Positions 1 to 64,000 of a stretch of 64,000 nt of DNA are shown here, piece after piece; positions within the stretch are counted from its first letter, which is position 1, and every line of letters begins with the position of its first letter. Both the position numbers and the translations under genes were made by a program. Source of the stretch: Patescibacteria group bacterium (GTDB lineage Bacteria; Patescibacteriota; Saccharimonadia; Saccharimonadales; CAYUUR01). The DNA is taken from assembly GCA_052034685.1 (NCBI GenBank), contig JBPOIH010000007.1, positions 13,249 to 77,248 of the forward strand. The letters are read 5' to 3'. Below the pieces are notes generated by a model. That model worked only from the letters and a program-made list of their open reading frames with translations. It was not told the DNA's origin and did not search any database.

Positions 1-499
1 TAGAATGTGAATACACACGCGCTGTACTCCTTCGGTAACTACTGTGCGGTTCGGACCCAACGAGTGCCAGTAGTTTCCAGTGCCCACGACCGGCGATATC
101 TTGAGCTGACGAACGAGCATTTGCCATGATAGTATCCTCAATCGTTTCATGTGTTGCCACTGACTGAAGAAGCCCATTGACGGTGCTGAAGTAGCGGCGC
201 CGTTCACTGATACTGGCCATCATTTTTCTTCCGAGCATGAGTCCAACTATTGCGCCAGTGACGAATGCAGCTCCAGATTGTGACATCAACGTCGGGTCGT
301 CTTCATGTTTTTCTGATGCCCCACTCAATGTTACACGTAAATAATATGGCACCTTCTGCCAGTTGTAATTTGCATACTCAATACTACCCTTTTTTGCAAC
401 AGCATCAATAATCGACTCGCAAGCATTGTCAAATTCAAACTGAACGTTATCTAATGCTCGTTGAGTTGGCATTGTTCCAAGAATTTCTAAATCAGACAT
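1..499 (-). CDS. Hypothetical protein, 3-prime truncated by the window edge (ATG at 499, open to position 1). It sits where rplC would normally follow rpsJ.
   Basis: I translated the minus-strand frame by hand: [25 protein letters not shown]...[15 protein letters not shown]... It has no stop codon from 499 to 1. It is not an L3-like sequence. It lies 55 nt downstream of the rpsJ stop. Confidence 0.45.
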
Positions 500-553
500 G
501 GGTAGTATGTTATTTATGTTCGGTGTATGTAGTTACTTCAGCGTAACTGACAA

Positions 554-895
554 CTACATCTTTATTTCGGCATCACAGCCGGCAGGAAGCGAAAGATTCA
601 TTAGTGAATCAATTGTCTTTGGTGTTGGCTCTAACACATCGATAATACGTTTGTGTACACGCATTTCAAACTGTTCACGGCCTTTTTTATAAACGTGCGG
701 GCTCTTAACAACAGTGTAAGTTGTTTTCTTGGTTGGAAGTGGGATTGGCCCAGCAATTGTTGCACCGGTACGGATTGCTGTATCAACAATCTGCTTAGCA
801 GACTGATCGATTACTTTGTGATCATATGCCTTAAGACGGATACGGATCTTTTGCTTACCGTCTTTCTTTTCTAGTGGTTTTTTGGCGTCAGCCAT
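554..895 (-). CDS. rpsJ: 30S ribosomal protein S10
   Basis: The 113-aa ORF has an S10-like core, RIRLKAYDH...AGPIPLPT...[27 protein letters not shown]. An AAAGGAG Shine-Dalgarno sits 6 nt upstream. Confidence 0.9.
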
Positions 896-1106
896 GATGT
901 GCTCCTTTCATGAGCACTAGGGCGGAGGGGGAAGGATGAAGGGTGGAGGTTTTCCTCATTCCCTTTTGCCTTAGCCCTTAGCCCTAGTCTGTGATGTAAC
1001 ATCTCCGTAAGTGCTATAGAGAGCCCTGTACGACGACTTTTAGTCATCACGATTAGTTTGTAATACAATCCTACAACAATAATCAATTTTTGTGAAGGAT
1101 CTTCTG

Positions 1107-1541
1107 TTAAGTGATACTAGATGCAGCCTCTAATGTGCGCTGCCTTTCACTTCGCTCAATGCCATAGCGTTTATCAAGTGTATGTCGCGGCCCGCCTTGA
1201 AAAGCATTATATGCCGATAGTGCGTAGTTAAGTGCGCGCTTACCAACTAAGTGACACCTGTCATATCTGCCGTAGTAGTATCCACTGGTATCGATATTGA
1301 AGTATCTCTCTTGTCGCAGCGTTTCAACTTCATGAAGTGTTACACCTTCATCATCTGCGAGCTGCCTGAATATGTAGCCACTAAGTTCATATGCAACATC
1401 ATTGGCGAGGGCTATTTCACCGTTGTCGATAAGTTCTGTAGCTTTCTGAATAGTTTCAGCTAAACCACATTCTTGACTAGCAATCTCCTCAATACTAGTT
1501 CGTATGAGTCCCGCCTGGCTATCACGCGAATAATAGGTCAT
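1107..1541 (-). CDS. Hypothetical protein (144 aa), lineage-specific, in the tuf-rpsJ spacer
   Basis: ORF MTYYSRDSQAGLIRTSIEEIASQECGLAE...YYYGRYDRCHLVGKRALNYALSAYNAF... I recognise no motif in it. It lies between the tuf terminator and the S10 leader. Confidence 0.45.
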   Translation of the reverse strand: MTYYSRDSQAGLIRTSIEEIASQECGLAETIQKATELIDNGEIALANDVAYELSGYIFRQLADDEGVTLHEVETLRQERYFNIDTSGYYYGRYDRCHLVGKRALNYALSAYNAFQGGPRHTLDKRYGIERSERQRTLEAASSIT

Positions 1542-1683
1542 GTTTTCTCCTTAAGATCGTCTGAAATATATACAAAAGTAGCGATAAACGCAAGCACAAG
1601 CATAATCAGAACACTTTGCGTGGTGGTTTTAGATAGAGCTCGGGTTTTTCAAGCGTGTTATGCAGTGTTAGTAACCGATAATG

Positions 1684-1718
1684 AAAAAGGAGCTGTACTT
1701 AGCGTATAGCTCCTTTTT
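1684..1718 (-). terminator. Rho-independent terminator downstream of tuf; the hairpin has A and T runs on both sides, so it could act in both directions
   Basis: aaaaaggagct-gtacttagcgtat-agctccttttt forms an 11-bp stem including A:T pairs. On the minus strand the stem is followed by TTTTT. It lies 50 nt after the tuf stop. Confidence 0.65.
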
Positions 1719-1767
1719 CTGTCGCAGGTCTTATCCTGCAGTGTGCCCTGGTAAAGGGGCGAGATCG

Positions 1768-2949
1768 CTACTTGTTGATCTTGGTAACAACACCAGCACC
1801 TACGGTACGGCCACCTTCGCGGATAGCGAAGCGTAGACCCTGTTCCATAGCGATTGGTGCAAGCAGTTTAACCTTGAAGGTTACTGTGTCGCCCGGCATG
1901 ACCATTTCTTTGTCAGCTGGGAGTTCAACCTCACCAGTTACGTCCGTAGTACGGAAGTAGAACTGTGGCTTGTAGCCCTTGAAGAATGGTGTGTGACGAC
2001 CGCCTTCATCCTTAGTGAGGATATAGACTTCTGCATCAAACTCAGTGTGAGGAGTGATTGAACCAGGCTTAGCCAAAACTTGGCCGCGCTCGATGTCATC
2101 ACGCTCAATACCACGAAGCAAGATACCAGCGTTATCACCAGCTTGTCCTTGATCAAGAGATTTCTTGAACATTTCGATGCCAGTTACAACTGATTTCTTG
2201 GTGTCGCGGACACCAGTAATTTCAACTTCGTCGTTAACTTTAACGATACCTTGTTCAATACGGCCAGTAGCAACAGTGCCACGACCTTTGATTGAGAAGA
2301 CGTCTTCGATAGCCATCATGAAAGGCTTGTCGAGGTCGCGCTTAGGCTCTTCAACATAGTCATCCATAGCTTTGATCAGTTCCATGATTGCATCTTCGTT
2401 AGCTGCATCGCCTTCGAGTGCCTTGGTAGCTGAACCCTTGATGATTGGAGCATCTTCGTCAAAACCGTTCTTAGCGAGCAGTTCACGAATGTCCATTTCA
2501 ACTAGTTCGATGAGTTCTGGATCAGCAAGATCCATCTTGTTCATGAATACAAGAATCTTAGGTACGCCCACTTGCTTAGCAAGAAGTACGTGTTCACGAG
2601 TCTGAGGCAACGGACCGTCGTTAGCGGCAACCACGAGGATAGCACCATCGATCTGCGCAGCACCGGTAATCATGTTCTTCACATAGTCGGCGTGACCTGG
2701 CATGTCAACGTGCGCGTAGTGGCGCTTTTCTGATTCATATTCTTGGTGAGAAGTCGCAATGGTAATACCACGTGCTTTCTCTTCTGGGGCGTTGTCAATC
2801 TGATCATACGCAATTGGTTTGTTAACGTCGCTCGGTAGCTTTTTAGCTAGTACAGCGGTGATAGCAGCCGTAAGTGTCGTTTTACCGTGGTCAACGTGAC
2901 CCATAGTACCTACGTTTACATGCGGCTTGCTTCGGTCAAAATCTGCCAT
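1768..2949 (-). CDS. tuf: Elongation factor Tu
   Basis: The 393-aa ORF has the G1 motif [15 protein letters not shown], plus DMPGHADYV and NKMD. Confidence 0.97.
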
Positions 2950-3100
2950 GTAGATTTGTCTCCTATTATTAGTTCATTATTTTATCGCGGTCCATGTCAC
3001 ATCAATAGCAACGCCCTCTCGCGAGTACATCAATAATCTTACCTGTTAGTCGGTCTTTTGTAAAGAGTTTTAACGTCAGTTTAGGAAGTGCACAAGTATA

Positions 3101-3511
3101 TTATTGAGCTGCCAATATTTGCACACAAAACCGTTCTTCTAGTTCTTGTTGTGCAGTCATGGTTCTATCAAGAGCTAGACGCTCATAGTCATTCACCATG
3201 AATTGAGGCATTTTTACAGTAGGAATAGATTCGTTGTCTGATGATACAGGTAAACCAAGCCAGATATACTGATTACTTACAGCAGTACTACAGCGTCGAA
3301 GCGTATCAGCACATTCTCGATCTGGAATATAGTGAGCAGCTTCAATCTGTCTTTTGACCAGTTGTCTACTTAGCCACAAACCCATTGTGAACGTTGACTG
3401 TTCCCGATCGTAGCTCGTATATGCAAAGTAAATAACTGCATGACCACTGTAGCCTGGCTCTATGCTACGGAATCGTTCGGCGCTAATCTCGGTAAACTTG
3501 TCGCGAAGCAT
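3101..3511 (-). CDS. Hypothetical protein (136 aa) between fusA and tuf
   Basis: ORF MLRDKFTEISAERFRSIEPGYSGHAVIYFAYTSYDREQ... Its ATG at 3511 lies only 5 nt after the fusA TAG (3517..3519), which is tight operon spacing. Confidence 0.5.
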   Translation of the reverse strand: MLRDKFTEISAERFRSIEPGYSGHAVIYFAYTSYDREQSTFTMGLWLSRQLVKRQIEAAHYIPDRECADTLRRCSTAVSNQYIWLGLPVSSDNESIPTVKMPQFMVNDYERLALDRTMTAQQELEERFCVQILAAQ

Positions 3512-3516
3512 GCTTA

Positions 3517-5604
3517 CTACTTGGCGTTTTTGGCAATGATAGCTTCTGTGACGTTTGGTGGAACGTCTTCGTAGTGGTCAAGCTCCATACTTGAACTCGC
3601 ACGACCTTGCGTCATTGAACGCAGGTTGGTGGTGTAACCAAACATTTCACCAAGTGGTACAAAGGCAGTGATTTCTTTAACGCCGCTGGAAAGGTCTTCC
3701 ATAGACTCGATGCGTCCACGCTTACTGTTGAGGTCACCAATGACATCGCCCATGAACTCTTCAGGTGTTACGGCAACAACCTTCATGATAGGTTCAAGGA
3801 GTACTGGCTTAGCAACCTTCACACCAGCTTGCAGTGCCATAGAGCCAGCAATCTTAAAGGCCATTTCGTTTGAGTCAACGTCGTGGTAGCTTCCGTCGTA
3901 CAGTTCTGCCTTGATATCAACAACAGGGTATCCGGCGATAACACCGTTAGACATTGCCTCGATGATACCTTGCTCAACTGGCTTGATGTATTCACTTGGG
4001 ACAACTCCACCCTTGATAGAGTTAATGAACTCAAAGCCTTTACCAGCTTCGTTCTGAGACAGGCGAAGCCAAACGTGACCGTACTGACCACGTCCACCAG
4101 ATTGCTTGACGAACTTACCTTCAATTTCAACAGCGTCTTTGCGGATAGTTTCACGGTAGGCAACCTGTGGTTGACCAATGTTAGCTTCGACGTTAAATTC
4201 GCGCTTCATACGGTCAACGAGAATTTCGAGGTGAAGCTCACCCATACCAGAGATAATTGTCTGGCCTGTTTCTTCGTCAACACGAACACGGAAAGTTGGA
4301 TCTTCCTCTGCAAGACGCTGCAATGCTAGGCTCATCTTCTCTTGGTCAGCCTTTGTCTTTGGTTCGATTGCAATGCTGACAGGCGGTTCAGGGAATGTAA
4401 TGCTCTCAAGCACAATAGGATCATTGATTTCACAAAGTGTGTTACCAGTTGTTGTACCCTTAAGGCCAACGATGGCAGCGATATCACCAGCACCGATTTC
4501 AGTAACGTCTTCACGCTTGTCAGCTTGCAGACGTACAATACGGCCGATGCGTTCTTTGCTACCCGTAGAACTGTTCAGAATATATGACCCAGCTACGAGC
4601 TTACCTGAGTAAACACGGAAGTAAGCCAGCTTACCAACAAAAGGATCAGTTGTGATCTTAAAGGCCAGCGCTGCAAAAGGATCAGATTCGCTTGGCTTTC
4701 GCTCAATTTCATCACCAGTCTTTGGGTGCGTGCCCCAGGTAGAACCAACGTCAAGTGGGCTTGGCAGGTAGTCATTAACCATATCGAGTACTTTTTCTAC
4801 GATAACGCCACGGCCATCGCCCCCAGTTACGGCAAAGAACTTACCTGATAGCACAGCGGTACGGATAGCTTGCTTGATTTCATCAGTTGACAGACCTTCT
4901 TCACCGACTTCAAAGAACTTCTCCATCATGGCTTCGTCTTCTGCGACGGCATTTTCTATCAGCAGGCTGCGGTATTTCTTGGCCTTGTCGAGCATATCTT
5001 CTGGGATTTCACCCTCAATCAGCTCTTTATCGGTGAAGTCTTTGTAGGTGTATGCCTTCATTTCGACGAGGTCAATTACACCGTTGATGGCTTGTTCAAA
5101 ACCAATTGGCAAATGCACAGGGAATGCGTGTTTGCTGAGGCGGTTATGGATAGAGTCGAGAGACTTGTAGAAGTCACCACCCGTTTGGTTGATTTTGTTG
5201 ATGAAACAAATACGTGGGACTTTGTACTTGTCAGCTTGGCGCCAGACAGTTTCAGATTGTGATTCAACACCCATCTTACCGTCAAAGACCACACACGCAC
5301 CATCAAGCACACGTAGTGAACGCTCAACTTCAACGGTGAAGTCGATGTGACCAGGAGTATCGATAATGTTAATCTGGTTACCCTTCCAGTAACAAGTCAC
5401 AGAAGCAGCCACGATAGTAATACCGCGTTCGCGTTCTTGTGCCATCCAGTCGGTTGTTGTCTCACCTTCGTGCACTGCACCGATCTTGTGGTTCAAACCA
5501 GTACGGTAGAGGATACCTTCTGTAGTGGTAGTTTTACCGGCATCAATGTGCGCGATAATACCGAGGTTCCTAATATCTTTCATTGGTGTTGTTTTTGCCG
5601 CCAT
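3517..5604 (-). CDS. fusA: Elongation factor G
   Basis: The 695-aa ORF has AHIDAGKTTTTE and DTPGHIDF, the full EF-G domain set. An AGAGGG Shine-Dalgarno lies upstream. Confidence 0.97.
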   Translation of the reverse strand: MAAKTTPMKDIRNLGIIAHIDAGKTTTTEGILYRTGLNHKIGAVHEGETTTDWMAQERERGITIVAASVTCYWKGNQINIIDTPGHIDFTVEVERSLRVLDGACVVFDGKMGVESQSETVWRQADKYKVPRICFINKINQTGGDFYKSLDSIHNRLSKHAFPVHLPIGFEQAINGVIDLVEMKAYTYKDFTDKELIEGEIPEDMLDKAKKYRSLLIENAVAEDEAMMEKFFEVGEEGLSTDEIKQAIRTAVLSGKFFAVTGGDGRGVIVEKVLDMVNDYLPSPLDVGSTWGTHPKTGDEIERKPSESDPFAALAFKITTDPFVGKLAYFRVYSGKLVAGSYILNSSTGSKERIGRIVRLQADKREDVTEIGAGDIAAIVGLKGTTTGNTLCEINDPIVLESITFPEPPVSIAIEPKTKADQEKMSLALQRLAEEDPTFRVRVDEETGQTIISGMGELHLEILVDRMKREFNVEANIGQPQVAYRETIRKDAVEIEGKFVKQSGGRGQYGHVWLRLSQNEAGKGFEFINSIKGGVVPSEYIKPVEQGIIEAMSNGVIAGYPVVDIKAELYDGSYHDVDSNEMAFKIAGSMALQAGVKVAKPVLLEPIMKVVAVTPEEFMGDVIGDLNSKRGRIESMEDLSSGVKEITAFVPLGEMFGYTTNLRSMTQGRASSSMELDHYEDVPPNVTEAIIAKNAK

Positions 5605-5607
5605 TCT

Positions 5608-5898
5608 CTATCCCTCTTTCTGTTCGTTCGTAATGCTCTTGTATTGTGTTGCGAGTGTTTCTAATCGTTGTTGAGTACCTTCAGCACCATCTGCCATTTG
5701 GCTTCTGTAGGCTAGGCTGTATGCAAGGGTGTCCCAGACGGCCTCTTCGGCTGCGAAAACATCATTAGTAGACAGGTCGAGTGCTGAATCAAGATCAACA
5801 CGTACACTGTCCCTAACGACAGACTTGGCCAGCGCCATATACAACTCTGAAGGCGAATCAACGGATTCTTTCTCAAAGAGTTCTTCAGCAAGCTGCAT
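5608..5898 (-). CDS. Hypothetical acidic protein (about 96 aa from the Met at 5898; the track ORF extends to 6066 as 152 aa)
   Basis: MQLAEELFEKESVDSPSELYMALAKSVVRDSVRVDLDSALDL... Its TAG stop at 5608..5610 is 3 nt from the fusA ATG. I chose the internal start so it does not overlap the 99-aa ORF upstream. Confidence 0.4.
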   Translation of the reverse strand: MQLAEELFEKESVDSPSELYMALAKSVVRDSVRVDLDSALDLSTNDVFAAEEAVWDTLAYSLAYRSQMADGAEGTQQRLETLATQYKSITNEQKEG

Positions 5899-5932
5899 CC
5901 ATCTGGTTTTGTTTATTGCAATCTCAGCCACT

Positions 5933-6232
5933 CTATTGTGCCACACCGCTTTCTGCATCTTGTGGCACGCCAGCGTATGGTGACGCTTCGTACAAGAAGT
6001 CAACATTTGCAACTGGTCCGTAGTCTCTGAAGACTTCGATAGCGTCATCTCGGACATCGACGTCATCTACCACCCAAGCACGGACAGTGTCAAAGCCTTC
6101 TACCTGGAATGGATTCTGTGGTCGATACCTTAGTGCATCGACTACAAACAGCTCACCACAAGCAGCTTCATTGAACATTCCTTGGTCGCCGATACTGAGG
6201 AGATCTGCTGATACTTTTGTTTCAAACGCCAT
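5933..6232 (-). CDS. Hypothetical acidic protein (99 aa) immediately downstream of rpsG
   Basis: MAFETKVSADLLSIGDQGMFNEAACGELFVVDALRYRPQNPF... Its ATG at 6232 is 2 nt after the rpsG TAA, giving TAAtcATG. Confidence 0.5.
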   Translation of the reverse strand: MAFETKVSADLLSIGDQGMFNEAACGELFVVDALRYRPQNPFQVEGFDTVRAWVVDDVDVRDDAIEVFRDYGPVANVDFLYEASPYAGVPQDAESGVAQ

Positions 6233-6234
6233 GA

Positions 6235-6711
6235 TTATCTCGCAAAGTGAGCAAAGGCTCGGTTAGCTTCAGCCATCTTGTGTGTGTCTTCACGCTTCTT
6301 AACGGCTGTTCCTGTGTTGTTGTAGGCGTCCATAAGCTCTGCAGCAATGCGGTCTTCCATGCTCATACCTTTTTTGGCGCGAGCAGCAGCAACAAACCAC
6401 ATCATGGTGAGGTGATTCTGGCGTTGGCCCTTAACTTCAAAAGGAATCTGGTAGTTCGCACCACCAACGCGGCGAGAACGAGTCTCAACCTGCGGCTGAA
6501 TGTTCTTCATAGCTTGTTCAAACACATCAAGTGGGTTCTGCACCTTGAGCTTATCGGCAGCTTTTTGCATACCACCATAGACAAGTCGTTCAGCAAGCTG
6601 CTTCTTACCGTTAAGCATGACGCGGTTAATAAGACGCTGGACCTGTACAGAGTTGTACACGCGGTCAGCTGGGATATCTCGCACGAGTGATTTGGTTACT
6701 TTTCTAGGCAT
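6235..6711 (-). CDS. rpsG: 30S ribosomal protein S7
   Basis: The S7 core starts at the conserved MPRKVTK. A GGAAGGAG Shine-Dalgarno lies 7 nt upstream. The track ORF extends 14 codons further (MNYQ...); I rejected that extension. Confidence 0.92.
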   Translation of the reverse strand: MPRKVTKSLVRDIPADRVYNSVQVQRLINRVMLNGKKQLAERLVYGGMQKAADKLKVQNPLDVFEQAMKNIQPQVETRSRRVGGANYQIPFEVKGQRQNHLTMMWFVAAARAKKGMSMEDRIAAELMDAYNNTGTAVKKREDTHKMAEANRAFAHFAR

Positions 6712-6955
6712 TTTGGACTCCTTCCGCAACAATCGCGCATTCTGGTAGTTCATCTACTCCCGACTCTCGGTATGCTTCGAAAATACGATTACATGTACTA
6801 AATACATTTATGGCATCTTTGCCAGTAGTTGAGACTGTTGGGTTAATGTTAGGGCACTGCCAGTAGCATTCCCCAGAGTCTCTTTGCTCAGCAGTAACAG
6901 GGCCTCCTGCGACAACAAAGCTTTCGCTAAATAATGGACCTTCGCTGAAACTCAT
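6704..6955 (-). CDS. Hypothetical Cys-containing small protein (83 aa) filling the entire rpsL-rpsG spacer
   Basis: [39 protein letters not shown]...STCNRIFEAY...PECAIV has 4 Cys. Its ATG overlaps the rpsL TAA as TAATG. Its TAG stop overlaps the rpsG ATG as ATGCCTAG. Confidence 0.4.
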   Translation of the reverse strand: MSFSEGPLFSESFVVAGGPVTAEQRDSGECYWQCPNINPTVSTTGKDAINVFSTCNRIFEAYRESGVDELPECAIVAEGVQNA

Positions 6956-7368
6956 TATTTGCTCTCTTTCTTGGCACCGTACTTGCTACGTCCCTGTTTG
7001 CGGTTTTCGACACCTTGCAGGTCAAGTGCACCTCGCACAATGTGATAACGAACACCAGGAAGATCCTTAACACGTCCACCACGGATCAGAACAACAGCGT
7101 GTTCCTGTAGGTTGTGGCCTTCGCCAGGGATATATGCCCAAACTTCATGACCGTTGTTCAAACGTACACGAGCGACTTTACGAAGCGCAGAGTTTGGCTT
7201 CTTTGGAGTTTTCGTGGTGACCTTAACACAGACACCACGCTTCAGCGGTGCTGCTTTTTCATAGTTTCTAGTTTTGAGGTTGTTAACAACCTTGTGTAGG
7301 GCTGGAGATTTTGACTTCTCCTTCTTGATGCTGCGCGGTTTACGCACGAGCTGATTGATTGTTGGCAT
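6955..7368 (-). CDS. rpsL: 30S ribosomal protein S12
   Basis: 137 aa, [12 protein letters not shown]...[11 protein letters not shown]...[30 protein letters not shown]. Confidence 0.96.
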
Positions 7369-7483
7369 AGTTCTCCTTGTCTACTGCAGCATGTGATCGC
7401 CAAAATCACACGGCTCAGACATTAGTTTATCGTTGTAAATAATATCAGGTTTGTACGAATCGTACAAGTCTTTGGCTCGGGTT

Positions 7484-7514
7484 GGTTGACGTGCAATGGT
7501 TTAGCACGTCAACC
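7484..7514 (-). repeat. Strong 11-bp-stem hairpin 13 nt after the rpoC stop, with no U-tract
   Basis: GGTTGACGTGC-aatggttta-GCACGTCAACC. It could be a processing or stability element, or a partial attenuator, between rpoC and rpsL. Confidence 0.4.
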
Positions 7515-7527
7515 CTGGCCCTGGAAC

Positions 7528-10500
7528 TTAGGCTTCGGTGGTAACTTTTGAAGCGACTTTAGGATCGTCAAGCTCAGGACGATAGCCGGTACCAACAGGT
7601 ATGCGACGTCCCAAGATAACGTTTTCCTTCAAGCCATACAGGTGGTCAACCTTACCACTGGTTGCTGCGGCAATCAGCACACGAGTAGTGTCTTGGAAGC
7701 TCGCAGCACTCAAGAACGACTCAGTTGATAGTGACGACTTAGTGATACCAAGTAGCAACTGTACAAACTTAGCTGGAGCTTTACCGTCAGCTACAAGCCG
7801 CTCGTTTTCTTCAATGACAGCGATTTTACTGACGATGTCGCCAGTTACAAATTCACTATCACCAGATTCCTCAATCTGCACGCGGCCAAACATCTGACGC
7901 ACGATGATTTCAAGGTGCTTATCTGCAATGTTCTGACCTTGTGAGGCAAAGATACGCAAGATTTCGTTCATGATGTAACGCTGCGTTACTTCAACACCTT
8001 GTAGGCGCATCAGTTCGTGCAGGTTAATCGAACCATTGGTGAGTCTTTGACCAGCAACAACTTCGTCACCGTCTTTGACAACCATTTGCTTGAATCCTGG
8101 GATCTCATAGCGGGCTGTTGGCTGATCTGAAGGCGTAATGACAATCTTGTCCTTGCGCACTGCAATCTTACCAGCAACAGGTACTACCAGCGGGCTAGAA
8201 GCGTTCTGGCCAGTAGCAACTACGTCACCTACGGATACTTCAGCACCGTCTTCAATATCAGCAGTTCTTCCCTTAAGAGCGAGCTCTACTTTTTCCTTGC
8301 TGTTAGAGGTTACTTCTACTACATACTGATTGCCATCTTCCCAGAGTCGGACTGTTCCAGCCATTTCACTCAAGTAAGCCTGACCCTTTGGAGTACGTAC
8401 TTCAAAGATTTCTTCAACACGTGGCAAACCTTGCGTAATGTCGTCAGCCGCAGCAGAACCACCAGAGTGGAAGGTTCGAAGCGTCAACTGCGTACCAGGT
8501 TCACCGATACTTTGTGCGGCAATCACACCAATTGGGTGACGGTTTGCAACGACTTCGCCAGTAGCAGGGTCGAGACCGTATGACTTACGTGATACGCCTC
8601 GTACGCTAGTACAGCTCAGCACGCTCATGATACGAACGCCATCAAGCGATTCATCGGCCTCAATGGCGGCAGCTTTTTCACGAGTGATAGCGTCGCCTTT
8701 TTTGACAATCTTGCCAATGTTTTCTGCAGCATAACGACCTTCTAGTCGTGATGAATAGCTCACACCAATTTCTTTGGCGTCAGAGCGGTAGATGGCAAAA
8801 CCATGGTCTTCACAGTCTTCTTCAAGTGTAAAGACATCTTGTGCGACATCAACCAAACGACGAGTCAGATAGCCTGAGTCAGCTGTCTTGAGGGCGGTGT
8901 CGATCATACCCTTACGAGCACCACGGGTGGCCGTAAAGTACTCGAGCGGAGAAAAGCCATACTTATAGTTTGACTTAACTGGTAGCTCAATCGTGCGACC
9001 GGTAGCATCTGCAACTGGTCCAAGCATACCGACAGCTGTCGTTACCTGACCGAGGTTACCACGAGCACCAGATACTACAGCGATAGACATAGAACTGTCT
9101 TCGTTAGCAAACTGTGCAGCCAAGGTTTCCTGAACAGTCGCATATACCTTACCCCAAGTTTCAACAACGAGGCGGTAACGTTCTTCTTCAGTGATGAAAC
9201 CTTGATCGTACTGATCGCTGATTTCTGCACCTTTGCGTTCACCTTCGGCCAAGATCTCTTTAAGACCCTTAATGTCGCTGAAGTCACTCATACCCATAGA
9301 CAAACCTGAAACAGTCGCATAGGTGAATCCGAGGTCCTTCAGATCATCAGCGATCTCTGCAGTCTTGTCTTGTCCGTAGTTTTCGTACACCTGCGACATG
9401 ACTTGCTGCAAGCGTTTTTTGGTCATAGCGTCGTCTTGGAATGGGAAGTCTTCTGGGAAGATTTCATTAAAGAGTACGCGACCAAGCGTTGTCTCACGAG
9501 TAACACCACGGAATGGAATCCGTACATGTGTCTGTAAGCTGAGAGATCCGCCATCAAGCGCCATAAGCGCTTCGTCAAGGCCTGAGAAGCCACGAATTTT
9601 CTTGTCTTCACTGGCTGCGCGGTCGTATGTTAGATAGTAACAGCCGAGCACAATATCTTGCTCGATATGGAGGATTGGCGAACCGTCGGCAGGTTTGAGT
9701 AGGTTCTTGTTGCTTGCCATGATGTTCTTAGCTTCATCTTGTGCAGCATCGCTCAAAGGCAAGTGCACGGCCATCTGGTCACCATCAAAGTCAGCGTTGA
9801 AACCTTTACATACGAGTGGGTGTAGCTGAATTGCTTTACCTTCAATCAACACTGGTTGGAAAGCCTGGATCGAAAGACGGTGCAATGATGGAGCACGGTT
9901 CAATAGTACGTATTTGCCCTGGATGACTTTATCAAGTGCATCCCAGACAGGTGTTTCGCCGGCTTCGATCATGCGTGTTGCAGAACGAATGTTGTGAGCG
10001 TGCTCGTTTTCGATGAGTTCACCAATGACAAATGGCTTGAATAGCTCAAGAGCCATCATCTTAGGGAGACCACACTGGCTGATCTTGAGTTCTGGTCCAG
10101 CAACAATCACTGAACGACCAGAATAATCAACGCGCTTACCAAGCAAGTTCTGACGGAAACGTCCTTGCTTACCCTTAAGCATGTCACTCAAAGACTTCAG
10201 ACGACGTCGTTGGCCAGTTGCCGCTACAGCACGTCCTGAACGAGCGTTACTGTTGTCGATCAAAGCATCTACTGCTTCTTGTAACATACGCTGTTCGTTA
10301 CGGCAGATAACTTCTGGAGCGTTAAGGTCCATAAGTTTCTTCAAACGGTTGTTACGGTTAATGACACGTCGGTAAAGATCGTTAAGGTCACTGGTAGCAA
10401 ATCGTCCACCGGTCAACTGCACCATTGGTCGCAGGTCTGGAGGGATCACAGGCAGAACGCTTACACAAAGACTGCTTGGCTTAATACCTGCGCGGTCCAT

Positions 10501-11346
10501 GCTTTCAAGCAAACGAAGTCGCTTCATCAGCTTCTTCTTGCGTTGTCCCTTTGCTTCTGCCGCCTCTTCTTCAAGCGACTTGATAAGTGCTCCAAGGTCA
10601 ACTTCTGTCAGTAGATCACGTAGTGCAGAACCTCCCATACCTACTTCAATGATGTCTTGGTATTCGTCGGGTAGAGCACGGTAGTCGTTCTCGCTGATAA
10701 GGGCCATCTTTACGAGTCCAACAAGCTGAGCCTTAGAAAGGTCAAATGCCTCATTTAGCTCATCAAGTTCTTTGTTCTGAGCTTCAGCCAAGGCCTTAAC
10801 GTCAGAACCTTCTTCTTTTGCTTGTGCCTCGTATCGTAGTTTGATTGCTTCTTTAGCAGCTTCAAACTCGGCTTCTTTGTCTTTGAGGAACTTGTCACGC
10901 TTATCTGTGTCAACAGACTTAATGATGTAACTCGCGAAGTAGACAACTCGCTCCAGGCTCTTAACTGTTGCACCAAGTACGAGACCCATTGCTGATGGTG
11001 TACCACGAAGGAACCAAATGTGTGCAACTGGTGTAGCAAGGCTAATATGACCCATACGTTCACGTCGCACAATGCTCTTGGTTACAAGTTCGCCTTTTTT
11101 GTCGACAGCAGCTTCGCGTGAGCGAACGCCCTTGTACTTAGCATCATGTGGGTTAATGTCTTTGACCGGACCAAAGATCCTCTCACAGAATAGGCCGTCG
11201 CGTTCTGGTTTCTGTGTTCGATAATTGATTGTTTCTGGCTTGGTTACTTCACCGTGTGACCAGTCAAGAATATCTCCTGAGCTGGCAACGGCTAGGCGTA
11301 CCGCGTCAAAATCTGCAATATCTGTTCCGCTTGAGTAACGACGCAT
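7528..11346 (-). CDS. rpoC: DNA-directed RNA polymerase subunit beta-prime
   Basis: 1272 aa with [34 protein letters not shown] and [10 protein letters not shown]. Its ATG overlaps the rpoB stop as TAATG. It has a lineage-specific insertion near residues 110-300. Confidence 0.97.
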
Positions 11347-14300
11347 TACGCTACCTCCTTCTCTGCTTCATCATCTGAGACGGCTACCGAAGCCTCGTCT
11401 GCATCATCGGATGTATCATCCGCAACTACTGTCGTGGTTGCACTGCCGTGCAGTTCATCGTCAAGTTCCATCATGGCAAACTCGTCTGTGACTGCATCTT
11501 CAGTAATATCGATGTTGTTAATTTCTTCTGTAGGCACAGGAACGTCTGAAATATGTGCTGCTTCGTCTTTGACGTTGTCAGCAAGCACTTCTTCAGCGTC
11601 AATGACAGCATCTGATGTTACGAGGTCAACCTTAAGGCCAAGACCTTGTAGCTCTTTTACAAGCACGTTGAACGATTCAGGGACCTTTGGTCCAACAATC
11701 TCTGTCTTCTTAATGATAGACTCGTAAGCTTTGCTACGACCATACACATCGTCTGACTTGATAGTCAGCATTTCTTGCAAGGTGTTTGATGCGCCGTATG
11801 CTTCGAGCGCCCACACTTCCATTTCTCCAAATCGCTGACCACCGTTTTGCGCCTTACCGCCAAGAGGCTGTTGCGTCACCATGGTGTATGGACCAGTTGA
11901 ACGCGCGTGGATCTTGTCAGTAACCATGTGATTGAGCTTAATCATGTACATACTACCGACGGTAGTGCGTTCCTTGAAGGCTTCACCGGTACGCCCATCA
12001 TAGAGCTGCTGCTTGCCGTCTTCTGGCAGACCAGCCTCTTTGAGGAGTTCTTGGATAGTCGTAATCTTAACACCGTCGAATGATGGACTTGCAACGGTAA
12101 TACCGAGTGCGCGAGCTGCCATACCAAGGTGTGTTTCAAACAGCTGTCCTACGTTCATACGACTTGGCACGCCCAACGGGTTCAACACGATGTCGATTGG
12201 CGTACCATCTTCTGTGAATGGCATGTCTTCAATCGGCATAACGCGGGCGATAACACCCTTGTTACCGTGACGTCCACCAAGCTTATCGCCAACAGAGATC
12301 TTGCGCATTTGAGCCACAAAGACTTGGATCTGCATGATGACACCAGCTTTGAGTTCATGTCCGTTCGCACGTGAGAAGACTTTGACGCCAACAACTTTAC
12401 CGTGCTTACCGTTACTCATACGCTGTGATGTATCACGAACTTCTTTGGCTTTTTCACCAAAGATAGCTCGCAGCAAGCGTTCTTCGCTAGAAAGCTCTTG
12501 TTCGCCCTTTGGCGTAATCTTACCAACCAAGATGTCTCCTGGGTGGACTTCTGCACCAATACGGACAATACCGTCTTCATCAAGGTGACGAAGTGCGTCT
12601 TCTGAAACATTCGGGATATCACGAGTAACAATTTCAGGGCCTAACTTTGTCTCGCGAACTTCCGTCATGTAGTCCACGATATGAACTGATGTCAGCGTGT
12701 CGTCTTCCACGAGTTTACGAGAGATGATGATAGCATCTTCAAAGTTGTAACCACGCCATGGCATGAATGCTACAAAGAGATCCTTGCCAAGTGCCAGTTC
12801 GCCCTTAGAGATCGACATACCTTCGATAAGCACATCGTCTTTTTTAACCTTCTGACCAGCTGTTACGACAACCTTTTGGTTGATGCTAGTGCCTTCGTTG
12901 CTACGAACGTAGTGAAGTGGTTCGTACTTGACGCTGCCGCTCTTGTATTTAACAACTACTTCGTCAGCTGAGGCCCGCGTTACTTCACCGGCGTCTTCAG
13001 CAAGGATCATTTGACCACTGTTACGAGCAACAGCACCTTCTAGACCAGTACCAACAATTGGCGCTTGTGGCTTAATAAGCGGAACAGCTTGACGCTGCTG
13101 GTTACTACCCATCAATGAGCGATACACATAGTTCTTTTCAATGAACGGAATCAGACCGGCTGATGAACCGATAATCTGCTTACGCGATGCATCCATGTGT
13201 GTTACATCGTTAGAATCAACTTCACCTGTCTGCAAGCGGTTACGAGCACTCACGCGCTCACTTACAAAGTAGCCGTTTTCATCAAGTTCTTCAGTAGCGT
13301 TAGCGATGGTCGCTGATTCTTCTGCAGATGCGTCAAGATAGATAACTTCATTTGTTACCTTGGCTCGTACCGGCCATGTTACTTGATTCTTGACGGTTGC
13401 TAGCTTTTTAGCATCTGCATCCGTAATCGTTGCACCAGCCTTGACAATAACTTTACCTTTTTCGTCTTCGAGGTTAACTCGAGCAATATAGCCAGCTGCA
13501 TCTTTAGCAGTAACAGCGTTAACTACTTTACGGTACGGTGTTTCAACCAATCCGTAGTCATTAATTCGAGCATAGCTAGCAAGGTTTAGTACCAAGCCGA
13601 TGTTGGCGCCTTCTGGAGTTTCAACTGCACAGATACGACCGTAGTGGGTGGCATGCGCGTCACGTACTTCAAAACCGGCACGTTCACGAGACAATCCACC
13701 AGGACCCATTGAACTCAGGCGTCGCTTGTGAGCAAGCTCAGACAGTGGGTTAATCTGATCCATGAACTGAGAAAGCTGTGATGAAGCAAAGAATTCACGC
13801 ACCGCAGCAACAATTGGACGAGCATTGATGAGCTGGCCGGGAGTAACCGTCTCAATCTCTGACATGCTCATTCTGTCCTTAGTATTGCGTTCCATACGGA
13901 GCAAACCGATACGGAATTGTCGTTGTACGAGTTCGCCAACCAATTTAACACGACGGTTTGCGAGTGAATCGATATCGTCAGCAGGTTCCTGCGTGTTATT
14001 AAGGCGGATAAGCTCTGCAATAATCGCCGTAAGGTCTTCAAGACGCATAATACGGTTTTCTGCAGTGTTAGGGATGTCGATGTTCAGACGTTTGTTGATC
14101 TTATAACGACCAACACGACTAAAGTCAAAACGCTTGAAGTTATAGAACATGTTTTCTAGTAGACTTCGCGCGTTGTCTACTGTTGCAAGATCACCGGGTC
14201 GCAAGCGACGATAAACTTCAATCAAGGCATCATTTGTGCCACGAGCAGGGTCCTTGTCAAGCGTTGCAGTAATGTGGCTTAGTTTACCCTGATCAACATG

Positions 14301-14933
14301 TGCAAACGTTTCACGCATTTGGTTTTCATTGAGACCAAGCGCACGCAACAGCGTTGTTACTGGTATCTTACGCTTACGGTCAATTTTGACATACAGAGCA
14401 CCGTTCGCGGCGGTCTCAAACTCAAGCCATGCGCCACGGCCAGGAATAACTTTAGCGCCGTAAAGATTAGTAGTACCGTGCATATCGGCAGTAAAGAAAA
14501 CACCAGCAGAACGGATCAGCTGGCTTACAACAACGCGTTCAGCGCCATTAATGATAAACGTACCGCGAGTGGTCATCCATGGGTAATCACCGAGGTAAAT
14601 TTCTTGTTCTTTAACTTCGCCAGTGACTTTATTAGTCAGTTCGACCACTGCCTTAAGCGGTGCGTCATAACTAACATTGTTTTCTCTGGCTTCTGCCTCT
14701 GACATCTTTGGTGTTTCAAAGCGGTAATCCTTGAAACGAAGACTTAGTTTTGTGCCCGTATAGTCATCTATAGGGCTGATTTCACTCAAAAGCTCCCCAA
14801 GACCTTCTTCTACAAACCACTGAAATGATTTGTTCTGATGGTCTACGAGGTTTGGTAGCTTGAGAGCGTCGTCGCTAGTAGTGAAGAAAACGCGTTCCTT
14901 CGATTTGATAAGGTCTGACAAACTCTTGCTCAT
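11346..14933 (-). CDS. rpoB: DNA-directed RNA polymerase subunit beta
   Basis: Beta-subunit motifs throughout (GDKLAGRHGNKGV, NPLGVPSRMNVGQ). I took the start at MSKSLSDLIKSKERVFF (14933), which has a GGGAG Shine-Dalgarno. The track extends 35 codons to 15038; I rejected that. The protein has an acidic C-terminal tail. Confidence 0.95.
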   Translation of the reverse strand: MSKSLSDLIKSKERVFFTTSDDALKLPNLVDHQNKSFQWFVEEGLGELLSEISPIDDYTGTKLSLRFKDYRFETPKMSEAEARENNVSYDAPLKAVVELTNKVTGEVKEQEIYLGDYPWMTTRGTFIINGAERVVVSQLIRSAGVFFTADMHGTTNLYGAKVIPGRGAWLEFETAANGALYVKIDRKRKIPVTTLLRALGLNENQMRETFAHVDQGKLSHITATLDKDPARGTNDALIEVYRRLRPGDLATVDNARSLLENMFYNFKRFDFSRVGRYKINKRLNIDIPNTAENRIMRLEDLTAIIAELIRLNNTQEPADDIDSLANRRVKLVGELVQRQFRIGLLRMERNTKDRMSMSEIETVTPGQLINARPIVAAVREFFASSQLSQFMDQINPLSELAHKRRLSSMGPGGLSRERAGFEVRDAHATHYGRICAVETPEGANIGLVLNLASYARINDYGLVETPYRKVVNAVTAKDAAGYIARVNLEDEKGKVIVKAGATITDADAKKLATVKNQVTWPVRAKVTNEVIYLDASAEESATIANATEELDENGYFVSERVSARNRLQTGEVDSNDVTHMDASRKQIIGSSAGLIPFIEKNYVYRSLMGSNQQRQAVPLIKPQAPIVGTGLEGAVARNSGQMILAEDAGEVTRASADEVVVKYKSGSVKYEPLHYVRSNEGTSINQKVVVTAGQKVKKDDVLIEGMSISKGELALGKDLFVAFMPWRGYNFEDAIIISRKLVEDDTLTSVHIVDYMTEVRETKLGPEIVTRDIPNVSEDALRHLDEDGIVRIGAEVHPGDILVGKITPKGEQELSSEERLLRAIFGEKAKEVRDTSQRMSNGKHGKVVGVKVFSRANGHELKAGVIMQIQVFVAQMRKISVGDKLGGRHGNKGVIARVMPIEDMPFTEDGTPIDIVLNPLGVPSRMNVGQLFETHLGMAARALGITVASPSFDGVKITTIQELLKEAGLPEDGKQQLYDGRTGEAFKERTTVGSMYMIKLNHMVTDKIHARSTGPYTMVTQQPLGGKAQNGGQRFGEMEVWALEAYGASNTLQEMLTIKSDDVYGRSKAYESIIKKTEIVGPKVPESFNVLVKELQGLGLKVDLVTSDAVIDAEEVLADNVKDEAAHISDVPVPTEEINNIDITEDAVTDEFAMMELDDELHGSATTTVVADDTSDDADEASVAVSDDEAEKEVA

Positions 14934-15073
14934 GTAAAGCAATACTCCCGTGTTATAAATTGATTGTTTTTGGTTACTCTTGCGCGCGAAGACTCTAAGA
15001 GGGGGTTTTAGGTGCTTATCTGTGCTTTTGAGAGGCAACTACAGCACTACCCACTTACCCTACTTCTCGGTGT

Positions 15074-15102
15074 ATTCTATCTATCAATAACACAAGTGTC
15101 AA
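15074..15102 (-). promoter_or_regulatory. Candidate sigma-70-type promoter for rpoB-rpoC
   Basis: The minus strand reads TTGACA-cttgtgttattgataga-TAGAAT with a 17-nt spacer, about 140 nt upstream of the rpoB ATG and directly after the stop of the upstream ORF. Confidence 0.5.
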
Positions 15103-15112
15103 GCGCTTGGCA

Positions 15113-15778
15113 TCAACTCATTGAGATCTGATGTAAGCCACGACCTATCTCTTTGTCGCCAACAATGCCTAAAATTTCAATAAACAAGCGATTCATATTG
15201 GGTGCTTCATAAGCGGTTTGTTCAATAGTAAATTGGCCCAGCCTGAGTGTCTCTGGATCGCTGCGTTGTTCAAATCTGGTTTGGTCAACCAGCTCTTCAA
15301 GGAATTCTTCACCCTTCCAAACATGTATGCTTACTGGTTGATCATTGCACTCACGTAAAGCCAAAGCAGCCATAACATAGGTCATAGCTTGATCGGGTGC
15401 AATCAACTCTCTTATAACTCGGTAACGGTGTGGCAAGAGTTCAGAAACATGGAGTTTAGCTGCGCGCTCTATGCTTCCAATTGGCCAGGGCCGCTTACTC
15501 GATACATTGTCGGCCGTAGTGCAGATCGCATCAAGCCCAGATGCACTGTCATGAACGACAACGCTTCGGTGTGCGTAACGTTGCCGAGAACGGTTGAGTT
15601 CAGTACCAACGGTACGGTTTGGATACGCCCAGTTAAGCGGTTCTGTATTTGCAACCGCTGCACCGCGTTGCACTCCAAGCATTTGAGCATAATAACCAAG
15701 ACGTAATTCTTGCACCTCAGGCCAGTGTTGCTGCATGAGCTCCGCTGGCGTTGTTTCGGCATAAGCTGAGTGTTCCAT
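15113..15778 (-). CDS. Hypothetical protein (221 aa) between clpP and rpoB
   Basis: ORF MEHSAYAETTPAELMQQHWPEVQELRLGYYAQML... I recognise no motif in it. It occupies the position where rplKAJL usually precedes rpoB. Confidence 0.5.
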   Translation of the reverse strand: MEHSAYAETTPAELMQQHWPEVQELRLGYYAQMLGVQRGAAVANTEPLNWAYPNRTVGTELNRSRQRYAHRSVVVHDSASGLDAICTTADNVSSKRPWPIGSIERAAKLHVSELLPHRYRVIRELIAPDQAMTYVMAALALRECNDQPVSIHVWKGEEFLEELVDQTRFEQRSDPETLRLGQFTIEQTAYEAPNMNRLFIEILGIVGDKEIGRGLHQISMS

Positions 15779-15819
15779 AATGTTATGGTAGCACAGCCTA
15801 CACGCTGAAACATGAGCGT

Positions 15820-16428
15820 TTACTTTGGCGGGTTGTCTATGATCTTATCGACAATGCCGTATTTGAGTGACTCAGTAGCAGTCATCCACTTATCGCGTTC
15901 CATGTCTTCGTGAATTTTAGCTACTTTTTGACCAGTGTTTTTAGCCATAATCTCTTCAAGTAACTTCTTAACGCGCAGACTTTCACGCAGGTCAATTTCT
16001 TGATCTGTTACTTTTCCACGAGTACCACTGGAAGGCTGATGAACCATCACGGATGCATTTGGCAAGATCATGCGCTTACCTTTGGTGCCGCTGCTTAGTA
16101 TAAATGCTGCTGCACTCGCCTGAATGCCAATGCCGACAGTTTGGATATCACTCTTAACAAAGTTCATAGTGTCGTAGATCGCCAATGCATCATAGACGCT
16201 ACCGCCAGGACTGTTGATATACAGGTATATGTCTTTGCCAGGGTTTTCATTATCAAGAAAGAGCAATTGTGCCACGATAAGGTTAGCAGTATGCGGATTA
16301 ACATCTTCACCCATAAAGATAATACGGTCACGCAACAAACGAGAATATATATCGTAGGCGCGCTCCATGCGACCCTCTGATTCAATTACAGTTGGTATAA
16401 GTGCTGCGTGTGGCGTTTGAGTAGTCAT
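15820..16428 (-). CDS. clpP: ATP-dependent Clp protease proteolytic subunit
   Basis: 202 aa. The catalytic triad is alignable to E. coli ClpP: Ser in GIQASAAAF, His in MVHQPS, Asp in YGIVDKII. Confidence 0.95.
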
Positions 16429-16473
16429 AACTCAACTATAGCAAAGCGAATTGGCACTCGTCAAGTGAGAGTG

Positions 16474-16767
16474 CTAGTTTGTTGTGATAGTCTGTGACAG
16501 TACTTGTGTTACACCTAGCGCGGCTGCTTCGTTCCGGCGTTCAATGTGATCGGCACCGAGATATAAACTTGCTTGAGCAACAAGCGCTGTCATGCCAGCC
16601 CCAATAGTATGAATAACGTCTTGTACTTCTATTGTAGTACTAAGATCATGCTTCACCTCAAGTACCGTCATGGCCACACTAAGCACAGCAGCACCGAGTG
16701 TTGCTATTTTGCCCATAGAACCAAGATCTTCTTGTTGTGCAAGCGTTATTGATGAATATCTTTCCAT
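16474..16767 (-). CDS. Hypothetical small hydrophobic protein (97 aa)
   Basis: MERYSSITLAQQEDLGSMGKIATLGAAVLSVAMTVLEV... It lies between the transposon's left end and clpP. Confidence 0.35.
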   Translation of the reverse strand: MERYSSITLAQQEDLGSMGKIATLGAAVLSVAMTVLEVKHDLSTTIEVQDVIHTIGAGMTALVAQASLYLGADHIERRNEAAALGVTQVLSQTITTN

Positions 16768-16809
16768 AAGAAGCCTATTATACCATACATTCCGTATGTG
16801 TCTATACTA

Positions 16810-16815
16810 TTTCAC
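16810..16815. repeat. Left copy of the candidate target-site duplication (tttcac; reads tatttcac if taken as 8 bp)
   Basis: Identical tttcac sits immediately outside both terminal inverted repeats (16810..16815 and 21460..21465). Confidence 0.6.
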
Positions 16816-16842
16816 TAGCACTAATATACTTGACTAATCAAT
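16816..16842. repeat. Left terminal inverted repeat (27 bp) of the IS1595-family cargo transposon
   Basis: TAGCACTAATATACTTGACTAATCAAT is a perfect reverse complement of 21433..21459. Confidence 0.85.
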
Positions 16843-16864
16843 AACAGGGGTGTAAACTAAAAGT

Positions 16865-17764
16865 ATGAAGTATCCGACCACCCTCCTTGAAGCAGTTCGC
16901 TACTTTTCTGACCCAGAGGTGTGCGTTTCATATATGGCTAGCTTGCGTTGGCCAGATGGTGCTATTTGCCCCACCTGTGGCCGTACAGACGTAAGCATTC
17001 TGAAAAGTCAGCAACGCTTTCAGTGTAAGTCACGTCACGCTAAACGACAGTTCTCCGTTAAGGTCGGCACCATCTTTGAAGATAGCCCACTCGGACTAGA
17101 TAAATGGCTCCCAGCTGTCTGGATGATCGTTAATTCTAAAAACGGTGTCAGCTCGTACGAAATAGCTCGAGCATTAGGCGTAACTCAAAAGACTGCTTGG
17201 TTTATGGATCATCGCATTCGAGCTGCCATGAAGTATGGTGGCTTTGACAAACTTGACGACCCCGTAGAAGCAGATGAAACCTACATAGGCGGTAAAACCA
17301 CTGAAGAGCGTGGACGGTTTAGCAATAAGTCGGCCGTTATTGGTGTCGTCGAAAAGAAAAAGAATGTTGGCCAAATACGAGCTTTCGCTACTAAACATGC
17401 TGACGCTACGGTAGCACTGCCGTTTTTGCGAGCCCAGCTCAAACAAGGTGCAACCTTGTATACAGACGAAAGCCGAATATACCATCGAGCTAAGTTCGAG
17501 TTTTTTCACGAGTCAGTTAACCACCATGACGGCGAGTATGCCCGTGGCACAGTTTCAACTACGACCATAGATGGTTTTTGGAACTTAATGAAACGCTCCA
17601 TCAAAGGAACATATACCCATGTGTCGGCTGGTCACCTAAACAAATATGTAGACGAGCACACTTATCGCTACAACACCCGTGCACTTAAAGACAGCGAACG
17701 GTTTAACCACTGGTTTAGTACTTGCAACCAGCGACTACTGTACAAAGCTTTAGTAGGTCGTTAA
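16865..17764 (+). CDS. IS1595-family (ISXO2-like) DDE transposase
   Basis: 299 aa. N-terminal zinc ribbon CPTCG...C. ISXO2-like core LDKWLPAVWMIVNSKNGVSSYEIARALGVTQKTAWFMDHRIR...TDESRIYH...HESVNHHDGEYARG...GFWNLMKRSIKGTYTHVSAGHLNKYVDEHTYRYN. Confidence 0.9.
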   Translation: MKYPTTLLEAVRYFSDPEVCVSYMASLRWPDGAICPTCGRTDVSILKSQQRFQCKSRHAKRQFSVKVGTIFEDSPLGLDKWLPAVWMIVNSKNGVSSYEIARALGVTQKTAWFMDHRIRAAMKYGGFDKLDDPVEADETYIGGKTTEERGRFSNKSAVIGVVEKKKNVGQIRAFATKHADATVALPFLRAQLKQGATLYTDESRIYHRAKFEFFHESVNHHDGEYARGTVSTTTIDGFWNLMKRSIKGTYTHVSAGHLNKYVDEHTYRYNTRALKDSERFNHWFSTCNQRLLYKALVGR

Positions 17765-17937
17765 TACTTCAGCCCATGAAGTATTAAGCTCAATACCTAA
17801 CAGATATAAGTACACTTCTTCTTATTCCTTTTTTCTTTATAAATAAAGTGGAGCATTTTCTTTTTCTTTCTTCTCGCTATACAGTGGGTAGTAACGTGAG
17901 TGTATGGTGGTAGCTTGCAGTAGATGAGGCAATCGCT

Positions 17938-18828
17938 ATGGACAGTAAAACTAGACTAACTAAACAGCAATTCGATTTACTCAGATTCATATATTCACAT
18001 AGGTTTGTAACGACGAAACAGGTACAAAGATATCTAGCTAAGAGCCATATTCAGGAAGCACAGCAAAGACTAAATACTTTACTAGCTAAACAGTATATTG
18101 GTCGCAGATACAGTAGCGATGACAAGTTACTTGGACGCTACGCTAGCTACTTTCTCTTACCGGACGGCATGGAACTTATTAAAGGCCATGCCGACCTTAA
18201 AGCCCTACGACTGATGCATAAAGATCCGACTGCTTCTCAGCGATTCATTGACCACAATATTGCCGTTGGGGATGTAGCCGCAGACATAAAACATATGCTC
18301 AAAGACGTACTGGATGAAGTAGATTTCCATACCAAGACCGATATTATGTACCAGTCCAGAGTTGAATACGAAAGTAATTGGGACGGCAGTGATGACTTTG
18401 AGGTTATGACCGATTTCTACACCAAGCCAATGCCAGACGGCCATTTACAAGGCTGGCCAGTTGACTACGAAAATGTAACTTTTATCGGCTTTTTTGTTGA
18501 GGTATGGCACGACAGCGTACCGTTCTGGGTCTACCGCAAACGAATACAGTATCTTATTGAATACACCGACGACGAAACCTGGCAGGAATATAACAGTGGT
18601 AGTGACACTCCACCCTTTTTGCTAGTTTGCGACAATCCAACCTTACAACGGCGTGTGCAGCGATATCTACGCAGAATTTACGATAGTGTAAGTCATGACT
18701 ACCAATTCTTAGTCACAAACCGACAGTTATTAGCTGAAGCCAAAAGTAACGATGCTATTTGGACAAGAGTGGACGATGAAGTTACAGAGACTATACAGTT
18801 GACGGATGTGCCGGAGGGGTATGAGTAG
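17938..18828 (+). CDS. Replication-relaxation (Replic_Relax) family winged-helix protein, transposon cargo
   Basis: 296 aa. The N-terminus LTKQQFDLLRFIYSHRFVTTKQVQRYL matches the L-T-x-x-D/Q-x-x-I/L-L-x-x-L-x-x-H-R-V/F-x-T-T-x-Q-L/V signature of plasmid replication-relaxation proteins. This call is from memory of the family. Confidence 0.55.
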   Translation: MDSKTRLTKQQFDLLRFIYSHRFVTTKQVQRYLAKSHIQEAQQRLNTLLAKQYIGRRYSSDDKLLGRYASYFLLPDGMELIKGHADLKALRLMHKDPTASQRFIDHNIAVGDVAADIKHMLKDVLDEVDFHTKTDIMYQSRVEYESNWDGSDDFEVMTDFYTKPMPDGHLQGWPVDYENVTFIGFFVEVWHDSVPFWVYRKRIQYLIEYTDDETWQEYNSGSDTPPFLLVCDNPTLQRRVQRYLRRIYDSVSHDYQFLVTNRQLLAEAKSNDAIWTRVDDEVTETIQLTDVPEGYE

Positions 18829-18854
18829 AGGCGAGACATAGTATAATTACCTCT

Positions 18855-19388
18855 ATGAACGCATATCATATAACTGGCGCATCGGGTTCGGGCAAAAGTC
18901 ATGTTGGACGTGAGCTCGGTAAAAGAGGCTTTCGTGTAATCGAGACTGACTTTGAGCCAGGCTTAAGCGATTGGGCTCACAAAGAAACTCGACAAAGGGC
19001 TGAGGAACCGAGACAACCATTTCCAACTGAATGGGTTGAAGCACACGGTTGGTACTGGGACAGAGATAAAATGCATGAACTCGTTGAAGGCACTGGCGAT
19101 GTTCCAGTATTCTTCGTGGGTGGGGCTCACAATGAAACAGAGTTCTATCCGCTATTCCGAAAACGTTTTGGTTTATTTATAGATGATAAAGACGAGCTGA
19201 CCAGAAGGCTGCAGGAGCGTGAACCGGAAAGATGGATTGACGGTTCGCAAGAGCTTACGAATGTACTGGAATGGAATGACAAATCCAGAGCATTCAATGA
19301 GCAGCACGGTGCGATATCCATAGACAGCTCACAACCTGTTGAAACTATTGCCGACGTTATACTTAAGCATGTAGACGGAGATACGTAA
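18855..19388 (+). CDS. Small P-loop kinase (AAA_33; TmrB/chloramphenicol-phosphotransferase/gluconokinase-like), transposon cargo
   Basis: 177 aa. Walker A HITGASGSGKSHVGREL resembles TmrB INGAFGSGKTQTAFEL and GntK GVSGSGKS. Its size matches CPT/TmrB-type small-molecule kinases. Its stop overlaps the next ATG as TAATG. Confidence 0.65.
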   Translation: MNAYHITGASGSGKSHVGRELGKRGFRVIETDFEPGLSDWAHKETRQRAEEPRQPFPTEWVEAHGWYWDRDKMHELVEGTGDVPVFFVGGAHNETEFYPLFRKRFGLFIDDKDELTRRLQEREPERWIDGSQELTNVLEWNDKSRAFNEQHGAISIDSSQPVETIADVILKHVDGDT

Positions 19389-21274
19389 TGAAGCCAGAGA
19401 CAACCATACGTCCGTACACTCCTGAAGACATACCGAGCATGCACAACGTGGCAATTCGTGCAGCAGAGCACGATAGTGTAGACCCACTGTCTACTCTTGA
19501 GTCAATGCCCTCGTTGGAACAAATAGTAGAGTCTTTGGAAAGTAATAACACTGATCCAAATTCAGATGTGTTTGTGGCGGTGGATGAAAAAACAAAAGAT
19601 ATAGTCGGTTATGGCAAAATTGGCTGGTGGCAAGAAGAAGACGGTACCTTTGTCTATATTCACCAAGGACAAGTTGATCCAAAACACAGAGGCCACGGTG
19701 TCGGTCAAGAGCTTTTGCAAACACTACAATCTAGGATACGAGAAGTTGCTAACGGTCATCCAGAAGACAAACCTAAAACTTTTGGAGCTAATGCGAGTGA
19801 GTCTGAAGAAGGAGCATTAAAACTGCTCGAAAAAGATGGTTACAAAAAGGTGTGGTCACAAGTGGAGATGGAATTTACAGATTTTGACGATCTAAATGCC
19901 GTTGAACAACCGGAGGGTTTCGAATTTAGAGCTCCTACAACACTTGAGGAAAGACGAAAAGTTTATGAATTGAACGTTCGTGTATATGAAGGCCGTCCAG
20001 GGGCAGTTCCAGCTTCAGAAGAAGGCTTTCAAGAATTTCTCGAAGAAAATGCCGACCTTTCATTATGGAAAGTCGCATGGGATGGTGACAATATTGCCGG
20101 GTTTGTACTTGGCCGTTCCGACAAAGATAAGGGTGAGGTCACAGAGGTAGCCACTGCCCCAGAGTATCGACGTAGAGGTCTCGGTAAATGGTTAATGACT
20201 GAAAATATAAAAGCTCTTCACGAACAAGGGAATGAAATCATTCGTCTACACACCAACTCTGACGGTGCTCAAGGTGGAAGACAGCTTTATGAAAGCATGG
20301 GCTTCTCTGCACTCAAAGAAAGTCATAGATTACGCAAACCACTGAGAGAGTCAAAAATCAATCCTGAAGAAGTTGAAGCAGACACCATAGACGCAAACGA
20401 AAGCTGGCAAGCTGTCGAGCAACAGCTACCCCATATCAAAGATGTTGAAGGTGGCTTTAGTAAAGCTCAGCGTGGACTCGTGACCCTGCCAGACGGCAAA
20501 GAGGTGTTCGTTAAGGTTGGCACAGCAGAGAATACTCGGATTTGGGCACGAAAAGAAGTCGCCGTGTATAAGGCTTTAGAGGCTCATGGCTTCGAGCACA
20601 GCCCACGACTTATTGCTGCAAATGCTGATGGTTCAGCCTTTGCCCTTGAAGCCTTTAGTCCCGAAGATGGTTGGGATTGGCAAGATAACTGGACTGCTGA
20701 AAGATTAGCAGCAACACTCAAAGCCATGGATGACTTGGCAGCTATTGAGCTTAGCGATGCTGAGCGTACTATATTCATTAAAAGCAGTATTAGCCAGGAT
20801 GAAGATGGCTGGCGACCACTTTTAGAGTCACCCGAAATGCAGGAAATATTACGGCATAAACTCCATGGAGTAGGTGCGGACGATATCGCACAAAGTATTG
20901 ATTTTACTGCTGATACAGACAAAGCCAGCAGGTATGACTTCGCTGATGATGCGCTTGTACACTACGATCTTAGGGCCGATAACTGTGCGTGGAATGCAGA
21001 GACTGGACAGGTTCGTTTAGTTGATTGGAACTGGGCACAATTTGGTGATAGAGATATTGACCTGGCAGCCACTCTAACGCACGTTCAAAAGTCCGGTTTT
21101 GATATTCCTGTTGAGCTTATTGAAAAAGTAAACCCTGATGCATTTCACTGGATGGCTGGCTTCTGGCTTAATGCTGCTGCAACACCGATTTGGGAAGGTG
21201 GCTCTGAGAGTTTACGTGACCTACAGCTACTTTCTGGGATTACGGCACTCAGATTAGCAAAGGCCAAGCAGTGA
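19388..21274 (+). CDS. Tandem GNAT N-acetyltransferase fused to an aminoglycoside-phosphotransferase-like kinase domain (628 aa), transposon cargo
   Basis: GNAT motif A appears twice: QVDPKHRGHGVGQELL at aa 95-110 and VATAPEYRRRGLGKWLM at aa 254-270. The C-terminal roughly 290 aa carry APH/choline-kinase catalytic motifs: HYDLRADN (HxDxxxxN) and LVDWNWAQFGD (the DW..A Mg-binding loop). Confidence 0.75.
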   Translation: MKPETTIRPYTPEDIPSMHNVAIRAAEHDSVDPLSTLESMPSLEQIVESLESNNTDPNSDVFVAVDEKTKDIVGYGKIGWWQEEDGTFVYIHQGQVDPKHRGHGVGQELLQTLQSRIREVANGHPEDKPKTFGANASESEEGALKLLEKDGYKKVWSQVEMEFTDFDDLNAVEQPEGFEFRAPTTLEERRKVYELNVRVYEGRPGAVPASEEGFQEFLEENADLSLWKVAWDGDNIAGFVLGRSDKDKGEVTEVATAPEYRRRGLGKWLMTENIKALHEQGNEIIRLHTNSDGAQGGRQLYESMGFSALKESHRLRKPLRESKINPEEVEADTIDANESWQAVEQQLPHIKDVEGGFSKAQRGLVTLPDGKEVFVKVGTAENTRIWARKEVAVYKALEAHGFEHSPRLIAANADGSAFALEAFSPEDGWDWQDNWTAERLAATLKAMDDLAAIELSDAERTIFIKSSISQDEDGWRPLLESPEMQEILRHKLHGVGADDIAQSIDFTADTDKASRYDFADDALVHYDLRADNCAWNAETGQVRLVDWNWAQFGDRDIDLAATLTHVQKSGFDIPVELIEKVNPDAFHWMAGFWLNAAATPIWEGGSESLRDLQLLSGITALRLAKAKQ

Positions 21275-21421
21275 CAGCAAAAAAGAAATCCGAAGTTCCG
21301 AAGAAGATCATTGTAGATGTTTCAGAAAACAGCCCAATGGGAAAATTTCATAAGGCTATGAAAAAGATCGTGTCTGTTTCTAAAGAAAAACTGAAAGATA
21401 AATAGATCATGTCCAAGGCAC

Positions 21422-21658
21422 TTATTTTGAACATTGATTAGTCAAGTATATTAGTGCTATTTCACTGTTTTCTTGGTAGGCGCCACTAATGCAGTCAGGC
21501 CCGTCGATTGCCACCCTTAAGCGTTGACGTCGTTGCATGAACTCTCTGAATTCACACAGCTTGCGTTGTTGCTCGTCTTCTAGGGCGCTATAAGTCACCA
21601 ACTCAATGCCCGGCATAGCACGACTCAACAGATTATCATCTGGTCTTTGACTCTCCAT
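21422..21658 (-). CDS. Small hypothetical ORF (78 aa) downstream of tig. Its last 12 codons run through the transposon's right inverted repeat.
   Basis: MESQRPDDNLLSRAMPGIELVTYSALEDEQQRKL... Reconstructing the pre-insertion sequence gives ...QENSEIV-stop instead of ...QENSEIALIYLTNQCSK-stop. Confidence 0.3.
   Translation of the reverse strand: MESQRPDDNLLSRAMPGIELVTYSALEDEQQRKLCEFREFMQRRQRLRVAIDGPDCISGAYQENSEIALIYLTNQCSK
21433..21459. repeat. Right terminal inverted repeat (27 bp)
   Basis: ATTGATTAGTCAAGTATATTAGTGCTA is the reverse complement of 16816..16842. It is followed by the right target-site-duplication copy tttcac at 21460..21465. Confidence 0.85.
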
Positions 21659-21663
21659 AACTG

Positions 21664-22956
21664 CTACTTCGTTGCGTACGTAACTAATGATTCGATAGTT
21701 TTTTCCGTAATCATGCGGGAGCCGATCTCACGCTGGTTTTCAGGCTTATCAAGCTCAGCCTGCATAGCAGCGTCCTGATACTGACCTTTTAGAAGCTGCA
21801 AACGAACTTGTAACTCATCCGGTGTTATTTGGATGTTTTCTTGATCTGATACTTCTGCCAATACTAAACCGGCCTTGACGCGCATTTCTGCTTGAGGTGC
21901 CAATGTCTTAGTCCGATAGTCAGACTCACTGACGCCTTCTGATTCTAGGAATTCTTGCCAGGTCTGCCCGCGGTATAGGATATTCTGTTGCTGTTCTTTC
22001 AAAAGTGCATCGACCTGCTCATCTACCAGAACTTGCGGAACAGAAAGCTTAGTCTGGGCTACAATCTTCTCTATCAGTGCCTGTTCGTAGTCGCGCATGA
22101 TGTTTGTCTGGCGCTCTTGGGTCAGTTGCGCCTTGATGTCACGCTTTAGGTCAGCCAAGGTCTTAAATGGGCCTACAGAAGCGGCAAAAGAATCATCAAC
22201 AGTAGGTTCAATCAACTCTTCTACTTTTTTAATGGTTACCGCAAAGTTAACGACTTTGCCTGCGAGCGCCTTTACGCCGTAATCTTTAGGAAAAGTTATG
22301 TCAAACTTGAATGGCTTACCTGCAAGGTTACCAATAACTTTGTCTTCAAAACCTGGGATAAAGCTGTTGCTACCAAGAATAAGCGGGTAGTCGTTGCCTT
22401 CAGCACCCTTGATAGCTTCGCCTTTTTTGTTGGTTCCCTTGAAGTCAATCGTCGCTTGATCGCCTTTTTTGGCGGCACGCTTAACTTCTTTACGTTCAGC
22501 TGCACGAGAACGCAATGAATCGAGAACTTCTGTAACATCTTTTTCGGTTACTGAGGCTTTCTTGAGTGGCATTTTTATCTTTTTGTAGTCTGGAAGTATA
22601 ACCTTACCAATGACTGATACAACAGTTTCAAATTCGAGGTTTGTATACGGCACAAACTTTTTGATTGAAACATCAGGGCGAGCCACAGGGCGAATCTTGT
22701 GCTCATCGAGTGCCTGTACGTAAAAGGCATTAACGGCATCTTCGATGACTTCCGTTTCAAGAAGTGACTGGTCAACATTCTTTTCAATAATATTCAGTGG
22801 GGCTTTGCCTTCTCTAAAGCCGGCGACCTTGACCTTTGCGCCAAGCTTTTTGAGTGCACGTTGCTTAATTGGGCTGAGGTCTGCTTCAGATAACGTAAAG
22901 GTTAGAGTTGTTTGTGTGTCGCTGAGTTGTTTCTTGGATATATGCATAGACGCCAA
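21664..22956 (-). CDS. tig: Trigger factor
   Basis: 430 aa with GFREGKAP, a PPIase-like middle domain and a C-terminal arm. The start could be 22944 (MHISKK). Confidence 0.9.
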   Translation of the reverse strand: MASMHISKKQLSDTQTTLTFTLSEADLSPIKQRALKKLGAKVKVAGFREGKAPLNIIEKNVDQSLLETEVIEDAVNAFYVQALDEHKIRPVARPDVSIKKFVPYTNLEFETVVSVIGKVILPDYKKIKMPLKKASVTEKDVTEVLDSLRSRAAERKEVKRAAKKGDQATIDFKGTNKKGEAIKGAEGNDYPLILGSNSFIPGFEDKVIGNLAGKPFKFDITFPKDYGVKALAGKVVNFAVTIKKVEELIEPTVDDSFAASVGPFKTLADLKRDIKAQLTQERQTNIMRDYEQALIEKIVAQTKLSVPQVLVDEQVDALLKEQQQNILYRGQTWQEFLESEGVSESDYRTKTLAPQAEMRVKAGLVLAEVSDQENIQITPDELQVRLQLLKGQYQDAAMQAELDKPENQREIGSRMITEKTIESLVTYATK

Positions 22957-22998
22957 CTATAACAGATGGCGTCTACTTTTTCTAGCCTTCTGAGCAGG

Positions 22999-24309
22999 CT
23001 AAGTATCCTTGCGGAAATCTTTGATGATTGTCACGACGCGCTGTAAGCTGTGACGTTCTTCTTCGCCGCTCATAATGTCTTTGAGCGTGTACTGCTGATC
23101 TTTGAGCTCGTTCTCACCAATAAACAACATGTAGCGAATGCCTTTTTTGGCAGCCTGCTTAATCTGCTTTTCTGCTTTTCGCCCTGACGGATCAACAGCA
23201 ACAGCCACACCCATCTCACGCAGTTCGGCAATGACTCGTTGCGCCGGAGCGTAAACATCGCCAATTAATGCTACATAAACTTTGGTTTCCGGTTTTAGTG
23301 CCGGCAGTAATTTATGTGTCTCTAAGAAGTTCTGTAACGTTACGTCGCCCATTCCAAAGCCAACAGTAGCCACCTCTTCAACGCCAAAGAGACCAACCAA
23401 GCCGTCATAACGACCACCACCAAACATAGAACGGTTGTTTTCTGGGTCTGTATCAAATACTTCAAAAACAATATCCGTGTAGTAGTCAAAACCGCGCATC
23501 AGTGTGATATCAAAGGTCACATTTGTTACCAAAGAATCACTCAACATAGCCATGAGCTTAGTTAGTTCTACAACTGAAGGATGCGCTTTAAGTTCATCAG
23601 GCAAATGTTTGAGGTCTTTAACTTTCAACAATGCTGTTAATTTGTCTTCTGTGCCGTCTTCGCGTTGAGACATACTCAGGATTGCATCAAGTTGCGCGGT
23701 AAATGCCGCCGGCTCTAGCTTGTGCATGCGATCAATCAGCTTTATCAGACTGTACGCTTGGGTTTGTGCCAAGCCAAGATACTCCATTAACGCTGCGTCG
23801 ATAAGTTTACGACTGTTCAAACGAAACAGGTATGTCTCAGGTTTTGCACCAAAGGCCTTCATTATGGCGTCAGCCGTCATAATCAGCTCATGCTCGGCCT
23901 CAATGCCTGGCAAACCAAAGAGGTCAACGTTCAACTGCCAGTGTTCGCGCAAACGACCACGCTGCGGCCGCTCATAACGCCACAAGTTGGGGATTGAATA
24001 CCAACGTACTGGGTAGGCCAGCTCTTGGCGACGACCGGCCACCATCCTAGAAACTGTCGGCGTCATCTCTGGCCGTATGGCAACTTTACGGCCGCCACGA
24101 TCCTCAAAGGTGTAGGTTTGTTCATTGACAATCTCTTCGCCTGATTTAGCGGCGTACAGTTCAAGTGGCTCCAATATTGGCGCATCGTACTCTTCGTAGC
24201 CGTATTTCTCTACCACAGAACGCATCACACCAAACATGTACTTTTGTTTGCGCTTGTCCTCCGGGTAAAAATCTCGGGCCCCTTTGTATGGCTGGGTAGA
24301 TAAACTCAT
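22999..24309 (-). CDS. hisS: Histidine--tRNA ligase
   Basis: 436 aa with GARDFYP, RYERPQRGRLREHWQ and GGGRYDGL (class II motifs 1-3). Confidence 0.95.
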   Translation of the reverse strand: MSLSTQPYKGARDFYPEDKRKQKYMFGVMRSVVEKYGYEEYDAPILEPLELYAAKSGEEIVNEQTYTFEDRGGRKVAIRPEMTPTVSRMVAGRRQELAYPVRWYSIPNLWRYERPQRGRLREHWQLNVDLFGLPGIEAEHELIMTADAIMKAFGAKPETYLFRLNSRKLIDAALMEYLGLAQTQAYSLIKLIDRMHKLEPAAFTAQLDAILSMSQREDGTEDKLTALLKVKDLKHLPDELKAHPSVVELTKLMAMLSDSLVTNVTFDITLMRGFDYYTDIVFEVFDTDPENNRSMFGGGRYDGLVGLFGVEEVATVGFGMGDVTLQNFLETHKLLPALKPETKVYVALIGDVYAPAQRVIAELREMGVAVAVDPSGRKAEKQIKQAAKKGIRYMLFIGENELKDQQYTLKDIMSGEEERHSLQRVVTIIKDFRKDT

Positions 24310-24311
24310 AT

Positions 24312-25262
24312 TTATATCTCCAGTATCTCACAGCTAATACGATTTTTCACGTCTAGCTTAATTATTGAACCAATTGGGACAGTGAACATTGGAACGCTAT
24401 GACCAAAGTCCATATTTGAAACAACTGGTATATTTCCCAATTCAGCACGTCGGATCGAATCTTTTATATCATTAAAGCTTACTTTGCTAGTAGGTAAAAA
24501 ACGGCCAACCATAACACCAACTATGTTTTTTCGTGCTCCAGGTTGTTGCAGTATAGACTCAAGTCTCCTGTTGAATTCACGAGCTGTGTACTTCCCAGCT
24601 TCATCATCATCTTCTAACAGTAAAACTGTAGGCAGGTCAAACTTTGGCATATACGGAGTGCCCTGTAGTAAGTAAAACGTGCCGAGATTTCCGCCGATCG
24701 CAACGCCTTGTGCGTTCCCGGGCTGAATTATCTTCCAGGCTGTGCTAAACCGGTTTCGGTTACGCGGGCTCCAGCTCTGACTCTTACTCAGCTTGATAGG
24801 CACTTCTTTGTTAATCACCGCATCGAAAAAACTATAGGTGTAATCAGATTCAAATCTTTCGGACAAAAGTCCTAGTGTTGGTCCAAGCAAGCCATTCTTG
24901 GTGCCAGTCTTAGCGTAAATTGCGTTTACTAATGCAGTTATGTCTGAAAACCCAACCAGTGGTTTTGGGTTGTCTTTGATAATCTGCCAGTTGATGCGCG
25001 GCAGGATGGCATTCACAGACCACCCCCCGCTATAACACAAGATCATATCAACTCCTTTATCGAGGTATGCAGCCTCCAGGTCACTCACCCGATCTTGGAC
25101 GGAGGCAGTACCAAACCGTTGTGTTTTGCTAATATTTTGACCGAAGCTAAGTACATAGCCACGTTTCTTTAGCGTCTCTACTGCCCATTTTTTCCTAACC
25201 ATACTACTGCTGTCGCTGCCCGACGACGGCGCAATAATACGAATACTTGTTAGTTTACGCAT
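24312..25262 (-). CDS. LD-carboxypeptidase (peptidase S66, LdcA/MccF family)
   Basis: Nucleophile elbow GFSDITAL, acidic LLLEDDDE, and His in MDFGHSVP. I took the start at MRKLTSIRIIAPSS. The track extends to 25310. Confidence 0.8.
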   Translation of the reverse strand: MRKLTSIRIIAPSSGSDSSSMVRKKWAVETLKKRGYVLSFGQNISKTQRFGTASVQDRVSDLEAAYLDKGVDMILCYSGGWSVNAILPRINWQIIKDNPKPLVGFSDITALVNAIYAKTGTKNGLLGPTLGLLSERFESDYTYSFFDAVINKEVPIKLSKSQSWSPRNRNRFSTAWKIIQPGNAQGVAIGGNLGTFYLLQGTPYMPKFDLPTVLLLEDDDEAGKYTAREFNRRLESILQQPGARKNIVGVMVGRFLPTSKVSFNDIKDSIRRAELGNIPVVSNMDFGHSVPMFTVPIGSIIKLDVKNRISCEILEI

Positions 25263-26076
25263 CAGTGTTTCCTGCCTTAGCACCAGCAGTGCTGATTCTT
25301 CCTGTTTCAAGTAACTGCGTCGCTTCGTCTTGACTTAAGAATGCCAGATCAGCCCAGTCACGTTTTTGCGCCGACAACACATTTGTTACTAATGGATAGA
25401 CTCCTAATTTTTCCTGGACTTCTGCAGCGGCAGGCCGAGACACTTCGGATGTAAAGCCCGATGGCGGTGGCGCAAATAAAACCGCCCGCCCGGAAGCATA
25501 AAGCGCCATCGATGCCAGGTAATAGAACGGTGCTTTGTTAGGGACCAAAGGCGTCCATCCAAACCTTTCCGCCTGTAAACGATACCAACCACCAAAGTCA
25601 ACAATTAGACTGTCGGGACTTTCTCGTTCAATATTACGAAGTACAGCCTTGCGAATTCCCATCCAGTAATCGGTAATGTCAAGTTCAGGATAAACTGTCT
25701 TAGCATCTCCGACTGCTCCATCTCGTTCTTCTGTTGGCACTACCCATTTGCGTACTTCCTGTCTCTTTGGAAGTTTAAGCGGAGCGCGGTAACAATCAAC
25801 AATGCCAGAATTTGACGTTACGTACTGAGAGTCTTTGTAGGTTGCGATCATAGTAGCAAAACCAGCTTTGCTAGCTTTTGCAAGAAACTCAACCTCGCGT
25901 TCTGTACCTTTAGCCAAATATGGCGCAAATACAGCAAGAGGCCTATTCTGTCCTTCAAAACCTGGCGGCAAACTTGCTCCAAAAAACTCCATAACTCGTT
26001 CTTGTATTTCTCTGTCTTCTATTCTTTCTTGAGCAACATCAAATGCTTGCTCTGGGGTTATGTATTCTAAACTCAT
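25255..26076 (-). CDS. Hypothetical protein (273 aa), 8-nt overlap with the LD-carboxypeptidase gene
   Basis: I took the start at MSLEYITPEQ, which has a TAGGAGAAAA Shine-Dalgarno. The track extends to 26145. I recognise no motif in it. Confidence 0.5.
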   Translation of the reverse strand: MSLEYITPEQAFDVAQERIEDREIQERVMEFFGASLPPGFEGQNRPLAVFAPYLAKGTEREVEFLAKASKAGFATMIATYKDSQYVTSNSGIVDCYRAPLKLPKRQEVRKWVVPTEERDGAVGDAKTVYPELDITDYWMGIRKAVLRNIERESPDSLIVDFGGWYRLQAERFGWTPLVPNKAPFYYLASMALYASGRAVLFAPPPSGFTSEVSRPAAAEVQEKLGVYPLVTNVLSAQKRDWADLAFLSQDEATQLLETGRISTAGAKAGNTDA

Positions 26077-26112
26077 TTCTTTTCTCCTAAAATTTATATT
26101 CAAAAAAGTAAA

Positions 26113-26140
26113 AACGCCGGGTGACCGGCGTTTTATGAAA
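26113..26140 (-). terminator. Rho-independent terminator downstream of tRNA-Leu
   Basis: CGCCGG-gtga/tcac-CCGGCG hairpin. On the minus strand it is followed by TTTTTACTTTTTT. Confidence 0.65.
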
Positions 26141-26250
26141 TTCAAGAGAATAGAAAACTAACCGATCAGCTCCGGCGATATATGTGATTGCGACTGGTTA
26201 GTTTGAGTAAACATAATGTATATAATAGCACAATAATCGTACTAGGTCAA

Positions 26251-26335
26251 TGGTGGGCGAGAAAGGACTTGAACCTTCACATCTTGCGATACTAGTTCCT
26301 AAGACTAGCGCGTCTACCAATTCCGCCACTCGCCC
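26251..26335 (-). tRNA. tRNA-Leu (anticodon UAG), type II with a long variable arm and an encoded CCA
   Basis: Folded by hand: GGGCGAG acceptor stem pairing with CUCGCCC; D-arm GGCGGAAUUGGUAGACGCG; anticodon stem CUAGU/ACUAG with loop CUUAGGA; long variable arm; T-arm GGUUCAAGUCC; 3-prime ACCA. Confidence 0.9.
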
Positions 26336-26393
26336 ACAAAATACCATTTGTTAATCGTGTAGTTGCTACTCGCGCACAAAATACTTGCATATT

Positions 26394-26927
26394 TTAGCGT
26401 GAACGGCGGAAAAATGCCAGTGTTAAGCCAGCGTAGTTCCTTTTGGTCGTCAGCGTGAGTCCCGTAAACTCTGGCACGTCAAACTGTGACGGCCACGATA
26501 GTACAAACAAGCCCTGGGGTTCAAGATGGTCAACAAGCTTTTGTAACAGATTAACGCGTAAGTCATTATATGGCGGGTCGCAAACAATAATATCGAACAT
26601 CAATTCACGATTATTATCTGCCCAGGACGAAACATTGGCGATGGTTGCTTTCACCCTATCCTCTATCCCAAGTTTCTCGACATTTTCTGAAATAACCTTG
26701 TAAGCCTTTTTGTCACTGTCAACGCAGTACACAAAGCGCGCGCCTCGGCTTATAGCCTCAAATGAGAGAGCGCCACTACCTCCAAAAGCGTCAAGCATGG
26801 TTAGTTCGGTGATGTCACCAAGCATGTTAAATAATGCACCTCGGGCTTTTTCGCTCATCGGGTGTGTCTTACGGCCACGTGGCGACACAAACTGCCGGCT
26901 TTTGAGTTCGCCCGCAATGATTCTCAT
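26394..26927 (-). CDS. rsmD: 16S rRNA (guanine966-N2)-methyltransferase RsmD
   Basis: MRIIAGELKSRQF...HPMSEKARGALFNMLG...LDAFGGSGALSFEAISRGA...VCDPPY. I took the start at MRII. The track extension to 27041 overlaps the upstream gene. Confidence 0.85.
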   Translation of the reverse strand: MRIIAGELKSRQFVSPRGRKTHPMSEKARGALFNMLGDITELTMLDAFGGSGALSFEAISRGARFVYCVDSDKKAYKVISENVEKLGIEDRVKATIANVSSWADNNRELMFDIIVCDPPYNDLRVNLLQKLVDHLEPQGLFVLSWPSQFDVPEFTGLTLTTKRNYAGLTLAFFRRSR

Positions 26928-27763
26928 GCTGGCTGCAGAGCCTTTGGTCGAGGTATTGCACCAGCTTCCACTAATGCACTGTACCAAGTTAATGTAACCG
27001 TCTGCGTGATGACAGGCCCGAGCTTGTGACGAACTTGCCAAGCCAGTTTTGGCGTCCAGCCCCGCTTATAGTACGCACCATACATATCCATGACGGCAAT
27101 CTCTCGGGCAGCGGCTTGGAACCACGCAATTACACCGATGTCCATCATTCGCTTTATATCATGTTCAGAAGGAACCGCTTCTTTAAACGTTAACGGTGCA
27201 ATGATTGTAGCAATGCCTAGCTCAAACAGACCATGTGTTGTAATCAAACCCTTTGGACCCCACATCTTGAAGTTGTTTTTGACCTTTTCGCGGCGATTAA
27301 TACCCGGGATAATCCACTTAGCTTTTATACTTGTTCGGGTCTCAATACCTTCGCCACCACGGAGCTCTACGAGCTTTTTCTCGTAAGGATAATGGTGAGC
27401 TGGAGTCAGTCCGTCAACCAGTGCATGCGCCAGCCAAGCCGCCTCAAACGCTACCCGTTCATCATTGCCTTGTTTAAGCTCGTGAACGAGCTGCTTGTAA
27501 TGGTCTTCGATGAGCTTTACCAAAATTGAATCTTGGTCGTCAAATGGACTGTAGTAATGCCATGGTTCGTCTTTGGCTGGACTCTTGCGCTTTAGCGCGT
27601 CGGGTCCGTTTTTGCCCTCAAAGTGTAGTATCTTACGCGCCGTCGGAAAATGAGCATGCTCATCGGCAATCTTTGCCAAGTGTTTACGGGCAACCTTATC
27701 AAACTTTTGGTGCGCGCCCAAAATTCGTCCAGAGGTTTTTGTCAATGTTGATCCGCTATACAT
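26924..27763 (-). CDS. Zinc-dependent phospholipase C-like protein
   Basis: ILHFEGKNGPD...WHYY and AAWLAHALVDGLTPAHH resemble the Zn-ligand segments of Bacillus cereus PLC (SHFYDPDNGKT; FYLGLSLHYLGDVNQPMH). Confidence 0.55.
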   Translation of the reverse strand: MYSGSTLTKTSGRILGAHQKFDKVARKHLAKIADEHAHFPTARKILHFEGKNGPDALKRKSPAKDEPWHYYSPFDDQDSILVKLIEDHYKQLVHELKQGNDERVAFEAAWLAHALVDGLTPAHHYPYEKKLVELRGGEGIETRTSIKAKWIIPGINRREKVKNNFKMWGPKGLITTHGLFELGIATIIAPLTFKEAVPSEHDIKRMMDIGVIAWFQAAAREIAVMDMYGAYYKRGWTPKLAWQVRHKLGPVITQTVTLTWYSALVEAGAIPRPKALQPA

Positions 27764-27767
27764 ATGT

Positions 27768-29804
27768 TCAGTTTAGGTTTGTGATGGCTCTTAGTTTTTC
27801 TACGATGTCGTGTAGTTCCTTGTATTGTACCAGTAGTCCTGGCGTATCCAGTACCTTTTGTGCTGCAGAGCGGGCTTCGGCAATGAGCTTTGTATCTGTT
27901 AGTTTGGCAATCCTCAGGTCTAGCTCCCCATGCTGCATACTTCCATAAATAGCCCCAGGACCACGCAGTTCAAGATCAAGCTCCGCCAAGCCAAAGCCAT
28001 CAGAACTTGTCTCCAACGCTCGTAAGCGCCGCGAAACTGGCTTATTGTCTGTGAGCAGTAAGTAACAATGCGCTTGTTGTTTGCCACGCCCAACCCGCCC
28101 ACGAAGCTGATGCGCCTGTGCCAAGCCAAAGCGTTCAGCCGACTCGATCACCATAACAGTCGCGTTTGGCACATCGACGCCAACCTCAATTACGGTTGTA
28201 GCTACCAACACATCAAGTTCATGATCAACAAATGACTGCATAATCTGTTGTTTCTCAGTGCTTTTCAGCTTGCCATGCAGCAAGCCGACTCGTCGGTGCT
28301 TAAAGACTCCTTTACTAAGGCGTTTATGGACTTCTTCTGCTGAAGCAGCTTGCAACATGTCCGATTCGGTAATAAGTGGGGTAACTACAAATATCTGTTC
28401 GCCTGCGTCAATATGCTTATCAATATCTTTATACAGGGCGTCACGCGAGGCTGCGGGTACGACCTTTGTCTTGATTGGCTTCCGTAGGGCTGGCTTGGTA
28501 GCAATAATACTCATGTCCATTTCACCATAGACAGTCAGGGCCAAACTGCGTGGAATTGGCGTTGCTGTCATCGTCAAAACATGTACGGCATGCCCTGCTT
28601 TGGACTGCAATTTCTTGCGTTGTTCAACCCCAAACCGGTGCTGCTCATCAACAATTACTAATCCGAGGTTTGGTGGCTGCACAGAGTCTTGGATAAGTGC
28701 ATGCGTTCCAATAATAAGCCGTGCTTGGTTATCTTTGATAGCTTGATGTGCACGTTTCTTTTGCGCGGTGCTCAGACTGCCCACTAGTAGGCATAATTGG
28801 TTGGCAAAACCGAGCGGCTCAAGTAAAGCATGGATCGAGCCGGCGTGTTGGCGCGCTAAGATTTCTGTCGGCGCCATTATAGTAACCTGATAGCCTTGCT
28901 CCATTGCCATGAGCGCAGCCATTGTAGCGACGACAGTCTTGCCAGAGCCAACATCGCCCTCTAGTAAGCGATTCATCGGTTGCTCTTTGGCAATATCTTG
29001 ATAGATTTGCCACACAACCTTGCGCTGGTCATCAGTAAGCTTAAATGGCAACTGCGACACGAACGCTTGAGCAAGCTTCTGTGAAAACGGAATTGCTATT
29101 GCCGTTTGATGAGCGATCGCCTGCCTATTAAGAAGACTCGCTAAGCTTAAATTAAACACTTCTTCAAAACCCAAGCGACGCTTAGCAGCAGCGAGCTCGT
29201 CAGGCGACTGTGGAAAGTGCAAACGCATATACGCTTCTGCACGACTGAGTAAATCACCTCGTTTAATTACATCAGACGGTAATGACTCAGGTAGGCGCTT
29301 AATCACAGGTCGAATTTCCTGAAAGATTTTGCGAAGGACTGTATTAGTGACACCCTGACGCTCAGGGTAAATCGGTATAACTCTTGCCGCATTTACAGGG
29401 TAATCCGATACCAGCTCCATAGACGGATTCATAATGGCGAGTTTTTGGCGACTCAGCTCAAACACTCCAGAGACGTAATATTCTGCTCCTTTTTTAGTCT
29501 GCGCAGCCCGATACGACTGATTGAACCAAACAATGCGGACAGATCCAGTCTCATCGCTCGCCACCGCTTCTGTAACATGCATGCCGCGACGCACATATCG
29601 GCCAGCGATGGACGCAATCGTAACTTTGATTGTCACAGGACCAGGATGCAGTTTGACCACAGGAGTCACTACAGAGAAATCTTGATATGCACGTGGAAAA
29701 TATTCAACCAAATCGTGGACAGTGCGAATCGACAGGATATTGAGCTTTTGTTCTAGTTTAGGACCCACTCCCTTTATCTCGCCGACCGGCGTCTGCAGTT
29801 TCAT
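27768..29804 (-). CDS. recG: ATP-dependent DNA helicase RecG
   Basis: 678 aa. Walker A GDVGSGKT, DEQHRFG, and the helicase C-terminal motifs QLRGRVGRG. Confidence 0.95.
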   Translation of the reverse strand: MKLQTPVGEIKGVGPKLEQKLNILSIRTVHDLVEYFPRAYQDFSVVTPVVKLHPGPVTIKVTIASIAGRYVRRGMHVTEAVASDETGSVRIVWFNQSYRAAQTKKGAEYYVSGVFELSRQKLAIMNPSMELVSDYPVNAARVIPIYPERQGVTNTVLRKIFQEIRPVIKRLPESLPSDVIKRGDLLSRAEAYMRLHFPQSPDELAAAKRRLGFEEVFNLSLASLLNRQAIAHQTAIAIPFSQKLAQAFVSQLPFKLTDDQRKVVWQIYQDIAKEQPMNRLLEGDVGSGKTVVATMAALMAMEQGYQVTIMAPTEILARQHAGSIHALLEPLGFANQLCLLVGSLSTAQKKRAHQAIKDNQARLIIGTHALIQDSVQPPNLGLVIVDEQHRFGVEQRKKLQSKAGHAVHVLTMTATPIPRSLALTVYGEMDMSIIATKPALRKPIKTKVVPAASRDALYKDIDKHIDAGEQIFVVTPLITESDMLQAASAEEVHKRLSKGVFKHRRVGLLHGKLKSTEKQQIMQSFVDHELDVLVATTVIEVGVDVPNATVMVIESAERFGLAQAHQLRGRVGRGKQQAHCYLLLTDNKPVSRRLRALETSSDGFGLAELDLELRGPGAIYGSMQHGELDLRIAKLTDTKLIAEARSAAQKVLDTPGLLVQYKELHDIVEKLRAITNLN

Positions 29805-29827
29805 AAGGCTAGTATAGCTGACTCAGT

Positions 29828-30604
29828 CTATTTGGCTTTTCGAACAAGCAAAAACGTACTTGGGCCAAAATATGTGTGGGCAAGCGGCTTCTGTAGGACT
29901 CGCTCCACTTTCATCATCACAGATACAGGCACAAATTTCTTGAGTCCAGGACTGCGCAAGTTAGAAACACTGAGCACTTTATCAACTTTAAGACCTGCGT
30001 GAGCGAGCTGACGAATTACCGTTTTAGGGTGGTGGTTCACAAAAGGAATCTCGTCTTTGTTCTTGTGTTCTTCTGAACGAATGTCGACCGGTTGTTTTGG
30101 CACTTTTTGGCCTTTGAGCATGTATTTCAGTCGGTTACGCGCGTGGGTATTGTTGGCGACTTCAAGGATTAGAACGCCATCGGCAGATAACACGCGAGCA
30201 AGTTCGTTAAATTCTTGGGTTGGGTCTGGCAGATGATGCATGACGCGGATCATAGTGATGAGGTCAAGTTCACCATCTTTGAACTGTAAGTCATCGGCTT
30301 GCATAAGCTTTCGATCAATTTCTGGATGGTCTTTGAGATAGTCCTTGGCAATATCTAGTTGCTGTTGCGATGGCTCGGCTAAAGTAACTTTATCGGCGTA
30401 GTCTTCAAGTAAAAGACATAATCGGCCGTAGCCACCGCCGATATCTGTGGCGTGACGAAAGTGCTTCCCCTTAAGGAATCGAGTTATTGCGACTTCTTCT
30501 GCGGCATGTTCGTACTCGCGTCCATCCCAATAATGCAGATAATTGTGATTAGGATCATTGTACTGGTCAGCTTTTTTCTTGGTTGATTTGGTTGTTTTAT
30601 TCAT
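29828..30604 (-). CDS. Class I SAM-dependent methyltransferase
   Basis: DIGGGYGRL (motif I), VTLAEPS, DLITMIRVMHHL, DGVLILE. Confidence 0.75.
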   Translation of the reverse strand: MNKTTKSTKKKADQYNDPNHNYLHYWDGREYEHAAEEVAITRFLKGKHFRHATDIGGGYGRLCLLLEDYADKVTLAEPSQQQLDIAKDYLKDHPEIDRKLMQADDLQFKDGELDLITMIRVMHHLPDPTQEFNELARVLSADGVLILEVANNTHARNRLKYMLKGQKVPKQPVDIRSEEHKNKDEIPFVNHHPKTVIRQLAHAGLKVDKVLSVSNLRSPGLKKFVPVSVMMKVERVLQKPLAHTYFGPSTFLLVRKAK

Positions 30605-30643
30605 AGTGAAAAGTATAACAGCTCCTTGGGCTCGTCTTCGTTG

Positions 30644-31879
30644 TTATTTTTGTTCGACGATAGCAAAGCTATTCTTGCCACGCTTGAGCAGACTTGCTCC
30701 AGAATCAAAGCCCTGCTGTTCTAGCGTTACCTTCTGGCCGTTGATAGTAATTGCGCCAGCCGCGATAAATCGATTAGCTTCGCTGTTTGAGCTTGCAAGT
30801 CCAGCTTTGACTACCGTAGCGGCAATATTGTCCTGAGCTTGCACTGTTACAAGTTCGTCTTTAAGCAAAGCGACATCATCGGTTTTTAGCTCAGTAAAAT
30901 CTGCACCACCAAACAGTACATTAGTAACACGTTCTGCGGATGCAGCTCGGTCAGCACCGTGGACAATCGTCGTTACTTCTTGGGCGAGTCGTTTCTGAGC
31001 GCTACGAGCAGCTGGGTCTTTTTTGAAACACGCCATAATCTCATCAATGCTGGACTTATCAAGCGGAGTGTAGACCTTCAGGTAGTCTTCTACGCCGCCA
31101 TCGTCAGCGTTGAGCCAGAATTGATAGAACTTGAATACACTCGTCTGCTCGGGGTCGAGCCATACGGCTCCGTCCTCAGTTTTACCAAACTTAACACCTG
31201 TTGCTTTGTTGATGATCAGCGGGGTTGTCCATACGTGCGCTTCCTTGCCTGTTTTTCGGCGAATCAAATCAACCCCTGTGATGCTGTTACCCCACTGATC
31301 GGAACCACTCAACTGGAGTGTTACACCATACTTCTCAAAGAGGTGTAAAAAGTCATAGCCTTGAATCAGCGAGTAACTGAACTCTGCATAACTTATTCCA
31401 GCACCATTTTCACCAAGACGAGACTGAACAAAGTCACGTGCGAGCATTTGTCTCATCGGTACGTGTTTGCCGACTTCGCGTAAAAAGTCTAGATAGTTCA
31501 TATCCTTGAACCAGTTATAGTTATCAACCACCTTGAATTCAATACCGTCAAACACCTGCTTATACTGCGCAATGATACCTTTTTTGTTCTGAGCAACAAT
31601 TTCAGGGGTCTTAAGGTCTCTCTCCTGGGCTTTGCCGTCAGGATCACCTATGAGACCAGTTGCGCCACCAACAAGCAGTACGGGAGTGTAGCCGTGGCGA
31701 ATAAACACACGCGCCATCATAGCGGCCGCCAAATTACCAATTTGCATTGATGGGGCGCTCGGGTCAACACCCCAATAGAATGTCCGTTTTTTGGAATCAA
31801 GTTCGGTAATACTCTGGAAGGTTGTCTGATCTACAAAACCTCGCCATTTCAGCTCTTCAGATAGTGTCATTTTACTCAT
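30644..31879 (-). CDS. tyrS: Tyrosine--tRNA ligase
   Basis: 411 aa. Class I HIGH-like PSAPSMQIGN, KMSKS-like KFGKT, and a C-terminal S4 domain. Confidence 0.95.
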   Translation of the reverse strand: MSKMTLSEELKWRGFVDQTTFQSITELDSKKRTFYWGVDPSAPSMQIGNLAAAMMARVFIRHGYTPVLLVGGATGLIGDPDGKAQERDLKTPEIVAQNKKGIIAQYKQVFDGIEFKVVDNYNWFKDMNYLDFLREVGKHVPMRQMLARDFVQSRLGENGAGISYAEFSYSLIQGYDFLHLFEKYGVTLQLSGSDQWGNSITGVDLIRRKTGKEAHVWTTPLIINKATGVKFGKTEDGAVWLDPEQTSVFKFYQFWLNADDGGVEDYLKVYTPLDKSSIDEIMACFKKDPAARSAQKRLAQEVTTIVHGADRAASAERVTNVLFGGADFTELKTDDVALLKDELVTVQAQDNIAATVVKAGLASSNSEANRFIAAGAITINGQKVTLEQQGFDSGASLLKRGKNSFAIVEQK

Positions 31880-31965
31880 AGAGAAAAGTATAGCGTACTT
31901 GGCTGGCTAGTACCCAGCATTAGCAGTATTTTTAACTTGAAATCATTAAAATTTGCTATACTTAA

Positions 31966-34900
31966 TTGGAATCAAGGAGTATTCGACAGTACATGAGTTT
32001 ATTCAACAAAAAGCAGGGGCGGAATAGTAACCGCGCCAAGAATCAGTTCACAACCAAATCTGGCAACAACATCAAGCTCAACAAAAGCCTCGGAGCACGG
32101 GCTAAAGCGCGCAAGGATGCTCGCTTACGCAACAAGGCAGCCTATTTGAGCACGCTTCCTAAGGGGCGCGTCAAGCGTTTTTTTGCGCGTTTACACCCCA
32201 AACGTGTATATCGCTACTGGTTTAGCCGTGAGGGCGGTGTTATGGCGCTCAAGATCTTGGGTATTGCAACCGTTGCTGCATTCTTATTAATCGTGGGTTT
32301 ATTTGCATACTTCAGAAAAGACCTACCTAACCTTAAAGATATCTCTGGGAAAAATATTGGCGGAAGCGTTCGGTACTATGACCGCAGCGGTAAACATTTG
32401 CTCTGGGAAGATTACGATGCTGTAAAACGCATCCCGGTTGGTAGTAAGGGTATATCACAAGATATGAAAGACGCCACGGTGGCAATCGAAGACAAAGACT
32501 TCTTCGAGCATGGTGGTTTTGACGTACGCGGCATTATGCGTGCCGGCGTTAATAACATCACCGGTAGTTCCGGCGGCCAACAAGGTGGGTCAACTATTAC
32601 ACAACAGCTTGTAAAGCTAACCCAGAACTGGACACAAGACCGTACATATACACGTAAAGTTAAGGAAATCATCCTTTCAGTTGAACTTGAAAGAAGTTAT
32701 ACAAAAGAAGAAATCCTTGCCGGTTACCTGGATACCGCACCTTATGGAGGTATTGAATATGGTGTTGAGGCAGCTGCCCAGGGATACTTTGGCAAGCCAG
32801 CCAGCAAAATAACCCTTGCTGAAGCAAGCTTCCTGGCAACCATTCCAAAATCTCCACGATACTATTCACCCTACAGCGCAGACTTTGACAAAGAAGCATT
32901 TACTGATAGACAGCACTACATACTTAACCTCATGGCAGAACAAGGTATGATCACTGCCGAGGAGCGCGACGCGGCAAAGAAAGTTAAGGTTCTGGCAAGC
33001 GTCAAACAACGAAAGCCAAAGTACGAGAACATAAAAGCGCCATGGTTTGTTCTGGCAGCTAAGAAACAGTTGGAAGACAAGTACGGCACTGAGACTGTCC
33101 AACGTGGTGGCTGGCAAGTTAAGACCACCCTCGACCTTAAACTCCAAAAGGCTGCCGAGGAACAAGTCAAAAACGGCATGTACCAAATTCGTGCGCAAGG
33201 CGGTGACACTGCTGCGTTTGCTGCGAGTGATGTCACAAACGGACAGATGGTGGCATTAGTCGGAGGTTCAGACTTTGACAATAAGGATTTCGGTAAAATT
33301 AACTATGCCACACGACCACTACCTCCAGGCTCGAGCTTCAAACCATATGACTACTTAGCACTTATCGAACACAGCACTAACTTTGGAGCGGGTTCGGTAC
33401 TGTACGACACCAAAGGTAAGATCGAGGGCTATGAATGTACCAACAAAGGCCTGCCGCCACCACGCGGTAGCGGTAACTGTCTGTACGACTACGACTTCCG
33501 ATTCCCTGGACCACTGACATTGCGTTACGCACTGGGAGGTTCACGTAACGTCCCTGCTGTGAAGGCGATGCTCATTGCTGGCGTAGACAAGACTATAGAA
33601 ACGGCCGAGAAGCTTGGACTCAAGAGCGGCTATAAATGTTACGCAGCTGGCACGCCAGATATCAGCCAGGCTGCACCTGCTGATGAAACACAATGCTACG
33701 GATCTTCAGCAATTGGCGATGGTGCTTATCTGCGCCTTGACGAACACGTACACGCATACGGAACAATCTCCAGAAACGGCGTCAAATTAGAGCAGACTTA
33801 CATACTTGAGATTAACGATGCTACCAACAAGCCTGTCTACAAATGGAAGGCCGAAAAAGGCGAACAAGTAGTCCGACCTGATGGCGCCTATATTGTGGCT
33901 AATATGCTGGAAGATCCGAATGCGAGCTACTTCCCAGCAGGTCGTAAGCCTCACCGCTACAACGACTGGAAGTTCGCTATGAAGACTGGTACGACCAACG
34001 ATGCTAAAGACGGTTGGATGATGGGATTCTCCACCAAGTACGCCGCTGGCGTCTGGGTAGGCTATCACACTGGGCAAAAGGAAATGTCAGGAACTATGGA
34101 AGCAATGACGCAGCCTATATGGCAAGGCTGGATGCGTTCTGCTCACGACGGCGTCAAAGCTGTTGATCGCAAGAAGCCAGAAGGCGTCCAGAGCAAACCT
34201 GCATATGTCATCCGTAGCCATGTTGGTATTGGCTCTATTGAACCAAGCCCAGCCAATGACCTCTTCCCTTCATGGTACAAGCAGCCTAATAAGACCAAAT
34301 CAAGCAACAAGACAATTGACGTAGTCTCTAATAAGCTGGCGACCAACTGTACACCAGAACGTGCCAAAAAGAAGACTACCGAACGCGATGCCTCATCATT
34401 CTCAGGAGATACCTTTGTTGATGGCGGTGGCGCAAACACCCAAGAAAAAGATGATGTTCACAAATGTGGCGACAAGAAACCAACCGTCAGCGTCAGTACA
34501 GCATGTAGCAATGGTACTTGTGTACTTACGGCAAACATCAAGCAAGGTACGCACCCTCTGAATAGCAGTCGCTTCCCAGGCACTCTAACCTTTACGGTAG
34601 ACGGTGCCACAGTTAAGACAGTTAACGTCAAGAGCTCTGGAACGGTTAAACATACGGTCACGGGTAGTGGTAGCAAGAAAGTCAGTGTAAGTCTGGTCGA
34701 TAGTGTCCTGTATGATGCTTCAGACTCCGACACGGCCAGCTTTGGTAGCGCCAACAGTGCAAGTGAAAACATCACCATAACGTCAGCCGTGCGCAATGGT
34801 AGTGCCTCATGGTCAGGTGGGTCAGGCAGTGTTCAGATATTCAAGCGTAGTGGCGGTGGACCGGTATGTAGCGGTAGTGCAAGCAGCAGCTGTTCAATTG

Positions 34901-34983
34901 GCAGCTTGCCTGTTGGTACTCTCATCTACGCACGAGATGATGAAGGCAACGAATCAGACGACTTTGCCGTTACGAGTTCCTAG
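31966..34983 (+). CDS. Class A penicillin-binding protein (glycosyltransferase plus transpeptidase) with a basic N-terminal tail and C-terminal beta-sandwich repeats
   Basis: Glycosyltransferase motifs EDKDFFEHGGFD and GGSTITQQLVK. Transpeptidase motifs SSFKP, SRN and KTGT. TM segment ILGIATVAAFLLIVGLF at about aa 97-113. Start may be the Met at 31993. Confidence 0.9.
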   Translation: MESRSIRQYMSLFNKKQGRNSNRAKNQFTTKSGNNIKLNKSLGARAKARKDARLRNKAAYLSTLPKGRVKRFFARLHPKRVYRYWFSREGGVMALKILGIATVAAFLLIVGLFAYFRKDLPNLKDISGKNIGGSVRYYDRSGKHLLWEDYDAVKRIPVGSKGISQDMKDATVAIEDKDFFEHGGFDVRGIMRAGVNNITGSSGGQQGGSTITQQLVKLTQNWTQDRTYTRKVKEIILSVELERSYTKEEILAGYLDTAPYGGIEYGVEAAAQGYFGKPASKITLAEASFLATIPKSPRYYSPYSADFDKEAFTDRQHYILNLMAEQGMITAEERDAAKKVKVLASVKQRKPKYENIKAPWFVLAAKKQLEDKYGTETVQRGGWQVKTTLDLKLQKAAEEQVKNGMYQIRAQGGDTAAFAASDVTNGQMVALVGGSDFDNKDFGKINYATRPLPPGSSFKPYDYLALIEHSTNFGAGSVLYDTKGKIEGYECTNKGLPPPRGSGNCLYDYDFRFPGPLTLRYALGGSRNVPAVKAMLIAGVDKTIETAEKLGLKSGYKCYAAGTPDISQAAPADETQCYGSSAIGDGAYLRLDEHVHAYGTISRNGVKLEQTYILEINDATNKPVYKWKAEKGEQVVRPDGAYIVANMLEDPNASYFPAGRKPHRYNDWKFAMKTGTTNDAKDGWMMGFSTKYAAGVWVGYHTGQKEMSGTMEAMTQPIWQGWMRSAHDGVKAVDRKKPEGVQSKPAYVIRSHVGIGSIEPSPANDLFPSWYKQPNKTKSSNKTIDVVSNKLATNCTPERAKKKTTERDASSFSGDTFVDGGGANTQEKDDVHKCGDKKPTVSVSTACSNGTCVLTANIKQGTHPLNSSRFPGTLTFTVDGATVKTVNVKSSGTVKHTVTGSGSKKVSVSLVDSVLYDASDSDTASFGSANSASENITITSAVRNGSASWSGGSGSVQIFKRSGGGPVCSGSASSSCSIGSLPVGTLIYARDDEGNESDDFAVTSS

Positions 34984-36326
34984 CTCTTCTCTAGGAAGTG
35001 ATTAAGTGCTGTGCGAATGTCTTTGACGCCAACATAACCCTTTGATTTTTTGGCGCTGATATTTGCTGGCCCGATGACCGCGTCAAAAGACAGTTTGGTA
35101 GCTTCGGCAATGCGCTTTTCGATAAACGGTACATGCCTCACCTCACCAGACAGTCCAACTTCACCAAACACAACTGCATTCTGTTTGAGCTGCATGCCTT
35201 TAGCTGCGGAGGCAATCGCCATACATATAGCAAGATCAGCGGCCGGTTCCGTAATACGAATTCCACCAACGATGTTGATATAGATATCTTGATCAGCCAG
35301 CTGAAGCTTTGTACGGCGTTCTAGCATTGCAACCAGCAAGTTAACCCTATTTAGGTCAATCCCGCTTGCAGCGCGCTTAGGATAGCCGTAGGATGTCTTA
35401 TTTACCAGCGCTTGGACCTCAACGAGAATTGGCCGTGTGCCTTCCATAGTAGCTAGGACAATCGAACCATCGCTGACTTGTCTTTCAGCTAATAATGCGG
35501 CGGAAGGATTTAGTACAGGTGCGAGCCCTTCGTTCTTCATTTCAAATATTGCAACTTCGTTAGTGGATCCAAAGCGATTTTTGACGCCACGAAGTAGCTT
35601 GAATCCCCCGTATCGATCGCCCTCTAACTGCAACACGACATCTACTAAATGCTCCAAAATCTTCGGCCCGGCAATTGAGCCTTCCTTAGTGACGTGTCCG
35701 ACTATCAAAAGTGCCGTATTGGAGCGTTTGGCTGCTGCCGTCAGAAGATGCGTACTATTTGTTATCTGGCTCACAGATCCGGCTGCTGAACTCACTCGTT
35801 CGCTAGTGATAGTCTGAATAGAGTCTACAATGACAAGGTCATATGTCTTGTCTGCGATACTCACTGCAATGTCATCTGCCGAGTTACTGGCAACAATGAG
35901 CAGCTTATCAGTGATAGCTCCAAGCCGTTCTGCCCGAAGGCCGATCTGGTGACCCGATTCTTCGCCACTTACGTAAAGCACACGATGGGCTTTTGACAGT
36001 GCATAAGCAAGCTGAAGCAAGAGCGTACTCTTACCAATACCCGGCTCACCGGCAATCAACGTTACACTACCTGCGACCACTCCACCACCAAGGACAATGT
36101 CAACATCTGACAGCCCCGTCTTCAGGCGTTTATAGGCATCAGTTCTAATGTGCTCGCCGACTTTTTTCGGGGTTAAACTTCTGCCCGCCTTGGTTATTGC
36201 GGTACTAGAGGTGTCTACTTGCTCATCTAAGCTGTTCCATTCGCCACAGTTATAACATTTGCCTGACCACGTAGAACTCTCGGCGCCACAACTACTACAT
36301 ATATACGATGTCTTTTTCTTTGCCAT
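34980..36326 (-). CDS. radA: DNA repair protein RadA/Sms
   Basis: N-terminal C4 zinc finger CSSCG...CYNCG, Walker A GEPGIGKSTLLLQ, KNRFG, and a C-terminal Lon-like domain. Confidence 0.95.
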   Translation of the reverse strand: MAKKKTSYICSSCGAESSTWSGKCYNCGEWNSLDEQVDTSSTAITKAGRSLTPKKVGEHIRTDAYKRLKTGLSDVDIVLGGGVVAGSVTLIAGEPGIGKSTLLLQLAYALSKAHRVLYVSGEESGHQIGLRAERLGAITDKLLIVASNSADDIAVSIADKTYDLVIVDSIQTITSERVSSAAGSVSQITNSTHLLTAAAKRSNTALLIVGHVTKEGSIAGPKILEHLVDVVLQLEGDRYGGFKLLRGVKNRFGSTNEVAIFEMKNEGLAPVLNPSAALLAERQVSDGSIVLATMEGTRPILVEVQALVNKTSYGYPKRAASGIDLNRVNLLVAMLERRTKLQLADQDIYINIVGGIRITEPAADLAICMAIASAAKGMQLKQNAVVFGEVGLSGEVRHVPFIEKRIAEATKLSFDAVIGPANISAKKSKGYVGVKDIRTALNHFLEKS

Positions 36327-36345
36327 ATACGGTTAGTGTAGCAAA

Positions 36346-37314
36346 TTAGCCAGATTCTTGCGGTACAGTTCTACTGTCGAGTGATTTATAAAGATCCCTT
36401 TCTTCGAGCGCAAGCGCGTTACGTTCTTTGACGATTTGGTTGTAACGAGTAATATCGTCGCGAGTATCAGCAACCAGCTGGTTATACTCTCGTACGGCTG
36501 CGTTGTAGACAGGTACACCAGCGTTATACGCACTAGTGTTGTTTTGAGCCAGCGCAGCATCTAAGGCATTTCTTTGAAGTTGGAGCTCTTGATTAAGTCC
36601 ATCGATCTCGGCTTGTGCACTCTTTATTGAAGTGTCTAGGCTAGTAAGCTGCTTGTCCATTTTGGCAATCTTGGCTTCTCTCGCAGTAAATGCCTTTTCA
36701 TAGCGTTCTGCTAAACCGACGACTAAAGCCCGGTCGGAAAAGAATTGAGCATAGTGCTCCTCGAGTGCTGGCGGCAAGTTTGCAACTTCTGTACCGAGAA
36801 TGGAATGCAGTTCATTGGGCACAACAGATTCATCAGTTTTGCGGTACTGCTCGACGGTTGCAGCTATGCGCGGGTTTTTGAGGTTATTGAAGGCCTCTGC
36901 CGTCAGTGCATCAACCATTTGACGGGTCTTATCATCGAGACGCTCATAAGCAACATGGAGCATCTCGTGTGCAGCCGTAACTTCTTCTACTCCTGCCAGA
37001 CGATCGTCTTCTACATCATAGATGTAAATACCTGTATTGCTGACATAGCAACCGAGGACAATTGAAGCCTCTGCACTTGTGCAGTTCTGTCGGAAGGCTT
37101 CTTTGTCATTCAGTTCTGGCCGGTTCACATAGAATAGCTTCCGAGAGTAGTCGGTCATGGCACTATCATCTGCCAGCTTAACAATAGTTGCGGGCGGTTC
37201 GTAGCCACGCAGACGATACCAGTCATATATAGACTGAAAGTTGAACAAAATAAGACCAGCCGTTATAAAGACACCTATGGTCAGTATTAGTCCGGAAATC
37301 TTTGAAAAGCGCAT
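36346..37314 (-). CDS. Membrane-anchored hypothetical protein with an HExxH motif and a C-terminal coiled coil
   Basis: N-terminal TM ILTIGVFITAGLILF, then AAHEMLHVAYE (HExxH), then a Q/A/N-rich heptad region. Confidence 0.5.
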   Translation of the reverse strand: MRFSKISGLILTIGVFITAGLILFNFQSIYDWYRLRGYEPPATIVKLADDSAMTDYSRKLFYVNRPELNDKEAFRQNCTSAEASIVLGCYVSNTGIYIYDVEDDRLAGVEEVTAAHEMLHVAYERLDDKTRQMVDALTAEAFNNLKNPRIAATVEQYRKTDESVVPNELHSILGTEVANLPPALEEHYAQFFSDRALVVGLAERYEKAFTAREAKIAKMDKQLTSLDTSIKSAQAEIDGLNQELQLQRNALDAALAQNNTSAYNAGVPVYNAAVREYNQLVADTRDDITRYNQIVKERNALALEERDLYKSLDSRTVPQESG

Positions 37315-37328
37315 ATGTCTACTATACG

Positions 37329-39803
37329 TTATTCGTGAGCAGCTGAGTACGTCAATTTGCGCGCTTTGGAACCGACATGCACAATACTACCCTTGTGATA
37401 CTTGTTGCTCAGAAGCTCTACAGCGATATGATCTTCAACGGTTTCCTGTATCAAGCGTCGCAATGGACGAACGCCGTTTTTGGCATCATAGCCATGCTCA
37501 AGCAAGTACTCTTTTGCTGTTTTTGACAGCTCTAGTCCAAGCCCATGCTTGACTAAGCGTGTGCGTAGTTCATCCACTTGCAGATCAAGAATCTTCAACA
37601 CATCTGGTTTTGTGAGTGCTCTGAAGACAATTGTTTTGTCAATTCTGTTGATTAGCTCTGGTCTCATCAATTTCTTGAGTTCATCATGCACCTTATCCTT
37701 GTTGCGCTTATGGAGTGCGTCGAGGTCTTTGAGATCTTTGCTATCTGCCGCGTGAAAACCGAGGTTCGCTTCCTTCTGAAGCTTTTCAGCCCCTATGTTG
37801 CTAGTCATGATAATGATCGTGTTACTGAAGTCAATCTTACGGCCTTTTGCATCGGTCAATACACCATCCTCAAGAATCTGTAACAGCATGTTGAACACCT
37901 CAGGGTGGGCTTTTTCAATCTCATCGAACAGAACAAGACTGTAAGGCTGTCGGCGTATCTTATCTGTCAGCTGGCCGCCTTCGTCATAGCCCACATAACC
38001 CGCTGGAGCACCAACCAGTCGAGATACGTTGTGTCGTTCACCAAACTCGCTCATGTCAATTTTGATAAGCGCATCTGCGCTACCAAAGAACTCACGTGCC
38101 AACACACGTGCCAATTCTGTTTTTCCGACTCCAGTTGGACCAAGAAAGACAAAGGAACCAATTGGACGGTTGGCACTGCTTATCCCTGAACGGTTACGTC
38201 GTACAGCCTTGGCAACCGCTTCAACAGCTTCATCTTGACCGATCACATATTTGGCAAGTTGCTTTTCAAGATTTAATAAGTACTTTGCCTCTGAACGAAT
38301 TACTTTGGTAACCGGCACCCCTGTCATACGTGAGACAACATCCGCAACGTCCTCACTTTGCATCACAATTGGACTGTCACTTTTGGTATCGAGTTTGAGT
38401 TTTTTGAGCTGCTCGTCGATCTGGCTTGCGCGTGTTTTGTGCTGGGCAGCCAATTCATAATCTTCATTGTCGACCGCTTCATCAATGCGAGCATTCTCTA
38501 ATTTTAGCTCTTTTTGGAGCTTGCGGACTTCAGGTGGTGTTTTGCCCTTATCAACACGAAGGTGAGCTGCAGTTTCATCGAGCAAGTCGATTGCTTTATC
38601 TGGCATGAACCGATCATTGATGTAACGTTTCGCAAAAGTTACCGTATCATCAAGCACTTCGTCACTTACCTTTACGTTGTGATACTCCTCATAATGCTTG
38701 CGTAGACCCTTGAGGATACCGAGCGTTTCGCCAACATTAGTTTCTGGCACCACAATTGGTTGAAAGCGTCTTTCCAACGCAGCATCCTTCTCAATATGCT
38801 TGGTGTATTCGGCTGTAGTTGTGGCGCCAATCACCTGTATCTTTCCACGTGCTAACGCTGGCTTCAAGATGTTGCCAGCATCCATGGCGCCTTCAGCAGC
38901 CCCAGCGCCGACAATAAGATGTAACTCATCGATAAACACGATAGACCGTGTATCATTTTCCAGCTCATGCATTACTTTCTTGAGACGTTCTTCAAATTCC
39001 CCACGGTATTTTGTACCGGCAATCATGCCAGCAAGATCAAGCATGATAATGCGCTTATCAAGCAAGCTATCAGGTACCTCTTCAGTAATAATCCGTTGGG
39101 CAAGACCTTCTACAATAGCAGTTTTACCAACACCAGGCTCCCCAATGAGAACGGGGTTATTCTTCGTCCGACGGTTCAAAATAGTTATGAGCCTGCGAAT
39201 TTGGTTCTCGCGGCCAACAACAGGGTCAAGTTTGCCGTTTTGAGCCATGTGCGTCAGATCTGTTCCATAAAAATCAAGTGCGGTCTTACGTCCCTTCTTG
39301 CCACGCCGTTTATCCTGAGTCGAGGACTCACCCGCCTCATATTGCTGTCGATTCAGGAACTGCTCTAGCTCACTCAGCAATGCCTCAACATCAACATTCA
39401 TATCACGCAGCATAACTGTTGCACGAGCATTCTTCTGACTAAGAATACTGTAGAGGATATGTTCAGTGCCGCAATGTTCTTGGGCAAAGTCTTGGGATAC
39501 GTCATATGCCATGCGCAGCGTCAGTTTAGCTGTTTCGCTAAGATCTTTCGCGCCCATGTTAACAACAACCGTGTTTGGCGTTAAGTTAAGCGCCCGACGG
39601 GCACGCTCAAGGGTGATGCCAGCACCATCCAGCAGCTTTGCACCCATGCTTGATTCTTGCGCGAGCAAGCCAAGCAACAAATGCTCAGTGCCGATATACG
39701 TACTACCAAACCCACGCGCAATTGCGTCGGCATGCTTTAGGCTATGCAGTGCGTTTTCAGTAAGATTGTTCAAAAATTCTTGAAAGTCTGGTGAATTTGG
39801 CAT
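37329..39803 (-). CDS. clpC: Clp ATPase ClpC (two AAA+ domains)
   Basis: 824 aa. Clp N-domain repeats. Walker [11 protein letters not shown] and [11 protein letters not shown] short middle domain and the sensor motifs. Confidence 0.9.
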
Positions 39804-39962
39804 GTGTTATTCGCCTCCGGCTTATACGACAAACCTACGGTTTTTCTCATCGCGCCGGGCAAAAAATGTGATTTTTGCTCGGGCTGCTCTTTTCCCTCAA
39901 TCGAGGCCGTAAGTTGTCATTTATTTGCGTGCATCCTGCAACGCTCAACTTCTAATATATGG

Positions 39963-39995
39963 CAAAAATTAGCACTCGTCAACCCAGAGTGCTAA
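39963..39995 (-). terminator. Rho-independent terminator at the end of the nusA-ORF126 unit
   Basis: TTAGCACTC-ugggugac-GAGUGCUAA forms a 9-bp stem followed by TTTTT on the minus strand. It overlaps the ORF126 stop. Confidence 0.6.
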
Positions 39996-40372
39996 TTTAG
40001 CTGACTCTCGTCTATGCGGCCTATTCTAACCAAGTGTTGCACCAGCAAGAAAGCTGCAGCTGGAATGGCTGTTGGCGCAAAATCACTTTCAGAGTCTAAT
40101 ATTTCTGCTTCACGCGATTCATTCATTACATAAGCAACTGCTGCAAAGCCGACAGCTCTTGCGTGGGGATGATCATGCTCGACCAATATGAAGCCGTAGT
40201 GTTCATTACTATCAACAAGATCAATCACCAGACCAGCATCGGCGTCGAAGTTTCGGCGCATCCAGGTAACTGCACCAGTTTCGAGTTGAGAAATCTTGTC
40301 TGCGTAGTAGTCAGGAGGCATGGTATCGCCATAGTCATCCCCTGTAAGCGGGAGTTTTAAACGAGGGTTCAT
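39992..40372 (-). CDS. Hypothetical acidic protein (126 aa) immediately downstream of nusA
   Basis: MNPRLKLPLTGDDYGDTMPPDYYADKISQLETG...EHDHPHARAVGF... It is not YlxR-like. It lies 15 nt after the nusA stop. Confidence 0.45.
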   Translation of the reverse strand: MNPRLKLPLTGDDYGDTMPPDYYADKISQLETGAVTWMRRNFDADAGLVIDLVDSNEHYGFILVEHDHPHARAVGFAAVAYVMNESREAEILDSESDFAPTAIPAAAFLLVQHLVRIGRIDESQLN

Positions 40373-40387
40373 CGTGTCTTACGGAGC

Positions 40388-41554
40388 CTATTCGCCGTGT
40401 TCTTCGACCGCTTCAATCAAGCTACTTTCAAGTTCCGACTTCTTCTTGAGCTTTGGCGCCTGTTTTGGTGGCTCCGCTTTAGCAGGAGCTTCCTCTACAA
40501 CAGGTTCTGGGGTCTTTTCTGCTGATTCAATGTCAAGCTCATACCCTGTAAGCTTGCTGGCAAGACGTACATTCTGGCCGCTGCGACCGATCGCAATGCT
40601 CAGCTGATCCTCGTTAACAAGCACTTTGGCTTTTTTGGCAGCTTCGTCGATTTGAACACGCTTTACTTCAGTTGGGCTCAATGCATTCTTAATATATTCA
40701 TCCGTTTTGTCGCTCCATACGATGATGTCGATCTTTTCTTGCTCACCGATTTCGCTCATAACGGCGTTGACGCGTGTACCGTGACCACCGACGAATGTAC
40801 CAACCGGGTCAACACCTGGCACCGTGCTATTTACTGCCAGCTTGGTGCGCACACCAGCTTCTCGCGCAATATCTTTAATTTCGACTGAACCGTTTTCCAT
40901 TTCAGGAACTTCTGCTCGGAACAACCACTCAACGAACTGAGTGTTTCCACGAGAAACCACCAATTGTGGCCCTCGGAAGCCCTTTTCTACGTCTTTGAGG
41001 AATACCTTCAGGCGTTGTCCAGGATAGTAGCGCTCACCTTGAATCTGTTCGCTCATTGGCATAATGCCTTGCGCCTTACCGAGCTCAACACGCACAATTC
41101 TACCCTCAACACGAGAAACAATGGCGTTAATAACAGTGCCGATTTTATCTTCGTATTCAGCAAGCACAATGTCACGCTCAGCTTCACGGAGGCGCTGCAA
41201 GATAACCTGCTTAGCAGTTTGAGCAGCTACGCGGCCAAATTCTTCTACCTTCTCAATAATCTCGACAGTTTCGCCAACCTTGGCGTTCTTACGGATTGCC
41301 TGAGCTTGTGTCAGATTGATCTGGGTGAATTCATCTTCGACTTTGTCGACGACTTCTTTAGTCGTATACGCAGTTACTTCTCCGCTATTAAGATTCATAC
41401 TCACACGAACTTCTTGCTCACGATCACCATAGTCACGGCGGTATGCGGCTGCAAGGGCTTGTTCAACAACTTCTTGAACGGTTTCTTCTGGCAAGTTCTT
41501 TTCCTCGGCAATAGCCTTGATCGCTACAGCCAGTTGTTTTAAGTCAAATTCCAT
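40388..41554 (-). CDS. nusA: Transcription termination/antitermination factor NusA
   Basis: 388 aa with an N-terminal domain, S1, two KH domains (GRSGQNVRLASKLTG) and an acidic C-terminus. Confidence 0.93.
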   Translation of the reverse strand: MEFDLKQLAVAIKAIAEEKNLPEETVQEVVEQALAAAYRRDYGDREQEVRVSMNLNSGEVTAYTTKEVVDKVEDEFTQINLTQAQAIRKNAKVGETVEIIEKVEEFGRVAAQTAKQVILQRLREAERDIVLAEYEDKIGTVINAIVSRVEGRIVRVELGKAQGIMPMSEQIQGERYYPGQRLKVFLKDVEKGFRGPQLVVSRGNTQFVEWLFRAEVPEMENGSVEIKDIAREAGVRTKLAVNSTVPGVDPVGTFVGGHGTRVNAVMSEIGEQEKIDIIVWSDKTDEYIKNALSPTEVKRVQIDEAAKKAKVLVNEDQLSIAIGRSGQNVRLASKLTGYELDIESAEKTPEPVVEEAPAKAEPPKQAPKLKKKSELESSLIEAVEEHGE

Positions 41555-41620
41555 GTTTCCTTCTTTCTGTTCTTATTAAAAAATCCGACCTGCCGGCCGG
41601 AGTAAACATCAACGACTATT

Positions 41621-41649
41621 AGTGTAAATTAGACCTGCTGTTTTGTCAA
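41621..41649 (-). promoter_or_regulatory. Candidate sigma-70-type promoter for nusA
   Basis: The minus strand reads TTGACA-aaacagcaggtctaatt-TACACT with a 17-nt spacer. The leader has a GC-rich CCGGCCGG palindrome plus TTTTTT before the AAGGA Shine-Dalgarno. Confidence 0.45.
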
Positions 41650-41663
41650 TCGCGCGTGATAGA

Positions 41664-44228
41664 ATGAATGACATGAGCAAAGCCGTCAAACGACTAATTG
41701 ACCAATTTATTCCAGAAAACTACAGCCTATCACTGCACCCAGATAAAGACGCCATGACCTTCGCAGGCACAATCATCATTACCGGCAAAAAAGTCGGACG
41801 CCCTTCGAAGCGGCTTACTTTTCACCAAAAAGAACTCAAGATACAAAGCGCAAAGATCAAGAAACTTGGCAAGCAGCCGGGCGATGTCGAAGTATCACGA
41901 ATAAACACACACGATAGCTTCGATGAACTGAGACTGCACGCTGACCATCTTATCTACCCAGGAGCCTACCAAGTTACCATTGAATTTAATGGAACTATTA
42001 CTCCACAGATGAACGGCCTCTACCCTTGTACGTTCACACAAGGCGGCAAAGAAAAAACACTACTAGCGACACAGTTTGAAAGCCATCACGCGCGTGAGGT
42101 ATTTCCGTGTATTGATGAGCCTGCCGCCAAAGCGACTTTTGATGTCACCCTGACGAGCCCTAAAGGCGAAACAGTACTCAGCAACACCCCAGTCAAAAAA
42201 CAACAAGAGCGTGACGGCAAGCTTGTTACTCAGTTTGAAACCACGCCAATTATGTCCAGCTATCTACTGGCCTTTGTTATTGGCGAACTCAAGCATAAAC
42301 AGAAAACCACCAAGCAAGGTGTGGTGGTGCGCGCCTTTGCGACACCCGACAATGTTGGCTTCACTGACTTTGGGTTGGATGTTGCTGTTAAAAGCCTGGA
42401 GTTCTATCACGACTACTTTGGTATTGATTATCCACTTGCCAAAAGCGACATGGTAGCTTTACCAGACTTCGCCAGTGGCGCCATGGAAAACTGGGGCCTC
42501 GTCACCTACCGTGAACATTGCATGCTTGTTGACCCTAAAAACACCAGTTTGCCTACAAAGCAATATGTGGCAATGGTCGTCGCACATGAGTTAGCGCATC
42601 AATGGTTCGGGAACCTCGTGACTATGCGCTGGTGGACAGATCTCTGGCTTAATGAAGGTTTTGCGAGCTGGATAGAGTATATGGCGGTCGATGCTTTGTT
42701 TCCAGAGTGGCGGATGTGGACACAGTTTATCGTCGACGAGCAGCAGTCGGCCCTTAAACTAGATGCCCTTGATAACACCCATGCCATAGAAGCGCCGATC
42801 AATCATCCTGATGAAATACGCACAATTTTTGACGCAATCAGCTACAACAAAGGTGCGAGCGTTATACATATGCTGCATGAGTATCTTGGCCCGACTGCAT
42901 TCCGAGACGGTCTCCGCTATTATCTACAGAAGCACCAGTACGGAAGCACCGACACGGTTGATCTCTGGAGTGCCCTGGAAGAAGTATCTAAAAAGCCTGT
43001 GACTGCCTTCATGGAGCGGTGGACAACCCAGCCTGGTTTTCCGCTGGTTGATGCAGAAGTCACGACACATAACATAACTGTATCTCAGCAACGATTCCAT
43101 TACGTCAACCAAGGGCGAACCCACAAAACCCTGTGGCCAATCGCTCTGGAAGGCAACGCTGCTCTCGCGGATGAAGTTCTGGAAGATGTAAGTAAAACAA
43201 TACCCAATCATGGCGACTCAGCCGTGACAAAACTCAACATCGGCCAAAGTGGCTTCTATCGTGTCCATTACAACTCAAGTCATCTACAGAAGCTCAGCGA
43301 AGCTATCAAAGCTGGTCGTCTTGATACGCTTGACCGCCTCGGTATACTGAGCGACGCATTTGAAACTGCCAAGGCAGGACATGGCGACACTGCTGATGTC
43401 CTAAAATTACTGGAAAGCTACAGTAAGGAGTCTGAGGCGCCAGTCTGGGATGTCATTTCTGGTGTAATCGGCAGTATCCGTGGTGTCATGGACAACGAAA
43501 CGCTGCGCGATGACATGCAACCATATATTCGAGAATTGATACAGCCACAACTAGAACGACTTGGCTGGACGAAAGGCAATGATGAAGATTACTTTGACCA
43601 GTTATTACGCCCAACGATTCTCGGGATGGCGTCGGTTGCGGAGGAACCTGGAGTCATTGCGCACGCGCAAGAACTCTTCACGAAAATGAAACAAACAGAA
43701 GACATTTCGCCTGACGTCCGTAGCGTTGTCTACAATACAGTGGCGCGTCATGGCGACAGCGAGACCTTTAAACAGCTTGTGTCCCTCCATAATGATTCTA
43801 CGTCGAGTGAAGAGCGCACGATGCTAGCCGCTGCGATTACTGGTTTTCGACAGCCTGCGCTCATCAAGAAGGCACTTGCAATGGTCGTCACTGACCAGGT
43901 GCGCAAACAAGATGTCGGTTATTGGGTTGCCTACGCGTTTATGAACCGCCACGGCAAGGAAATCGCCTGGGAGTGGCTAAAAACAAACTGGCAATGGCTG
44001 ACTGATAACTTGGGCACTGACCTGAGCTTCGGACGCTTCCCTATCTACGCGGCTCGCTGTTTTAGTGATAAAGCTTTCCTAAAAGAATACAAGAAATTCT
44101 TTGAACCAATTCTGACACCTGCCCTTGAGCGTGCCTATAAACAAGGTGCTGAAATCGTTGAGTGGCAAGCCGACTGGAAGACGCGCGACTTCAAGACAGT
44201 GGCGCACTTCTTTGCCACTAGAAAGTAG
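41664..44228 (+). CDS. pepN: Aminopeptidase N (M1 family)
   Basis: GAMENWG exopeptidase motif and HELAHQWFGNLVTMRWWTDLWLNEGFA (HExxH-x18-E). The track ORF starts at a TTG at 41643; the first ATG is 41664. Confidence 0.9.
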   Translation: MNDMSKAVKRLIDQFIPENYSLSLHPDKDAMTFAGTIIITGKKVGRPSKRLTFHQKELKIQSAKIKKLGKQPGDVEVSRINTHDSFDELRLHADHLIYPGAYQVTIEFNGTITPQMNGLYPCTFTQGGKEKTLLATQFESHHAREVFPCIDEPAAKATFDVTLTSPKGETVLSNTPVKKQQERDGKLVTQFETTPIMSSYLLAFVIGELKHKQKTTKQGVVVRAFATPDNVGFTDFGLDVAVKSLEFYHDYFGIDYPLAKSDMVALPDFASGAMENWGLVTYREHCMLVDPKNTSLPTKQYVAMVVAHELAHQWFGNLVTMRWWTDLWLNEGFASWIEYMAVDALFPEWRMWTQFIVDEQQSALKLDALDNTHAIEAPINHPDEIRTIFDAISYNKGASVIHMLHEYLGPTAFRDGLRYYLQKHQYGSTDTVDLWSALEEVSKKPVTAFMERWTTQPGFPLVDAEVTTHNITVSQQRFHYVNQGRTHKTLWPIALEGNAALADEVLEDVSKTIPNHGDSAVTKLNIGQSGFYRVHYNSSHLQKLSEAIKAGRLDTLDRLGILSDAFETAKAGHGDTADVLKLLESYSKESEAPVWDVISGVIGSIRGVMDNETLRDDMQPYIRELIQPQLERLGWTKGNDEDYFDQLLRPTILGMASVAEEPGVIAHAQELFTKMKQTEDISPDVRSVVYNTVARHGDSETFKQLVSLHNDSTSSEERTMLAAAITGFRQPALIKKALAMVVTDQVRKQDVGYWVAYAFMNRHGKEIAWEWLKTNWQWLTDNLGTDLSFGRFPIYAARCFSDKAFLKEYKKFFEPILTPALERAYKQGAEIVEWQADWKTRDFKTVAHFFATRK

Positions 44229-44235
44229 CTGCTGT

Positions 44236-44580
44236 TTACTCAATATCTGACGTAAATCCTGTGACCTCGAACTCTTGGCCGGCAACCTCAATAGCCGCCA
44301 GCGAACATGAGCCATCCCATGCGCGAGAGCTTAGCCAGAACTCAGCTGCACGTGACATCTGACGCAGCTTCTTGGTAGTTATGTAGTCAAACCCATCACC
44401 CTGAAGTTTCGAAATACGATACTTTACTTCAACAAAATACACACAAGACTGCTTTTTTGCCACAATATCAATCTCGCAATAGCGTGTACGCCAGTTCCGT
44501 TCTAATATTTTGTAGCCTCGCTTTATCAAGTAGGCAGCAGCAACCGCTTCTGCTTGCCGACCCGTCTCTGTTGTAGTCAT
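44236..44580 (-). CDS. yraN: YraN-family (UPF0102) endonuclease
   Basis: 114 aa. AEAVAAAYLIKRGYKILERNWRTRYCEIDIVA...VYFVEVKYR. Confidence 0.85.
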   Translation of the reverse strand: MTTTETGRQAEAVAAAYLIKRGYKILERNWRTRYCEIDIVAKKQSCVYFVEVKYRISKLQGDGFDYITTKKLRQMSRAAEFWLSSRAWDGSCSLAAIEVAGQEFEVTGFTSDIE

Positions 44581-45143
44581 AGCATTTCCCGAATCGGCTT
44601 AAAGCTTCTACGATGCTGATCAGACGGGCCAAACTCAATAAGACACGCTCGGTGATGGGCAGTGCCGTATCCAACATGTCTTTCAAAACCATACTGCGGA
44701 TATTCTTCTGAGAGCTGAATCATGTATGCATCTCTAAGCTCTTTGGCATACACGCTCGCAGCGCTAACAATTGGGTGCAATCTGTCAGCTTTTATAACAG
44801 TATCCACCTGTTGATACTTGGGCTGACAATAATTCACAGCACCATCCATAATGATACGTTCACTTGGCTGGGCCGAAATCGCTCGCAAGGCTCTTTCCAC
44901 ACCAAGTCGCATAGCGTCAGTCAGTCCGGCTCTGTCAACTTCAGCAGCAGTTACCCAGCCTTCGCCAAGCTGGCAAGACGTCATTATATCAACAGTTAAT
45001 AGTTTACGCTGCCTGCTCGAAAGTAGTTTAGAGTCTTTCAGGCCAGTTGGTAGTAGAGAAGTTTGTCGAGCAGCTACAACCAGTAACGGCCCCGCCCAGC
45101 AACCTCTACCAACTTCATCAATACCAATCATGACTTTAAGCAT
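44577..45143 (-). CDS. rnhB: Ribonuclease HII
   Basis: IGIDEVGRGCWAGPLVVAA and DSKLLS. 4-nt overlap with yraN. Confidence 0.9.
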   Translation of the reverse strand: MLKVMIGIDEVGRGCWAGPLLVVAARQTSLLPTGLKDSKLLSSRQRKLLTVDIMTSCQLGEGWVTAAEVDRAGLTDAMRLGVERALRAISAQPSERIIMDGAVNYCQPKYQQVDTVIKADRLHPIVSAASVYAKELRDAYMIQLSEEYPQYGFERHVGYGTAHHRACLIEFGPSDQHRRSFKPIREML

Positions 45144-45191
45144 AACAAAAAACCGCCTTTATGGCGGTTCATATGTTATGTTCTGGTTTGT

Positions 45192-45653
45192 TTACGCTGC
45201 TGTTTCTGTGTCTTGTTTGGCCTGTTCAGTAGGTATTTCTTCTGTTGGAGCTACTTCTACAACTGGAGCTTCGGCAACGGTGTTGACAGCCTGCTTGTCG
45301 AAGTCGACGCCTGTAAGGCGGGCTGACTTACCGGTTCGGGCACGCATGTATGTGAGGTAGTTGCGGCGTACTTTGCTACGTTTTACAACCTCTACCTTGG
45401 TAACGAGTGGTGAATGTAACATGTACGTCTTTTCAACACCGATACCGCTGGCAATACGTCGAATTGTAATTGTCGCAGTATGGCTCTGTACACGATCAGT
45501 CCGGATAACTAAGCCTTCGAATACCTGAATACGTTCCTTGTTGCCTTCTTTAATTTTTTGGTGAACACGAACAGTGTCACCACTACGAACATCAACAACG
45601 GCGTGTTTCTTGTATTTTTCTTCAATTTTCTGAATGACTGATTGCATAACCAA
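45192..45653 (-). CDS. rplS: 50S ribosomal protein L19 with an acidic/Ala-Pro C-terminal extension of about 35 aa
   Basis: VIQKIEEKYKK...VRSGDTVRVHQKIKEGNKERIQVFEGLVI...IRRIASGIGVEKTYMLHSP. Confidence 0.9.
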   Translation of the reverse strand: MVMQSVIQKIEEKYKKHAVVDVRSGDTVRVHQKIKEGNKERIQVFEGLVIRTDRVQSHTATITIRRIASGIGVEKTYMLHSPLVTKVEVVKRSKVRRNYLTYMRARTGKSARLTGVDFDKQAVNTVAEAPVVEVAPTEEIPTEQAKQDTETAA

Positions 45654-45764
45654 ATCATCTTACACTGTTTCTTTGTTCTTTGCAACACTTTTTACCCTGT
45701 TATTCTACGAATATACATTCATTATTTACACACGTGCTTTGTTAGACAATGCTATGATATATAC

Positions 45765-46901
45765 ATGACAGATTTTGGGAAACTCGCCTTAGAACAACAT
45801 AAAAAACTCCGTGGCAAAATTAGTGTATCGCTAAAAGATAGCCTCGACAGCCAGGACAAACTTAGCACGTATTACACTCCCGGCGTTGCGGCGGTGTCGA
45901 GCTACGTGGCTGAACACCCCAAAGAAACGCGTGACTACACCTGGCTGAATAATGCTGTCGCCGTGATTAGTGATGGCTCAGCCGTCCTAGGACTGGGTAA
46001 CATTGGACCTCAGGGTGCTTTGCCAGTTATGGAAGGTAAAAGCATGTTATTTAAGCATTTTGCAAATGTTGATGCAGTGCCGATTGTACTCGATGTACAC
46101 TCGGCCGACGAGATTGTAGCAGCAGTGCGGGCAATTGCACCGAGCTTTGGTGGCATAAACTTAGAGGATATTGCGGCACCTATTTGTTTTGAAGTTGAAG
46201 AACGGCTGAAAGAAAAACTTGATATCCCAGTATTTCATGATGATCAACACGGTACAGCAATTGTTGTCTTAGCCGGTTTAATCAATTCCATGAAGGTAAC
46301 TGGTCGTCAACTCAAGGATTGTCGGATTGTCGTAGTTGGAGCAGGTGCTGCTGGAACCGCTATCATGAAGCTCCTGCACCGCTATGCGCAACCTGAAATT
46401 CTCGCAGTCGACAGCAAAGGAATCGTATCTAAGGACAGGACAGACCTCAACACTGAAAAGCAAAAACTCCTCACGTTCACCAACCCTAACAACGTAAGTG
46501 GTACGCTCGAGCATGCCCTCATGGGAGCTGACATATTTATCGGTGTTTCGGCAGCTGGTCTTTTGACTGCCGAGATGGTTCAAATGATGAGCGAAAAACC
46601 AATTATCTTTGCTATGGCTAACCCTACACCCGAAATCATGCCAGACATTGCCAAACAAGCCGGTGCCGCTATCATCGCAACCGGCCGCAGTGATTTCCCA
46701 AACCAAGTAAACAACGCCCTGGCGTTTCCTGGCATCTTCCGCGGCGCCTTAGACAACAAAGTTTCGGCCATCACTGACGACCACAAAACAGCAGCAGCTG
46801 AAGTTATTGCTAACCTCGTGGACAAACCAACCGCTGACATGATCATCCCTTCACCACTTGACGACCGACTTGTCCCTTCGATTGCCAAGGTTATTGTTTA
46901 A
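45765..46901 (+). CDS. NAD(P)-dependent malic enzyme (small prokaryotic form)
   Basis: YTPGVA, VISDGSAVLGLGNIG, FHDDQHGTA, VVVGAGAAGTAI. I took the start at MTDFGKL. The track ORF from 45642 is an upstream extension. Confidence 0.85.
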   Translation: MTDFGKLALEQHKKLRGKISVSLKDSLDSQDKLSTYYTPGVAAVSSYVAEHPKETRDYTWLNNAVAVISDGSAVLGLGNIGPQGALPVMEGKSMLFKHFANVDAVPIVLDVHSADEIVAAVRAIAPSFGGINLEDIAAPICFEVEERLKEKLDIPVFHDDQHGTAIVVLAGLINSMKVTGRQLKDCRIVVVGAGAAGTAIMKLLHRYAQPEILAVDSKGIVSKDRTDLNTEKQKLLTFTNPNNVSGTLEHALMGADIFIGVSAAGLLTAEMVQMMSEKPIIFAMANPTPEIMPDIAKQAGAAIIATGRSDFPNQVNNALAFPGIFRGALDNKVSAITDDHKTAAAEVIANLVDKPTADMIIPSPLDDRLVPSIAKVIV

Positions 46902-48502
46902 CCGATAACGCGATAGATTTCTTCTATGGTTGTTTCGCCCTTGCATACCTGCAGGGCGGCATCTTGAAGCATAGTGCGCATGCCACTTCTGACGGCTGCT
47001 TCTTCTATCTGCTGAGCAGAGAGTGACTTATTGCCCGACTCAAGTAAAGTACGAATCTCGCCAGACATCGTAAATTGTTCGCGTACTGCGATCTGCCCAC
47101 GGTAACCATACGGGTTATCTTCTGATTTGCCGGGCTGATAAAACGTCACTTTGCTCAAGTCTGGTTTTTCAACACCTTCAGGTAGTGTCGCGAGCACATC
47201 AGCTAACTTTTTAAGAGAGGCTTCGTCAGGCTTGTATGGTTGCTTGGTTGTATCATCCAGCTTGCGCACAAGTCGCTGTGCCATAACCAGACGAATAGCA
47301 GAAACAAACAAGGGATTTTCGCCAATTACATCCATCATCCGAGTAAGCGCTGCTGCAGCCGATGACGCGTGAAAGGTAGATAGCACCAAATGGCCAGTCA
47401 GAGAAGCTTGCAAAGCAGTCTTGGCAGTATCAAGGTCACGAATCTCACCTACCATCACAATGTCAGGGTCAAGCCGAAGAATCGCCCGTAGTTTATTCGC
47501 AAAACTTGTTTGTTCGGCTGACTGCGTCATTACTGGAATCTGCGTAATACCTTCAAACTGATACTCCACTGGGTCTTCAATGGTGATAATCTTTCGCTCC
47601 GTCGTATTGAGACTATTAAGCATGGAGTAAAGCGTGGTAGTTTTTCCCGAACCGGTTGGTCCAACAGCCAGTACTAAACCGCTCGGCTTACTAATGATGT
47701 CATCAACCACGGCGCGCTGAGCTGGGTCAAGACCCAACCTGTCAAGCTTATACATCTCTTGATCCATATTGAATAGACGCATAACCACATCCATACCATT
47801 AATGGTAGGAACAGTTTCCAGACGAACGTTTACATCGACTTCTTCACCGGTGGCAAGTTTTGCACGTTGTGAGATATGACCTTGTTGAGCTTCACCTGAT
47901 GCCGTAGAGATGTTACCAGCGCTCGCAATAGCGGATATTAGTACGCGATACGTATCTGGCTCAAGACGAGCAATCAAATGAAGCACGCCATCCATACGGA
48001 ATCGCACGCGCACAAACCCACGCTGTGTTTCAATGTGAATATCTGACGAGCCTAATCGGTGTGCTTGCTCAACCAAATACGCCAACATGTCGGCTGCTCG
48101 CACCTGCTTTAGTGTGGCTGAGACTTTATCCATAAGCTCGTCAGTGCCGGCGTTTTTGATAGAAATATCTTCATATACGACCTGCTTGGGTGGGTCGTAT
48201 AGCTTCATATATTCACGATAACCAGCGTCAGATATGAGAGAGAACGAAACGCGCTGATCTAAAAAGCGTTGTCTGAGCTTGTCGAATGTTTGCTGGGATG
48301 TCGTATTAGTCACGCCAAAGCTAATACTGTGGTCATCAGACTGGATTGGAATTACCCGCATGCTATATAGATCAGCGACCGGAAAGATATCTTTATAAAT
48401 CGTTTTCTGAGCAATCTGGGAGGTGTCAATATACCCCATATTCAAAATACGGGCCCGGCGCTGTGTCGCCAGCTCTTCGTCTTTGCGGGCATCTTGTGAC
48501 AT
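46898..48502 (-). CDS. Type II/IV secretion ATPase of the GspE/PilB family (likely type IV pilus assembly ATPase)
   Basis: Walker A GPTGSGKTTT, Asp box, Walker B IVMVGEIRD, His box. N-terminal GspE_N-like region. Confidence 0.85.
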   Translation of the reverse strand: MSQDARKDEELATQRRARILNMGYIDTSQIAQKTIYKDIFPVADLYSMRVIPIQSDDHSISFGVTNTTSQQTFDKLRQRFLDQRVSFSLISDAGYREYMKLYDPPKQVVYEDISIKNAGTDELMDKVSATLKQVRAADMLAYLVEQAHRLGSSDIHIETQRGFVRVRFRMDGVLHLIARLEPDTYRVLISAIASAGNISTASGEAQQGHISQRAKLATGEEVDVNVRLETVPTINGMDVVMRLFNMDQEMYKLDRLGLDPAQRAVVDDIISKPSGLVLAVGPTGSGKTTTLYSMLNSLNTTERKIITIEDPVEYQFEGITQIPVMTQSAEQTSFANKLRAILRLDPDIVMVGEIRDLDTAKTALQASLTGHLVLSTFHASSAAAALTRMMDVIGENPLFVSAIRLVMAQRLVRKLDDTTKQPYKPDEASLKKLADVLATLPEGVEKPDLSKVTFYQPGKSEDNPYGYRGQIAVREQFTMSGEIRTLLESGNKSLSAQQIEEAAVRSGMRTMLQDAALQVCKGETTIEEIYRVIG

Positions 48503-48558
48503 GTACCTATTTAACCATAAGCAGTGGCGTTCCGTGAATAGTTACTTATAATACCTTC

Positions 48559-49062
48559 ATGCCGAAACGGGAAATAATCATCATCGCTCATAACCTACGA
48601 AGTATCCATAACGTCGGATCAATACTTCGCACCGCTGACGGCCTGGGCGTTAAGGAAATCTACTTGACAGGTTACTCTCCCTATCCAAAAACTAACCCTG
48701 ATACCCGGCTGCCACATCTTGCCAATAGTATTACGAAGCAACTGCACAAAACAGCCCTCGGCGCAGAGAACGCGAAGAATATTACTCACCGTGAAGATAT
48801 TATGCAAGTGGTGTCTGATTTGAAAACCGAAGGATATCAGATAGCTGCTGTCGAACAAGCAAACGGAAGTGTTGCGCTACCAGAATACACTCCTCATAAT
48901 CGCGTCGCTCTTATTGTTGGCCGTGAAGTTGAAGGGATTGAACGTTCCGTTATTGACGCATGCGACCTGACACTTGAGATACCGATGTCTGGCCAAAAAG
49001 AATCATTCAACGTTTCAGTAGCATCAGCAATTGCACTTTATCATTGCAGATTCGCACCATAA
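48559..49062 (+). CDS. SpoU/TrmH-family RNA 2-prime-O-methyltransferase
   Basis: NVGSILRTADGLG, ALIVGREVEGI, EIPMSGQKESFNVSVASAIALY (SPOUT motifs). Confidence 0.8.
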   Translation: MPKREIIIIAHNLRSIHNVGSILRTADGLGVKEIYLTGYSPYPKTNPDTRLPHLANSITKQLHKTALGAENAKNITHREDIMQVVSDLKTEGYQIAAVEQANGSVALPEYTPHNRVALIVGREVEGIERSVIDACDLTLEIPMSGQKESFNVSVASAIALYHCRFAP

Positions 49063-49100
49063 GCGTCATACTATTATCTAACAAAGTACAAGAAACAAAT

Positions 49101-50006
49101 ATGCCACTAAAATCACACCGACACCAACAACACAAAAAGCATCCAAAACATTACGCCAAGGTATATTGGCCATATATGCCGTTACTCGTTGTGGTCGGTT
49201 TAAGTTTGTTTGTCGGTCAGTCATTTGTTAACAAATCACAACGAGGCGTCTTGTCATACGCAACAGACGTATCTGACGCAACCTTACTCAATGACACAAA
49301 TCAGCAACGCAACGCCCATAACCAATCTCCACTTAAGCTAAACGACAAACTTGACCAAGCAGCCCAAGCCAAGGCAGCAGATATGGTGGCGCGCAATTAT
49401 TGGTCGCACACGACTCCTGAGAATAAAACACCGTGGAACTTTATCGACAAGGTCAACTACAACTACCAGAAAGCTGGCGAGAACTTAGCATACGGTTTCG
49501 TAACCAGCAGTGCGACCATTAACGGCTGGATGCACAGCCAGGCGCATCGTGAGAACCTTCTAGACACTGCCTATACTGAAGTTGGTTTCGGGATCGCTCA
49601 ATCAGAAAACTACATCGGAAGAGGCCCAGAAACCGTCATAGTGGCTATGTATGCGCGGCCAGCAAATGCTGCACCTCTGACAATGCCGAGTAGTATTAGC
49701 TTTGACACAGCACCACGTGACCTTCCAGTAAATACAAACCGTGCTATCACTACAGAGCCAGCTGTAAAAAGTGTCAGCAAGGTTCAGTCTCTAACTGGCT
49801 CAAGCGTGCCCGGCATCAGCTTCATTATTGGTCTGCTCGTCGGGCTTGCGCTCGCTTACTTGGTAATCAAACATTCAATAGGCGTCAAACGCCTTTTGCG
49901 CGACGGCGAACGTTTCGTCCTGAAACATCCCGTACTTGACATCACTTTAGTCAGTTTCATAGCGCTCTGCGCCCTCCTAAGCCAGAGCGTTGGCTTCATC
50001 CGCTAA
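49101..50006 (+). CDS. CAP/SCP (PR-1/YkwD-like) domain protein with N- and C-terminal TM segments
   Basis: HYTQ-like and GENL-type CAP motifs: NQQRNAHNQSPLKLNDKL...ARNYWSHT...GENLAYGF...GWMHSQAHRENLL...YTEVGFGIA. I took the start at MPLKSH. Confidence 0.6.
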   Translation: MPLKSHRHQQHKKHPKHYAKVYWPYMPLLVVVGLSLFVGQSFVNKSQRGVLSYATDVSDATLLNDTNQQRNAHNQSPLKLNDKLDQAAQAKAADMVARNYWSHTTPENKTPWNFIDKVNYNYQKAGENLAYGFVTSSATINGWMHSQAHRENLLDTAYTEVGFGIAQSENYIGRGPETVIVAMYARPANAAPLTMPSSISFDTAPRDLPVNTNRAITTEPAVKSVSKVQSLTGSSVPGISFIIGLLVGLALAYLVIKHSIGVKRLLRDGERFVLKHPVLDITLVSFIALCALLSQSVGFIR

Positions 50007-50018
50007 TCGGATGCATGT

Positions 50019-53000
50019 TTACTTAAGAATTACGTTCTGACTACCAACAAGTTTGTGAAATTCTTGCAGCGTCTTGTCGTCACTCTGAACCTTGGTTGGC
50101 AGTTTTATGATCTGTTTATTGGAATCATTGCCGATAACCAACACAACCTCTCGCTCACCCGGAGTAGCATCAATTAACCTTTTAAGGTCCTGCAAGGCCT
50201 GTTGGTTGCTACTGTCGTTTAATCGAATATACAGTTTGCTTGATGCACCCGGTGCTGCTTTCGCTTTTGTTTTATTCTTTGTGGCAACTCGCGCTTTTGG
50301 AATCTTTTTGGCTTTTCCAGTAGCTTGATACGCGCTGGCCTGTTCGGCAGTAATCTCGCGAGCATCATCTACCATGACTTTGACTTCATCACTTGGATTG
50401 CCATCACGGTCTTTAGCGTTAATCTTACCTCGAATCAATAACACTCTGTCTTTTTCCCATAGCCCAATCGTTTGCTGGAATGCGTTAGGAAACAGAATCA
50501 ATTCAATCTCGGTCTTAAGGTCGGCAATCTTGACAAAGGCCATTTTCTGACCCTTTTTGGTGGTTATTTCCCTAAAATCGCTCACGATACCGCCAATAGT
50601 TACTGCCTTGCCGTCATGTTCAGGCAATAAGCTCTCTAGAGGTATTGTCTGTTCTGCCAGAAACAGCTCATAGGCACTCAATGGGTGCTGTGATAGGTAT
50701 AGCCCAAGTAACTCACGCTCCCATTGTAATTGTTCACGTAGCGGATATAGATGAGGTGCTGCTTCTAAATTTAGCTGCGGCATTGCCCGCGCATCGTCCT
50801 CTAACGCACCAAACAAATCTGTCTGTCCATTATTCTGTTCTTTTTGCAGACGTGCAGCAAAAGCCACAATGGTATCAAGGTTGCTTAGGAGCGTGCTGCG
50901 GTCTCCAAAACGGTCAAATGCCCCGGATTTAATCAAACTCTCCAGCGCTTTGCGGTTAACAACGCGGGAGTTAACCTTAGCCAAGAAGTCTTCTAGCGAA
51001 GCAAACGAGCCTTCCAACTGCCGAGCGCGCAGAATCTCTTCCACTGCTCCGGTACCTACATTCTTTATTGCTGCCATGCCAAAACGAATTGACTCCGTTT
51101 CTGGCACAACCGCAAACTCTACGAATGACTCATTAACATCGGGCGGCATAACTTTAATACCCATGTGTGAGCACTCGGTAATCTCAATCGCTAATCGGTC
51201 AGTGTCATCATAATCACTCGTCATAAGTGCAGCCATGAATGCAGCTGGGTAGTGCGCTTTTAGGTAAGCTGTCTGGTAGGCAATCAAGCCATAACACGCA
51301 GAATGCGACTTATTAAAACAGTAGTCAGCAAATCCAAGCAGCTGCTTCCAAAATTTCTCTATCAGAGAGCGAGGAATACCATTTTCGACTGCACCTTCAA
51401 TAAAGCGCTTCTCCATTTTCTGCATAAGTTCCCGGTTTTTCTTGCCAATAGCCTTACGCAAAGTATCGGCCTCACCACCAGTGAAACCACAGACATCTCG
51501 TGATATCTGCATAAACTGCTCCTGGTAGACTAGGACGCCGTAGGTATTTTCTAAGGCAGCCTTCATGAGCGGATGTTCGTATGTAACAGCTTCCTCACCG
51601 TTTTTTCGTTTTATAAAGCTATCAGTTAGCCCGGCACTCAACGGACCCGGCCGATACAATGCTCCCATTGCGATAATGTCATCAAACACTGTCGGTTTGA
51701 GCTCGCGCAAGTAACGCTTCATGCCCGCCGATTCAAATTGGAACACTCCGGTCGTATCTCCGCGCTGTACAAGCTTAAAGGTTAGATCATCATCAAGTGG
51801 CAGTGTGTTTATGTCGATATCTTTGTCATACACCTTGCGGATAATACGCAGGGTGTTTTTTATGATCGTCAAGTTGGAGAGTCCAAGGAAATCCATTTTG
51901 AGCAAGCCAAGCTCTTCGACAGGCCCCATAGAGTATTGCGTTGCAACCACACCTTTTTGCGCCATTTCAAGGGGTGTGAACTTCACAATCTCGTCTGGTG
52001 CAATAACGACACCAGCTGCATGTACACCGTGCGAACGTATCGTACCCTCAAGCTGAACTGCCAGATCAAAGACCCGCTGTGACTGCTCGCTTGTCTCGTA
52101 TTCGCGTTTCAAGTCGTCATTATCAACCAGCGACTTTTCAAGCGGTATATGGCGCCCTTGCACCGGTGGTGGAATCATTTTTGCTAAACGGTCAGCCTCA
52201 GCATAGGGAACTTGTAGTACGCGTGATACATCTCGAACGGCATTACGCGCCGCCATACGTCCAAAGGTTACGATGTTGGCAACACGGTCGGTGCCGTACT
52301 TATCGACACAGTACTGAATAACCTCGTCTCTCCGGGTGTCCTGAATATCGATGTCGATATCTGGCATAGATATTCTGTCCGGATTTAGAAATCGTTCAAA
52401 GAGAAGATCGTACTGTAGCGGGTCCAGTTCAGTTATCTTGAGGGCATAGGCAATGATTGAGCCGGCTGCCGAGCCTCGCCCTGGACCAAAGACGATTCCT
52501 TCTGACTTTCCCCAGTTTATGAAATCAGAAATGATCAAGAAGTACCCGTTAAAACCCATATTATCTACAACCGAAAGTTCATATTCTACGCGCGTATTTA
52601 CCTCGTCGGAAACAAGCTTTTGAATGTCTTTAATTGACAGTTTCTGGGCTTCGGGTTCTGATTTACCACCATAGCGCATAGCCAAGCCTTGGTAGATTAA
52701 CTCATGTAAGTATGTTTTTTCAGTTTTGCCTTTGGGGACTGGGAACTTAGGGATCAAGATTTTGCCTAGTTCGATACTCACTTCGCAACGATCGGCAATG
52801 AGCTTAGTGTTCAAAATCGCGTCCGGGTTGGTCTTGCCCCAACGGGCAATTATCTCTTCGGGTCGTGTAACATGTAGTTCAAATGCACTCAAGCTCATCC
52901 TGTCAGAATCGCTCAGGTAAGAACCCGTCTGCACACACAAGAGAATTTCATGTGCCTCCTGATCTTCGTGTCGTAAATAATGCGCATCACTTGTGATGAC

Positions 53001-53690
53001 ACAGGGTATGGATAGATCTTGCGCAAGCTTCTGCGTGCGTTCAGTCACAAGGACCTGTTCATCCCACTTGCTTGGATGGTCTGGATGACCATGATCTTGA
53101 ATCTCTAAGTAATAACGGTCGCCAAACACCTTCTTGTACCAAGAAGCGATTTCATGAGCTTGCTCATACTGATTCTGACGAAGCGCATCACCCACTTCCC
53201 CACCAATACAACCACTGAGAACAATCAGACCTTCAGAATACTTTTCAAGAATTTCATGATCAATGCGTGGCTTATAGTAATAGCCGTGTAAGTTTGCCTC
53301 GCTACTGAGCCTCATGAGATTCTGATAGCCAGTATTATTCATAGCCAGCAAAATAAGGTGGTAATAGACCTTATCCTTGCCAGGCTCTTTGTCGGTCATA
53401 CCACGACTGGCAACATATGCCTCCATGCCAAGCACTGGTTTTATACCTGTTGCAGCAGCTTGTTTATAAAACTCTATCAACCCCGAGAGCGTGCCATGGT
53501 CAGTGATGGCAACAGCTTCCATGCCACATTCTTTTACGTAGTCCATGAGGGCCGGTATCTTGGTTAATCCATCAAGGAGACTGTACTGAGTATGGTTATG
53601 GAGGTGCACAAAATCAGACGGCCTAAGCTGTGTCTCAGCAGACGCCGCTCGGGCCGTGCTTTTCTTCTTACTCATACCCTCATCTTTCAC
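50019..53690 (-). CDS. dnaE: DNA polymerase III alpha subunit
   Basis: 1223 aa. PHP domain HLHNHTQYSLLDG, the polymerase core, and an OB domain. Confidence 0.95.
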   Translation of the reverse strand: MKDEGMSKKKSTARAASAETQLRPSDFVHLHNHTQYSLLDGLTKIPALMDYVKECGMEAVAITDHGTLSGLIEFYKQAAATGIKPVLGMEAYVASRGMTDKEPGKDKVYYHLILLAMNNTGYQNLMRLSSEANLHGYYYKPRIDHEILEKYSEGLIVLSGCIGGEVGDALRQNQYEQAHEIASWYKKVFGDRYYLEIQDHGHPDHPSKWDEQVLVTERTQKLAQDLSIPCVITSDAHYLRHEDQEAHEILLCVQTGSYLSDSDRMSLSAFELHVTRPEEIIARWGKTNPDAILNTKLIADRCEVSIELGKILIPKFPVPKGKTEKTYLHELIYQGLAMRYGGKSEPEAQKLSIKDIQKLVSDEVNTRVEYELSVVDNMGFNGYFLIISDFINWGKSEGIVFGPGRGSAAGSIIAYALKITELDPLQYDLLFERFLNPDRISMPDIDIDIQDTRRDEVIQYCVDKYGTDRVANIVTFGRMAARNAVRDVSRVLQVPYAEADRLAKMIPPPVQGRHIPLEKSLVDNDDLKREYETSEQSQRVFDLAVQLEGTIRSHGVHAAGVVIAPDEIVKFTPLEMAQKGVVATQYSMGPVEELGLLKMDFLGLSNLTIIKNTLRIIRKVYDKDIDINTLPLDDDLTFKLVQRGDTTGVFQFESAGMKRYLRELKPTVFDDIIAMGALYRPGPLSAGLTDSFIKRKNGEEAVTYEHPLMKAALENTYGVLVYQEQFMQISRDVCGFTGGEADTLRKAIGKKNRELMQKMEKRFIEGAVENGIPRSLIEKFWKQLLGFADYCFNKSHSACYGLIAYQTAYLKAHYPAAFMAALMTSDYDDTDRLAIEITECSHMGIKVMPPDVNESFVEFAVVPETESIRFGMAAIKNVGTGAVEEILRARQLEGSFASLEDFLAKVNSRVVNRKALESLIKSGAFDRFGDRSTLLSNLDTIVAFAARLQKEQNNGQTDLFGALEDDARAMPQLNLEAAPHLYPLREQLQWERELLGLYLSQHPLSAYELFLAEQTIPLESLLPEHDGKAVTIGGIVSDFREITTKKGQKMAFVKIADLKTEIELILFPNAFQQTIGLWEKDRVLLIRGKINAKDRDGNPSDEVKVMVDDAREITAEQASAYQATGKAKKIPKARVATKNKTKAKAAPGASSKLYIRLNDSSNQQALQDLKRLIDATPGEREVVLVIGNDSNKQIIKLPTKVQSDDKTLQEFHKLVGSQNVILK

Positions 53691-53748
53691 CTACTTAGTA
53701 TAGAAAAATACGTTCAGAATATCGAGTAGCTAAGCGAGGTTTACAACA

Positions 53749-54006
53749 TTATCTAGAGGATTCGATTGAATCAGAAATATTTTTTGATATTTCACCTACC
53801 CATGGCACAGAATCAAAAAAGGACAAACCCCATAAAAGCAAAGCAATCAACAGAGTAGCCCCGAGCACCGTGCCAAAACCAACAAATACACCTTTAAGAA
53901 AGCTCATCTTATAGAACCGGCGACTGTTGATATATCCCGTTTCGTACAAAGTTACGAGGGTTTGACCAAGCTGTTCAAGCTCTTGTTTGCTATGTTTCTC
54001 GGCCAT
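53749..54006 (-). CDS. Small membrane protein (85 aa)
   Basis: One TM segment, GFGTVLGATLLIALLLWGL. Confidence 0.4.
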   Translation of the reverse strand: MAEKHSKQELEQLGQTLVTLYETGYINSRRFYKMSFLKGVFVGFGTVLGATLLIALLLWGLSFFDSVPWVGEISKNISDSIESSR

Positions 54007-54012
54007 CTTGCT

Positions 54013-54420
54013 TTAAGATGATTTACTCAAGAACTTCTTGAGGTGGTCGATTGCATTGTCAGCATCTTTGATAGCGCTCTGTAGATCTTTGTCGTCCGAT
54101 CCGCCTTCATGCACAGCAGACAAAACTTCACGTGCCTTGTCTTTGGCTGCTACCGCTAGTTCGATTGCCTTTTGTAGGTCTTTTTGACCGGCAACCTTTA
54201 TGTCGCCAACGGACTTCCTTGCCTTGGCGATTAACTTATCAAGATCGCTGTGGAGTGCTTTCAAACGCTTTTCTGATTCTCGTTTGGCCTGAATTGCCTT
54301 ATCCTGAATATCTTTGCGTGTTTCTTTGCCGCTTTTTGGAGCCGTTAAGATACCGGTGAGATAACCGATTCCAGCCGCTAGAACGGTACCAACTGCAATT
54401 CGTTTGGTTTCTTTTTTCAT
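54013..54420 (-). CDS. YtxH-like membrane-anchored coiled-coil protein
   Basis: N-terminal GxxxG TM segment IAVGTVLAAGIGYLTGIL followed by a KxxxK-rich apolipoprotein-like helix. Confidence 0.5.
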   Translation of the reverse strand: MKKETKRIAVGTVLAAGIGYLTGILTAPKSGKETRKDIQDKAIQAKRESEKRLKALHSDLDKLIAKARKSVGDIKVAGQKDLQKAIELAVAAKDKAREVLSAVHEGGSDDKDLQSAIKDADNAIDHLKKFLSKSS

Positions 54421-54445
54421 GATGTCCTCCTCTTAAGTAACGACG

Positions 54446-54700
54446 TTATTTTTTCTTCTTGAAGGCTTCTGTAATATTGCCAATCAAACGGCCAATCGCT
54501 ACGGGTCCAGCGGTTTTCTCAAAAAAGTCTGTGATATGATCTGCTTTATCTGCAATACTTTCAGCTTTATCAACGATGACCCGAACATGCTTGAGTACTT
54601 TTATGACCATTGCCATTACTACGATACTGAGCACCAAGAAAATCGCCAGCATGACCGAGAGCATTATTACTAAGATGTCGTAACTTGTTGTAGTGTCCAT
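54446..54700 (-). CDS. DUF948-like small membrane protein
   Basis: 84 aa. An N-terminal TM then a helical tail. It is adjacent to the YtxH-like gene, as in Firmicutes. Confidence 0.45.
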   Translation of the reverse strand: MDTTTSYDILVIMLSVMLAIFLVLSIVVMAMVIKVLKHVRVIVDKAESIADKADHITDFFEKTAGPVAIGRLIGNITEAFKKKK

Positions 54701-54726
54701 ATGTCCTCTTATTATACACTATCCTG

Positions 54727-55623
54727 CTACAAGGATAGTTTCGTTTTCAGATATGACAGAAAGTCCTTGTTAACGTGGGGATCTTTAAGTGCGAAGTCGA
54801 CTACGGTTTTGAGGTACTCAAGCTTATTGCCGGTGTCATAATAACGTGCTTTCTGAAGCAGGCAACCAAACAGCCGTTTATTGTCTCTGATCATCGGCTC
54901 CAATACGTATGTTGTCAAGAAAAACTCGTCATCAGGTTTTATATGAGCTTTGCCTTGCTCAATATACGCAAATACTTCTGGAGTTAACAAGTAGCCACCG
55001 ACACTGGCAAAATGAGAGGGAGCATTCGCTCTGCCAGGTTTTTCCACTAACTCGCTCATTTGAAGCACGCCTGGCGACACTTCGCTTCCATTAATGATTC
55101 CATAGCGCTCAAAGTCACTATCTTTCAATGCAGGTATGCACGGCAAGATGCAAGACTGATACGTATCGTACCAAGCAATCATTTGCTTAAACCTGTTGGG
55201 TTCTGCAGTAATAATGTCGTCAGCAAAGGTATAAATAAAGGGTTCGTCACCAATAAGATGCGCTACATTCATAAGCGGTGTCGCGCTGCCATATGGCCCC
55301 TTCTGGCGCACATAAGCGAAGTTTGCAAGATCAGAGATCTTTTTAGTGTCTTCGAGTAGCTCTAGTTTCCCTGATTGTTTAAGATTCTTACGTAAATCTG
55401 CACTCATTTGATCAAAATGATCCTCGATTGAGCGCTTGTGATAACCAGTTACTATCACGATGTCTTCTATACCGGCTTCAACTAATTCTTCAACGATGTA
55501 CTGAATTATCGGCTTGTCGACGAGTGGGAGCATTTCTTTGGGCATAGCCTTAGTCTGCGGCAAAAAACGCGTTCCAAAGCCAGCTGCGGCAATCACAGCC
55601 TTTCGTACAGTTGGTTTACTCAT
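54727..55623 (-). CDS. galU: UTP--glucose-1-phosphate uridylyltransferase
   Basis: KAVIAAAGFGTRFLPQTKAMPKEMLPLVDKP and VIVTG. Confidence 0.9.
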   Translation of the reverse strand: MSKPTVRKAVIAAAGFGTRFLPQTKAMPKEMLPLVDKPIIQYIVEELVEAGIEDIVIVTGYHKRSIEDHFDQMSADLRKNLKQSGKLELLEDTKKISDLANFAYVRQKGPYGSATPLMNVAHLIGDEPFIYTFADDIITAEPNRFKQMIAWYDTYQSCILPCIPALKDSDFERYGIINGSEVSPGVLQMSELVEKPGRANAPSHFASVGGYLLTPEVFAYIEQGKAHIKPDDEFFLTTYVLEPMIRDNKRLFGCLLQKARYYDTGNKLEYLKTVVDFALKDPHVNKDFLSYLKTKLSL

Positions 55624-55641
55624 ACGCTTATTGTAGCATTG

Positions 55642-56544
55642 CTACTCACGTACCAGGACGACATTAGGACTTCTATTGAACTGGACTTGCACACCGTCGC
55701 CCACACTCAGCCGACCCGCGACCGATGCATAGGTATGTAAGAGATTCTGTCCGAAGTATCGTCCGCCCTTGGCATCAGGTTTTGTGATGTCGCGTCCCTC
55801 TCGTGATGCGAGGAAACTGTGCAGTATTGACACCTCACCACGTGTACCGGCAAACTCACCGTTTTGACGGATTCCGGTCATCGTGCACCGCTTGCAAGCC
55901 CTCACGGCAAAGGCCTTAAAGTCACCGATTCTTATAGATGTAATATAATCTTCTCGGCCAGGTTCAATATCGCCATCAATCACAATGTTTGGTCGGAATC
56001 GGTTCATCGGCACCAGTTGTTCCGAAAGCCCCTGCGCAGCGCGTAATTCTCGTAATGTAGGCTGGGATGTAAGTAAGAGCGGGAAGCCATCGCCAAAGGC
56101 GACCTGATTAACAGCACCACTGCGTCGATATCCAGGTTCAACATACCTAGGTTCAGCGCGTGAGGCGCGCACCAACCATGCAGTCTTATTAAGTAGGTCA
56201 CAGAAGAACTCTTCGGAATCTTGAGATTGGCGTAAGCCACGGGCATCACTGTCATGCACGGTTGTAGCCATCGGTCGTTTTTCTCGCTCGTCATAGTTCA
56301 GCGGAATGGCAACTTCACCGTGCTTATCAGCACTCAGCCGTAACGTATTACCATTGATCTCTGTCTGCACGGAGCCCAATATTCCCATTGTGCGTTGGGA
56401 CATAAATGTACCATCTGGCTTAACCACCATAAACTCGCGGTCGTATGCAAAACCCGTTTCCACCACTTCAGCAGTCGGCAGTGCTATGCCTTGGCAGGAT
56501 TTAACAGGGTAAATATTTAGTTCAGAAACAACAATATCGTTCAT
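55642..56544 (-). CDS. MOSC domain protein (YcbX-like)
   Basis: IYPVKSC in the N-terminal beta-barrel, RFRPNIV, and the conserved Cys in VRACKRC. Confidence 0.75.
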   Translation of the reverse strand: MNDIVVSELNIYPVKSCQGIALPTAEVVETGFAYDREFMVVKPDGTFMSQRTMGILGSVQTEINGNTLRLSADKHGEVAIPLNYDEREKRPMATTVHDSDARGLRQSQDSEEFFCDLLNKTAWLVRASRAEPRYVEPGYRRSGAVNQVAFGDGFPLLLTSQPTLRELRAAQGLSEQLVPMNRFRPNIVIDGDIEPGREDYITSIRIGDFKAFAVRACKRCTMTGIRQNGEFAGTRGEVSILHSFLASREGRDITKPDAKGGRYFGQNLLHTYASVAGRLSVGDGVQVQFNRSPNVVLVRE

Positions 56545-56621
56545 TGGGCGCTATTATACGCCTGCAGATATCTTTGACAACTATGGAATCATTTGCCTGA
56601 GGCGTACAATACAGTATTACA

Positions 56622-57320
56622 ATGGAGATCCCGACATTTGACAGCACTGCATACCAGCACCTTTACGACGCGGTAGCCGAGCGTGCAGAACGTGGGTATG
56701 TGGACCTTCCCTATCACAATTGGCAACATGCACAACAGACACAGCAAGTCGCCAGAAAACTATTTGAACGCTGTCTAACGCATGATGTTCAACTTAATCC
56801 ATTCGTCCTTGATGCGGCAAGCTTGCTGCACGACTATGATTATCATGTGCCGCTGCCAGCTGGAAGTCAGTATCGAAGTAAAGAAATTCGTTCTTCACGT
56901 GCCGCTGGCAAGATCTTGCGTAGCATTGACATCGAACCGAAGATTATTCGCCAAGTGCAGTCAGCCATACGCAGTACTGAGCTTGGCGTTTCTTGCCGAA
57001 GCCTAGAAGATCGAGCGCTGCGCCAAGCTGACCTAAATAACGTTACAGGAAGCTATGGCTCGTTTTTACTTAACACGTTCCGTTTGTATCGCGAAGCACA
57101 ACAGCTCAATGAGAAACCCCCAGTACTCCCCGTTTTTATACTTGGATCAGTCGCTGTACTGACGCAATATGCGCACGAAGACGTAAGTCTTGGACCGTTT
57201 GATCAGAACCCAAATTTTATGGAAGCAATGTTTATAAACATCGATCGCCTACGTCAGGAAACGCCAGTGAGCTTTATGCAAGGTGTTTACGGGTTTATTT
57301 ATCAGAAAGTTGCTTCTTGA
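56622..57320 (+). CDS. HD-domain-like hydrolase (putative)
   Basis: HNWQHAQQ ... LLHDYD has the H...HD pattern. The C-terminus converges on and overlaps gatB by 26 nt. Confidence 0.45.
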   Translation: MEIPTFDSTAYQHLYDAVAERAERGYVDLPYHNWQHAQQTQQVARKLFERCLTHDVQLNPFVLDAASLLHDYDYHVPLPAGSQYRSKEIRSSRAAGKILRSIDIEPKIIRQVQSAIRSTELGVSCRSLEDRALRQADLNNVTGSYGSFLLNTFRLYREAQQLNEKPPVLPVFILGSVAVLTQYAHEDVSLGPFDQNPNFMEAMFINIDRLRQETPVSFMQGVYGFIYQKVAS

Positions 57321-58773
57321 TGAGCGCTTGCGCCATCTGAGGATTGGCTTTGCCTTGGGATGCCTTCATCACCTGACCGACCAAGAAGCCAATTACCTTC
57401 ATTTCGCCGTTTTTTACATCAGCGGCAGCCTGAGGGTTATTGGCAAGGACTTCAGCAACAATCGCCTCGATAGCACCTTCATCTGACTCTTGTAAATAGC
57501 CTTGTTCTGATGCGTACTTCTCAAAATCTTTTGGTGCTGTGTTTGTCTTAAGCAACTCCGCCAGTAGTGACTTAGCGCCTGTAGAACTTACCTTTGAAGC
57601 TTTGACCAGAGAAATCAGACCTGCATATATTGCTCGGCGCACTTCATCAGTTGGAGCTTCAAGCGAATCGTTATCTTTCCGTAATGGTATCTCAATATTC
57701 ACAAACCAGTTTGCCAATGACTTAGCCATCTCTTTGTCGTCCAGATATTTTTCGAGATGTGCAAGATAGTATACAGACTCATCTTCGAGTTCCGCCATCA
57801 GCAGCGTGTCAGTCTGACTTTCGTCTAGACCTAAACTTCCAAGCCGCTTTCGCCACTCATCGGGTAGGGTTGGCATCGTTTTGCGTATTGCTTCAATGTA
57901 GTTATCACTTAGTACAATCGGCGGTATGTCGGGGTCGGGCATATAGCGATAGTCATGGGCCTCTTCTTTGCTGCGCTGACTAAATGTCTTTTGCTTGGCA
58001 TCGTCCCAGCCACGTGTTTCTTGTACGATCGCCTCACCCTTTTCGAGTTGTTCAATTTGCCGATCAATCTCAAACAGCGCAGCTCGTTCAACACTCTTAA
58101 AGCTGTTCAAGTTCTTGGTTTCAGTGCGCGTGCCTAGTTCCTTGGTTTTACTAACACTCACGTTAACGTCAAAACGCATATTTCCGTAGTACAGATTAGC
58201 GTCTGAAACACCCGCATAACGCATGCGTATATAGAGTTCTTTGGCATAAATACGTGCTTCTACCGCGGAGTGCATGTCAGGCTCTGAGACGATTTCGAGC
58301 AAAGGGGTTCCAGCACGATTAAGATCAACGAGGCTATAGTCTTTGCCCGCTGGATGGGTGCTTTTGCCTGCATCCGCTTCAAGATGGGCTTCGTGAATGC
58401 CAATTACCTTTTCCGTGCCATCAACTGTTATCGTAATCTTGCCATCACGGATAATCGGTCGCTCAAACTGAGTGATCTGATAGCCCATAGGTAGATCTGG
58501 GTAGAAATAATGCTTGCGATCAAAAGAACTGACTTTCTGTGGAGCAGTGCCCAGGGCAAATGCTGCTTTTGTTGCCAGCTCGACAGCTTTTTCGTTTAGC
58601 ACCGGCAACGCACCAGGCATGCCAATGTCGATATGGCTAATAAGTGTATTCGGCGGTGCTTCGCGGGCATCGTTACCTACTGCCGAGAAAAGCTTGGTCT
58701 TGGTTTTTAGCTGAACATGGCATTCGATCCCAATAGTTACTGTATATTGCTGTCGTGTTTCTGGGCTGATCAC
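57295..58773 (-). CDS. gatB: Asp/Glu-tRNA amidotransferase subunit B
   Basis: YTVTIGIECHVQL and the C-terminal YqeY-like domain. Confidence 0.95.
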   Translation of the reverse strand: MISPETRQQYTVTIGIECHVQLKTKTKLFSAVGNDAREAPPNTLISHIDIGMPGALPVLNEKAVELATKAAFALGTAPQKVSSFDRKHYFYPDLPMGYQITQFERPIIRDGKITITVDGTEKVIGIHEAHLEADAGKSTHPAGKDYSLVDLNRAGTPLLEIVSEPDMHSAVEARIYAKELYIRMRYAGVSDANLYYGNMRFDVNVSVSKTKELGTRTETKNLNSFKSVERAALFEIDRQIEQLEKGEAIVQETRGWDDAKQKTFSQRSKEEAHDYRYMPDPDIPPIVLSDNYIEAIRKTMPTLPDEWRKRLGSLGLDESQTDTLLMAELEDESVYYLAHLEKYLDDKEMAKSLANWFVNIEIPLRKDNDSLEAPTDEVRRAIYAGLISLVKASKVSSTGAKSLLAELLKTNTAPKDFEKYASEQGYLQESDEGAIEAIVAEVLANNPQAAADVKNGEMKVIGFLVGQVMKASQGKANPQMAQALIKKQLSDK

Positions 58774-59177
58774 TTGAGTGCTCCCAAATCTTGCAATGCT
58801 TGTCGAATACCAAAAAGCGCATCTTGAACGTCAGTTTTAGACAACTTAGTGTTTGGGTCTTCTGCGATTTTTTTCGCAAGTTTATGTCCGTACCAGACGC
58901 CGTCGTTGTCTGTTAGATCTCGCTGCGCTGAGACCAGCTTCTCGCCAAAGCTTCTGCCCTTGTACTTGCGACGCTTCAGAGCCTTGCCCAATAGCGTGTC
59001 AGCACGTGTCACCGCATCTGCCCAGCAGGTTTTGTCACCACATAACTTTTGCAGATCAGCCCACTGGTCACGATAATAATTGTGTTTCAGTTTGCGCGGT
59101 CGTTTTTTGTATACAAACAAGCCACCAACAATCATACAAATCAACACGACTGTAGCAAGCGCTATGTACATCGTCAT
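58770..59177 (-). CDS. Membrane-anchored hypothetical protein (135 aa) inserted between gatA and gatB
   Basis: TM YIALATVVLICMIVGGLFVY then KKRPRK. ATGA/TGA-type 4-nt overlaps with both the gatA stop and the gatB start. Confidence 0.5.
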   Translation of the reverse strand: MTMYIALATVVLICMIVGGLFVYKKRPRKLKHNYYRDQWADLQKLCGDKTCWADAVTRADTLLGKALKRRKYKGRSFGEKLVSAQRDLTDNDGVWYGHKLAKKIAEDPNTKLSKTDVQDALFGIRQALQDLGALK

Positions 59178-60598
59178 GCCGCAACCTCCAGAGCCTTTGC
59201 AACTGCCAGTAATTTTCTGTCCTGCTTCTGTGCAGCCATGAGCTGAACACCTATCGGCAATGGACCATCGTGTGCTGCAGGAATGCTTATAGCTGGAATG
59301 CCGACCAAACTGGCAGAAACAGTCATGATATCAATCAGGTACATCTTTAGTGGGTCGTCGATATTCTCGCCAATTTTAAATGCAGTTACCGGTGCAGTTG
59401 GACCGATCAGAATGTCTACTTCTTTAAATGCCGATTCGAATTCACGTATTAGTTTAGTGCGAACTTCCTGGGCGCGCTTATAATAGGCATCGTAGTAACC
59501 GCTACTTAATACGTACGTACCTATCATAATGCGACGCTTTGCTTCACTACCAAAGCCTTCACTACGGGCAGAACTAAAGCTTTCTTCGAGGTTTTTGGCG
59601 GCTGGAGCGTGATGCCCATAATGTTGCCCATCGTAGCGGCTGAGATTGCTACTTACCTCAGCCGGACACACGATGTAGTACACAGCTAGCGCCAGTGGCA
59701 ATGACGGCAAGCTTACCTCAGTAATAATTGCGCCTTTGGCTTTGGCAGCTTGGATAGTATCGGTAACCGCCGTCTTTACCGCTTGATCAACCGCATCGGT
59801 CATATATTCTTTGACAACGCCAATCTTAAGACCTTTAAGGTCCAAACTTGCCCCTGCATATCCTGCCTTGTCGGCGTCGATAGTTGTGCCATCGCGTTCA
59901 TCACGGCCAGCGATAACATTCATGACGTAAGCAACATCCTCAACTCGCATTGCCAATGGACCAATCACGTCTGTACTGCTGGCCATTGCAACAACACCCG
60001 AGCGCGAAACAAGCCCATATGTCGGCTTAAAGCCAACAGAACCCGTAAATGCTGCCGGCAAACGAATAGAGCCGCCCGTGTCAGTACCGAGTGCAAACGG
60101 TGCCAGTCCTAACACAACAGCTGCGCCCGAGCCTCCACTACTTCCGCCAGGGACGCGAGCTTTGTCGTGCGGGTTCTTTGTGGTCATAAAGTCGCTGTTT
60201 TCTGTACTAGAACCATGCGCAAAGGCATCAAGGTTAGCTTTTGCCACACAGATAGCACCGGCCGCTTCAAGACGTTCAATAACCGTCGACTGATAAGGCG
60301 CTTCAAAACCTTTGAGAATATTGCTGGCCGCAGTTGTCTCCGAGCCAAACGTCAAGAAGTTGTCTTTAGCAATAAACGGCACGCCTGCAAGTGGCCCGAC
60401 CTCTTCGCCTTTGGCAATGTGTTGATCAATTTGTTTGGCACGGGCACGGGCTCTGGTCTCTGTAGTTGCAATGATGGCTTGATATTCAGCACGCTCCTCA
60501 ATTAACTTGAGTGACTTTTCTACCTGTGAAAGAGCCGAGACTTTGCCAGAACTAACGTCTGCAGCAAGCGCTTCAATAGTCGGCCATGCAAGTTTCAT
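59174..60598 (-). CDS. gatA: Glutamyl-tRNA(Gln) amidotransferase subunit A
   Basis: Amidase signature GGSSGGSGAAV and GTDTGGSIRLPA. Confidence 0.95.
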   Translation of the reverse strand: MKLAWPTIEALAADVSSGKVSALSQVEKSLKLIEERAEYQAIIATTETRARARAKQIDQHIAKGEEVGPLAGVPFIAKDNFLTFGSETTAASNILKGFEAPYQSTVIERLEAAGAICVAKANLDAFAHGSSTENSDFMTTKNPHDKARVPGGSSGGSGAAVVLGLAPFALGTDTGGSIRLPAAFTGSVGFKPTYGLVSRSGVVAMASSTDVIGPLAMRVEDVAYVMNVIAGRDERDGTTIDADKAGYAGASLDLKGLKIGVVKEYMTDAVDQAVKTAVTDTIQAAKAKGAIITEVSLPSLPLALAVYYIVCPAEVSSNLSRYDGQHYGHHAPAAKNLEESFSSARSEGFGSEAKRRIMIGTYVLSSGYYDAYYKRAQEVRTKLIREFESAFKEVDILIGPTAPVTAFKIGENIDDPLKMYLIDIMTVSASLVGIPAISIPAAHDGPLPIGVQLMAAQKQDRKLLAVAKALEVAA

Positions 60599-60891
60599 TA
60601 AACAATCATCCTTTTGACTTTGAAATGGGCTTTTTCGGTTGCCGGGGCGTTTTTGAGCAAAGCTTCAGGGCTTGGACCGTATGATTTTTCCTCATCTGGT
60701 CGCATGACATTCTTGAGACCGGTCACTTGGTAGGTTGGCTCAAGTCCAGCTACATCAGCACTTTGTAACTGCTCAACATACTGCAATATGGCGGTCATTT
60801 CTGCCGCAAACTGTTCGACTTCGCTATCTGTGAGAGTAAGCCGAGAGAGTTTGGCCAACTTTAAGACATCATCACGCGTAATTTTGCTCAT
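60598..60891 (-). CDS. gatC: Asp/Glu-tRNA amidotransferase subunit C
   Basis: MSKITRDDVLKLAKLSRLTLTDSEVEQFAAE... I took the start at MSKIT. The track extends to 61002. Confidence 0.85.
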   Translation of the reverse strand: MSKITRDDVLKLAKLSRLTLTDSEVEQFAAEMTAILQYVEQLQSADVAGLEPTYQVTGLKNVMRPDEEKSYGPSPEALLKNAPATEKAHFKVKRMIV

Positions 60892-61008
60892 ATGTTCGCT
60901 TAGTATACCACCCTTTGACAGAGATAGACCAGCTCGTGCAAAAAGATTCTTTACAAAGTTATATAACAGGACTACGCTAAGTACAAGCATTATGAAAGAC
61001 ACTCACCA

Positions 61009-62046
61009 ATGTCACTAGATCAATGGCCTCAAGCATCATCGGGGCTGCATGTGCCACCAGAAATAAACAACACGCCCCAACAACACACTATTCGTCCGCA
61101 TCTCGCGGGCGTTTTTGTTGGGAAGGAAAGCAACCCAGACTACCCTCGGCCATTACCTATCGACACTACTTTCATCGTTAATGCGACCACAGAGCACGGC
61201 TCAGATTTAGAAACAGCCCAAAGCCACGTTCTGAAAGGCACGATTGAATGCGAAGACACCAGCCGATACACCGTGTTAGTCGCTACACCAAACCAAAAAA
61301 CAACTGAAGTCCCCGTTGTTTTCACGACAGCGCTGGGTACGCAAGCTGAGGACCAGTACAACCTTGACCTCATGGGAGAATACCTGGACTTAGGCATGCC
61401 AGTACTACTCGTTGGACCAGAAGAGAACACTTCTATCCCCTTAACACTCAGCGCCCAACATATGCATGATATTTTTGAACACTACGCGAAGTTTGGCTTG
61501 TATGACCCAACATCTGCTCGTATTACCGGAGACTCAAGAGGTGCCATGATTGGTCAATTGTTTGCTGCATATGCAGTGCGACGCGGCATTCAAGTGATTG
61601 ATGGCTGTGTTATAGACCCTTGTTTGGCTCGACAAATCCAGTATACGAGTCCACGAGAAGTGTTGGAGTACCTGCCTTACCTCACTGTCGAAGGCTATTC
61701 CTTCACACGACAAATCAGACGAATCGGCCTCAAAAAAGGACTCGAACACGTGCGAAGATTGCGAATGTCACCTGGCGTTATGCTGAGAACTGGGATACCT
61801 TTGCTGTCTGGTGACGCGGGAGAGTTTTCCCGTTACATGTCTCGCGAGCAACGCCTTCATTCAATGCTATTTTTGGCCAGTGTCGTCAACCAACACAAAG
61901 ACTGGATTGAAATATATGACCAATTCCCGAACATCAGCTATGAGCTTATTAAAGGGAGTCACTTATCGCTAATGCGTCCTGACGTATGGGATATGCGCAA
62001 AAACTATATGGCTAACAGTCGCGACGCCTACACAACAGCTGCGTAA
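61009..62046 (+). CDS. Hypothetical protein, possibly alpha/beta-hydrolase-like
   Basis: The GDSRG nucleophile-elbow-like pentapeptide TGDSRGAM. The N-terminal roughly 60 aa are uncertain. Confidence 0.4.
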   Translation: MSLDQWPQASSGLHVPPEINNTPQQHTIRPHLAGVFVGKESNPDYPRPLPIDTTFIVNATTEHGSDLETAQSHVLKGTIECEDTSRYTVLVATPNQKTTEVPVVFTTALGTQAEDQYNLDLMGEYLDLGMPVLLVGPEENTSIPLTLSAQHMHDIFEHYAKFGLYDPTSARITGDSRGAMIGQLFAAYAVRRGIQVIDGCVIDPCLARQIQYTSPREVLEYLPYLTVEGYSFTRQIRRIGLKKGLEHVRRLRMSPGVMLRTGIPLLSGDAGEFSRYMSREQRLHSMLFLASVVNQHKDWIEIYDQFPNISYELIKGSHLSLMRPDVWDMRKNYMANSRDAYTTAA

Positions 62047-62849
62047 GTATCAGGTACGCTGACAGATACCACTGGCTCAATTATCTTTACCTTGTCTGAC
62101 CAAACTTCATAAATTGGTATTTCGTTGCGCGTCTTGTTGGCGGCAAGGTGAATTACACGCCCACCGGCTTTGCGGTGCTGTCCATTGTTCAGGTGCCAGT
62201 GTCCGGTAATCATAGTGTTAATCTTTGCCTGATCCAACACTTCGACGGCGCTCGTTGGAGAAAGCACGTATTCTGGCTCATCGTGAGCTGCGTCACGACG
62301 GTAAACTCCACATATTTGCAACGGTATTGACCAGCCGAAGTCACCAGAGACACGTTTGCTGTTGGCCATGTCTAGTTCGCTTCTTTGTACTTCCCATTTT
62401 TGGCCCGTTATTCCGGCGTGCACAATCATAAAGCCAGGACCCTGAACATAAGGCACTGCATATTTCAAAACATCTTGATGGTGCAATGGCATAGCTTCGT
62501 TGAGAATCGCCGCACTCTCTGCTGATACAACGTTTGGTATTCCGTACGAAGCAAGAACTCGATCATGGTATGGCCGTGCCCAAACTTGTGACCAAACATC
62601 ACGGGCGTCCGGATCCTGCTCGTGCATAGCTGCATCAAGTACGTAATCGTGATTGCCTAGTACCGTAATAGAGCGGGTTGTCATTGCACTGGCTAGTTCT
62701 AAAACACCTTTACTATCAGGGCCGTCTACGAGGTCGCCAGCCAAGATAAGATGAGCGTAATGCCGCATGACTGCCTCGAGCAACTCAGGCCTACCGTGCA
62801 GGTCTGGGACTACGGCAAAATCGTTATACTCTGTTAACATGGGGAGCAA
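62028..62849 (-). CDS. Metallophosphoesterase (calcineurin-like)
   Basis: DLHG, GDLVDGP, GNHD and GHWH motifs. Confidence 0.75.
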   Translation of the reverse strand: MLPMLTEYNDFAVVPDLHGRPELLEAVMRHYAHLILAGDLVDGPDSKGVLELASAMTTRSITVLGNHDYVLDAAMHEQDPDARDVWSQVWARPYHDRVLASYGIPNVVSAESAAILNEAMPLHHQDVLKYAVPYVQGPGFMIVHAGITGQKWEVQRSELDMANSKRVSGDFGWSIPLQICGVYRRDAAHDEPEYVLSPTSAVEVLDQAKINTMITGHWHLNNGQHRKAGGRVIHLAANKTRNEIPIYEVWSDKVKIIEPVVSVSVPDTYAAVV

Positions 62850-62880
62850 ATTTTACACCCACGCACAGAGTAAATCAAGC

Positions 62881-64000
62881 TTATTTTTCTTCTAGTTTCT
62901 TTTTGATCTGAGCAATAGAATCGCGCAGTTCAGCAGCTTTTTCGAATTCTAGGTTTGCGGCCGCAAGATCCATCTGTGATGTCAGCTCACGAATGATATG
63001 CCCATACTCGTCTTTTGGAATCTTCTTAAGGTCGAGTTTCTTAACTTTCTCGCTGTCAGGAATGTCGGCGCGCATGCCTTTATCAATAGCCTTCGCAATG
63101 CCTTCAGGCGTAATACCATGCTTTTGGTTATACTCTTCCTGAATAGTTCGACGCCGGTTAGTCTCGCCTATAGCGCGTTCCATACTACCTGTTACTCTGT
63201 CGGCATACATGAGTACGCGGCCATCTATATGACGCGCTGCCCGACCAATAGTCTGCACAAGCGCCTGCTCACTGCGCAAAAAGCCTTCCTTGTCAGCGTC
63301 GAGGATTGCCACTAGGCTTACCTCTGGCAGGTCAAGGCCTTCTCGCAACAAGTTTATGCCAATCAACACGTCATATGTTCCCATACGTAGATCACGGAGA
63401 ATGTCTGAACGATCGAGTGTATCAACGTCGCTGTGCAAATAGGTCACTTTTATCTTTAGCTCCTGTAGATACTCAGTCAGGTCCTCGGCCATGCGTTTAG
63501 TCAGCGTTGTCACGAGGACGCGTTGCCGCTTGGCAGTAGTTGCTCGTATTTCAGCTAACAAGTCATCAATCTGCCCGTCAATCGGTCGCACTTCAATTTT
63601 TGGATCAATCAAGCCTGTAGGGCGAATCACCTGCTGTGCAGGTTCTGGGCTACGCGTCAGTTCGTATTCAGCCGGCGTAGCACTTACGTAAACAACTTTG
63701 TTAACGTGTTTCTCAAATTCACTAAAAGTTAGCGGGCGGTTATCCATAGCACTTGGCAGACGGAAGCCATGCTCTACCAAGACTTCCTTGCGCGCTCTGT
63801 CGCCGTTATACATACCGCGGACCTGCGGTAGCGTCATGTGCGACTCGTCAATAAACATCAAGTAATCATCAGGGAAATAATCAAGCAGTGTGGCTGGCTG
63901 TTCACCGGTCTCTCGGTTTGTCAGATAACGGCTGTAGTTTTCAATACCTTTTACAAAACCGGTTTCTTCCAGCATTTCGAGGTCAAACTTGGTACGTTGC
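62881..64000 (-). CDS. uvrB: Excinuclease ABC subunit B, C-terminal part (the 5-prime end lies beyond the window)
   Basis: Helicase C-terminal motifs, [26 protein letters not shown], and the C-terminal UVR domain [10 protein letters not shown]. Confidence 0.9.

Follow-up and report, generated by a model that had tools for sequence, protein, structure and literature searches.

Typical features of transformable bacteria include hotspots of horizontal gene transfer that are free of mobile elements and recombine at the flanking core genes, and new genes rarely integrate within operons (PMC5635113). The locus described here, part of a 64,000-nucleotide stretch of DNA (the window) from a Saccharibacteria (TM7) genome, resembled the hotspots of Oliveira et al. 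(2017, PMC5635113) in its differing accessory genes between orthologous core genes, rapid gene turnover, lack of integrases and repeats, signs of homologous recombination in flanking core genes, and naturally competent host group. It differed from them in the position of ORFs A–D, which lay inside the rpsL-rpsG-fusA unit with start- and stop-codon precision, and in comprising at least five neighbouring micro-slots, each with one or two genes, instead of one large hotspot.

Ribosomal operons also carry passengers, such as secY, adk, map, and infA in the spc operon and rpoA in the alpha operon. The likeness is the textbook one, that genes of other function are transcribed together with those for ribosomal proteins and are expressed as strongly. 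Compared with these passengers, which are ancient, conserved, and of known function, ORFs A–F were confined to one strain or to a few species and were replaceable. A, B, C, and E resembled orphan genes in having no detectable homologues beyond a narrow clade, and the short proteins, the weaker codon adaptation, and the low-confidence structure of C added to this likeness. Unlike typical orphans, the ORFs clustered at successive junctions within a single string of core genes, A and C showed measurable purifying selection, and D had a family with a fixed genomic position.

Locus Layout and Conserved Anchors

The gene order on the minus strand was rpoC-rpsL-A-rpsG-B-C-fusA-D-tuf-E-rpsJ-F, and all coordinates below refer to that strand. 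At its head was rpoC (7528-11346), followed by rpsL (ribosomal protein S12, 6955..7368; Pfam Ribosom_S12_S23, E = 8e-38), the anchor on one side of slot 1. The other conserved anchors were rpsG (ribosomal protein S7, 6235..6711; Pfam Ribosomal_S7, E = 7e-54), fusA (EF-G, 3517..5604, an ORF call), tuf (EF-Tu, 1768..2949), and rpsJ (ribosomal protein S10, 554..895; Pfam Ribosomal_S10, E = 2e-35). The rpsG start at 6711 gave MPRKV, matching relatives, and the tuf product belonged to a 196-member cluster named elongation factor Tu of Candidatus Saccharibacteria.

The rpsL-rpsG, rpsG-fusA, fusA-tuf, and tuf-rpsJ spacers measured 243, 630, 567, and 872 nt, exactly as given by the sequence-only reading of this DNA, and their filling by ORFs was confirmed. 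Insertion into this gene string was indeed unusual. Median rpsG-fusA and fusA-tuf spacers were 60 nt and 34 nt in named genomes from outside the candidate phyla radiation (CPR), and 185 nt and 597 nt in the Saccharibacteria-like loci of the same scan, in which the median tuf-rpsJ spacer was 194 nt.

A scan matched a promoter-like site of tuf, TTTACA-17-TAAGAT (3036..3064), with the tuf leader (2950-3035) on its 3' side. This site marks the downstream boundary of the D slot, and the block was kept in the related loci L084 and L096 directly 3' of their unrelated slot genes. The upstream boundary of the E slot is the intrinsic terminator of tuf (1683..1719), an inverted repeat with 16-nt arms and a U-run, which showed a folding energy of −39 kcal/mol (z = −5.5). 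The downstream boundary of the same slot (990..1096) contained another scan match, the rpsJ promoter-like site TTCACA-17-TAGGAT (1068-1096), and the rpsJ leader (990-1079), which was 88% identical to L084 over 90 nt. In Saccharibacteria, reporter genes have been driven from a separate tuf promoter, that of strain TM7x, and the TM7x rpsJ promoter serves as a strong promoter (PMC10633639).

The gene string rpsL-rpsG-fusA-tuf-rpsJ-rplC is probably a chain of accessory-gene slots. Each slot would have as its border a highly conserved translation gene, or else the promoter or terminator of such a gene, and would hold one or two small genes: A; B and C; D; E; and F, with a further gene, G, past the window edge.

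ORFs of the Slots

ORF A (6704..6955, 83 aa, pI 4.1, four Cys) filled the rpsL-rpsG junction exactly, sharing TAATG with the rpsL stop and overlapping the rpsG start by 8 nt. Compared with L084, in which the rpsL stop directly overlaps the rpsG start, A was an exact indel of 249 nt (83 codons). ORF B (5933..6232, 99 aa, pI 4.1) started 2 nt past the rpsG stop and was seen in no strain but that of the window. It was the single member of its 90% cluster, and viral and JGI metagenome scans gave no relatives. It was also a gene-sized indel, missing in L090/L092, L084-L089, and L096-L099, and where it was missing C came 5-7 nt after rpsG. ORF C (5608..5931, 107 aa, pI 4.3, predicted all-helical) began with a GTG at 5931, 1 nt past the B stop, and ended 3 nt before fusA. 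Its orthologues, which begin ATGGCTGAG at the same codon as this GTG, occupied the same place in three other lineages with 86-93% identity. These boundaries replace the earlier ones (5608..5898/6066); an extension of C over 5932-6066 was rejected, because this stretch codes in the frame of B and not in that of C by the codon model. The AlphaFold model of C reached a pLDDT of only 50.

ORF D (3101..3511, 136 aa, pI 5.4) started 5 nt past the fusA stop and was followed by 151 nt containing the conserved promoter-like site and the tuf leader. An exhaustive HMMER search gave seven full-length homologues (29-44% identity), which make up a small, unnamed family with invariant columns. All four homologues that were looked up (L100, L101, L102, L105) lay in the fusA-tuf interval; two overlapped the fusA stop by TAATG, and one started 5 nt after it. 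Among loci L001-L101, the family HMM matched only L100 and L101. The AlphaFold model of D showed an alpha/beta fold with a pLDDT of 91.5 and a pTM of 0.86, for which no match was found in the PDB or among the viral structures of BFVD. The constant position of D beside fusA indicates that at least one slot gene is more than a transient passenger.

Judging by their overlaps and gaps of 1-5 nt, A–D sit as if translationally coupled inside the rpsL-rpsG-fusA unit, which fits the operon coupling proposed earlier. ORF E (1107..1541, 144 aa, pI 5.1) stands alone, has an AAGGAG ribosome-binding site of its own, and is not operon-coupled, because it is placed between the tuf terminator and the rpsJ promoter. 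The E-rpsJ gap was 211 nt, including the promoter-like site. L084 has no gene in this slot, and its tuf terminator directly adjoins the promoter and leader of rpsJ. Nothing but E itself was found among 5.8 billion clusters, in a distant-homologue search that for both E and C requires shared 5-residue words and that remote relatives could escape; for A, B, and F the search was confined to exact cluster look-up plus local or collection scans.

ORF F (1..499, cut by the window edge) started 54 nt past the rpsJ stop. Its complete ORF, found on L108, a contig 100% identical to window positions 1-1833, encodes 231 aa with one hydrophobic segment. F had been taken to stand in place of rplC. This gene is not replaced and lies about 1.3 kb downstream, after F and the 91-aa membrane gene G, and the junctions from rplC to rpsC were tight. 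L084 carried an unrelated 155-aa ORF in the place of F, followed by homologous G and rplC. With the pI of 6.5 for the F fragment and of 4.1-5.4 for A–E, the products were mostly acidic, as had been noted before.

Turnover among Relatives

Between near relatives, slot genes appear and disappear as whole genes with clean edges. L090/L092 (~92% DNA identity) had A and C without B, and L084 and L096 had C without A and B, together with unrelated genes in the D slot. Between identical boundaries this slot contained D or one of two unrelated ORFs, of 70 aa and 236 aa. The presence or absence of A and B recurred in independent assemblies. No tblastn match to A–F was obtained in 80 species-level loci, nine of which have an EF-G 83-89% identical to that of the window. 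The seven closest species in the genome scan had their own coding-like, non-homologous junction ORFs (codon LLR best in frame for 15/15), and junction ORFs in relatives were mostly singletons. Larger inserts in other Saccharibacteria were ordinary genes, encoding ApbE, a CHASE histidine kinase, an aminotransferase, an alpha-amylase, NUDIX, and APH. As close relatives carry other genes or none in the same gaps, the slot genes appear to be interchangeable accessory genes rather than constant components of the ribosome.

It is therefore unlikely that A–F are lineage-specific ribosome- or translation-associated proteins, co-expressed with S12, S7, EF-G, EF-Tu, and S10 as their partners. The positions of A–D beside rpsL, rpsG, and fusA, the constant place of the D family, and the purifying selection on A and C (see below) would agree with such a role, and the small L7Ae-family gene between rpoC and rpsL in Bacillus subtilis would be a precedent for a ribosome-related gene in the same cluster. 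However, B was missing in L090, whose S12/S7 differ at 1-3 nonsynonymous sites, and A and B were missing in L084, with S12/S7 nonsynonymous differences of 8.5-9.8. D, E, and F were swapped for unrelated genes or for nothing, and junction ORFs differed in each of the seven closest species. A–F matched no ribosomal or translation family, and E lay outside the operon, behind a terminator. With these frames missing in relatives, the sequence-only proposal of lineage-wide accessory proteins of the ribosome or translation was left largely unsupported, D being the one ORF for which it may hold.

Fast-evolving conflict functions are a doubtful explanation of the turnover. The genes would be immunity- or antitoxin-like, act against phages or against defence systems, or shield S12, EF-G, or EF-Tu from translation-targeting antibiotics made by actinobacterial hosts, and would be located here for constant, high expression. 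The small, acidic products and the strain-level presence or absence fit this idea, as does the rapid turnover and divergence; for example, one D homologue was 44% identical where EF-G and EF-Tu were 90% and 96% identical, respectively. Saccharibacteria also grow on Actinobacteria (PMC10633639). However, the idea is circumstantial. The slot ORFs, including A, showed no match in PADLOC, PHROGs, Pfam, or NCBIfam, and no phage or plasmid relatives were found. No toxin partner was seen, C being present without B, and the PDB and BFVD gave no structural match for D.

Coding Potential and Selection

In 2000 dinucleotide-preserving shuffles of each spacer, same-strand ORFs of at least the observed length occurred 0, 1, 0, and 3 times. 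A log-likelihood model of codon usage, built from 29 long genes of the window, gave the annotated frame the top score among the six frames for each of A–F. Their codon LLR values were 0.10-0.24 (A 0.10, B 0.24, C 0.225, E 0.17, and F 0.13), compared with 0.11-0.37 for the training genes. A showed a dN/dS of 0.15 against L090, with a synonymous excess of p = 3e-4, and C a dN/dS of 0.09-0.16, with p = 3e-8 (binomial tests); rpsL, rpsG, and the 3' end of rpoC showed lower values of 0.01-0.04. The check for purifying selection that had been suggested with the first reading thus gave a positive result for both ORFs. By these measures, A–F are genuine small protein-coding genes, with selection measured for A and C. 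The earlier interpretation is partly supported, in that the ORFs are real, lineage-restricted, and coding-like. As A and C are under purifying selection, yet such frames are missing in close relatives, the genes appear functional but dispensable and replaceable.

These data make it quite improbable that the ORFs are translated spacers with functionless proteins, whose frames would be kept open because DNA inserted into an essential operon would persist only when ribosomes can traverse it, which avoids polarity and preserves coupling. Several features would suit translated spacers: the ORFs span the gaps from stop to start, their codon scores (0.10-0.24) are lower than those of neighbouring genes (0.25-0.38), and GC3 (third-position G+C) is lower in A, D, E, and F. 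In addition, B and E have no relatives, the model of C is of low confidence, and the Cys content of A and several relatives' ORFs (4-5%) is near the random-sequence expectation. However, the dN/dS values and significant synonymous excess of A and C, together with the conserved family and confident predicted fold of D, argue for functional proteins. E is not in the operon, so read-through is unnecessary there, and zero-length junctions are tolerated in relatives, so no spacer is needed.

Putative Recombination and Proposed Mechanism

Over a tract that starts in the 3' end of rpsG, crosses C, and covers about the first 1 kb of fusA, the window and L084 were 90-95% identical. The identity was 76-80% after this point, and 72-85% over rpoC, rpsL, and mid-fusA. 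In the same pair the dS of C was 0.17, compared with 0.78-0.98 for rpsG and rpsL. This mosaic tract of C and the 5' kb of fusA, seen in one clear pair, suggests that DNA was exchanged by homologous recombination. Natural competence is a trait of Saccharibacteria, which recombine linear DNA via ~1-kb arms (PMC10633639). Microhomology such as AATG flanked the indels and is compatible with both insertion and deletion. Gene cassettes moved by a dedicated system (integron-like attC/integrase, transposon, or homing element) might be suggested by the clean, gene-sized inserts bounded by start and stop codons, but they are highly improbable, as no direct or inverted repeats flanked any insert, the only strong hairpin was the tuf terminator, no integrase, transposase, or endonuclease domain was found in or near the slots, and there was no Rfam match.

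We infer that the slots turn over via small indels and allelic replacement, in which DNA taken up would recombine through the conserved flanking genes as homology arms. A–D would ride as passengers on the rpsL-rpsG-fusA transcript and be translated through termination-reinitiation coupling, and E, possibly also F, would use its own start signals. Inserts would survive only if the downstream ribosomal genes stay translated, which would explain such exact filling of the gaps.

Function of the Slot Genes

For D only, FusB-type EF-G-binding protection proteins offer a possible analogy, because a small accessory protein with a role linked to EF-G would account for the persistence of the D family beside fusA. 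The analogy has limits, as D resembles no solved structure in sequence or fold, and FusB-type genes are not known to be coupled to fusA. The slot products are most likely small, soluble, mostly acidic proteins with strain-specific roles outside the ribosome core. D is the possible exception, since its family tracks fusA, and it may act with EF-G.

Gene Order and Junction Geometry

The window derives from a Candidatus Saccharibacteria (TM7) genome; its EF-Tu fell into a cluster of 196 members that carry the name elongation factor Tu of Candidatus Saccharibacteria. The gene order on the minus strand was rpoB, rpoC, rpsL, A, rpsG, B, C, fusA, D, tuf, E, rpsJ, F, where A (6704–6955), B (5933–6232), C (5608–5931), D (3101–3511), E (1107–1541), and F (from 499 past position 1) are the ORFs filling the junctions. 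The spacer lengths of 243, 630, 567, and 872 nt that had been read from the sequence alone were exact, and the close packing described with them agreed with the sequence. Along the minus strand, TAATG was common to the rpsL stop and the A start, A overlapped the rpsG start by 8 nt, B began 2 nt after the rpsG stop, C ended 3 nt before the fusA start, and D began 5 nt after the fusA stop.

The extents of two ORFs had to be revised. C, which the sequence-only reading had given as 5608..5898 or 6066, starts at GTG 5931, 1 nt past the B stop, and has 107 aa. A codon model trained on 29 long window genes showed that 5932–6066 codes in the frame of B, not of C, and C orthologues start ATGGCTGAG at the homologous codon. 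F had been placed at 499..1 in the position of rplC; it has 231 aa, and rplC lies ~1.3 kb downstream. Contig L108, 100% identical to window 1–1833, carries F (231 aa), then G (a 91-aa membrane protein), then rplC, and shows tight junctions along rplC, rplD, rplW, rplB, rpsS, rplV, and rpsC. Filling of every junction, as had been claimed, therefore extends from rpsL as far as rplC and stops there.

The proposed operon coupling fitted the placement of A–D but not that of E, which is located downstream of the tuf terminator and ahead of the rpsJ promoter. A strong terminator hairpin of tuf (1683–1719, z = −5.5) was found upstream of E, E has its own AAGGAG site, and a promoter-like site with a leader conserved in a relative lies between E and rpsJ. 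A conserved promoter-like site for tuf was present downstream of D. In another Saccharibacterium, separate tuf and rpsJ promoters and the tuf terminator serve as working expression parts (PMC10633639).

G, a conserved membrane protein of 89–91 aa, was observed just upstream of rplC (L108 ~2078–2353, just past window position 1; L084:15530–15799). Its TATACT box stops 7 nt short of the ATG, and by this spacing G may be translated from a leaderless mRNA.

Coding Evidence for the Junction ORFs

That the ORFs exceed chance expectation, as first proposed, was borne out: a same-strand ORF of the observed length appeared in 0, 1, 0, and 3 of 2000 dinucleotide-preserving shuffles of the respective spacers. 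The own frame of A–F ranked first of six in the codon model in 6/6 cases. Per-codon scores were 0.10–0.24 for A–F and 0.11–0.37 for the training genes; spurious antisense ORFs were negative in their own frame. Between the window and contig L090, A showed 12.5 synonymous and 7.5 nonsynonymous differences, resulting in a dN/dS of 0.15, and C, compared over three lineages, gave 0.09–0.16. Values for rpsL, rpsG, and the rpoC 3′ end were 0.01–0.04. The synonymous excess was significant (p = 3e-4 to 3e-8). The suggested dN/dS check across orthologues thus revealed purifying selection in A and C, and those ORFs that have relatives are genuine genes. As B, E, and F are without relatives, the case for these three is made from ORF length and codon usage only.

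Strain-level SNPs were uninformative on selection in A or E: the six SNPs of L083 are confined to rpsL, and the differences of L110 lie outside E. In L110, which represents a near-identical strain (ENA ERZ4210451), ~90 nt of the rpsJ 5′ leader (window 897–990) are missing, while E and rpsJ are otherwise unchanged.

Slot Contents in Related Genomes

Relatives were gathered by exact look-ups and a species-level genome scan, and the intervals between consecutive translation genes (slots) were compared. The window holds A in rpsL–rpsG, B and C in rpsG–fusA, D in fusA–tuf, E in tuf–rpsJ, and F and G in rpsJ–rplC. L090 and L092 (~92% DNA identity), whose contigs cover the first two slots only, have A in rpsL–rpsG and C only in rpsG–fusA. 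L096–L099 (~85–97% in 150-nt windows) have an empty rpsL–rpsG slot, C only in rpsG–fusA, and an unrelated 70-aa ORF in fusA–tuf, where coverage ends. L084–L089 (~80–90%) also have nothing in rpsL–rpsG and C only in rpsG–fusA, followed by an unrelated 236-aa ORF in fusA–tuf, nothing in tuf–rpsJ, and an unrelated 155-aa ORF and then a G homologue in rpsJ–rplC.

C was retained in four lineages only. Relatives whose S12 and S7 are near-identical lacked A, B, D, E, and F or had other genes in their place, so that A, B, D, E, and F are not conserved wherever the same ribosome is present. None of A–F had a tblastn match in 80 species-level loci, nine of them with an EF-G 83–89% identical to that of the window. 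Long junctions also occur in most of these nine close loci. Seven of them were analysed, and their junctions were filled by same-strand ORFs, coding-like in 15/15, which were unrelated to one another and to A–F. Slot contents differed among the window, L090, L096, L084, and L001–L009. Paralogues of A–F were not found elsewhere in the 64-kb window.

Such differences could reflect either rapid divergence in place or replacement of one gene by another. Orthologues this distant should remain recognisable if they evolved at the rate measured for C, which suggests that replacement, not mere divergence, is the main process at the junctions. Fast divergence, or a swap of divergent alleles, also occurs, to judge from the sequences of D: a D homologue of only 44% identity is encoded on a contig whose EF-G and EF-Tu are 90% and 96% identical to those of the window.

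Several further observations were made on these loci. L007 (CAZHJU010000063.1), labelled ‘uncultured Bordetella sp.’, encodes EF-G 87% and EF-Tu 95% identical to those of the window and is probably a mis-binned Saccharibacteria contig. In L084 (JGI 3300056999) fusA and tuf, and in L085 rpoB, are broken into several called genes by frameshifts, which are probably assembly errors, not pseudogenes. The 236-aa ORF in the slot of D (L084:12480–13190) has its own TTGAAA / TG-n-TATAAT promoter-like site and a stretch (...IDLDGQGNVLV...VRVVDVG...) similar to kinase catalytic motifs, with no Pfam match. Another variable slot lies between clpP (15820–16428) and rpoB, where a 221-aa ORF (15113–15778, minus strand) had no Pfam match; L096 has an 82%-identical copy, and in L084 rpoB follows directly after clpP.

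Slot Boundaries and Probable Recombination

Each of the variable segments has functional edges. The A insert measures exactly 249 nt, carries AATG at either end, and runs from the rpsL stop (TAATG) to the rpsG start codon. The B insert runs from the rpsG stop to the first base of the C start codon, and the D insert from the fusA stop to the −35 of the tuf promoter. The E insert is bordered by the terminator of tuf and the promoter of rpsJ, which abut in L084, and the F insert by the rpsJ stop and the region upstream of G.

Integron gene cassettes were considered and rejected, as 1–7600 contained no attC-like imperfect inverted repeats and the slots no integrase. A repeat search over 1–7600 found no direct or inverted repeats flanking the inserts, and no mobility genes or domains, including integrase and transposase, were found at the slots.

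Identity between the window and L084 was uneven. It was 72–79% over most of the rpoC 3′ region, ~84–85% in rpsL, 90–92% at the rpsG 3′ end, and 94–95% over C and into fusA for ~0.6 kb, stayed at or above 90% to ~1 kb, and then fell abruptly to 76–80%. In this single pair examined, the sharp mosaic tract spans window ~4550–6300 (rpsG 3′ end, C, and the 5′ ~1 kb of fusA). The dS of C was 0.17 in the same pair, compared with 0.78–0.98 for rpsG and rpsL. An identity mosaic with discordant dS is the pattern expected if homologous recombination exchanged the C region, and the alignment suggests that diverged lineages recombined recently over this tract. C and its surroundings would then have been exchanged with the conserved genes serving as arms. 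Saccharibacteria naturally take up DNA and integrate it via ~1-kb arms (PMC10633639), and mobile-element-free hotspots with recombination in the flanking core genes are known from transformable bacteria (PMC5635113). Another small mosaic patch at a slot edge is the SNP cluster of L083, where six synonymous SNPs fall within 67 nt of the 3′ part of rpsL (window 7018–7084) and the adjoining A and rpsG start are identical.

An insert among rpsL, rpsG, and fusA would be tolerated only if ribosomes stay on the message and reach the next essential gene. Selection for continued translation is the likely reason for the codon-precise placement of A–D inside the operon.

The D Family

Seven full-length homologues of D (29–44% identity) were detected by phmmer among 1.84 billion representative proteins, with E = 2e-18 to 1e-4 over the whole length. 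The family (P0006, P0040–P0045, and P0048) aligned with 16 invariant columns: F29, Y31, G44-L45-W46, S48, H60, D64, G86, E123-L124-E125, R127-F128, V130, and I132. Four of the seven homologues were looked up, and 4/4 lie between fusA and tuf in Saccharibacteria. The homologues of L100 and L101 overlap the stop of fusA (TAATG), that of L105 begins 5 nt past fusA, and that of L102 comes third among the genes following fusA, ahead of tuf. This constant position makes D the one candidate, on genomic context, for a real link with EF-G.

The AlphaFold model of D was confident (pLDDT 91.5, pTM 0.86), and its fold had no counterpart in the PDB or among predicted viral structures. Pfam gave single chance-level matches only for all eight family members. 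The family was absent from viral contigs, and its sub-alignment retrieved nothing from JGI metagenome contigs.

Function of the Junction Proteins

The absence of any recognisable family, claimed at first sight, held up: Pfam, PHROGs, NCBIfam, and PADLOC returned nothing for A–F, and at E ≤ 0.1–1 the Pfam and NCBIfam matches were at chance level. Rfam showed no RNA family in 1–8000. Phage and plasmid collections gave no tblastn match; viral contigs had no match to E or B, and JGI metagenome contigs none to B. The products are small, and A–E are acidic, in line with the earlier description of most as acidic. F has one hydrophobic segment. C was predicted to be helical with low confidence, and its model (pLDDT 50) was too poor for a structure search.

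Membership in a known toxin–antitoxin or anti-phage defence system was not supported, PADLOC, Pfam, and PHROGs being empty. B and C, the sole adjacent pair, are not an obligate toxin–antitoxin or defence pair, as C occurs alone in three lineages. A single divergent family uniting A with the Cys-rich acidic junction ORFs of relatives was also considered, and the Cys pattern was compared (CxnC(P)...Cx15-19C, some ORFs starting M..CPxTGxxC). This idea was dropped because the best pairwise phmmer E values (0.26–1.4) were not significant and a Cys content of 4–5% is near random-codon expectation. As an observation in its own right, many small acidic junction ORFs have 4–5 Cys, against 0.5% Cys in the long proteins of the window and ~3% for random codons. 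These include L102:1109–1354 (rpoC–rpsL), L102:2365–2697, L105:285–605, L008:9645–9977, L005:5313–5606, L001:9609–9986, and A (6704–6955); two start M..CPxTGxxC.

The sequence-only reading had proposed ribosome- or translation-associated accessory proteins specific to the lineage. The genes are real, lineage-restricted, and, for A–D, placed as if coupled, but they do not form a consistent ribosome-accessory set, and A–F showed no homology to ribosomal protein or translation-factor families. We prefer to read the products as strain-specific accessory proteins exploiting constant high expression.

Comparison with Known Hotspots and Generality

The slots resemble the hotspots of horizontal transfer described in PMC5635113 in holding varied accessory genes within one orthologous core-gene interval of related genomes, without integrase, transposase, or flanking repeats. 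For the core-gene recombination of those hotspots, the candidate signal here is one mosaic tract in one pair, window and L084 (90–95% against 72–85%), with discordant dS. New genes rarely enter operons (PMC5635113). E and F conform to this operon-edge rule, whereas A–D lie inside the operon, from rpsL through rpsG and fusA to the tuf promoter, with overlaps or 1–5-nt gaps. The slots are accessory-gene hotspots flanked by core genes, but miniaturised, repeated from one junction to the next, and in part located within an essential operon. A limited literature search found no prior description of them.

Across 35 Saccharibacteria-like loci the median spacers were 185 nt (rpsG–fusA), 597 nt (fusA–tuf), and 194 nt (tuf–rpsJ). 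In 19 named non-CPR loci the first two were 60 nt and 34 nt; tuf–rpsJ was available in only 4 loci, too few for a median. Saccharibacteria-like maxima reached 2.7–5.6 kb, and other CPR loci behaved similarly. The rpsL–rpsG junction is normally closed (median 4 nt), so that inserts such as A are the rarest. Where larger inserts occurred at other loci, they were ordinary genes: ApbE, CHASE histidine kinase, class-V aminotransferase, alpha-amylase, nucleotidyl transferase, NUDIX, APH, and an SPFH-domain protein.

In diverse non-Saccharibacteria CPR genomes, a recurrent 14-member family of small proteins (~80–140 aa), unrelated to D, was observed in the fusA–tuf interval (L020, L022, L023, L026, L032, L034, L035, L038, L039, L048, L051, L055, L059, and L076). 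Pfam matched neither of the two examples tested, L035:3897–4319 and L023:12088–12336. These proteins may represent a partner gene of the interval that is widely conserved.

Biological Meaning

A wider interpretation, which we consider improbable at present, is that new proteins originate and are exchanged at the junctions of the most conserved and most highly expressed gene string of naturally competent, genome-reduced CPR bacteria. DNA landing there would gain transcription and coupled translation and could spread to other species, the flanking genes being near-universal homology arms. Certain passengers, the D family among them, would become fixed translation partners, one possible role being to shield EF-G, EF-Tu, or S12 from inhibitors of the actinobacterial host.

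Read as hotspots, the slots have consequences of several kinds. The variable rpsJ–rplC and str-gene spacing bears on methods that assume contiguous marker genes. The natural tolerance of the junctions suggests ready-made sites for foreign-gene expression in the few engineerable Saccharibacteria. The comparison also singles out a handful of junction proteins whose expression is probably among the strongest in the cell; among these proteins, D stands out by a confident, apparently new fold and a fixed place beside EF-G. In Saccharibacteria and other CPR bacteria, genes are rapidly gained and lost within a gene string usually held rigid, and some of the new genes sit inside the operon itself, contrary to the general rule that operon interiors are avoided.

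Follow-up and report, generated by a model that had tools for sequence, protein, structure and literature searches.

An apparently intact IS1595-family transposon with a relaxase-family gene and fused-enzyme cargo in a Saccharimonadales bacterium

The 64-kb stretch of DNA analysed here (the window), from a Saccharimonadales bacterium, a member of the ultra-small, epibiotic Saccharibacteria, contains between the housekeeping genes tig and clpP a 4642-bp element (16817-21458) that we regard, with a probability of roughly 0.8, as an intact and recently active unit transposon of a Saccharibacteria-associated IS1595-family lineage, the host taxon being established for a minority of the sibling loci. 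It would be a 'transporter IS', reportedly the term used by Siguier and colleagues in 2009 for IS1595 elements with passenger genes. Its family is apparently undescribed, is set apart from the ISfinder groups by their descriptions, and has the backbone order left inverted repeat (IRL), transposase gene, PF13814 gene, slot for exchangeable cargo, 44-aa basic ORF and right inverted repeat (IRR) (Table 1).

Table 1. Features of the element and its insertion site, in window coordinates
Feature	Position	Strand	Basis
Host promoter-like site for orf97-clpP, TAGACA-16-TG-TATAAT	16777..16804	-	11/12 consensus matches
Left copy of 8-bp target-site duplication, ATTTCACT	16809..16816	.	identical to 21459-21466
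IRL, 26 bp, AGCACTAATATACTTGACTAATCAAT	16817..16842	+	perfect reverse complement of 21433-21458
Promoter-like site for transposase gene	16830..16858	+	consensus scan, 9/12 matches
IS1595/ISXO2-family DDE transposase, 299 aa, apparently intact	16865..17764	+	PF12762 1.4e-32, PF12760 4.9e-9
Palindrome CTTTAT-AA-ATAAAG	17835..17848	.	intergenic alignment; conserved block 5' of Replic_Relax gene
Replic_Relax (PF13814) protein, 296 aa, backbone gene, candidate MOBC-like nickase/relaxase	17938..18828	+	
Element-unique segment (P-loop kinase gene and tandem-GNAT coding region)	18817..20404	+	blastn against L130
Cargo gene 1: P-loop kinase-like protein, 177 aa (AAA_18)	18855..19388	+	PF13238 1.7e-7
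Cargo gene 2: tandem GNAT (MshD-like) and APH-type kinase fusion, 628 aa	19388..21274	+	Pfam
Small basic ORF, 44 aa (...SPMGKFHKAMKKIVSVSKEKLKDK-stop), right-end backbone gene	21271..21405	+	conserved in family
Host small ORF downstream of tig	21422..21658	-	empty-site reconstruction
IRR, 26 bp	21433..21458	-	kept in siblings
Right copy of 8-bp target-site duplication, ATTTCACT	21459..21466	.	matches left copy

An earlier note on this DNA had described perfect 27-bp repeats flanked by TTTCAC as the target duplication, or by TATTTCAC if eight base pairs were assumed. The match itself is real: 16816-16842 and 21433-21459 form the sole perfect 27-nt inverted match in the window, none comparable was found in 100 shuffles with up to three mismatches permitted, and no internal copy of the repeat was found inside the element. 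However, in each of the eight complete elements compared at first, the terminal base of either 27-bp arm changes along with the flanking DNA, as it does at three more sites of one sibling, so the repeats are 26 bp long. TTTCAC does abut both repeats and the 8-bp length was right, but the duplicated letters are ATTTCACT, as established by perfect 8-bp duplications at 10 independent complete insertions of the window element and its siblings (window, L001, L030, L033, L035, L037, L038, L040, L115 and L116). The repeat core, CTAATATACTTG.CTAATCAA, shows no variation across nine relatives.

The 4.64 kb that these repeats bracket, as previously proposed, transposes as a single piece. Another metagenome contains the element at 99.6% identity in an unrelated flank (L001), with its own 8-bp duplication, AAATAGCT, and a contig of element length breaks at the repeats (L002). 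Taken together, the identical or nearly identical copies come from three independent assemblies besides that of the window, in two different flanks. At least three chromosomal sites, seen with both ends, and probably a fourth, seen with the right end only, hold a 5.4-kb sibling. In the mechanism we propose, the transposase would bind the repeats and move all the DNA between them into AT-rich 8-bp target sites.

The identification of the transposase as ISXO2-like held, with 168.5 bits against NCBIfam NF033547 (cut-off 75) alongside the Pfam matches. Its two domains, Zn-ribbon and DDE_Tnp_IS1595, are those found in ISNwi1+, ISPna2+ and ISNha5, IS1595-family elements with passenger genes, and in the alignment C35, C38, C54, D137, D201 and K243 are invariant and H58 and E264 nearly so. 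The IS1595 passenger-gene groups in ISfinder also have short terminal repeats enclosing non-transposition genes, an 8-bp duplication and sizes in the kilobase range. All testable defining features of the family as summarised in PMC8101967 were found here (the domains, D137/D201/K243, the repeats and the 8-bp duplication), which bears out the family assignment made earlier. Unlike those groups, the window clade has D rather than N, E or H as third catalytic residue (position 236 is D or E among the aligned relatives), two extra conserved backbone genes (the PF13814 nuclease and the 44-aa ORF) and, in the window, a CPR bacterium as host; no plasmid-borne IS1595 transposase exceeds 38% identity to that of the window. 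Its gene, with a dN/dS of 0.02 (against L130), is probably driven by the promoter-like site whose -35 hexamer, TTGACT, lies within IRL and whose -10 hexamer, TAAACT, ends 7 nt 5' of the ATG, the positions of both being kept in siblings.

Of the three co-oriented non-transposition genes in the earlier note, all three are indeed co-oriented ORFs, but one, Replic_Relax, belongs to the backbone, and a fifth ORF, of 44 aa, had been missed. This last is conserved at the protein level in 7 of 8 siblings and also in L130, has a dN/dS of 0.06, ends 52-65 bp from the element end in siblings and has no Pfam match. True cargo is thus limited to the kinase and the fusion protein, the Replic_Relax gene and the 44-aa ORF being backbone. 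The kinase scores 32.2 bits against PF13238 (cut-off 29.4) and has the Walker A motif GASGSGKS; NCBIfam, PADLOC, PHROG and PDB searches left it unassigned and, among the fetched loci, it occurs solely in copies of the window element. The fusion has two GNAT domains and an APH domain (7e-10; motifs HYDLRADN ... VDW), scores 84 bits against TIGR03448 (under the 163 cut-off) and has the tandem-GNAT proteins 7q3a and 3tt2 as its closest solved structures, while its APH domain matched no solved kinase by sequence. At full length it was found in this element and its L001 variant only, among 5.8 billion clusters, in agreement with the earlier view that this cargo is not a described one.

Comparison with the sibling L130 suggests how the fusion came about. 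By blastn, 16815-18816 and 20405-21404 are 85.8% and 87.9% identical to L130 with no match between; where the sibling has 641 bp, the window element has its unique segment. The right-hand breakpoint, 20404/20405, preserves the reading frame within the GNAT-APH linker, and protein alignment shows a chimera. Judged from these alignments, the 628-aa protein evidently arose by an in-frame N-terminal domain swap relative to the sibling's 486-aa GNAT-APH protein. Its APH part has a dN/dS of 0.05. Most likely the protein modifies a small molecule by both acetylation and phosphorylation; an antibiotic or a polyamine-like amine would be a plausible substrate. AAC(6')-Ie/APH(2'')-Ia (Tn4001; the pTEF1 copy was compared) likewise joins an acetyltransferase and then an APH-type kinase in one polypeptide on a transposon, and at 479 aa it resembles the sibling's 486-aa protein in layout. 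In contrast to it, the window fusion has two MshD-type GNAT domains; no antimicrobial-resistance model reached its cut-off against the cargo, and there is no significant sequence relationship, with hhalign giving just 13% probability for the GNAT-APH relatives that have the same kinase domain (family A8).

The role of the PF13814 protein, an N-terminal winged helix followed by a C-terminal PD-(D/E)XK restriction-endonuclease fold, is less clear-cut. Two siblings have no such gene: L038, which nevertheless keeps both of its repeats and is flanked by a perfect 8-bp duplication, and L043, of which the right end alone is on the contig; the protein is therefore dispensable for transposition. Homologues of the gene (the family comprises ~1,091 clusters) adjoin large serine recombinases, with DDE transposases absent among the called neighbouring genes. 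Because the protein is dispensable for transposition and travels with serine-recombinase islands, we tentatively favour, as its most likely role, sequence-specific, MOBC relaxase-like nicking or processing of element DNA; failing that, it would regulate the element or serve as its maintenance nuclease. PF13814 has been placed in the PD-(D/E)XK superfamily (PMC3424549) and assigned to the MOBC class (PMC5357655, PMC12857230), which is detected in CPR genomes more often than any other relaxase class (bioRxiv 10.1101/2025.01.22.634366). MOBC relaxases such as TraX of pAD1 and MobC of CloDF13 likewise have an N-terminal winged helix and a restriction-endonuclease-like catalytic domain, match PF13814, measure ~260-300 aa and reside on mobile elements (PMC12857230, PMC5357655). 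Sequence similarity is marginal and nicking predicted only: the window protein and a MOBC-typed pTEF1 protein are both above the PF13814 cut-off, and hhalign with a broad profile gave E 2.5e-4 across both domains at 43% probability, whereas a narrow profile gave no significant match. In the window protein, W190 stands in place of the canonical (D/E)xK lysine. Unlike MOBC genes, the window gene accompanies a DDE transposon or, in homologues, serine-recombinase islands rather than plasmids (tblastn against 72,556 plasmids gave zero matches), and no coupling protein or T4SS is adjacent; in the element and among the scanned window proteins, neither an oriT nor genes for a coupling protein or T4SS were found.

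If the protein is relaxase-like, the element would be a mobilizable transposon, potentially able to exploit the T4SS that are widespread in these bacteria. MTnSag1 of Streptococcus agalactiae and tISCpe8 of Clostridium perfringens are IS1595-family mobilizable transposons which, like the window element, have an IS1595-type transposase as integrase, ~25-bp repeats, a target duplication and, as cargo, an enzyme that modifies a small molecule (predicted in the window), although their cargo consists of lnu lincosamide nucleotidyltransferases and the phylum differs. To our knowledge, both have an oriT and no relaxase gene of their own, whereas the window family has a relaxase-family (PF13814) gene and no identified oriT. 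Transfer between cells has been proposed for them (PMC5704250), as it tentatively is here for the window element.

It is rather unlikely that the PF13814 protein is only a regulator (a repressor at the palindrome) or a maintenance factor (an addiction-type nuclease), the element spreading passively from cell to cell. Saccharibacteria are naturally competent, so natural transformation would offer such a passive route, and the N-terminal domain is MarR-like. The conserved palindrome upstream of the gene, a candidate operator or processing site, reads CTATAT-AA-ATATAG in L035, a compensatory double change. The family has also been called 'a predicted transcriptional regulator' (PMC3424549), and those who described CPR T4SS favour non-conjugation functions and consider conjugation unlikely (bioRxiv 10.1101/2025.01.22.634366). 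On the other hand, ~88% of 71 diverse family members retain the PD...(E/D) residues, and the nuclease-fold domain is under strong purifying selection, which would be unexpected in a pure repressor; moreover, two unrelated integration systems recruit the same gene.

In Tn7, the restriction-endonuclease-fold subunit TnsA cleaves the second strand at the transposon ends; the PF13814 protein could similarly partner the DDE transposase, making its reaction cut-and-paste. The fold and its conserved acidic residues, a nicking endonuclease among the top structural matches, and the position of the gene, which in 10 of 12 close relatives directly follows that of the transposase across a conserved intergenic block, would all fit such a partnership. 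We nevertheless consider it improbable, given the clean insertion of L038 and the lack of the gene in L043 as well, its consistent absence alongside transposases 43-49% identical, the serine-recombinase neighbourhoods of its homologues, and a DNA-binding winged helix of its own instead of a transposase-interaction module.

The tig to clpP order is otherwise intact, as had been claimed. The order hisS-tig-clpP-rpoB is kept in 22 Saccharimonadales loci, except where one short contig does not extend as far as clpP, and in all 21 relatives with a contig reaching clpP, tig adjoins clpP without the element, which supplies the empty site that the earlier note had proposed to look for; at strain level, exact-protein look-ups gave the occupied contig alone. 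Gaps between tig and clpP in these loci are mostly 115-750 bp and hold no element genes, and the window gap without the element is 585 bp. Readings of the element as an inactive relic or as a product of chimeric assembly are very improbable, since, against a single copy in the window and a stop codon within the PF13814 gene of L001 (whose differences, 14 of 18 of them transversions on a contig at 3.3x coverage, may be errors), the repeats and duplication are perfect, all element genes are under purifying selection (dN/dS), further assemblies hold copies in two different flanks, and an independent assembly (L003) reproduces both window junctions at 100% over 13.9 kb.

Removal of the element and one duplication copy does restore the small ORF ending QENSEIV-stop, at 68 aa; when occupied it has 78 aa, its last codon being replaced and 10 codons gained by read-through into IRR. 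This is weak evidence, because the frame stays open with or without the element and a tblastn search of the 22 related loci gave no homologue; the ORF has no Pfam match. The insertion would have landed in a harmless spot between the end of this ORF and the orf97-clpP promoter, the putative promoter site, 5 bp beyond the left copy of the duplication, being unbroken by the insertion.

In the window, a single perfect inverted match encloses four large co-oriented ORFs between its arms; a second copy was found neither in the window, with up to three mismatches allowed, nor in 100 shuffles, and a composite transposon or an independently mobile inner IS is ruled out by the lack of an internal repeat copy. 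We gathered complete copies and siblings with both ends through exact-protein look-ups and relatives, and compared eight elements at both ends: the window's own, its near-identical copy in another metagenome (L001) and the siblings L030, L033, L035, L037, L038 and L040. In all eight, the outermost base of each apparent 27-bp arm recurs in the flank beyond the other arm: the last base of the right arm is found again 7 nt upstream of the left arm, and the first base of the left arm 7 nt downstream of the right one. Since these outermost bases differ among elements (A, C, T or G), they derive from the target, which makes the duplication 8 bp and the repeats 26 bp; an exact 8-bp duplication was seen in 10 independent complete insertions, and this is the length typical of IS1595 (PMC8101967). 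In the window the apparent arm length of 27 bp arises because the duplicated 8-mer, ATTTCACT, begins with A and ends with T, so that pairing extends the match by one base at each flank. The earlier note had therefore recognised a genuinely perfect inverted match and overestimated the length of the repeats by one base, while its 6-bp duplication, and the 8-mer that it offered as an alternative, TATTTCAC, were slightly off. A 6-bp duplication outside 27-bp repeats cannot explain outermost bases that track the flank in every one of the eight elements, and a TA+6 duplication fails in five of the first eight (L033, L035, L037, L038 and L040).

Perfect terminal repeats, a single transposase ORF and the lack of internal repeat copies together make up the layout of an IS1595 element, and the transposase is of the IS1595/ISXO2 type, matching PF12762 over the full profile (1.4e-32) and NF033547 with 168.5 bits (cut-off 75). 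It has a DDE_Tnp_IS1595 domain with the acidic triad and downstream K/R, preceded by an N-terminal zinc ribbon (PF12760, 4.9e-9; C35, C38 and C54 invariant, H58 nearly so), a feature of all IS1595 groups except IS1016. Among 30 relatives, the catalytic residues D137, D201 and K243 are invariant and E264 is shared by 29; position 236 is D in 13 and E in 17, the close clade having D and more distant relatives E. The dN/dS of the transposase against the closest sibling, L130, is 0.02; identity to the nearest plasmid-borne IS1595 transposases does not exceed 38%. The left repeat contains a TTGACT -35 hexamer and a conserved -10 directly precedes the transposase ATG, which suggests that the enzyme may regulate its own expression.

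The same 4.64 kb occurs at 99.6% identity in an ENA contig from a different sample (L001), in an unrelated flank and with its own duplication, AAATAGCT. The window junctions are matched at 100% over 13.9 kb in an independent assembly (L003), which reproduces both of them and thereby excludes an assembly chimera, and a third contig, L002, consists of the element alone (4637 bp), broken at the repeats, as would be expected of an assembler when flanks differ within a sample. With two flanks, each bearing its own duplication, the non-transposition genes inside the repeats evidently move along with the transposase, as in a transporter IS; domains, 26-bp repeats, 8-bp duplication and flanks all agree with the original description of an intact IS1595-family transposon carrying cargo. 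The 18 differences between L001 and the window all fall into two clusters, one in the 3' half of the Replic_Relax gene, where one difference creates a stop codon, and one in the GNAT region. They may be sequencing errors rather than decay, since transversions account for 14 of them and coverage of the contig is only 3.3x. Viral contigs scanned for the repeat core and the reconstructed empty site gave no match.

When species-representative genomes were searched with tig, 22 loci were returned, titled mostly Saccharibacteria or Saccharimonadales with a few other or generic titles, the best tig match being 60% identical. The order hisS-tig-clpP-rpoB is kept in all 21 loci that extend far enough, with a tig-clpP gap of 115-750 bp in 19 of them (585 bp in the window once the element is subtracted), and element genes are absent from all 22. 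The look for an empty site in related genomes that the earlier note had proposed accordingly found tig-clpP free of element genes in 21 of the 21 loci reaching clpP. This vacancy is a family-level and not a strain-level empty site; exact-protein look-ups of orf97 and tig for the latter returned only the occupied contig. When the element and one repeat copy are deleted, the junction reads ...CTATACTATTTCACTGTTTTC... and the 78-aa ORF becomes one of 68 aa ending QENSEIV*; the first reading of the sequence had given the same ending. The insertion point lies between the stop of this small ORF and the promoter-like site before orf97-clpP, a position that probably leaves clpP expression untouched.

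We then considered the context of siblings whose transposases are 74-91% identical to that of the window. A PF13814 gene (~296 aa) directly follows the transposase gene in 10 of the 12 relatives with downstream sequence, the exceptions being L038 and L043, where cargo takes its place; transposases that are 43-49% identical never have one. At the right end, seven of eight siblings conserve the protein of a 44-aa lysine-rich ORF, missed in the earlier gene count, which ends ...SPMxKFHKAMKKIVSVPKxKLKDK, has its stop 52-65 bp from the element end and shows a dN/dS of 0.06. The stretch separating these two genes is a slot for variable cargo; siblings have their ends in common and differ in cargo (see table). 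The L043 carboxypeptidase is 45% identical to a chromosomal gene of the window itself.

Positions of features in the window and in related loci, with the cargo of sibling elements
Feature	Locus	Position	Strand	Remarks
rpoB, 221-aa ORF, clpP, 97-aa ORF	window		-	host genes, one side of element
78-aa ORF, tig, hisS	window		-	host genes, other side
221-aa ORF	window	15113-15778	-	between clpP and rpoB
Promoter-like site	window	16804 to 16777	-	strong, TAGACA-16-TGnTATAAT; precedes orf97-clpP
Target-site duplication	window	16809-16816 and 21459-21466		8 bp
Perfect inverted match	window	16816-16842 and 21433-21459		includes one target base per arm
Element	window	16817-21458		4642 bp; perfect 26-bp repeats
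Transposase	window		+	299 aa
Replic_Relax (PF13814)	window		+	296 aa
AAA_18	window		+	177 aa
GNAT-GNAT-APH	window		+	628 aa
Palindrome	window	17835-17848		CTTTAT-AA-ATAAAG, upstream of PF13814 gene
Clusters of L001 differences	window equivalents	18478-18734 and 19900-20293
Similarity to L130	window	16815-18816		85.8%
Similarity to L130	window	20405-21404		87.9%
Region with all other long ORFs on one strand	window	1107-31879
Right end after small ORF	L130	8153-8234
Decayed right repeat	L038	1723-1749		21/27 matches
Serine-recombinase island	L127	1-13461
Serine-recombinase island	L126	4818-11603
Spacer ORFs	L026; L016	10355-13261; 3296-4383
Cargo	L037			methyltransferase-NUDIX fusion, S51 peptidase
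Cargo	L040			RidA, DUF1697
Cargo	L030			DUF7347 winged-helix protein, Rv2179c-like exonuclease
Cargo	L035 type			five unknown small or membrane proteins
Cargo	L038			EamA transporter, directly after transposase gene
Cargo	L043			S66 LD-carboxypeptidase, EamA, directly after transposase gene

One member of the family, a 5.4-kb sibling with the L035-type cargo (L035, L115, L116, L117 and L122), is inserted at no fewer than three chromosomal sites, probably at four, and is spread over many metagenomes (33 index blocks); every complete site has its own 8-bp duplication (ACTAAGTG, GCTGTAAG and, at the L035 site, CAAAGATT). Of the members seen here it seems the most successful. The decayed right repeat of L038 lies ~320 bp after the transposase stop and is followed by the EamA transporter gene, a 145-aa gene and then the functional right repeat, an order which suggests that cargo is captured when the inner end decays and a distal end is used. 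In L130 the contig ends 80 bp after the small ORF and shows no right repeat up to there, whereas the window has one 27 bp after that ORF; the L130 copy may thus have a truncated or rearranged right end. Siblings conserve the palindrome that precedes the PF13814 gene; L035 has CTATAT-AA-ATATAG, in which a compensatory double change preserves the symmetry. The palindrome is a candidate binding site.

The window's PF13814 protein scores 40.5 bits on the Pfam model (cut-off 25.3) and is a member of this family, which has been placed in the PD-(D/E)XK superfamily (PMC3424549). AlphaFold models were confident (pLDDT 88-89). Whole-protein fold searches returned winged-helix matches only; the C-terminal 200 residues, modelled and searched alone, matched restriction endonucleases (NgoMIV 8.5, BsaWI 8.1, the nickase N.BspD6I 8.0, FokI 7.7), with a strand order that fits the alpha-beta-beta-beta-alpha-beta core, an invariant D167 opening the second strand and an invariant E188 in the third. 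The protein is thus a winged helix joined to a restriction-endonuclease fold. A whole-library profile search yielded 1,091 clusters of full-length PF13814-like proteins, and among 71 diverse members P166 is kept in 70, D167 in 63 and an E or D at 188 in 62 (P166-D167 plus the acidic 188 in ~88%), while residue 133, a lysine here, is K or R in 60. The canonical lysine of the (D/E)xK motif is absent from the window protein, which has W190, a position that is W or hydrophobic in the family.

PF13814 has been equated with the relaxase class MOBC (PMC5357655), and TraX of pAD1, the prototype of that class, consists of a winged helix and a restriction-endonuclease-like domain (PMC12857230). For comparison we used the pTEF1 homologue, which is annotated as 'replication-relaxation family', is encoded on a plasmid typed MOBC by MOB-suite and itself scores just 28.5 bits on PF13814. 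Using hhalign, a broad family profile aligned with this protein over 187 columns spanning both domains (E 2.5e-4, probability 43%); a narrow profile of the window's clade gave a non-significant E of 0.079, and hmmsearch a non-significant 12 bits over the winged helix only. By tblastn against 72,556 plasmids, the window protein found no match and the L037 homologue a winged-helix match only (E 0.09). T4SS and coupling genes were absent from the element and from those window proteins that were scanned.

PF13814 homologues also occur outside IS1595 elements. In one locus (L126) a 53%-identical homologue adjoins a serine recombinase of 571 aa, and the neighbouring genes called include no DDE transposase; in another (L127), an island with a serine recombinase of 592 aa at its boundary contains a 25%-identical homologue (E 1e-21), and the island's cargo (S51 peptidase, EamA, NUDIX and a GNAT-APH protein) is that of the transposon siblings' pool. 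These Saccharibacteria-type islands, bounded by a large serine recombinase, a small ORF and the PF13814 homologue, carry between them an S51 peptidase, an EamA transporter, NUDIX, DUF3800, DUF3768 and a 486-aa GNAT-APH protein, and are a second class of integrative element sharing a backbone gene and cargo pool with the IS1595 elements. Pfam searches of their neighbours added nothing on transfer functions.

Because the PF13814 gene is dispensable for transposition and has been recruited by two unrelated integration systems, it most plausibly serves a step common to both, which could be the processing, transfer or control of excised DNA. We infer that the protein could be a relaxase, and give a relaxase-like role a probability of about 0.4, the domain layout and the two-domain profile alignment pointing towards MOBC and the non-significant narrow-profile and plasmid searches pointing away from it. 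A role in regulation or maintenance is a possible but weaker reading, with the winged helix on one side and the conserved acidic residues of the nuclease fold on the other. A TnsA-like role in transposition would use that same fold and is unlikely, since L038, with both ends on its contig, lacks the gene and is flanked by a perfect duplication all the same.

To return to the relaxase-like role, type IV secretion systems are widespread in CPR genomes and relaxases almost absent, MOBC being the most frequent (58 of 109), and the authors of that survey consider that very different relaxases may await discovery (bioRxiv 10.1101/2025.01.22.634366). On these grounds the elements are concrete, testable candidates for what CPR mobilise, if anything. 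If the proteins are relaxases, these small elements would be the DNA substrates of otherwise 'relaxase-less' T4SS in Saccharibacteria and other CPR. It is a bolder and rather unlikely proposal that the family's PF13814 proteins (~1,100 clusters, attached to IS1595 transposases or serine recombinases) form a divergent MOBC clade and that the elements are T4SS substrates, with conjugative mobilisation and the spread of new antibiotic-modifying enzymes; were it true, epibionts would indeed exchange genes by conjugative mobilisation, and domain-swapped enzymes such as GNAT-GNAT-APH would spread among epibionts of antibiotic-producing Actinobacteria.

The cargo of the window copy includes this domain-swapped fusion. 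The 628-aa protein occurs at full length only in the window and L001 among 5.8 billion clusters, and alignment reveals a chimera: residues 1 to ~335 come from a tandem-GNAT family of roughly 500 aa with a third GNAT at its end (N-terminal part 51-86% identical), and the C-terminal ~290 residues from the 486-aa GNAT-APH family (~90% identical), the gene for which L130 carries between its PF13814 gene and small ORF. Between the two blocks of similarity to L130, 1588 bp encoding a P-loop kinase and the tandem GNAT stand in place of 641 bp, the swap being in frame and within the inter-domain linker. Motifs are intact by translation (kinase VFVKVG, HYDLRADN and VDW, both GNAT acetyl-CoA loops and the Walker A of the 177-aa protein), and the APH part has a dN/dS of 0.05.

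No specific assignment came from resistance, MshD or defence models or from solved kinases. The best-scoring NCBIfam resistance models stood far below their cut-offs (STAT 22 against 420, AAC(3)-XI 18 against 300), and mycothiol synthase MshD (TIGR03448) gave 84.1 bits, under its 163.1 cut-off, sharing the tandem-GNAT architecture alone. The likeness to AAC(6')-Ie/APH(2'')-Ia is likewise one of layout alone, with 13% hhalign probability for GNAT-APH relatives that share the window protein's kinase domain. PADLOC matched no element protein, PHROGs gave generic acetyltransferase matches only, and PDB sequence searches found no relative of the APH domain or of the P-loop protein (spurious DHFR matches, E >0.03). 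With low confidence, GNAT-GNAT-APH most likely modifies a small molecule of the antibiotic or polyamine type.

Cargo-carrying IS1595 elements are already known (the ISfinder '+' groups, ISNha5), and the element is therefore not new in kind. MTnSag1 and tISCpe8 are mobilizable IS1595 elements with ~25-bp repeats and lnu cargo (PMC5704250). What is new is the lineage in Saccharibacteria, the backbone of three genes, which includes a PF13814 nuclease and a small ORF that is conserved, the nuclease and cargo common to serine-recombinase islands, and the domain-swapped fusion protein; our literature search found no mention of IS1595 with Patescibacteria, and IS1595 and Saccharibacteria together only in an unrelated Francisella study. 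Mobile elements of CPR/Patescibacteria have barely been described, and the window offers a clean, complete example of an active Saccharibacteria transposon family with a defined backbone and cargo slot, a backbone gene from a MOBC-containing family that serine-recombinase islands share, and an instance in which in-frame domain exchange within a transposon can be seen to have produced a new enzyme. Such a compact, well-delimited native transposon could also aid genetics in cultivable Saccharibacteria.

Several observations concern the host region. GC content is 0.43-0.47 both inside and outside the element, so that base composition does not mark it as foreign; strand skew alone flips, because the element's genes lie on the opposite strand to their surroundings. 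They are five in number and the only long ORFs on the + strand of the region listed in the table, which makes the insertion head-on to local transcription. The ORFs of 13 sibling or related loci, flanks included, shared no genes with the window host genes or the Saccharimonadales reference loci. The tig-clpP spacer is variable in Saccharimonadales, one relative having a 968-aa ORF there and another two ORFs (L026 and L016), lineage-specific and unrelated to the element. The 221-aa ORF matches nothing in Pfam or NCBIfam and has a tblastn homologue in just two of the 22 related loci. ORFs scanned further on are ordinary housekeeping genes, encoding a transglycosylase-domain protein, a Clp ATPase, aminopeptidase N, DnaE, a PilB-type ATPase, GatA/GatB, RecG and RadA.

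Follow-up and report, generated by a model that had tools for sequence, protein, structure and literature searches.

The window, a 64,000-nt stretch of Saccharimonadales DNA, contains an IS1595-family transposon of 4642 bp (16817–21458) inserted between clpP and tig. Its cargo comprises a gene for a P-loop protein and a gene for a 628-aa fusion of two GNAT domains with an APH-fold kinase. The insertion is polymorphic in natural populations. Sequence comparison identifies the fusion protein as a chimera that arose recently by domain swapping and occurs on no other element. It probably modifies small molecules such as antibiotics, and its most likely role would be to inactivate an antibiotic or toxin of aminoglycoside-like or peptide type encountered in the epibiont niche. 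The combination of a transposon, a recent chimera and an antibiotic- or toxin-inactivating function is the best explanation of the locus as a whole; we propose it tentatively, with confidence a little short of even.

Structure and mobility of the element

The backbone of the element consists of the left inverted repeat, a transposase, a Replication-relaxation (Replic_Relax) gene, variable cargo, a 44-aa ORF and the right inverted repeat, in this order (Table 1). The transposase matches DDE_Tnp_IS1595 (PF12762, 1.4e-32) and Zn_ribbon_IS1595 (PF12760, 4.9e-9) in Pfam and passes the curated IS1595 model NF033547 (168.5 bits vs. the cut-off of 75). The element belongs to the IS1595 family by its transposase and zinc ribbon as well as by its inverted repeats and 8-bp duplication. 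The DDE transposase would act on the 26-bp inverted repeats, generating the 8-bp target duplications. A weak promoter-like site, TTGACT-17-TAAACT (16830–16858), starts inside the left inverted repeat; promoter and terminator scans revealed no enrichment over shuffles. The flanks of the element in the window are housekeeping genes, and no gene is disrupted by the insertion beyond a swap of the last residue in a 68-aa ORF.

Table 1. Features of the transposon and its cargo (positions in the window)
Feature	Position	Strand	Basis or remark
Target-site duplication, left copy, 8 bp, ATTTCACT	16809..16816	.	One copy in empty-site contigs L105–L107
Left terminal inverted repeat, 26 bp, AGCACTAATATACTTGACTAATCAAT	16817..16842	+	Kept in L005, L014 (1 mismatch) and L101
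IS1595-family DDE transposase, 299 aa, N-terminal zinc ribbon	16865..17764	+	Pfam, NF033547
Replication-relaxation family protein, 296 aa	17938..18828	+	PF13814, 4.1e-10
Segment replaced relative to L014 (P-loop gene and tandem-GNAT coding part)	18817..20404	+	blastn
P-loop NMP-kinase-fold protein, 177 aa; Walker A GASGSGKS	18855..19388	+	Pfam AAA_18
GNAT-GNAT-APH fusion gene, 628 aa	19388..21274	+	ATG overlaps upstream stop (TAATG)
N-terminal GNAT domain, residues ~5–165; acetyl-CoA loop HRGHGVGQ, 100–107	19400..19882	+	Pfam, alignment
Second GNAT domain, residues ~173–320; loop RRRGLGKW, 261–268; invariant Tyr301	19904..20347	+	Pfam, NCBIfam, alignment, PDB matches
Chimera junction, interdomain linker	20382..20404	+	Triple-GNAT homology ends at 20381; GNAT-kinase homology starts at 20404/20405
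APH/choline-kinase-fold kinase domain, residues 339–628; K376, E390, H525-x-D527-x4-N532, D546	20402..21271	+	Pfam, alignment, Foldseek
Lysine-rich small ORF, 44 aa, conserved backbone gene adjoining the right end	21271..21405	+	GTG overlaps fusion TGA (GTGA)
Right terminal inverted repeat, 26 bp	21433..21458	-	Repeat comparison
Target-site duplication, right copy, 8 bp, ATTTCACT	21459..21466	.	Matches left copy

The ends of the element were fixed by comparing three insertions, which ruled out a reading with a 27-bp inverted repeat and a 6-bp duplication. The 8-bp duplications at these independent insertions are ATTTCACT in the window and L006, AAATAGCT in L005 and L008, and CAAAGATT in L101. 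The L005 and L008 contigs represent a second insertion site of the same element with its own duplication, and empty sites with a single ATTTCACT were found in near-identical genomes (L105–L107). One empty site (L106) and one second-site copy (L005) come from the same sample. The sequence-only reading had placed the two cargo ORFs on a transposon, which is borne out by the target duplications, the second site and the empty sites.

Two sister elements, L014 and L101, share the backbone and carry other cargo. The L014 cargo is a gene for a 486-aa protein with a single GNAT domain and a kinase domain; blastn homology to its backbone ends at 18816 and restarts at 20405. The right inverted repeat of L014 was not found, as the contig stops about 80 nt past the end of homology. 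The L101 cargo comprises five ORFs without any Pfam family; since these ORFs are unrelated, the cargo of the element family is not generally resistance-like. Replic_Relax is a passenger common to all three element variants (88% and 72% amino acid identity to L014 and L101, respectively); in the L005 copy its call is shortened to 204 aa. A literature search found no account of IS1595 cargo elements in Saccharibacteria.

All element genes are under purifying selection, with dN/dS of 0.02–0.06 where computed. The individual values are 0.024 for the transposase and 0.06 for the 44-aa ORF (both vs. L014), 0.05 for Replic_Relax, and 0.05–0.06 for the kinase domain. In the GNAT and P-loop parts, pN is much lower than pS.

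Composition and origin of the cargo genes

The sequence-only reading had called two ORFs of 177 and 628 aa, with two copies of GNAT motif A and the kinase signatures HYDLRADN and LVDWNWAQFGD in the longer product. All of these were recovered (Table 1), the kinase signatures at residues 525–532 and 544–554, respectively. Pfam assigns two stretches of the 628-aa protein to Acetyltransf_1 (PF00583, 5.9e-25, 88 bits). Both domains belong to the GNAT superfamily, and the acetyl-CoA-binding residues are present in each of them, the Q/RxxGxG/A pyrophosphate-binding loops RGHGVG and RRRGLG being kept in homologues. The AlphaFold2 model of the GNAT half is only moderate (pLDDT about 50–85). The best PDB sequence matches of this half are 7q3a (1.2e-14) and 3tt2 (8.5e-13). 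Tandem-GNAT proteins include the mycothiol synthase MshD, and the MshD model TIGR03448 aligns over residues 18–309 with a score of 84.1 bits, below its cut-off of 163.1. By analogy with MshD, catalysis probably takes place in the second GNAT domain. As mycothiol is a thiol of actinobacteria, the JGI label "mycothiol synthase" on relatives is probably an automatic over-annotation.

The C-terminal domain might have fallen outside the kinases; it is a member of the APH/choline-kinase superfamily (PF01636, 7e-10, 39.5 bits vs. the cut-off of 23.2, residues 350–566). The catalytic residues G356, K376, E390, H525, D527, N532 and D546 are kept in 66–69 of the 69 alignment rows covering the domain. 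Its AlphaFold2 model has a pLDDT of about 97, and Foldseek gives a probability of 1.00 to many APH-fold structures. The top kinase match is APH(2'')-IIa, and further small-molecule kinases come next: PsiK, LicA, APH(9), the corramycin, capreomycin and amicoumacin kinases, and MphB. In the profile search, APH(2'')-Ib (4.6e-5) and APH(2'')-IIa (9.6e-5) ranked first among the matches that cover most of the domain. The closest solved kinase relatives are thus the APH(2'') enzymes, although only remotely so (about 25 bits, 15% identity).

The 177-aa P-loop protein has a generic NMP-kinase fold. Pfam yields only the generic AAA_18 (1.7e-7) and does not match CoaE; the profile search against PDB points to shikimate kinase (E 2.6e-3). 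It had been considered closest to TmrB, chloramphenicol phosphotransferase and gluconokinase. The fold is shared, but these are not its nearest relatives: CoaE and AK6 are the highest-scoring folds, with NRK1 among the nearest, and the protein is assigned neither to the chloramphenicol phosphotransferases (PF07931) nor to the TmrB-like resistance kinases. The 23 retrieved homologues form a compact family (51–69% identity), in which the ETD, VGGAHN and REPERW motifs are also conserved; the few with a source name come from Saccharibacteria or Saccharimonadales. The genes of the homologues adjoin NUDIX, CYTH, MazG, HIT or SpoU genes and have no constant partner. The suggested coupling of the P-loop and fusion genes holds for the overlap of stop and start codons (GATACGTAATGAAGCC, 19380–19395) and fails for a conserved operon: the neighbours differ among six homologue contexts, an APH gene following only P0018. 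In L001, the 180-aa gene upstream of a 486-aa relative is unrelated to the P-loop gene.

The tandem-GNAT half of the fusion protein is 83–86% identical to triple-GNAT proteins, and the kinase half is 91% identical to proteins with a single GNAT and a kinase domain. The full GNAT-GNAT-kinase architecture is as rare as had been suspected, forming a single 90%-identity cluster out of 5.8 billion, confined to this element; a literature search found no account of such a fusion. In an L014-like ancestral element, the single-GNAT head of the GNAT-kinase gene was swapped for the P-loop gene and the tandem GNAT, the pieces being joined in the interdomain linker. No donor locus, in which the P-loop gene would immediately precede a tandem GNAT, turned up among the 107 loci examined. 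The fusion is no assembly artefact: three further assemblies (L005, L006 and L007) contain the full gene at 99.6–100% nucleotide identity, and partial contigs L008–L010 reach its first 32–62 codons.

Predicted function and alternative readings

The fusion enzyme is predicted to apply two chemistries to one small molecule bearing amine and hydroxyl groups. The second GNAT domain would probably carry out acetyl-CoA-dependent N-acetylation, with the first as its structural or CoA-binding partner (cf. MshD), and the APH-fold domain would carry out ATP-dependent O-phosphorylation. A third ATP-dependent phosphotransfer, on the same compound or on a cofactor, could come from the P-loop protein encoded upstream. 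The resulting inactivation trait would be accessory and horizontally spreading; it would work like AAC(6')-Ie-APH(2'')-Ia without belonging to its family.

Relatives of both halves were found in accessory mobile islands with ABC-F, MFS, APH, nucleotidyltransferase and AbiU2 genes. GNAT, APH-fold and P-loop genes occur together repeatedly, in non-orthologous forms. Thus, L011 contains ABC-F, MFS, triple-GNAT, APH and P-loop genes, and L025 contains GNAT-kinase, P-loop, APH, a further P-loop, nucleotidyltransferase and ABC-F genes. The ABC-F genes of both loci score about 419 bits vs. the 380-bit cut-off of NF000355 ("ribosomal protection-like ABC-F"). Orthology of the L011 APH and P-loop genes to the parts in the window was rejected (pairwise E 0.04 and 0.06, respectively). 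The islands with ABC-F, MFS, APH and nucleotidyltransferase genes, together with APH(2'') as the closest solved kinases, suggest drug modification. Against it, none of the curated NCBIfam resistance models came near its cut-off (STAT, 22 vs. 420 bits; AAC(3)-XI, 18 vs. 300; capreomycin phosphotransferase, 15 vs. 390), and no AAC(6') or APH(2'') model of NCBIfam matched at E<0.1. Further points against it are the remoteness of the APH(2'') similarity, the unrelated cargo of L101, the housekeeping flanks of the element, the varied neighbours of the P-loop homologues, and the fact that the folds nearest to the P-loop protein (CoaE, AK6, NRK1) are those of cofactor or nucleotide kinases. A defence or phage origin was rejected, with zero PADLOC families for all four element proteins (E<=0.01) and only generic acetyltransferase matches in PHROGs. 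No paralogues were found elsewhere in the window.

A possible, though rather unlikely, alternative is a salvage or metabolite module. Both kinases, the APH-fold domain and the P-loop protein, would phosphorylate metabolites that the biosynthetically reduced epibiont has to scavenge from its host (for instance an amino sugar, a nucleoside or the precursor of a cofactor). The GNAT domains would N-acetylate the same compound, e.g. converting glucosamine to GlcNAc-1-P, so that the transposon would spread a nutritional trait rather than resistance. Members of the kinase family are mostly stand-alone chromosomal genes of ~300 aa across Saccharimonadales and other CPR, and nine of the ten long distant relatives tested are NUDIX fusions, a pattern that metabolite processing fits better. 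The NUDIX, CYTH, MazG and HIT neighbours of the P-loop homologues and the lack of matches to resistance models point the same way. The Foldseek list for the fusion also contains N-acetyltransferases of glucosamine or GlcN-6-P as well as N-acetylhexosamine 1-kinase, but these matches are no better than those to antibiotic kinases, and CoaE is unmatched in Pfam. Moreover, the cassette is an accessory, polymorphic trait, missing from the empty sites of near-identical genomes; this would be unusual for an essential salvage step, and close relatives lie in the mobile islands with cut-off-passing ABC-F, MFS, nucleotidyltransferase and AbiU2 genes.

A protein-directed regulator or effector is improbable. 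On this reading the APH-fold domain would phosphorylate proteins on Ser/Thr, like YihE/RdoA, and the tandem GNAT would acetylate proteins, like the Legionella effector VipF, with targets among own or host proteins. The best PDB sequence match of the kinase domain is indeed a Ser/Thr protein kinase (9av6; E 0.007 with a single sequence, 8e-6 with a profile), but the alignment spans only the catalytic loop of ~40–70 residues, and the matches over most of the domain are small-molecule kinases. JGI labels several homologues "Ser/Thr protein kinase RdoA", and the Foldseek list contains VipF tandem-GNAT structures. A type IV coupling protein adjoins relatives in L022 and L025; it is more simply explained as a marker of a conjugative island, and no secretion signal or partner was identified. 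Finally, a non-functional hitch-hiker, be it decaying cargo or an assembly or frameshift chimera, could be suspected from the single 90% cluster and the short Replic_Relax call in L005, but it is hardly tenable and already largely refuted by the open 628-aa frame in the window and three independent assemblies, the intact catalytic residues, and the low dN/dS or pN of the kinase, GNAT and P-loop parts.

We thus retain antibiotic or toxin inactivation as the preferred reading. Its most specific form is doubtful as a whole: a new module of three activities (one acetyl and two phosphoryl transfers) that protects an epibiotic Saccharibacterium from compounds of its actinobacterial host or neighbours, arose by a very recent domain swap in an exchangeable cargo slot, and spreads via transposition and recombination.

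Mobile drug-modifying enzymes in CPR have so far been addressed only through bulk homology counts (PMC8651080). If the preferred reading is true, the cassette offers a compact, cloneable enzyme pair as a candidate for functional enzymes of this kind. It would also provide direct sequence evidence for an active, cargo-swapping transposon in an ultra-small episymbiont, with occupied, second and empty sites all recovered, the latter two from a single metagenome sample. Domain shuffling would be caught almost in the act, as both parent architectures are extant and the breakpoint is narrowed down to some 20 nt. Should a scavenged metabolite prove to be the substrate, the cassette would illustrate horizontal trade of salvage functions among reduced symbionts.

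Comparison with known systems

The P-loop protein lacks a family-level sequence match to dephospho-CoA kinase, AK6/hCINAP, NRK1, shikimate and gluconate kinases, chloramphenicol phosphotransferase (CPT) or the TmrB-like 2vli; CPT and TmrB are no nearer to it than a dozen other families. The first half of the fusion resembles MshD, 7q3a and 3tt2 in having two tandem GNAT domains over about 320 residues. Unlike MshD, it is fused to a kinase and scores below the MshD cut-off.

IS1595-family insertion sequences with passenger genes have reportedly been described. The element shares with them a zinc-ribbon DDE transposase, short inverted repeats, an 8-bp duplication and internal passengers. It differs in its host phylum, Saccharibacteria, in its two constant passengers (Replic_Relax and the 44-aa ORF), and in a swappable cargo slot with three cargo versions.

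The closest functional parallel would be AAC(6')-Ie-APH(2'')-Ia, a bifunctional enzyme that modifies aminoglycosides in staphylococci and enterococci. Both proteins combine an N-terminal GNAT and a C-terminal APH-fold kinase in one chain, both are transposon-borne, and the two orthogonal modifications, N-acetylation and O-phosphorylation, are predicted here as well. The two-domain layout itself is matched by the 486-aa parent form (P0005, L014). In contrast to AAC(6')-Ie-APH(2'')-Ia, the fusion in the window contains a tandem rather than a single GNAT, is coupled to an extra P-loop gene, and shows no sequence-level membership in that family, identity to APH(2'') being about 15%. The carriers also differ, an IS1595 unit transposon here and a compound transposon for AAC(6')-Ie-APH(2'')-Ia.

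An active IS1595-family transposon

The P-loop gene and the 628-aa fusion gene are enclosed, together with genes for a transposase and a Replication-relaxation (Replic_Relax) protein, by a perfect inverted repeat that has no further copies within the window. The termini (AGCAC...GTGCT), set by comparing three independent insertions, delimit a 4642-bp element. The duplication bordering every insertion measures 8 bp: ATTTCACT for the window and contig L006, AAATAGCT for L005 and L008, CAAAGATT for the variant element L101; 8 bp is reportedly typical of the IS1595 family. The reconstructed empty site predicts a 68-aa ORF ending in ...QENSEIV, and exactly this protein was found in public assemblies. 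The empty-site contigs L105–L107 carry tig, the 68-aa ORF, a 97-aa ORF and clpP but lack the element, and ATTTCACT occurs there once. L106 shares sample ERZ23795167 with L005, in which the element occupies another site. This makes the insertion polymorphic and shows that the element has moved between genomes of close relatives. The transposase, inverted repeats, duplications and empty-site contigs bear out the sequence-only reading that the cassette lies on a transposon; this transposon is active, and the evidence of its mobility in natural populations is direct.

Features of the element and its junctions in the window
Feature	Position	Strand	Remarks
Left inverted repeat	16817-16842		26 bp
IS1595-family transposase	16865-17764	same as cargo, upstream	NF033547, 168.5 bits (cut-off 75)
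Replication-relaxation family gene	17938-18828	same as cargo, upstream	profile match
TATAAT hexamer	18842-18847		perfect match
P-loop ORF, 177 aa	18855-19388	+	ORF call
GNAT-GNAT-APH ORF, 628 aa	19388-21274	+	ORF call
Chimera join	20382-20404		in interdomain linker
Lysine-rich ORF, 44 aa	21271-21405	+	overlaps fusion gene stop; conserved in all three variants
Small ORF downstream of tig	21422-21658	-	78 aa
Right inverted repeat	21433-21458		26 bp

The small ORF downstream of tig has 68 aa in empty-site genomes and is longer here because the insertion swaps its last codon for 11 element-encoded residues. The right flank is 99.4-99.8% identical to L105–L107. The 1.1 kb directly to the left (15675-16816; clpP and the 97-aa ORF) is about 81% identical to these contigs, 15106-15674 (a 221-aa ORF) has no match in them, and the stretch 15000-15105 is again 95% identical. 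The insertion seems to mark the exact end of a recombination tract; the element may therefore have come together with the divergent left flank. In the second-site copy of L005 Replic_Relax (1176-1790) is called as 204 aa vs 296, reflecting either early decay or an error in a contig of 3x coverage.

The sister element L014 has the same left inverted repeat, a transposase and a Replic_Relax protein 96% and 88% identical to those of the window, and as cargo a 486-aa single-GNAT+kinase gene, the P-loop gene being absent. The 5401-bp sister transposon L101 (OEIV010000639.1, 1464-6864) retains the backbone (88% and 72% aa identity) and both inverted repeats, and carries five unrelated ORFs (110, 273, 195, 231 and 163 aa), most of which lie on the other strand and none of which matched a Pfam family. 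Just inside the right inverted repeat, all three variants have a lysine-rich ORF of 44-46 aa (MTAKKKSEVPKK...KFHKAMKKIVS..KEKLKDK; 8019-8153 in L014, 6670-6810 in L101) that overlaps the cargo-gene stop as GTGA in the window and ATGA in L014. With a dN/dS of 0.06 vs L014, this ORF is probably a genuine gene of the backbone.

Chimeric origin of the fusion

Residues 1-338 of the fusion are 83-86% identical to proteins of about 500 aa with a tandem and a third GNAT (P0002, P0003, P0008), and residues 339-628 share 91% identity with the kinase half of the 486-aa single-GNAT+kinase proteins (P0005). At the DNA level, homology to the L014 backbone ends at 18816 and restarts at 20405, and the triple-GNAT gene of L011–L013 matches 19387-20381; in an element like L014, a segment with the P-loop gene and the tandem GNAT thus took the place of the single GNAT. 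On these alignments, the 628-aa protein is a recent chimera. The search for the same architecture proposed by the sequence-only reading found it in only one 90%-identity cluster, of two sequences, among 5.8 billion.

Just after the upstream breakpoint, within a 26-nt spacer, the TATAAT hexamer stands 7 nt upstream of the P-loop ATG, where an obvious Shine-Dalgarno sequence is absent. As a consensus match only, it may be an internal promoter yielding a near-leaderless cargo transcript.

The two cargo proteins and their relatives

The P-loop stop and fusion start overlap as TAATG, the coupling seen earlier, and the quoted fusion motifs were located at residues 100-107, 261-268, 525-532 and 544-554. 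Pfam likewise recovers two GNAT stretches (PF00583, 5.9e-25) and, at residues 350-566, an APH domain (PF01636, 39.5 bits vs a cut-off of 23.2). The first 310 residues align to the tandem-GNAT enzyme MshD at 84 bits, short of the NCBIfam cut-off of 163; the nearest structures of the GNAT half, modelled by AF2 with moderate confidence only, are the tandem-GNATs 7q3a and 3tt2. Relatives retain the acetyl-CoA loops of both GNAT domains. G356 (Gly-rich loop), K376, E390, H525, D527, N532 and D546 are kept in 66-69 of the 69 aligned rows that cover the kinase domain. The confident kinase model (pLDDT about 97) has APH(2'')-IIa as its top Foldseek kinase match, followed by a flat list of small-molecule kinases, and the family profile best matches APH(2'')-Ib (4.6e-5) and APH(2'')-IIa (9.6e-5) over most of the domain. 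This remote similarity therefore indicates the kind of enzyme, not the substrate.

The kinase-domain family is small (427 representatives at E<=1e-3 among 1.84 billion) and consists mostly of stand-alone genes of about 300 aa; the few members with a source name are mostly from Saccharimonadales or other CPR. Some distant members (P0244, P0258, P0271, P0276, P0286, P0287, P0278, P0295, P0256; E-values 1e-13 to 1e-22) are fused to a NUDIX hydrolase, which sits at the N-terminus in eight of them and at the C-terminus in the ninth, a pairing that to our knowledge has not been described.

A Walker A motif is present in the 177-aa protein, whose AF2 model is very confident (pLDDT 95) and whose sole Pfam match is the generic AAA_18 (1.7e-7); of its supposed TmrB/CPT likeness the fold stands and the specificity does not. 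Its 23 retrieved homologues form a compact family with 51-69% identity; where a source is named, as it is for a few of them, it is Saccharibacteria or Saccharimonadales. Their neighbours include a directly downstream APH gene (P0018), a downstream CYTH gene with HIT nearby (P0023), NUDIX (P0021), MazG (P0030) and a SpoU methylase (P0016), and none of these around P0017; the P-loop/fusion coupling is therefore specific to this element.

Relatives of both fusion halves occur in islands that adjoin a type IV coupling protein. Among the other genes there are MFS, additional APH and P-loop, Pol-beta nucleotidyltransferase and ABC-F genes; in L025 and L011 the last score about 419 bits vs the 380-bit cut-off of NCBI's 'ribosomal protection-like ABC-F' model. 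Three such Saccharibacteria islands are dense in small-molecule-modifying genes: L025 1241-11760 (serine hydrolases, GNAT-kinase, two P-loop kinases, APH, HEPN_AbiU2, Pol-beta nucleotidyltransferase, ABC-F), L011 5288-10836 (ABC-F, MFS, triple GNAT, APH, P-loop) and L022 3302-9459 (triple GNAT, APH, P-loop trio). The coupling protein adjoins the array in L022 and L025, and one P-loop protein of L025 has a weak match, far under the cut-off, to the Gar/GrdA gentamicin-resistance protein (1.8e-7). Chromosomal islands also contain distant homologues of Replic_Relax (24-25% identity), a few kb from GNAT-kinase or triple-GNAT genes (L001 11299-12132, next to a serine recombinase; L022 about 12344-12994; L024 about 12571-13284), which hints that the passenger genes derive from such islands.

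Possible functions and comparison with known systems

Detoxification or resistance is the likeliest, though still tentative, reading of the cassette. Drug or toxin modification is favoured by the accessory, mobile nature of the cassette, by the repeated co-occurrence of GNAT, APH-fold and P-loop genes in non-orthologous forms, and by the type IV coupling protein and the MFS, APH, P-loop, nucleotidyltransferase and ABC-F genes of the relatives' islands. Against it, the cassette proteins approach none of the curated NCBIfam AMR models, and L101 demonstrates that this transposon can carry cargo that is not resistance-like. NUDIX fusions, present in nine of ten long distant kinase relatives that were tested, also speak against drug modification, and the nearest folds and gene neighbours of the P-loop protein point towards nucleotide or cofactor chemistry. 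Salvage or metabolite processing is somewhat unlikely. PADLOC matched no defence system among the element's proteins. It is doubtful that none of the named functions applies, and a protein-directed role of the enzymes is decidedly improbable. Least credible of all is artefact or decaying cargo: the same open 628-aa frame in the window and three other assemblies rules out an artefactual fusion, dN/dS of the kinase half is 0.05-0.06, and pS greatly exceeds pN in the GNAT and P-loop parts.

Bifunctional GNAT-APH enzymes are already known, as are IS1595 elements with passenger genes; the layout of the cassette parallels AAC(6')-Ie-APH(2'')-Ia, which we count in favour of drug or toxin modification. 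Bulk counts of CPR 'ARG-like' genes have been published (PMC8651080), in a main text from which the words 'bifunctional', 'transposase' and 'mobile genetic' are absent. New with respect to these systems are the GNAT-GNAT-kinase architecture and its mapped chimeric origin, the IS1595 element of Saccharibacteria that combines a constant backbone with an exchangeable cargo slot, and the direct evidence of its mobility in natural populations.
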